Shown: positions 1 through 27,684 of the stretch, in pieces | Layout: every line of letters begins with the position of its first letter | Position numbering within the stretch: the first letter of the stretch is position 1 | Source: Macrostomum lignano | Taxonomy: Eukaryota | NCBI GenBank assembly: GCA_002269645.1 | Contig: NIVC01005051.1 | Location: 1 to 27,684, forward strand | Reading direction: 5' to 3' | DNA: 27,684 nucleotides | The notes under the pieces: generated by a model | The model's database searches: none | Told to the model about the DNA's origin: nothing | What the model saw: only the letters and a program-made list of their open reading frames with translations | Program-made: the position numbers and the translations under genes

Positions 1-290
1 GCTCGCCCGGTAGCTCTTAAGTAGCGGACGAGCTGGCAGAGATTCTCGGGCCTGAACGTCGGAGAGGTCCGGGTTTGGGCCAAGGTAGGTGAGCCTGTCC
101 TGAGTAAAGGCGAGGCATTCACAGATGAAGTGCTCCGCATCCTCGACACCGGAGAGGCAGAAGGGGCATTCCTCACTGCGGATTTTTCCAGTCACCGCCC
201 TGATGTCCCTACAGATGAGTCCAAGCAGGGCTCGCGGTAGCGGAGATAAGCTACTGGTAGTGATAATCTCCGCAAGTTTTAAACTAGGGA
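1..290 (-). mobile_element. 5'-truncated non-LTR retrotransposon, ORF2 C-terminal zinc knuckle
   Basis: Minus strand gives ..DIRAVTGKIRSEECPFCLSGVEDAEHFICEC.. (C-x2-C-x8-H-x4-C at 115-168). After a one-base frameshift it reads FRPENLCQLVRYLRATGR. It runs off the left edge. Confidence 0.75.
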
Positions 291-845
291 ATAGACAAGG
301 CGAACATTAAGAGTGTATTACAGATGGACTAATAACTTTTTAGAGCCTAGCGCCTTTTGATACATGCATATGTTGATTATTCTATGCACTGTATGGTATA
401 GCATAGTACAGCATTGAGTAGGAACTAACTATGCTGGATGAAAAGATAAAATTCCTATTGCACATCGTGAGGCAGCTTTTCCTATCGATAAAGGGAAGAA
501 AGGAAGTCAGAGAAAAATCTATTAAAAATTCCCCAGCAACTGCATCGCCACTGAGCCGGTTGCTACAGCAAACAATGAGCAGTAAATCGATTCATCAAAG
601 CCGTTCAATTATTTTGTCATTTTTTCTGCTAAAAGCAACACAGATTCTCGCCTCTAGGAGACAACAATCCATCCAAACGCATTTTGTGTCTACACTAAAA
701 TTGAATCGAATCATTTTTGCTAAAAGCTCATGCATCCATCCAGCCATCCGACACAATGGGTCCGATAACAATAGCCCGCTAGATAGCTGAAATCCAGATA
801 CAAGATCCCCATTTGTATTCCCCTTCCTTTAGCCCCATCCCTCCC

Positions 846-870
846 GTTGCCAATAGCAACCGGTAAACAA
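846..870 (+). promoter_or_regulatory. RFX X-box plus adjacent forkhead motif
   Basis: GTTGCC-AAT-AGCAAC (846-860) fits GTNRCC-N0-3-RGYAAC. GTAAACAA (863-870) is the forkhead core. The module lies about 220 bp upstream of the ATG. Confidence 0.6.
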
Positions 871-1086
871 TCAAAGCCCCGCTCCAATGTCAGCAGCCAG
901 ATTTTCTCGCCCACTCGCCCTACCAAAATCGATAAAGAGTGGCGCAATTCCGAGCCGTCATCTTCCTGTGAGGATTTGAGGATAATTTGAGACGATTTCG
1001 CGTTTTTTCTCGAAAATTATCTTCCCGTCCCGTCCTTAAGCTGATATTTGTCCTAAGTTTAAGTTTGAAAAGTTGAAGACAAGCAG

Positions 1087-2093
1087 ATGGCTTTGGAGCA
1101 GTTGCTGCAGTTTCTGCTGCTGGTGCTGGTAGCCTGCGGGAACTTTGTCGGTTTTGCAGGTGAGAGCCATTCACTCTAGGCTTTTAATGTGACTGTTCAT
1201 CACTCCTCTTCTATGCGCGTTTCTTTTGCATTTCCAGACGGCTCCCCGTATCCCTGCAAGCAGCTGCACACTGCCGGCAGCGCTATGCGCGAATTCCGAG
1301 CTAGCCCCGGTGTTGTTGCCATGGCAACCAGCGACCCGACTGACAACTGCCTGCTCGCCTGCCGGCAGATTGATTACAGGTAGGGTATTGACTAGAGCTT
1401 CTCTGGGCTATAGATTAGCAATCCGTTTTATTCCTTCATCCGTGATGGCTATAGATTAGCAATCCATTCTATTCCTTCATCCGCGATGGCTTTAGATTAG
1501 CAATCCATTCTATTCCTTCATCCGTGATGGCTATAGATTAGCAATCCATTCTATTCCTTCATCCGCGATGGCTTTAGATTAGCAATCCATTCTATTCCTT
1601 CATCAGTAATGGCTATAGATTAGCAATCCGTTTTATTCCTTCATCCGCGATGGCTATAGATTAGCAATCCGTTCCAGTTGCTTATCCATGGACTATAGAT
1701 TAGCAATCCATTCTGTTCCTTCATCCGTGTTGGCTATAGATTAGCAATCCATTCTATTCCTTCATCCGTGTTGGTTATAGATTAGCAATCCATTCTGTTC
1801 CTTCATCCGCGATGGCTATAGATTAGCAATCAACTCCGGCACCTCATCAGCACAGCAGCATCAGCTCTCTCTCTCCCCTCCGTCCAGCTTCGCCCTGTGG
1901 AACAATCTCACCTGCCAGTGCAGCAACGCCTCCGTCGCTGCCCTGCCCGACGCCGCCGCTGACTACTGCGTGCCGGGCACCTGCGAGGTCGCTGACTGGT
2001 CGGAGACTGCGGCCTGCTTCATCAACTGGACCTTTGTGGGCACCGTGTTCTCGACGCCGGTCTTCAAGACAGTCGCTATGCGGTTGTCCGGTT
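1087..2093 (+). CDS. Exons 1-3: signal peptide and WSC-like Cys module
   Basis: ATG 1087 gives MALEQLLQFLLLVLVACGNFVGFA (hydrophobic leader), then G|gtgaga. Exons 2/3 join to give NCLLACRQIDYSFALWNNLTCQCSN, matching the WSC pattern C-x3-C...Y-x-FA...C-x-C. Confidence 0.7.
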
Positions 2094-5000
2094 GTAAGTG
2101 TCCGACTGCGAGGAGCTATGAAGGGGTTGGAAATCCCAACTTAGTTCGGGATTCGAACACTGGGTTAGAACGGAAAAGTTAGAAACTAAGACGGGATTCG
2201 AATCGATCAAATAAGTACTGAGATGGGATTCGAATAGAGGAGTCTGGAGCTGAGATGAGATTCGAATAGAGGAGTCTGGAGCTGAGATGCGATTCGAATA
2301 GAAGAGTCGAGAGATGAGATGGGATTCGAATAGAAGAGTCGATAGTTGAGATAAGATTCGAATAGAATAGTCGGGAGCTGAGATGAGATTCGAATAGAGG
2401 AGTCGGGAGATGAGATGGGATTCGAATAGAGGAGTCTGGAGATGAGATGGGATTCGAATAGGGGATTCGGAAGATGAGATGGGATTCGAATAGAAGAGTC
2501 AAGAGATGAGATGGGATTCGAATAGAAGAGTCGGTAGATGAGATGGGATTTGAATAGGGGAGTCGGGAGATGAGATGAGATTCGAATAGAATAGTCGAGA
2601 GCTGAGATGAGATTCGAATAGGTGAGTCGGGAGATGAGATGGGATTCGAATAGAGGAGTCGAGAGATGAGATGGGATTCGAATAGAGGAGTCGGGAGCTG
2701 AGATGGAATTCGAATAGAAGAGTCAAGAGATGAGATGGGATTCGAATAGAAGAGTCGGTAGATGAGATGGGATTCGAATAGAACAGTCGGGAGCTGAGAT
2801 GAGATTCGAATAGAAGAGTCGGGAGCTGAGATGGGATTCGAATAGGGGAGTCGGAAGATGAGATGGGATTCGAATAGTGGAGTCTGGAGATGAGATGGGA
2901 TTCGAATAGGGGAGTCGAGAGATGAGATGGGATTCGAATAGTGGAGTCGGGAGATGAGATGGGATTCGAATAGAGGAGTCAGGAGATGAGATGGGATTCG
3001 AATAGAGGAGTCAGGAGATGAGATGGGATTCGAATAGGGGAGTTCGGGGCTATAAGATTATAAACTAAATAACTGAATTTGCTACCAACTGCTGCAGCCC
3101 CTGAAGACGCCATCACAGCCGGTGACACGGTGGACATTGAAATCGACATGAACAGTGGCGAGGCCACTTTGCTGGACCACTCGGAGTGGGCGGACTCGCA
3201 GCTGGCGATGCGGCAGCGAAACCAGGCTGGAACTGAGACCAGCGTGCCTGTCTGGGAAAACTCGCTGGGTCAGTGTTGCCAAGCTGACAGCTACAAGATA
3301 ACTACTGTAATGACTTGAAGTACAGCGGTGATCACGTGACCCATGCCCCTCCCGCAGGACAAAAAGCTCTCCTGCACGCAGAGGTGCAGCAGCCCAAATT
3401 TTACGACTCTCCGATGTCGCTGACCGCGGTGCGCCGGGTTCAGCAGCGCGTCAGTGCAGCTGGCAGCATCGAGGTCTCGGCCGGCGAGTCCACGGACGGC
3501 AAAGCCACCTGGGGCACCGAGGTGACCATCACGGCGCCGTTCCAGATGGGCTCAAACATGACGGCTCGAATTGACTTTGCGAATGGCAGGACGGTGGCCA
3601 TCGGAGGGCTCAGTGAGTGAAATTTTTATACGTTTAACCTTGGAATAGAAAATACTTGACACGGTATTTTGCAGTTCACACCCTACTGGAAGCCTATCCT
3701 ATTGCTTATTGCTCATGTTTTAAAAAAATAACTTTATGGACAAACTTAATTCTGTCTGTGGCCTAACCTTGGCTATGTACTCAGCCTGCTACACCTCGAG
3801 ACGGTCAGTATTGTCAATGGCTAGGACCCAAAGAACCCACAGTGAAATCTTTGTGGAAAATATTATGTACAGTATAAGCGACATGTTTCGCCTCGCCTCC
3901 GGCATCGTCAGGCTCTTAAAGAATTAGAAAACAGGTCGATCAGAGTCAGAAAATGTACAGTTAACTGACAGTCGATTGCACAATAAATCAGTAATTGATT
4001 GTCAGTTCATCCACCCAGTATTTCTGCAAATAACCGCCCGCCTCCTGGACCAACCTGCGATGGCAGACGCGGCTCCGGTGAACTTTCGCCAAGCGGAGAG
4101 CCAGCAGTCCTACACAGCGGACACGCGGCCAGCCGGTCTGGTTCTGCTCAACTATGACGTCAGCGTGCCGTGTACCGTCACTGGAGTGGCCTTCCATGCT
4201 AATGTGTCGGCTGGTGGCAGCTTCGATGTTCAAGTGAGCACTCGTAGCATTGCGTTCACTACCTGTGCCGCAATAGCTAAATTAGACTGATCTAAGTATG
4301 ATTTTGATTTTCCATACATCGCTTACTCAATTGCGATTTGTCGAACAGCTAAAGCCAACATTTGCTTTGAAATACAGTAGTGTGAAACTAGCATTTCCTG
4401 CTTGTCTCTACTCAGATGTGCTGTGCAAAGGGCCTGTCAACTTAAGCTCATAAAGTGGAGCCCGAGTAACCTATGTACACAAATGATCCGTCATTCTGTT
4501 CACAGTGACACCAGGAAGCTGGATTTGGCAAAAAGCGACGAATATTGGACTTGGGATGGGGGAGACACACAATGGGATAATTAGGGATTATTATGTAAAC
4601 TTGAGCGCATAAGGTGGAGTCCTTAATTATCCCCTTTCCTGTTCTCTCAACCCAAGTCCAATTTTTGTCACTTTGTTTTCAAATCCAGCTTCCTGGTGTC
4701 ACTGTAAACAGAATGACGTATCATTTGTGACATAAGCTACTCGGGCTCCACATTATGAGTTTAAGTTGACAGACAGGCCCTTTGTGATTCCACCTTGGTA
4801 AAATAAATAGCTACTTGCTTCATTTAGGGTTTTGAAGTCCAGAAGGGAGTAATTTGTCTTCTATTTGTGCAATAAAACTGAATCTAACTGTCTCATCAAC
4901 TTGTCCGCCAGGTCCTGCGGCCCCAGTGCCCCGACGGCAGCACCTACTGCTACGTGAGCAACGCCTGCTTGGCAGTCGGTCAGTCCTGCGGTCGCCAGCC

Positions 5001-8000
5001 CAGCGTGCGCAGCTTCGCCTGCATCGGCGGCGACCGATGGAGCCTTCAGAAGCGGCGGTGCTCGAATGCCGCTGGACCGGCCAGCCAGTTCCCCATCTTT
5101 GCCGGCCAGCTGTTGAGCATCAAACGGGTGCAGCTGACAGTCGCCAGCGCCGGCTTCAACTCGCTGCAGCTGAACGCCAGCCAAGAGCAGCACCTGCATC
5201 TGCTGCCCGGCGACATCTTGGCCGTGTCCGATCCTGGCCAGGCAGTGTCCGTGCGCGAGCAGCAGCCTCGGCCGGACTACTTTGTTGAGTCATCTGGCAT
5301 CGCGGACAATGCCACCAGCCTGGCGGCCACCGCAGCGCCGCCTTCGACGCTCGGCCTCGCCAAGTCGGTCGAGTTTTTCGGCTACCGGGGTGGCAGCGTG
5401 AGAGCCAGCGCCGTCCTGGGAAATAACACCTGCTCCGGCGGAAGCCACCTGGACTGCCCCGACGAGTACATGTACAACGTGAGCGTGACATTTGCAAATC
5501 ACCTGGCCGATACGGCTGTGCTCAGCAGGCTGGTCCGGGTGCAGGTGCCAATACTGGGCGTGAGAATCGTGACTAACGCCACTCACTGTGAGTTGCAAAA
5601 ATGTTTTTAGACTTCATTTCCAGTTACAAGAGGATGCAATAAATTACGAAATCCATTGCAGACAAAACCAACGCAATAGTCAGCTTCTACGTTCTCCAGC
5701 ACCAAGGCAGCCAGCCATTGTACACTTGGAACTTCACGGATGGCACTCGAACAGGTCCGGAGTTGCAGCAGCAGTGGAACTTCACCAGCCCGGGACCCCG
5801 AACTGTGCAGACTGAGTCGACCAACTATATTTCTGGAAATTGGTCAAACATATTGGTGAGGGAACATCGACAATATAAAGTAACGTAACGTGCATTTTGT
5901 TGTATCAAAAACAACCCAATACGAGTAATAAATTAAATCTGTTTCAGCTCATCTACGTACAAAACCCGGTGACGACCGACAAAGTCTACTGGAACGTCAG
6001 CGAGCTGCTCGGGCTGACTTCGTCAGGCCCAGTAAATGGCGTCGCTACGCTCTTCTGCGACAACAGTGCCGAGTTCCTGCCCACAAACGCGTCAGTCATC
6101 CTTGACTTTGGAGACGGAACTCCAGCGAGCTCTGGCCTGCTTACCTGGGACCCAACAACTGACAGAGAAGCCTTCAATCACCCTTACACCAAGAGAGGAA
6201 CATACAATGCGACAGCAATAGTTGAAAATCAGGTTTCCCGCATTGAACTCAAGCAGTCGGTTGTCGTTCAAGAAATTATTTTCGAAGCTCAGATTGAGAC
6301 ACTTAGCTCAACTTTCGCGAAGTCTCCGCTGCAAACGCTTGCCCAGTTCAATGTTAGCGTGCAGTTCGGCTCGGACTTCACGGCTGATGCTGACTTTGGC
6401 GACGGACACACAGTGACGGTGCCAGATCAGGGAGCGAACCGGTGGTTCACGCTGACCCACAACTTCACTGTGCCTGGCAACTACACTGTCACGGTTCGGC
6501 TGCAGAATCGAGTTGGCTCCGTCACCTGTTCAACAGAGATTAGCATTGTGATTGGCGATCCCCGCGAGTTCCTGCTTGCTCTGCGCGATCCATCGCCCCT
6601 GCTGCTGCCGGGTCCAACGTACCAGCTGCCTGTCCCGATACTGCTCTGTAGAAATCGGACTGTCGACACGCCGCAGCCTCTGTTCGACATCAACCTCACA
6701 CTTTCGCTAAACAATACGGCTGCTTCAATGAGAACTGAGCACTTAATCCAATGTACAGCAGGTACTGCTGCTCAGGACGCCGCGTGCGCAGCTGTAAATT
6801 CGGAGTTCAGATTCTGCTTTGCACTCGAGCTGACACTGGGAGACCCTGAAACTATTAGAGCGCTGCTCACCATTCCGAGCCGGCTTTCCGACCAGACGTC
6901 GCAGCTAATCTTCTTGCTGCTCCCCGACCTATTGGCAACCACAATCCAGGCCAATTTACACCCCGATTTCGCCCTCGACAGTCTGAAAATGTCGGCTGCC
7001 GCCAGGCAGATTTTCCCCATGGAGAAAGCGGTCAAGTTTGTCCTGACGATTCCCTTCTTTGGCAGGAGCCCCGTCACCTGCCAGTGGGACTTTGGCGATA
7101 GTAGCTTGGCAACGAATTCTCTCGCTCAGGTGGAACACTCGTACAATAGGCCTGGAAATTACTCAATTTCTGTCAACGTTTCGAACGCAATCAGCTGGAA
7201 AGTTGTCACTATTTCGATCACTGTGCAAAAGTCCATATTTGGCATCGGCCTGAATGCTGAAGAATCGAATGGTATAAACGCTGCGAATCCGGTCTTGGTC
7301 AACCTGGGCACGCCCGGCACAGAGGCCTGCTATCAAATCGACTTCTCGGCTTGGGGCTCAGCACTCAGCGACGGGATCAGCTACCATGTATTTGGTTACA
7401 GGCCATTCTGCGAGTCAAGCGGCCTATTCCAGATGGGCATGAACAGTGTATGGATGACTGACCTAACGGACTTTTACAATCGAGTTTACAACGCCTCTGT
7501 CCATGGCCAACCAACTGGGGGAAACGGAATCCTCAGCAAAAGTGTAGCACAGGAGGGCGCAAAAAATGTCACATTCTTTGCTGCAAACACGGTTTCCCGT
7601 GAGACGCATTCTTGGCTGATGGCGGTGGGCAAGGGCCGCTGCGTCTATCCGACGTCGTATCTATCCCGCTGGACAGCTCCGAGGTACATGCGGAATACCA
7701 TGATACAGTTGGAGAGCAACCTCGTGATCAACTGCTTTAGCACGAGCGTCACTGTTCGCTGGACAATTGAAGTCTACAATGCTACGGAGAATAGTTGGAA
7801 AAGCTACGCTCCGAGTTAACCGCATTCTTCAACAACTATCCTGAACTCACTGGCAACATGTCATTCTCATATTACTCTGACGGCGTCATGTACGAAAACC
7901 TGAACCTTCATCTCCGCAGTCTGAACCTGCCAGCCTTCAGCCTTCGGGCGATGCGAACTTACCGCGTGACCTTTCAAGCATTCATGACAATCCTGCCATT

Positions 8001-11000
8001 GCTGAAAGTTGAAGAGAGTGTGGTATTCGAAGTGATCACTGGCGCTCTGCAGCCCTGTCTCAAGACAGCCGTTTATGACAATGAGCAGAAGCAATGGTTC
8101 CAGACGGGAAGTCAAATTCAAACAATGTGGGGAAATCCGGTCTCTCTTGACCCAACCTGCAGCTCAAATCCAAATCTGTTTCTCGAAGGTGGCGAGGTCA
8201 GCGACCTGAAGTATGAGTTTTACTGCTACCGCAGCTGCGAGCCCAGGATCATGCTGGACTCGAATCTTCAATACGACATCAACTGGCAGGGCCACGGCTG
8301 TCCCGATAGCTCAGCCAGCGGTGGCTATCTACGCGGCTGCTTTCTGGCGAACATCTGGAGCACGTATGTACACCGGCTGAAGGCCCTGAATCTCTCTAGT
8401 TGGCAGGTCGACTTAGCCAACTCCCAGTTCAGTGATCCGGGCATACAGGCCATCTACGAGGATTCTGCGTTCGCTAACTGGCGCACGGACAGCCTGAGTG
8501 GCAAGTACAACCACCTATACTACATGGACGGCGAAGTATTGAGATTGAATACGAACTACATGTTTGAACTTGACGACCACGTGCTGCTCATGGTGGTGAG
8601 AGACGCAGCACACCCGGATGTTCCACCGGTCATGTCCAGGATTACGCTTAGCTTAACGAGGGGACCATCGCCAATGATTGGTGTTCAGTGAGTGCAATCT
8701 CCGTGAAAAGTTTTCTGCACATCTTTAGTTCATGTTATGGAACCCGACCTTCTCTAGTCGGCAGGTCGACAGTTTTCGTCAAAACTGATAGATTCACAAT
8801 TAAGTACTTTTGCTTTTTTATTTGCAGGTGCGTGAGCAACTGCATGGCGAGAAATTTCAGCAACTCTTGCAACGCGGATGCCATCATGGTCAACCAGGAT
8901 ATTCCACTGAAGTTCCAATCATTCATTTCTAACTATGTGCCCAGCGTTAAGTATCATTTTAGGTGGCAGCTTTCGCGACTCGACACTCCTTTTGGCACCT
9001 GTCCGACGGAACTCAGCAGTGCTAATATCACTGCGTACCTGGATTCGCTGGAGGCTGATGGCAGCTTGGCTCGTTGGAATATTGTGGGTAAGCATGCCTT
9101 TGCGTTTTTGACTTGAAAGGCCCAAAGGGGTTGGCTGTCCGTGCTAATAGAGGAGTTGCATCCTATATAGTGGTCAGAGCGTCGGACTCACGACTGAAAG
9201 GTCGGAAGTTCGATTCCAGAATCCCGACCCACTCGGAACAATTTGTATCCTTGAGCGAGACACTTAACTCTGCATTGCTTCAGTTCGAATTAGCTGGGGT
9301 ATTTGAGGCTGTGTGGCGACCCCCCAGTCCTTGGTCTGAACAGCCGTACGCAGCCTCAGATGCACCGCGCAATAGCTGCGGCTAAGCTGTCTGTTGCATT
9401 AGTGCAGGTGTAATAAATTATTAGTAACATTACTAGGAAGGACATGTTTTGTTTCGTTTTAAATTAAAAACTACGCATTAATTTTTCTACTAAAATTTTT
9501 CAGGAGGACGCGACTACACACAAACTGGTAAGATTGTTTTTTTATTTAAAAGTATTCATGGTCTGCGTTAAGTAGTCACGGTGAAATACTGCTATTGTTA
9601 ATGCATTGAAAATGTAGGCATTGAGTCATCCGGCATGTCGCTGATCTGCAAAGGCTTCTTCCAGCCGATCAGTGGGTACTATATTCTGCGCATCAAGTCC
9701 TGGCGAGGCAACTCGTCGGAAAACTACGGTACCAAGTGGTCTACCTTGCTATTAACGACGTACCGAATGTGGCCTCGCTGGCTGTCACCGTCACGCCGAG
9801 CCAGGGCGTCTCCGTACTGGACAAATTTCAGATTGAGTGCACAGGAGCCTCCGATTCTGACGAACCGCTGACGTACACCATAGGCTACTCGCAGCTACCC
9901 AGTCCAACCAGCATGCAGCAGTGCTCACCGATCGCCATCTGTGAGTTTGATTTGCAGTCGTGGGGTTTCTAACGCCGCAACAAAGCACATTGGATTTATA
10001 AATTGTTGTAACGCTCATAATTTCAACCCTTTCAGCGGAGTCTGCATGCCGCCTGCCGAGCAAAAAGGCGCTGCCGCCAGGACTGATGTTCATCGGGCAC
10101 CGGCTGTCGATTTGCATTTGGTGACCGACGCCAACCAGGCCTCCAGCTTTGCCACCTTCCAGTCGGTGATAGTAACTCCCGGCGGCATCTCGTCGCTGAA
10201 CGATTTGAGCAACGAAATCACGGAGATCGAAAGCTCCACCGCTCTGGGAAATATCAATCAGCTAACGGGGGCCGTCTTGCCAATCCTAGCCGTTCTCAAC
10301 ACGGACGCAGCAAATGGGGCGACTACAAGGGCAGCATCGAGCACCTCCACTAGTGAGACAATGGCAACGACAATTACTGGAGACTCAACAGCTACTACTG
10401 CCAGTAGCACGGTTTCAACCGCAACTACTACTGCAACAACTGCGTCAACATCAGCTAGCAGCTCAACCAGCAGCGCCACAACTGCGCCTTCGACCACGAG
10501 TGGCATCACATCGGCCGAGCGCATGGCACTGAGGAATAAAATTTTGGACTATATAACAACCACCGTCGAGAACATGCTCAAAACTCTGCCAGCAATAGTG
10601 CAGCTCAACAATATCATTCAAGCGACAGCGATGTACAACTATGCAACCTCTGTGCCGACGGAGCTGACGCCGCAGGGCATCGAGCGCAGCAGTAAGGGAC
10701 TGTCGCTGGTTAGCCAGAGTCTACAGTCTGCAGTAAAGGAAGAGATTGTCACTTTTGACAGCGTGAAAGCCACGACTATCGACTTCATGCGAGCGGCCAG
10801 GAATGTGCTGCAGCCGACAGTGGAAAACCTGAAGGACATCAGCTTCTCGGAGCAATTCAACCAATCGTCAACTGACACCAAGAAGCAGCTCTCGAAGCCA
10901 GCGCTGGACATTATGCAGTCGATCGAGGACTGCGGCAAAGCGGTGGCAAAGAAGATTGTCACTCGAGACGCTGACACGGTTATGCAAGCAGACGGTCTAG

Positions 11001-14000
11001 TGCTCAATATCCGTCGAAACCAGTCGAAGGACATGGAGAAACGTGAGTTCTTACAACACGAGCGTAAATTATGTCGTAGAAACCTCGTGTAAGCAAAGTT
11101 TTTTTATGTACAACAAGTACAAGTTGAATACTGTGACAAAATAACATGCAGTCGCACCTGCAAGTGTCACGGTTCATCGGCTCCGCACTTAGTGGTCCGA
11201 AATTAAGAAGTCCCTGACTTTAGCATGACATAAAAGTGATCTCAGTAACACGCCCATTCAATTAAAACTGTTTTTGAAACTCCAGTGAAAGTGGCGATTC
11301 GAGATGAAAGCAGCAGCGATTGCAGCTACTTTCGGCTGGGCAACAACGCCAACTCGCAGGGCGACTCGTTTTTCTCGGAGCCGGACCCGACCTTTCCAGG
11401 CAGGACGCGGCCCTCTCAGACGGTGGTAACAACGGTAAGATTGCGCCTATCTGTTTGAAACTACAAGCTTTCATACGTCATAAGCGTCAGTTAGAACTTC
11501 GAGTTGAAGTTGTGTGTGCTGGCGAGTTCTTGCCTTCCTTGCTGAAACCAGCTGATTAGTAAAACATAATCTTGTAGACTGAAGCCCTGTATGCGTTGCA
11601 AGCTACTGTCTTTAGTCTGCTTAGCCAAATACTACGGCTTTGATGAGTAAACCATTTTATTTAAGTTTCAACATCTGAAAGCTTATCATTCATTTTTGTC
11701 TAATCATTTTTAGGTGATCAAAAGCGATCTCAATGCCTATCAGCTGGCTACTCCGGAGGAGGCGAGTCCCAGCTACTCCTACTCAATGAGCATGATGAAC
11801 GAGAACGCGCTGGAATTCGCGGTCACCGATCTTGACGACCAGTCCTGGGTTGAGATGCGCCTATTGCGCAATGTGAGCGCCAGCAAGCTCACTGATGTCT
11901 ACTTGACAACCAGACCGAGGTCTGACAGGATGGGAAAGCACGTTATCACTATCAGCAAGGGCTCGTCTCTGTTTGTCAAGGTGGAGCGCTACATCAACTA
12001 CAGAAGCCTCGCAAGTTCCGACAGTTTGCCAACGGAAGACTTCGAAATTTTGGTCTTCCTTCGAAAAGACGGCACACCGTCAGAGAGAAACTACGACCAT
12101 CTTGTGCCAGCTACCGCTGCTCAGGCCCAGGGTCGCCTGCGGTCCGCCAAGCCAGGTTGTTGATAGACGCTTGACTCAAACTACACGATAGGTCTGTGCA
12201 ACTGCACCAAAGCAGCGGATGGGAGCTACACAAACTGCCTGTACGCTGGCGAGCCGAACGGCTTATCGCTCCAGTCAGAGGCTGGTTGGGAGCTGGCCCA
12301 CTGCCAGTGCCTTGAAAACCGCTGCTTCCGACAAGGCGCCTGCGCCGCTGCTCAGGACTTGCTGCCGGATCCATGGACCTGCTTCTTTCCCAGCGATTCG
12401 CTTGGCACGTAAGCATTCAGGGGAGCCTAATTAACTAAACAGTTTTCGGGGAAAGATTGGTGTTTAGAAGAGAACACAGCTGGTGTTTAGGAGAGAACAC
12501 AACTGGCGTTTAGGAGAGAACACAGCTGGTGTTTAGGAGAGAACACAGCTGGTGTTTAGGAGAGAACACAGCTGCTGTTTAGGAGAGACGTGAGTTTTTG
12601 AGGACACAGAGCCGATTTGGGGAAGCTTGCCTCTTAAATTTGCTTGATTTGAATATTCATCTGCAACCCAACGCAGACGAGGCGCGAAACAGAAGTGGCG
12701 CTTCGGCGTGAGAATGCTGAAGATTCCCGCTAGCGGCAGAGAAAAGTTCAGCGACACCTCAATTGGCAATCCGACTGGACGGTTGAACATCGACAGAAGT
12801 CTCTATATCGAAGCTGAAGTGAAGCTGTCGTCTTACCTATCAGCCTGCAACTACGTAAATTTGAAGGACTTCCAGCTGGAGAATACGGGATTATATGTGA
12901 GTCAACTTTTATATCATGAACAAGGTGCAGTGAACCTATTGTTGTGAAGGTGTTGCAACATTTTTTCAATTGCCAACCACTTCGCATCAGGAGGGTCGGT
13001 GCTCCACGCCCACCATGCTGCACTGCTACTCGCGCCACTTGACCTCATTCATGGCTAATTTCTACGTGCCACCCATCGAGTTTGACGCGGCCGACTCATC
13101 CTGGCTGCGGCTCGACACCAACCCCATCGCATTCGCCCTGTGCATCGCCGTTGTCTGCCTTTACCTCATCGTAATAGTCTGGGCCAGGCGCAAGGACGAG
13201 CGCGACCTCATCCAAGTGGGCATTGTGCCGCTCATCGACAATTACCCGGCAGATCCGTACCGGTAAATTGCTTGTTGGGGCTGGTTGCTATGATCAAAAT
13301 TTGTAACTTGAAGAGCAGTGCCGGATTAAAAAGTTCTCAGTTTGGAGATTTTACGAGTATTCCAGGCAAAGTAGCAATTGTTATCCTTTTTGAACTGGGA
13401 TGAAATGTAACTGTGGTTATAGTTCACGATTATTTATCTTGACTCTGCCTTGATATTGTAGATTGTCAAGAAATATTATATTTTAAACTTTGGGAGAAAA
13501 TGATCACAACTCACATAACATAAGAGAACCCATAAAACGCAGTGACGGAGGCATCCTGCTGTACAACGCGGAGATGCGGATGTTGACAGTTGGCGGTTGG
13601 ACTCGTGCTCAGCTGCAAATTAGACCCATCATCATGCACCTTCACAACTGGAAGATCCACTTGTCGCCCAACCTAGTCAGAAAGTCCTGCCTGTTGCTCA
13701 CCTTCCAGGGTCCGCCCTTGACCCATCGACACGTGGACTGTCTGCCGTGCAATGCAGCCAACGGGGGCTGAATATTTACGCTCAATCGCGCAGCGAAGCT
13801 TCCCATCTAACGCTCCCTGGCGAGCTTAGGGCTGCATATTTTGCTGTTTGCGTCACTGCTAGGAATCAGAAAAAACCCACAATTCAGCTCCAGCTCGTAA
13901 GGTCTCTATAGTTGACAAAAAAACTGTGATTACTGAAACACCTGCTCCGCAGGTACGAGCTCACCTTCTGGACTGGCAATCAGCGAGGTGCGGGCACCAC

Positions 14001-17000
14001 TGCGAACGTGTGCTTCATTCTGACTGGCGAGAGCTGCGAATCGGGACGCCGGCCACTGAACACTCCGATTCGGCCGGTGCTGTCCAAAGGCAGCGTGGAC
14101 ACATTCCACATGACCACACCGCACAGCCTTGGCCGGCTTTCTCACCTGAGAATCTGGCACGACAACAGCGGCTCGGATCCCTGCTGGTACCTCAGCCGGG
14201 CGATGATCGTGGACCAGCAGACCGGGGAGAAGTACCACTTCATCTGCAACAGGTGGCTCTCGTGCGCAGAGACGATGGCATGGTATGGATAAAAACCAAA
14301 GATTTCTCGATAGATTGCAGACAATTTTACTGATTTTAGTAAAACCCATGATTTACTTTTGAGGCGAATATGAGTAGACCCGGATATCCACAAAACGCTT
14401 TGCTTGCAGTTGAGTTGTAGTCGCACCTGTCTGTACTCTTTCTAAAACTTTTTTCGCGCTATCCCCACTACTACATTCGAATGATCAAGAGCTGCTTGGT
14501 TTTAAATGTCTAGCTTCACCTATTAGATTTACTTTCAATCAAACTGCCAAACCACCGTCAAGGTTGAACGCGTGTTTCCCGTGCCTCCGAGGAGGAGCTG
14601 CGCGCTTTCAATGTGGTGTTCTGGAGCAAGGCGCACGTGGGCATGCGCGACGGTCACCTGTGGCTGTCGGTGGTGACCAGGCCGGCTAGGAGCCGATTCA
14701 GCCGAGTGCAGCGGGCCACCGCCTGCCTGGTGCTGCTCATGAGCACCATGATGGCCAACATGATGTACTTCGACCAGACTAAGTACGTTGAGAGTCCGCG
14801 AATAGTGGAGATCGGCACCGTGAAGCTCACGCTGAACAGCCTCTACGTTGCCACGGTGTCCACGCTGGTCATTCTGCCAATTAACTTGCTAATCATCGTA
14901 CTGTTCAAGTACCGCAGAGTCCGCCACTATGCCGCTGGCAAAAGCGAGGGCGGTTCGAAACCGGGAGCCGCTGACGCGCGTGAGGCGTCGAATAGACGAC
15001 AGAGTCTGCGGCGCGAGCTGCTGCTGGCTTTGTACAGCGAGTTCAACACCGGAGACGATTACTGGCAGCCGGAGGTGACGCCGCCGCCTACCGATCCAAC
15101 CAAGCCGCTGACGCCGGCTTCAGCTCTCTCGGCCGGACAGTCGGCGGCCACTCCGCAGCAGCTGGAGTTGGTTGACCTGGCCGAGTCCCAGCAGCAGCCG
15201 GAACAGCCGGAACAGCCGGCCAGCTGCTGCCGTCGTCTGGCATCTGCTGTGTGGCCGCTGCCGTGGTGGTCGCACTACGTTGGCTACGTGCTGTCCTTTG
15301 CCAGCGTGGCCGCCTGCGTCTACCTCATGGTGGAGTTTGGCGGCGTCCTGGGCGAGAAGAAAACAGCAGAATGGCTGGCCGCGATGGCCGTCACCGTGCT
15401 GGAGTCCGTGCTGCTTGTGCAGCCAATCAAGATCGCTTTGGTCATCCTGTTCTATGCTCTGATCTTCGGGAAGGTCAGCGAGGACGAGGACGAGATGATG
15501 CAGGAGCTGAAAAACGCGGCGTGCCGAAAATTCACGAGGTCCTGCCGTTGCGCGACGCCTCCAACCTGCAGGCCATGCGGCAGTTCCTGAGATCGCTGGC
15601 AGTGCCGACAGCTCCGAAGCCGCACGTGCTCAGCAGATGCGCAAGCTGAGGTGAGGCGCCGAATCACGTAGCACTTTGCATACTCTGCTCCGTGCGACCA
15701 AGGGGGCTCTAAAGTCTACAAAATCAATAATGTTTTAGAAAGTTAAAGCAGTAAGGAATGGATGAATTGAAGTATGGTTAGTGTACTTAAAGCTTAATGG
15801 GATTCTTGAGCACGTTTGCAATCCGACATTTTAGACTCCGAGAGAAGCAGCTGGACGCCATGATCAGAGACGCCATATTCTACCTGATCTTCCTCACCAT
15901 CCTCGTCCTGACTGCTTACACCAACACGGACAGCAGGGCCTACCTGCAAACTCCAGCCTGCAGGGCATGCTGCTCGAAGCCAGTCACCTGGCTGAGTCGC
16001 GGCTCTCCAAGGGAGCGATCTATTCGATTGATCAGGTGAAAACCGCGCCGGATTCTGGCAGTACCTGAACAACACGGTCGTCCCCGCACTGTACCCCATG
16101 GCGTGCTACAACGGCAAGGCCTGCGGCATGCTGGCCAGCAATCTGGTTGGCGACTTTGCCGACTATCTGGTTCGGCAGCCGCGGCTTCGCCAGCTGCGCC
16201 TGAAGCCGGAAGCGGCGTGCCGTGTTGCTGGAGTATTCGCCGACTCCGTGCCCCCGTGCATCGAGGATTACGAACTCGTTTACGATGACGAGCGCGCCTA
16301 CCTGCCAGGCTGGCTGCTTCGAAACGGATCAGGTAGATGCTGCTCAAGTCCATTAGGACACCCGACAATTTTTAGTGCTATTTAAAGTGTAATTCTGCGA
16401 AACGAGAAAGTGTGGTGGTACGAGTCTACCAAGCTGTGGCAGTAAAAATTAAAAAAAAATGTGGCAGAAAATTGGCCAGAATTGGGACAGAGAGTGTACA
16501 TGCCTGACGACTAGAATGTCAGGGCCGCTATACACTGTGTGAGCGTGGATAAGTGCGTGTCTGCGTACAGTATTGGCGCTTGCATGTGCTGTCGTCAGCG
16601 CTGGTTGTTGGACGATGTCGCAGAAGACAACCTTCCTGCAGTTATTAATATTATTAATATTGGCATACGTATCTTCTACCTAAATTACCTAGTTTAAAAC
16701 AGAAATTTTGAAAAGCCTCGCGTATTCTCTTTCTTTCTCAGCCGGGCCGGCCTACTCAGAGTGGAGCTACACAAGCGCCCTGGACTCTCTGGGCGTGCCC
16801 CTGGCCGGCCTGCTCGCCACCTACTCAGGCGGTGGATACTCAGCTTACCTTGGCGACTCTCGTTCGAGCGCCAGCGGCGCCATCAAAAACCTGTCCTCGC
16901 TGCACTGGCTGGACCGGCTGAGCCGCGGCGTCGTCCTGGAGCTGCTGCTGTACAACCCGGCCAGCAACCTGTACACCTACGCCAGCCTGCTGTTCGAAGC

Positions 17001-20000
17001 CTACAGGGGCGGCGGCTTCGTGGCCAATCCGAGCATCCGCACCATCCGGCTGGACCGCTACAGCGGACCGGAGGCGCTGCTGTACGCTCTGCTGGACCTG
17101 GCCAGCCTGCTGCTGGTCATCGCCTTCATCGTCCGGGAGGCTCGGGCTCTGTGGAGGAAGCGGTGGGCCTATTTCCAGGTAAATTGGAAGCTGTTGTACA
17201 GGTATGGAATACAGTTTGCGGATCTGGGATGGTTTCAGGTAGCTTGCTTGTAGATGTATGACATTGGATAGTGTATGGGATGGAATAGAGTAGATGGGGA
17301 TGGGATAGAGTAGATGGGGATGGGATAGAGTAGATGGGGATGGGATAGAGTAGATGGGGATGGGATAGAGTAGATGGGATGGGATAGAGTAGATAGGGAT
17401 AGGGATAGAGTAGATGGGGATGGGATAGAGTAGATGGGGATGGGATAGAGTAGATAGGGATGGGATAGAGTAGATGGGGATGGGATAGAGTAGATGGGGA
17501 TGGGATAGAGTAGATGGGGATGGGATAGAGTAGATGGGGATGGGATAGAGTAGATGGGGATGGGATAGAGTAGATGGGGATGGGATAGAGTAGATGGGGA
17601 TGGGATAGAGTAGATGGGGATGGGATAGAGTAGATGGGGATGGGATAGAGTAAATGGGAATGAGGATAGAGTAGATGGGGATGGGATAGAGTAGATGGGG
17701 ATGGGATAGAGTAGATGGGGATGGGATAGAGTAGATGGGGATGGGATAGAGTAGATGGGAAGGAGGATAGGATAGATGGGGATGGGATAGAGTAGATGGG
17801 GATGGGATAGAGTAGATAGGGATGGGATAGAGTAGATGGGGATGGGATAGAGTAGATGGGGATGGGATAGAGTAGATGGGGATGGGATAGAGTAGATGGG
17901 GATGGGATAGAGTAGATGGGGATGGGATAGAGTAGATGGGGATGGGATAGAGTAGATGGGGATGGGATAGAGTAGATGGGGATGGGATAGAGTAGATGGG
18001 GATGGGATAGAGTAAATGGGAATGAGGATAGAGTAGATGGGGATGGGATAGAGTAGATGGGGATGGGATAGAGTAGATGGGGATGGGATAGAGTAGATAG
18101 GGATGGGATAGAGTAGATGGGGATGGGATAGAGTAGATGGGAAGGAGGATAGGATAGATGGGGATGGGATAGAGTAGATGGGGATGGGATAGATTTGTGT
18201 TGAGTCTAAAATAAACATCGCTTTGGTGAAGGTCCATATATGTACCTCGAAAACTTCACTAAAATGTTCCAAATTAACAATGCCTTTCACAAAAATGACA
18301 CCAGGACCAGTTCAAGTGCCTAGACATCTGCCTGCTGCTGTTCTGCACAGCCGAGGTGGTTCTCTACCTGGTGAAGATTGCTGTGCAGCAGGCTTTGGCC
18401 AGCTTCATGCAGGCCAACTCGGACAAGTTTATCGACTTCCAGTGGCTGATTGTGTACGATGAGGTACGGAGTTTGGCCTGAGCTACCTGAGTTTATAGAG
18501 ATATGAGAGCATCTACTTGAGTTTGTAGACATATGAGAGCATCTACTTGAGTTTGTAGACATATGAGAGCATCTACTTGAGTTTATAGACATATGAGAAC
18601 ATCTACTTGAGTTTGTAGACATATGAGAGCATCTACTTGAGCTTATAGACATATGAGAGCATCTACTTGAGTTTGTAGACATATGAGAGCATCTACTTGA
18701 GCTTATAGACATATGAGAGCATCTACTTGAGTTTGTAGACATATGAGAGCATCTACTTGAGTTTGTAGACATGAGAACATCAACTTGAGTTTATGGAGAT
18801 AGGTGTATCTACCTGAGATTACTGCCAACTCCGAACCCGCAGATCAACCAGGTGTTCATCGGCATCATTGTGTTCCTCTTCACCATTCGGTTCCTTCGCC
18901 TGCTCAACTTCAACCGTCGAGGAGTTCTGCTGCTAGAGGTGCTGAAAACCGCGACTAAGCCGCTGCTTACTTTCGGCCTGATGGCCGGCCTTCTGTTTGT
19001 AGCGTTCGTGCTGGCCGGCCACCTGCTGTTCGCCTGCTCGATTCGGGAGTTTCGAAGCTTCACCGCGGCTGCGGAGGCGCTGAGCATCCTGGCTACTAGT
19101 GAGGCTCACTGGCAGATGGAGCTTGAGGGTGGGGCTACTAGTGAGGCTCACTGGCAGATGGGGCTTAAGGGGGGGGGGCTACTAGTGAGGCTCACTGGCA
19201 GATGGGGCTCAGGGGGGGGGCTACTAGTGAGGCTCACTGGCAGATGGGGCTCAGGGGGGGGGGCTACTAGTGAGGCTCACTGGCAGATGGGGCTCAGGGG
19301 GGGGGCTACTAGTGAGGCTCACTGGCAGATGGGGCTCAGGGGGGGGGCTACTAGTGAGGCTCACTGGCAGATGGGGCTCAGGGGGGGGGCTACTAGTGAG
19401 GCTCACTGGCAGATGGGGCTCAGGGGGGGCTACTAGTGAGGCTCACTGGCAGATGGGGCTCAGGGGGGGGCTACTAGTGAGGCTCACTGGCAGATGGGGC
19501 TCAGGGGGGGCTACTAGTGAGGCTCACTGGCAGATGGGGCTTAAGGGGGGGGGCTACTAGTGAGGCTCACTGGCAGATGGGGCTCAGGGGGGGGCTACTA
19601 GTGAGGCTCACTGGCAGATGGGCTCAGGGGGGGGGGCTACTAGTGAGGCTCATGCACTGGCAGATGGAGCTCAGGGGGGGGGCTACTAGTGAGGCTCACT
19701 GGCAGATGGGCTCAGGGGGGGGCTACTAGTGAGGCTCATGCACTGGCAGATGGAGCTCAGGGGGGCTACTAACAAGGCTCATTAATTTAGGCCAACAGTC
19801 ACAAGAGGGCCAGACTATGAGGACAAGAACCTCACCCCTTTGCCTGTGGAAAGCTCTGTCAATGATCAATTGTATAAATATTATAAGCACCATTTACTAC
19901 AAGTAAACGTGAACTGCGGGCACCTTGACTCGAGAAGCTTCCTGACACAGCGCTCACAGGGTGTACAGCGGCCCTGGCTAGACCCCAAAGTTACTTTGGC

Positions 20001-21204
20001 TGCGTGCGGAATCGAACCCGGGTTCTTTAACGTAGCAGTCGGCCGCGTTAACTACTGATCTGCTCTAGTAGTGCGAACGAGCATCACTGTTATTTTTTGT
20101 GTTAGATCAAGTTTACTGCCCTACCCCCAACTGCAGACAGCATGGAGTTCAAAAGCCTGTTCTCAGACGGAGGCGGCCTGGCCATGCTGTTCTTCTTTGC
20201 CTTTATGCTGTTCGTGTGCCTCACCCTGCTGAACGTGTTCGTTGCCGTCATGATCAACTCGTTACGCTGCGTCCGCCAGAACTGGCTCGCCGACCCGGAG
20301 AAGTACGAACTAGTTGAGCACTTTGCCAGCCGCATCCGCTGGCTGCTCGGCTGCTCGGTCAGGCACGGCCACCTGCGCCACATTGATGCCGACTATCATT
20401 ATCGCAAGGGTGAGCAGTGGTCATTGAGCACTGCTGGTGGCTCGGGTGCACTTCAGATTTATTAAATATAGACTTTTTATGTAGCCTCATTCATCATCTA
20501 ACAGATGACTCAGGTAGACTTTCAAACTTGCTGTAGTTTTCTCAGCTCACATTTTCTTGGGAGTCTTAAAGTCTCTTCATTGATCTTTAAGTGCTTCGGG
20601 TAGGTTTTCAGGTAGTCCTTTCTTGATCTTTAAGGGTAGACTTTTAAGTAGTCTCTTAATTGATTTTTAAGGGTAGATTTTAAGGTAGCCTCTTCATTGA
20701 TATTCTTGGGTAGACTTTCAGGTAGCCTCTTCATTGTTACCCTGGGTTAGACTTTCAGGTAGCTTCGTTCATCTTCTGGTAGAATTTCATGTAGCCATTT
20801 CATTCGTCTTCGAGGGTACACTTTCAGGTTGCCTTTCATTGATATTCTGAAGTAGACTTTCAGGTAGCGTCTTCATTGATACTCTGGGGTAGACTTTCAG
20901 GTAGCCTCTTGATTTACATGTATCTTGTTTCATCAGATTATCTGGTAGCCTCTTCTCCATTTCTGATCTTCAGCTGCCATCGAAGATGCACAGGCTGAAG
21001 GTAAACAATCCCTACACTGCATGCATACATGCACTATATCCTCCATCTATTTACCAAATTGCAGGCAGCGAGCAGGTAGAGGAGGACTTCGAGGAGCTGA
21101 ACCTGCGCATCCTGCAACTGGAAGTCATCCTTGGGACGGCCAACGCGCAGTGGAGACACCGCACCGAGGATGACGCGGACCCGAGGCGGAAGATCTACAT
21201 GTGA
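1087..21204 (+). CDS. PKD1-like: Polycystin-1 family (PKD1/PKD1L-like) 11-TM receptor-channel, 26 exons, about 3,610 aa after frame correction
   Basis: Exons inferred from GT-AG junctions with consistent phases: 1087-1159, 1238-1379, 1888-2093, 3098-3268, 3358-3612, 4019-4233, 4912-5587, 5662-5855, 5948-8687, 8828-9087, 9504-9527, 9618-9940, 10036-11042, 11286-11434, 11714-12408, 12677-12896, 12991-13262, 13953-14282, 14563-15650, 15835-16332, 16742-17178, 18305-18463 (alternative acceptor 18311), 18843-19098, 20137-20409, 20974-21000, 21065-21204. Sum 10,830 nt plus 9 missing bases gives 3,613 codons. Domain order PKD-REJ-GPS-TM-PLAT-TM-polycystin channel is diagnostic of the family. Confidence 0.93.
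1315..1328. promoter_or_regulatory. Perfect palindromic X-box inside coding exon 2
   Basis: GTTGCCATGGCAAC, encoding V-A-M-A-T. Confidence 0.55.
1405..1830. repeat. 41-bp minisatellite, about 10 copies, intron 2
   Basis: Unit GGCTATAGATTAGCAATCCATTCTATTCCTTCATCCGTGAT with substitutions and one shortened variant near 1670-1690. Confidence 0.97.
2190..3045. repeat. About 30-bp purine-rich minisatellite, about 28 copies, intron 3
   Basis: Unit GATGAGATGGGATTCGAATAGAGGAGTCGG/A. Confidence 0.97.
3873..3918 (-). ncRNA. Minimal type I hammerhead ribozyme motif (Penelope-like-element type)
   Basis: Minus strand reads TAAGAGC-CTGACGA-T-GCC-GGAGGCGA-GGC-GAAA-CATGTC-GCTTATA. It has the CUGANGA and GAAA cores, a 3-bp stem II, a palindromic ACAUGU stem III, a GUC cleavage triplet and 6/7 paired stem I. 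Confidence 0.75.
4426..4784. mobile_element. Foldback / long-TIR MITE, about 360 bp, intron 6
   Basis: Arms 4426-4587 and 4620-4784 are imperfect reverse complements, including a perfect 26-bp match (4502-4527 vs 4680-4705). Spacer is about 32 nt. No clear TSD. Confidence 0.85.
5662..7700 (+). CDS. PKD (Ig-like) repeats, exons 8-9
   Basis: Repeated WDFGDG-type and HxY/F..PG.Y.V.V...N.VS motifs: YTWNFTDG..TNYIS; ILDFGDGT..HPYTKRGTYNATAIVENQVS; ADFGDGH..HNFTVPGNYTVTVRLQNRVGS; CQWDFGDSS..HSYNRPGNYSISVNVSNAIS. Confidence 0.9.
7700..10200 (+). CDS. REJ domain, exons 9-13
   Basis: LNLPAFSLRAMRTYRVTF; IGVQ|CVSNC; VTVTPSQGVSVLDKFQIECTGASDSDEPLTY; LPPG...VTDANQAS..VIVTP. These are typical REJ motifs. 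Confidence 0.8.
9150..9434 (+). mobile_element. tRNA-derived SINE, CORE-like central segment, intron 10
   Basis: A-box-like TAGTGGTCAGAGC 9168-9180 and B-box GTTCGATTCC 9208-9217. TGTATCCTTGAGCGAGACACTTAAC (9244-9268) resembles the CORE-SINE domain (GTGACCTTGGGCAAGTCACTTAAC). AT-rich tail; boundaries approximate. Confidence 0.7.
12458..12588. repeat. 23-bp minisatellite, about 5.7 copies, intron 15
   Basis: Unit TGGTGTTTAGGAGAGAACACAGC. Confidence 0.97.
12677..13262 (+). CDS. GPS motif with HL|T autoproteolysis site and TM1, exons 16-17
   Basis: SACNY...ENTGLY|EGRCSTPTMLHCYSRHLTSFMANFYVPP (His-Leu-Thr at 13036-13044), followed by hydrophobic IAFALCIAVVCLYLIVIVWARRKD. Confidence 0.92.
13545..13800 (+). 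mobile_element. Degenerate RTE-like non-LTR retrotransposon fragment, intron 17
   Basis: GILLYNAEMRMLT resembles the RTE post-RT motif ILLYGAETWTLT, and LHNWKIHLSPNLV resembles the following I.W..H..N motif. Extent uncertain. Confidence 0.45.
13953..14282 (+). CDS. PLAT/LH2 domain, exon 18
   Basis: YELTFWTGNQRGAGTTANVCFILTGE...GSVDTF...LGRLSHLRIWHDNSGSDPCWYL...YHFICNRWLS(V)RRDDG. Confidence 0.95.
14563..21204 (+). CDS. Membrane region, TOP/polycystin cation-channel domain and coiled-coil tail, exons 19-26
   Basis: DGHLWLSVVTRPARSRFSRVQR; PRLRQLRL; WSYTSALDSLG..GLLATYSGGGY; WLDRLSRGVVLELLLYNP; IRFLRLLNFN; LLNVFVAVMINS; tail EEDFEELNLRILQLE; stop TGA 21202-21204; AATAAA at 21527-21532. Confidence 0.93.
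17275..18190. repeat. 20-bp purine-rich minisatellite, about 45 copies, intron 21
   Basis: Unit GGGGATGGGATAGAGTAGAT, very homogeneous. Confidence 0.98.
18488..18800. repeat. 30-bp minisatellite, about 10 copies, intron 22
   Basis: Unit TGAGTTTGTAGACATATGAGAGCATCTACT. Confidence 0.97.
19092..19785. repeat. 40-46-bp minisatellite beginning at the exon 23 donor, 16 intact units plus a degenerate one
   Basis: Unit GCTACTAGTGAGGCTCACTGGCAGATGGGGCTCA(G)n. Unit length varies mainly through the poly-G run. Confidence 0.97.
19850..20070 (-). mobile_element. tRNA-derived SINE-like element (second family), intron 23
   Basis: Minus strand has an A-box-like CAGATCAGTAGTTAACGCG (about 20044-20062) and B-box GTTCGATTCC (20008-20017). 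A 25-nt body segment (19951-19975) matches 16521-16545 at 22/25. Confidence 0.55.
20500..20950. repeat. Degenerate 37-bp minisatellite, intron 24
   Basis: GGTAGAC recurs at 37-bp spacing (20635, 20672, 20709, 20746). Consensus is close to GGGTAGACTTTCAGGTAGCCTCTTCATTGATATTCTT. Confidence 0.85.
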
Positions 21205-21644
21205 TCGCAGAGAGACCGCAGATTAACATAGGAATTTCGATTTGAATTGATTAGTTACTCTAAGTAGCAAGGACATTTTACCGGATTTTTTAAAAAAAAC
21301 TCTTTTTTAAGAGAATAATGCTATGAAACTTTGCTATGCAATTGAAAACTTAAAAAACTTTCTGCACAACAAACGGAAAGTACTTCTCTTATCTCGAATT
21401 ATAAATACTTTTAGTACTATCTTGACGCTATAATTGGTATTTTTTAAACAAAACAGAGGGAATTTCTAATTTTGAATCTAAACCAAAAAAAATTAAATAC
21501 TCAATGTCTAAATTTTTCTTTTCGGCAATAAACACTGTTTCTTAACTCTATTATTCTAACTAGCATTATAATTCAGCTCACTTCGACTTTTATTATTTTT
21601 TTGAGAGCAAATACGAGCTAGCATCATAAATTAATCAAATTGCA

Positions 21645-21900
21645 CACGCGGCCGCCGTCCACCTCACTCCACCGCGACCCTCCTCACACCGAGGCCACCC
21701 TTCTCACTCCACCGCTGCCCACCTTACACTGCCTCCGCCCACCCCAATCCGCCGCCACCCTCCTCACTCCGCCGCCCACCTCACTCCGCCACCCACCTCA
21801 CTCCGCCGCCCACCTCACTCCGCCGCCCACCTCACTCCGCCACCCACCTCACTCCGCCGCCCACCTCACTCCGCCGCCACCAACCTCACTCCGCCACCCA
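21645..21900. repeat. C-rich low-complexity tandem repeat, about 21-bp unit
   Basis: Iterated CCACCTCACTCCGCCGCC / CCACCTCACTCCGCCACC. Confidence 0.9.
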
Positions 21901-23152
21901 TGTCAAAAAAAATTTAAACCAGACTATATAAAGTGAATAACTCGACAATGAATACTGGTAATAATCGATAAGATATACGGCACACAATATTAGCAGTATA
22001 ATATTATATTTAAGGATCAGTAAACACTGATAATAAAAATAAAAAGCTGCACACCAATAAAAGCACAGACTAGCTGATGAAACCTGATCACCAAGTAAAA
22101 ACGCCAAAAACAAGAACAGGAAAAATCATGCAATTGGGTTAAAAAAAGACAAAAAGCCAGACTAGACTAGACTAGACCGCACTGTGAGCTAGGGGGGGGG
22201 CTGGGCTTAGCTATGAATAGATGCGGAAGACGACATCCAAATACGCGCGTCAAAACAAATATGAGTATATACTACTGCCAAGGAGTAAACTGCGCACAAT
22301 AAGCTAGAAATTTGAAGAGTAACAATATAATATTCGGCATAGTATTTAATCTAATATTGCAACAAAAAGATGAAAGCTTATACAAGGATAAACAACAAAT
22401 TTAAAGGAAGCATTCGGGGACAAGATTGAATATCGCCATCACCGCGTTTAGCAATACAACAAGACGCTGGAGAAAATTTCACACGCAGAAGTTCAAATAA
22501 AAAACTCTGCGTCTTCTAAAACTTCAATTAAAAAAAATGCACTATACAATATAGAAACAAAAGGTTTGCTCCAATTGTATAAAAATCAAGGAGGACAACA
22601 ATACACAGCGATTAAAAAATGATCAACAACACAATACAAAAACATTTCTAGTATTTGTTTTGGTTTTGCAAGTGTACGTTTATAGTTCTGATGTTAAAAT
22701 TAGATATTACTGCGTACATTTGAGTTAGTCTATTGAGGGTAAATCCTCATACCATGTTACTTACACTGTGTCTATTTTTAGCAACACGATGCGCAATTTT
22801 GCGCATCTATTTTTAGTAACAAGCGATGTACATCTGTTTAACTATACACACAGTGATAATTCAGCCAATCAAGTCTGAGCTAGTGTCTATGGTCAAGAAT
22901 TGTATTAGACCAAGCCAGCTGTTAGGGCTAAAAGATAATCAAGTAGAGAATTTCAAAGCAAGTATTCTGGCAACAGAAACTTCATCGCTGACAAGTGCTG
23001 ATTTTTAACAAAATTATCCACTTGATTGGCTGTGTGATAAATCCTAGACTTCTAGTATATTGTAGTATTGTCTATCTTCTTATCAATTATTTCACAAATT
23101 GTTGTGTCGACCTCTCACTATCGGACCTCCTTGACAGCTCAGATCAGAGTCG

Positions 23153-26100
23153 CTAGTCGCTATCCTCGTCATCATCATCGACTCCAACGCCGCTGGCGCC
23201 GCCGCCTCGGCCGCTCTGTCCGTCAGATTTAATCAGCCGCTCCATGCTGACCTCTCGCCTATCACCGCCGTCCATAGGACCCCGGCGAGCGTGATAGCGG
23301 CTGATGAACATGGCCAGGCACAGGGCAAATATGAATATGGCCAGGCCGTGCCAAGCGAATATCACAGTGGCCAACATGATGCTGTCGTGTTCAGCTTTTG
23401 TTAATTGGAATTGGCGAAGCCACGGTACAGGCGGGTAGAGCATTGCGCCTACCTGCGATGTGATTAAAATTAATTAATAGCTTTCTGTGTCGCCAAACTC
23501 CGGCATACAAGACTTCACAATTAGCAATCCTGTCCGCTCAGGGTTTATTTCTTCTCTCATCTCCTCTTTCCTCTTAGGGGTAAAGTTCAGTATTAAAGCT
23601 CTATAGCATTAAAGCTCTGTGTATGTAGCATTCTAAAGTAACAGTTTTCACACAAGGGTTGATCGTGCAAATCCATGTAATACAGATTAATGATCAATGT
23701 AAAAATCAAGGACGACTTAAGTAGAAGGACGGGAAACATCGTTTCTTAGAAAATTTTTGAAGGCACTTTTTCCCGAAAAAATACACTACGGAGATAGGAA
23801 ATTTTCATTTTTTGAGCACAAAAATTGCTATTACTTTTGATAGGAGGCAGATCCAGTGTTCATCTTTTGATATATTGTGCCTTTTTTATTGCTCTATCGA
23901 TATTTATAAAGCTTTTCGTTCAGAAAATTTTACGTATTATTTTAGTATCTGTGGGTGCAGCCCATATCCAGGGAATCCTATTGGCTCGCTTGAATTGGCT
24001 ATTGCCTACTGGTAATGAGTAGCGTTGATTTTGACTACTGATCTTTTTGAACCAAATATATGTCCTGTTCGGTCGGTAGTATCAATAGATTGGTTCTAGC
24101 AAAATACTCTCCTTTTTCTCTCCTCTTTCCAAGAATCCTACGAATCCTATGAAAACACTTTTTGCCTCCCTTACCCTTCCAGCCAGCTGGCAGTCGCTTT
24201 GCTATTCAGGACCCTTGGACTGGTCATTGCGGTATTTGGGTGTTGTCTTATTTGTATTTCAAACTGACTCGTGGTGGTAGCCTCCGATTCTTTTTAACGC
24301 GTGTTCTTGGTTGTGGGCCACGTCGAGGAAATGAGTTTCGGCGTGCGTATTTTTGCCTACGACGCTTTGCAACACAATGCTTTGGTTTGCATGGGTGCTT
24401 GCGCCTGTGCAAACCGGCTTTAGTGATCAGCCCGGCCCTTGCGGTCTCTGTGCATCTGTGTGGCCCCCACCCGGAGTCACCGCTCTGGTCCTACGCCGAT
24501 GGAAGTGGCGGCTTGCGCCTGCTGACTGGGAGGCACCTGGACTGCTTCCTCCGTGACAAGTTTGCCGCAGCCGGCGTTCGACCAGGATCTTACTCCGCGC
24601 ACAGTCTGCGACGAGGAGGAGCTATCTGGGCGTCTGTGCTAGGCCTCCCAGTGTCTGATATCATGCACATTGGTGACTGGAGAAGTGAGGCTGTGCAGCG
24701 TTATCTCCCCCAGTTTCACCAGACAGCGGAGGCTGCTGTGACTTTTGCCGGTGGTGTCTCTGCTTTGTTTTAGCTCCCAGCCTTCTGCTTTTGATCGCTT
24801 GCTCGCTTTGGGTTTGGAGGTCGCTTATTCGCTGTGCGCCTCCCGCGCGTTGCTCGCCAATTGTCTCAATGTGTCTCTTTGTGTCTGGCTGGTCACTAAG
24901 TGTTGCCTTTATTCTTGTAATGCAGAAATACATCGAAAAGTTTTTTGGCCAACTTGGTTGATTGAAATTAAGCTCTTTTCTTCCGTTCTTTGTGGGTGCG
25001 GTGCAGTGTAGACTGTATAGCTAGAATTCCCGTAGAATACCCTACCATTTGGTTTGGTACCTTAATATTTAATTTGTAATTGGAAAATGTGCAATTGAAA
25101 ATTGGGGTATGTAATATTTTTACTGCCGTAGAGCGCATATGCGTCACTTAGAATTAATGAAAATCGCATTTCGCATTTACAACAACTCTATTTTGCCTAC
25201 TTGAGTTAGTAGAGAGTTTAGCGCTAACACAACGACTCTTGGACGACTGGTCCTGCCTCAAAAGTCGCCTCTACTACGTGGCATTTCAGTCGTTTGAGTT
25301 GTTGAAAATTCACAAGAGTCACACCAGGGTCGCTAGAGTCACTAGTGAGTTGATTGCAATGACTCTTTGCGATTCTTGTCACGGTATCCTTTTTCAACGG
25401 GCTGTGCAGTACCCCCAGTTTTGCCCACAGTTACTAAAATAACCAGATGGGCCACTCAGGCATGGATACTTAGTGGAAAGGCGCGGTTGGGGGGTTTAAG
25501 CTGGGGGGATAAGAGCCAATAAATGAGCCTTGGCTTTAAAAATACATTAAAATGCTTCTGTTTAACTTACCACTGAACTGAAAGTAGCCCAAATGTGCTG
25601 AGTGGCCCATCTGGTTATTCCAGTATCTGTGGTTTTGCCTGGCTAATTTGGGTAGATCGATAACAAACGCGATCAGCAGTCTCGTACCTGGATAAACCAG
25701 CTGCCCTGTAGGGCGGTGAAAAAGCAGCGGGCCAGGGCTGGCAGCGGAGACCGGGGCCTGCGCAATTCTAGCAGCAGTGCCAGCACGCAGCACCAGACTG
25801 TGTACACCAGCAGGGTGTGCAGGACCACGTCAATCTGAGATAAATTATAGATGGATTCAAGTTCTCACTCTGTTCAGATTCCTTTCGCGGAGATGGAAAT
25901 TATTAATTGGCTGTATGAAGTCTTCTATCTGCTTAGTGTAGTCTGACATTGTCAAATTTACGGTTTCTGAAGGCTTAGTGTAGTCTGACATTGTCAAATT
26001 TACGGTTTCTGAAGGCTTAGTGTAGTCTGACACAGTGGCGTAGCCAGGGGGGGGGGGCGGGGCTGAGGCCCCCCCCAATCGCCTGGGGGGTGGGGTTGGG

Positions 26101-27235
26101 CGCGGCGGATACCAAAAACCAGGAGGCAATTGAGTTCCGCGGCGCCAAAATGAGTGCCTGTGGCGCCAAATGAGTGCCTGCGGCGCCAAAATGAGTGCCT
26201 GTGACGCCAAATGAGTGCCTGCGGCGCCAAAATGAGTGCCTGTGGCGCCAAATGAGTGCCTGCGGCGCCAAAATGAGTGCCTGTGACGCCAAATGAGTGC
26301 CTGCGGCGCCAAAACGAGTGCCTGTGACGCCAAATGAGTGCCTGCGGCGCCAAAATGAGTGCCTGTGGCGCCAAATGGGTGCCTGCGGCGCCAAAATGAG
26401 CACCTGCGGCGCCAAAAGTGGCAATGGCATAAGGCATGGCCAGCCAGACCAACCCGGCCCCGCCCCAATTGAAATTCCTGGCTACGCCACTGGTCTGACA
26501 TTGTCAAATTTATGGTTTATGAAGGCTTAAGTGTAGTCTGACATTGTCAAATTCATGGTTTATGAAGGCCTAAGTGTACTCTGACATTGTCAAATTTACG
26601 GTTTCTGAAGGCTTAAGTGTAGTCTGACATTGTCAAATTTACGGTTTCTGAAGGCTTAAGTGTAGTCTGACATTGTCAAATTTACGGTTTCTGAAGGCTT
26701 AAGTGTAGTCTGACATTGTCAAATTTATGGTTTATGAAGTTCATGTTTCTTGGTGTCAGGACACGAACACTCATAGTGTTTAAAACTACAAAATGCCCGA
26801 CATCTAACCTGAGTGCGGCCGTGCAGATGGAAGGTGAACAGGATGGCCTCTACGCAGAAGGCCATCAGGCAGACCGCATAGTCTGTGCCAGGCGGCAGCG
26901 GGGCTTTGCAATGCGCCAGGATGTCAACTAAGCCCGACATGGCAAAGCAGGCGTACATGGTGGCGTGCTGCCCATTGCCAAAGAAGGTGAATTGGCGATT
27001 TTCAAATGCAGTTACGAGCTCGCTGTAAAGCCGATGCTGCAGCAGATCATTTTTATAAAGCCCTCTAAGGGCAGACGGACGCAGCAGCAGCAGCAGGGAT
27101 AAACTACAGTGGACCGGTAGGCCGGGCCCCGCCTGTACTTGGCCTGTAGTAACGGCTGAGCACGGAGTAGAGCCACCACAGCGCAAATAGCAGGAAGAAT
27201 GCGCCAGGCAGCAGGTGGCCTAAGAATGTGCCCAT
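23153..27235 (-). CDS. TMEM45: TMEM45-like (DUF716 family) multipass membrane protein, 3 exons, about 291 aa
   Basis: Exons 27235-26809, 25834-25688 and 23452-23153, all phase 0 after adding two bases in exon 1. Family motifs: MGTFLGHLLPGAFFLLFALWW; NGQHATMY..F..SGLVD; VEAILFTFHLHGR; IDVVLHTLL; LQGSWFIQ|VGAMLYPP; HDSIMLATVIFAWH; acidic C-terminus. Confidence 0.9.
24162..24773 (+). mobile_element. Tyrosine recombinase fragment of a DIRS/Ngaro-type retrotransposon, in TMEM45 intron 2
   Basis: YSAHSLRRGGA (H-x-x-R, 24600-24611), GDW (24672-24680) and QRY (Tyr 24702-24704) match the C-terminal catalytic motifs of DIRS-group recombinases. No RT or RNase H nearby. Confidence 0.8.
25442..25615. mobile_element. 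TA-flanked MITE (Tc1/mariner-type signature), 174 bp
   Basis: 18-bp perfect TIR ACCAGATGGGCCACTCAG / CTGAGTGGCCCATCTGGT, flanked by TA on both sides (25440-41 and 25616-17). Confidence 0.75.
25930..26735. repeat. 42-43-bp minisatellite split by a MITE, TMEM45 intron 1
   Basis: Unit TGTAGTCTGACATTGTCAAATTTACGGTTTCTGAAGGCTTA(A)G at about 25930-26032 and 26493-26735. Confidence 0.95.
26033..26492. mobile_element. hAT-type non-autonomous transposon (460 bp) with internal 20/21-bp tandem repeats
   Basis: 16-bp perfect TIR CAGTGGCGTAGCCAGG / CCTGGCTACGCCACTG and 8-bp TSD GTCTGACA (26025-26032, 26493-26500). Internal (GCGGCGCCAAAATGAGTGCCT/GTGGCGCCAAATGAGTGCCT)n at about 26138-26415. Confidence 0.92.
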
Positions 27236-27684
27236 TTCTTTGCTCTGCTGTAGCTGAATCAGTGCTGAGGGTTGAAATTTTGGGTAGATTTGTTTGAGCT
27301 TTTGGCATAAAAGTCAAGATAGACACCTTTTGGGAAAGTTGGGAATAGCTTGACTTCAAATACTTTTATTGGTAAAAAATAGTTCCCTAGCTTAAAATAA
27401 AATGTTTAATGACCTTGGACATTGATACACTTTTGCTAGTCTGTAGATTTGTCTGCTTTCTTTACTGCCTAATTGAAATTTATCTGATAGGGGAATCTAG
27501 GTTTCATTATGGATAAATTGTCTACTTAAAATTTATCTTAAATTGGAATCAATTTTACTGGAAACATGATATTTCTTTTTAGACACAATAAGTACTTTCC
27601 ATGAAGCCCTATTGTAGCTAATGGCACAATCATAGAACATGTTTTAGAGCCTTCAATTTACATTGCATAAAACCCTCTACAACT

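Follow-up and report, generated by a model that had tools for sequence, protein, structure and literature searches.

The closest described relatives of the motif reported here are the minimal hammerheads of Penelope-like elements (PLEs), for which Cervera & De la Pena (2014; PMC4209133) reported four features that emerge unforced. These hammerheads have a type I topology and a core of the form CUGANGA...GAAA...UH; helix I is open, without a defined loop 1, and spans ~4-5 bp, helix II has 6-8 bp, and one of their conserved hallmarks is an additional nucleotide that follows A9 and precedes G10.1 (PMC4209133). Their helix III, a short palindrome, needs two copies to form; in vitro, cleavage of single minimal motifs is undetectable and dimers cleave weakly (PMC4209133). 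Most are single dispersed copies that probably come from truncated PLEs (PMC4209133). More than 6000 type I motifs are present in Acropora millepora, and all except 1508 of these are minimal (PMC7229834). The only characterised PLE hammerhead is that of PAc, the Poseidon element of Anolis carolinensis, which requires its own protein and whose ORF begins where stem II begins (Frangieh et al. 2024, PMC11167929). Type I hammerheads on short, non-coding units are also known from the metazoan non-LTR retrozymes (De la Pena & Cervera 2020, PMC7229834; Li et al. 2026, bioRxiv).

A minimal hammerhead motif antisense in a polycystin-1-like intron

We analysed a window of 27,684 nt, Macrostomum lignano contig NIVC01005051.1 (GCA_002269645.1), for which the original prediction had placed a hammerhead antisense within an intron of a polycystin locus. 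Read on the minus strand from 3918 to 3873, the sequence is UAAGAGC-CUGACGA-U-GCCGGAGGCGAGGC-GAA-ACAUGU-C-GCUUAUA, and direct reading bears out all of the hammerhead core elements that had been claimed, in the order claimed, as well as the position of the predicted cut as it follows from the motif layout. The features of the locus, with those of the motif read directly from the sequence, are as follows.

3613..4018, plus strand: host intron of 406 nt in a polycystin-1-like gene, with a GTGAGT donor and a CAG acceptor
3873..3918, minus strand: complete minimal type I hammerhead motif, the sole descriptor match in the window
3912..3918, minus strand: helix I 5' arm UAAGAGC, pairing with 3879-3873
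3905..3911, minus strand: catalytic core C3-A9, CUGACGA, an exact match to CUGANGA
3904, minus strand: extra unpaired U between A9 and G10.1
3890..3903, minus strand: helix II of 3 bp, GCC (3903-3901) with GGC (3892-3890), and its 8-nt loop GGAGGCGA (3900-3893)
3889-3887, minus strand: G12-A13-A14 (GAA)
3886-3881, minus strand: palindromic helix III ACAUGU (A15.1...U16.1)
3880, minus strand: C17, with the predicted cut between 3880 and 3879
3879-3873, minus strand: helix I 3' arm GCUUAUA

The intronic, antisense placement is confirmed by the splice signals, the joining of the frames, the drop in GC and the domains of the host gene. The intron runs from the GTGAGT donor at 3613 to the CAG acceptor that closes at 4018; the frames on either side of it join in phase 1 without a stop, and GC is 55-68% in the exons versus 33-50% in the intron. 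On the plus strand the host gene encodes PKD, PLAT, Polycystin_dom and PKD_channel domains; a protein homologue search with its 640-aa PKD exon found no close relative. The motif has no effect on the sense pre-mRNA, since the sense strand carries only its complement.

Helix I pairs at 6 of its 7 positions, with four contiguous pairs from the core (C-G, G-C, A-U and G.U) followed by an A/A mismatch and two further pairs, and the G10.1-C11.1 closing pair of helix II is present as G3903 with C3890. ACAUGU is its own reverse complement and a 2-nt loop is impossible, so a partner copy is required for helix III to pair, giving a double hammerhead. Five CpGs lie within the 46 nt of the motif. A9, the extra U and G10.1 together spell AUG.

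Three of the four emergent features of PLE minimal hammerheads are found in this motif, namely a nucleotide inserted between A9 and G10.1, a helix II that begins with G10.1-C11.1 and a helix III that is palindromic (PMC4209133). It also has the type I topology, the short open helix I and the CUGANGA...GAAA...UH core in conserved order, and its helix III, like theirs, can form only between two copies (PMC4209133). The long helix II of ~6-8 bp is the class feature that it lacks, with 3 bp and an 8-nt loop in its place. Unlike the described PLE hammerheads, it has no nearby pseudo-LTR or RT/GIY-YIG ORF and is predicted to misfold.

We estimated how often such a motif would arise by chance with a descriptor consisting of CUGANGA, a bulge of 0-1 nt, a helix II of at least 3 bp from G10.1 to C11.1, GAAA, 0-6 nt, U and H, with helix I scored thereafter. 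Scanned over both strands of the window, this descriptor matched one site, 3873-3918; a loose regex also matched at 12717-12749, where C11.1 is missing, and this site does not qualify as a hammerhead. Random first-order-Markov sequence of window composition (100 Mb) gave 54 matches to the core and helix II; of these, five had a palindromic helix III, two a weaker helix I and none a helix I to equal that of the motif. The extrapolated chance rate is ~3e-4 per Mb of single strand, equivalent to ~2e-5 per window and ~0.6 per Gb genome, figures that are approximate as the descriptor was written after the motif had been seen.

The motif is therefore unlikely to be a mere chance product. That intron sequence without retroelement ancestry happens to satisfy a relaxed hammerhead descriptor is an explanation to which we assign a low probability, and it draws on a helix II of just 3 bp, on a hammerhead fold that differs from the predicted one, on the lack of an Rfam match at the motif and on a window with no second copy, PLE sequence or repeat-family evidence. 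Genome-wide, the expectation for the full feature set is also nonzero and rises to a few per Gb when the demand on helix I quality is dropped, and the descriptor is post hoc. Besides the low expectation per window, the co-occurrence of PLE-class hallmarks argues against it: a bulged nucleotide, G10.1-C11.1, a 6-nt palindromic helix III, a GUC site and a helix I paired at 6 of 7 positions are all found in the same 46 nt.

Natural copies with the same core and the Rfam models

Two further arguments against chance resemblance come from natural sequences, the first being the thousands of real copies in PLE-bearing genomes. The second comes from metagenome contigs, which we scanned for CTGANGATGC...GCGAAACATGTC, recovering seven loci in animal DNA, six of them independent; sequences with the matching core were true hammerheads in five of these six. 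In the same proportion of independent loci (5/6), helix II is 4-6 bp long, against 3 bp in the motif, with changes that include C-G to A-U and C-G to U-A. Relatives with the same core thus carry a well-formed, covarying helix II. The minimum-energy structure has the hammerhead shape in three natural copies, L002, L005+ and L007. Locus L005 holds two inverted copies, each followed by the same ~62-nt tail and with compensatory differences in helix II. PLEs have been described in such an inverted, truncated layout (PMC8557442), and the locus shows that copies of just ~120 nt exist.

A scan of viral contigs gave a single match, L001, which lies in phage-like coding sequence, has neither helix I nor helix II and was rejected as a chance match; it shows what noise for this pattern looks like. 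A search of literature text for the 3' half of the motif returned primer sequences only.

The search with Rfam hammerhead models suggested along with the original prediction covered RF00163 (Hammerhead_1), RF00008 and RF02275-7 and found no match, either at the gathering score in the whole window or at E<=10 in 3700-4100; the matches returned by these two scans were noise only (FTX_4, mir-192). Hammerhead_1 (RF00163) describes the same catalytic core and type I helix order, yet the motif scores no match to it. As a control, we found that the Rfam models also miss the seven natural minimal copies (L002-L008), so that their negative result on the motif says little. A whole variant class is missed by these models, and annotation pipelines consequently under-report such motifs.

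Search for element remnants around the motif, and its likely origin

We searched for remnants of a parent element around the motif. A crude regex motif search in six frames found no relevant RT or GIY-YIG sequence in the window, and neither the full descriptor nor half-motifs with mismatches found a second or degenerate hammerhead copy in it. There is no tandem repeat in 3400-4400, and the flanks and intron have no homology to the rest of the window or to the fetched loci beyond the hammerhead core. Within the window and the fetched loci, neither homologous flanks nor a terminal repeat around an RT and GIY-YIG ORF, either of which would identify a solo pseudo-LTR remnant, was found. Three candidate features lie next to or across the motif.

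3789..3905, minus strand: ORF of 38 codons plus stop, MPEARRNMSLILYIIFSTKISLWVLWVLAIDNTDRLEV, opened by the A9-U-G10.1 AUG
3865..3873, plus strand: left copy of the 9-nt direct repeat ATGTACAGT, abutting the end of helix I
3953..3961, plus strand: right copy of the 9-nt direct repeat ATGTACAGT, the two copies bracketing 79 nt

The ORF was considered as the N-terminus of a PLE protein and rejected, with no Pfam match and with a 44-aa version that shares words with 0 of 5.8 billion proteins. An open run of its length has a calculated chance of ~0.1 in the window composition, and the ORF probably does not descend from a coding sequence. Shuffling produced flanking repeats of 9 nt or more in 122 of 5000 cases (2.4%), but the extended self-alignment did no better than chance, its score being reached by 27 of 200 shuffles. 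Nor does an element end 6 nt past the cut site fit the known PLE 3' 'tail'. It is possible that the repeat is a target-site duplication, and we regard it as a weak lead.

Taken against these observations, the original prediction of a solo Penelope-like remnant stands in part: the motif is a minimal type I hammerhead of the PLE kind, and the further claim that it comes from a PLE terminal repeat found no RT/GIY-YIG sequence, second copy or tandem array in the window to support it. We think it likely that the motif is a solitary relic of a retroelement with a Penelope-type minimal hammerhead, antisense in the 406-nt intron and most likely inert. The source would most likely have been a severely 5'-truncated PLE copy, or a short non-autonomous element that the PLE machinery mobilised, and it would have inserted antisense into the intron of the polycystin-1-like gene, and the parent site of the motif would have been the pseudo-LTR of the element. 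With a helix III made of the 6-nt palindrome ACAUGU, which one copy cannot close, two copies in one multimeric transcript or in two transcripts would pair via the palindrome into a double hammerhead, in which each core would cut the partner strand after C17. Such cutting may also depend on the element's own protein, which was needed in the tested case, Anolis Poseidon (PAc). Both the PLE origin of the window copy and its inactivity are inferred.

Instead of an autonomous PLE, the source could be a non-LTR retrozyme, of which the motif would be a stray monomer, or another small, non-autonomous repeat (SINE-like or satellite-like) that carries a hammerhead. In animals, retrozymes consist of short units that bear type I hammerheads and are non-coding; monomers, the 'solo retrozymes', exist, and a derivation of retrozymes from PLE pseudo-LTRs has been proposed (bioRxiv 10.64898/2026.07.22.740005; PMC7229834). 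The small size of the putative insert, with just 79 nt between the ATGTACAGT copies, would suit such a source, as would the lack of a coding remnant in both the RT/GIY-YIG motif search and the ORF homologue search. Retrozyme hammerheads are canonical, however: their helices I and II have 6 and 4 bp, loop 1 contacts loop 2, and they sit in tandem units of 170-400 nt. The motif, by contrast, matches the minimal kind of the PLEs, with a bulged nucleotide and an open helix I, and no tandem array is found in 3400-4400. Retrozymes are also reported to be excluded from introns (bioRxiv 10.64898/2026.07.22.740005), while the motif is intronic. Neither the tandem units of ~170-400 nt nor the canonical type I hammerhead of a non-LTR retrozyme is present here, and it would seem improbable that the motif belongs to this group.

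Still more improbable, in our estimate, is that the motif is the tip of an undescribed family of minimal hammerheads with a short helix II, or a live element that, once transcribed antisense and joined by the RNA of a second copy or by a PLE protein in trans, would cut an antisense transcript of the polycystin-1-like gene. Minimal hammerheads are an already known kind: in animal genomes with PLEs they are scattered by the thousands, and most are truncated copies that stand alone. On its own, the motif matters little; as the relic of a retroelement, it would mark an insertion in the intron, and its presence suggests PLE-type elements in the source genome.

Predicted folding and activity

The hammerhead fold of the motif is predicted at -4.9 kcal/mol for the monomer versus -13.0 kcal/mol for the minimum-energy fold, and the dimer is predicted at -16.4 kcal/mol as a double hammerhead versus a minimum of -30.8 kcal/mol, so that the competing fold is better by ~8 kcal/mol (monomer) and ~14 kcal/mol (dimer). 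In the predicted minimum-energy fold, the helix I 3' arm pairs with AGGCGA of helix II and with G12. Given the 3-bp helix II, this predicted competing hairpin, the lack of a partner copy and the published finding that single minimal motifs do not cleave, we consider the motif to be probably catalytically inactive. The suggestion that it could cleave any antisense transcript across the locus consequently finds no support, the more so as the PAc hammerhead needs a protein. Least probable of all is a functional ribozyme that cleaves an antisense polycystin-1-like transcript in cis or with a second RNA and thereby has a regulatory role: an intact core, a GUC at the cleavage site and a well-paired helix I speak for it, and the retention of CpGs in the motif suggests a copy that is not visibly eroded, but the obligatory helix III dimer has no partner copy in the window, single minimal motifs are inactive and dimers weak, the PAc hammerhead depends on the PLE protein and the competing fold is predicted to be 8-14 kcal/mol more stable.

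The motif resembles the PAc hammerhead of Anolis carolinensis Poseidon in one further respect (PMC11167929). Counted from the ORF start, the PAc core spans nt -6 to +1, so that its A9-U-G10.1 forms the AUG, and the motif has the same arrangement. In PAc this AUG opens an RT/EN ORF of 846 codons (annotated CDS 1..2541), whereas in the motif it opens 38 codons without a homologue. Cleavage of PAc has been demonstrated by experiment and depends on its protein; PAc is cut after nt 29 of the ORF (PMC11167929), and the predicted cut in the motif falls after nt 26. A start codon embedded in the ribozyme core (A9-U-G) therefore recurs in the motif, as in Anolis Poseidon.

A minimal hammerhead of the Penelope type and its relatives

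Direct reading of the minus strand from 3918 to 3873, 5' to 3', identified all hammerhead elements in the order of a type I ribozyme.

Elements of the hammerhead motif, minus strand 3918-3873, in 5' to 3' order
Helix I 5' arm (minus): UAAGAGC
Core C3-A9 (minus): CUGACGA
Extra nucleotide (minus): one U, between A9 and G10.1
Helix II (minus): GCC/GGC, 3 bp, first pair G10.1-C11.1, loop of 8 nt GGAGGCGA
G12-A14 (minus): GAA
Helix III (minus): nothing but the 6-nt palindrome ACAUGU
C17 (minus): C, predicted cleavage between 3880 and 3879
Helix I 3' arm (minus): GCUUAUA, 4 contiguous pairs from the core, 6/7 positions paired in all

The original prediction described and placed the hammerhead correctly, including the cut site: this is a genuine Penelope-type minimal hammerhead with no element missing. 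Its kind is well known. Cervera & De la Pena 2014 (PMC4209133) listed four features of the minimal hammerheads in Penelope-like elements (PLEs) that emerged although they were absent from the search descriptor, and the first three (the extra nucleotide between A9 and G10.1, the G10.1-C11.1 pair and the palindromic helix III) are also present in our motif. The short helix I of these ribozymes (4-5 bp) fits as well, whereas their long helix II (6-8 bp) does not, as the motif has only 3 bp. The three emergent features along with the short helix I support the class assignment originally proposed.

A descriptor of this architecture (CUGANGA, a 0-1 nt bulge, a G...C helix II of at least 3 bp, GAAA, 0-6 nt, U, H, with helix I scored afterwards) matched the motif alone on both strands of the window. 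Random sequence that shared the dinucleotide composition of the window (100 Mb) gave 54 matches to the core with helix II, falling to 5 matches with a palindromic helix III, 2 with a weaker helix I added and 0 with a helix I equal to that of the motif. Combining these counts with the analytic helix I probability (about 0.006) puts the chance rate at about 3e-4 for each Mb of single strand, equivalent to about 2e-5 in the window or about 0.6 in each Gb of genome, which is an order of magnitude only because the descriptor was written once the motif had been seen. Genomes that carry PLEs are reported to hold real copies in their thousands, far more than this rate would yield.

Scanning metagenome contigs for CTGANGATGC-N(3-18)-GCGAAACATGTC revealed 7 loci (L002-L008) in animal DNA, mostly insect-like, and in 5 of the 6 independent loci helix II is 4-6 bp long with differing, compensating sequences. 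One locus, L005, carries two inverted minimal hammerheads about 100 nt apart (3567-3596, minus; 3663-3692, plus), each followed by an identical tail of about 62 nt, and the copies differ in helix II by compensatory changes (C-G to A-U and C-G to U.G). This pair neatly illustrates the arrangement of inverted, truncated copies known from PLEs and establishes that some hammerhead copies measure about 120 nt. Viral contigs gave a single match, which lies inside a coding sequence, lacks the helices and is a true chance match. Taken with the helix II of the metagenome loci, it indicates that natural sequences with this core are nearly always real hammerheads.

The Rfam check suggested with the original prediction matched no hammerhead family, either in the window at gathering score or on the 401 nt around the motif at E<=10. 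Every Rfam hammerhead model at E<=10 also missed all of the natural copies L002-L008, which are well-formed minimal hammerheads, so the negative result for the motif says little; this variant class lies outside the Rfam release 15 models.

Predicted activity and the AUG in the core

The motif is probably not catalytically working: a lone copy is unable to form helix III, and a partner is lacking. In published work, cleavage was undetectable for single minimal motifs and weak for dimers (PMC4209133), while the hammerhead of PAc, the Poseidon element of Anolis carolinensis, cleaves only with its protein, and insertion in vitro does not need cleavage (PMC11167929). A competing fold is also predicted to be favoured: the hammerhead reaches -4.9 kcal/mol vs -13.0 for the minimum-energy fold, in which AGGCGA (helix II 3' arm and G12) pairs with UCGCUU (C17 and helix I 3' arm), and a double hammerhead reaches -16.4 vs -30.8 kcal/mol for the dimer minimum. 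For three natural copies (L002, L005+ and L007) the minimum-energy fold is the hammerhead shape. The original suggestion that the motif could cut antisense transcripts finds no support. The sense pre-mRNA has the complement alone and is unaffected. The motif stands alone in its intron and is probably an inactive relic.

A detail absent from the original prediction is that A9, the extra U and G10.1 form an AUG. In PAc, the hammerhead core spans nt -6 to +1, with the ORF beginning where stem II begins (PMC11167929). Our AUG opens 38 codons (minus strand, 3905-3792; stop 3791-3789) encoding a hydrophobic peptide with no match in Pfam and none sharing words among 5.8 billion proteins. By our own calculation, so long an open run has a chance of about 0.1 in this composition, and the equivalent AUG in natural copies opens only 3-16 codons. 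We treat this ORF as incidental.

Host intron and possible origin from a PLE

The motif lies antisense inside a 406-nt intron (3613-4018; donor GTGAGT, acceptor CAG) whose flanking exon frames join in phase 1 with no stop; GC is 55-68% in exons vs 33-50% in this intron. The plus-strand host gene is polycystin-1-like, with PKD, PLAT, Polycystin_dom and PKD_channel domains across successive exons. No close orthologue was found for an empty-site comparison.

Our search of the window for a second hammerhead, a tRNA-like sequence and, in six frames, RT or GIY-YIG motifs found none, nor was there a tandem repeat near the motif. The intron has no likeness beyond the hammerhead core to the rest of the window or the fetched loci. 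The 9-nt sequence ATGTACAGT is directly repeated at 3865-3873 and 3953-3961, enclosing 79 nt including the motif; 2.4% of shuffles gave a flanking repeat of this kind, but the alignment, once extended, did not exceed chance. Further, an element ending at this boundary would stop 6 nt after the cut site, at odds with the tail known from PLEs. A 'solo pseudo-LTR' origin of the motif is plausible, if unproven.

The host intron also holds a hairpin (3963-4007), 45 nt from the hammerhead, with 15-nt arms (AACTGACAGTCGATT / AATTGATTGTCAGTT; 87% complementary) and a 15-nt loop, whose sole Rfam match is a weak mir-192 at E=3, far under gathering score. After the next exon, a long, near-continuous inverted repeat (4434-4772; arm pairs 4434-4476/4730-4772, 4478-4534/4673-4729 and 4532-4563/4643-4674; 81-91% complementarity) resembles a foldback or MITE-type insertion. 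Minisatellite arrays (1322-1892, 2059-3158, 12435-12611, 17156-18158, 18423-18832, 19084-19766, 20598-20919, 21646-21922 and 25932-26782; periods of 17-43 nt) crowd the non-coding parts of the locus, several of them exceeding 500 nt, and a 35-nt inverted repeat (25425-25459 / 25598-25632; arms 91% complementary and separated by 138 nt) is located close to the window's 3' end. The C-terminal part of a 203-aa ORF (24162-24773, plus), containing …HSLRRGGAIWAS…GDWRSEAVQRYL…, may by eye resemble the catalytic end of Crypton/DIRS-type tyrosine recombinases; this ORF had no match in Pfam and only sub-threshold Kunitz-like matches, at its N-terminus, in PDB. Downstream of the polycystin gene are minus-strand ORFs at 23153-23443 and 26725-27186, one with a weak DUF716 (TMEM45-like) match (E=0.04, under cut-off), which resemble exons of an adjacent membrane-protein gene.
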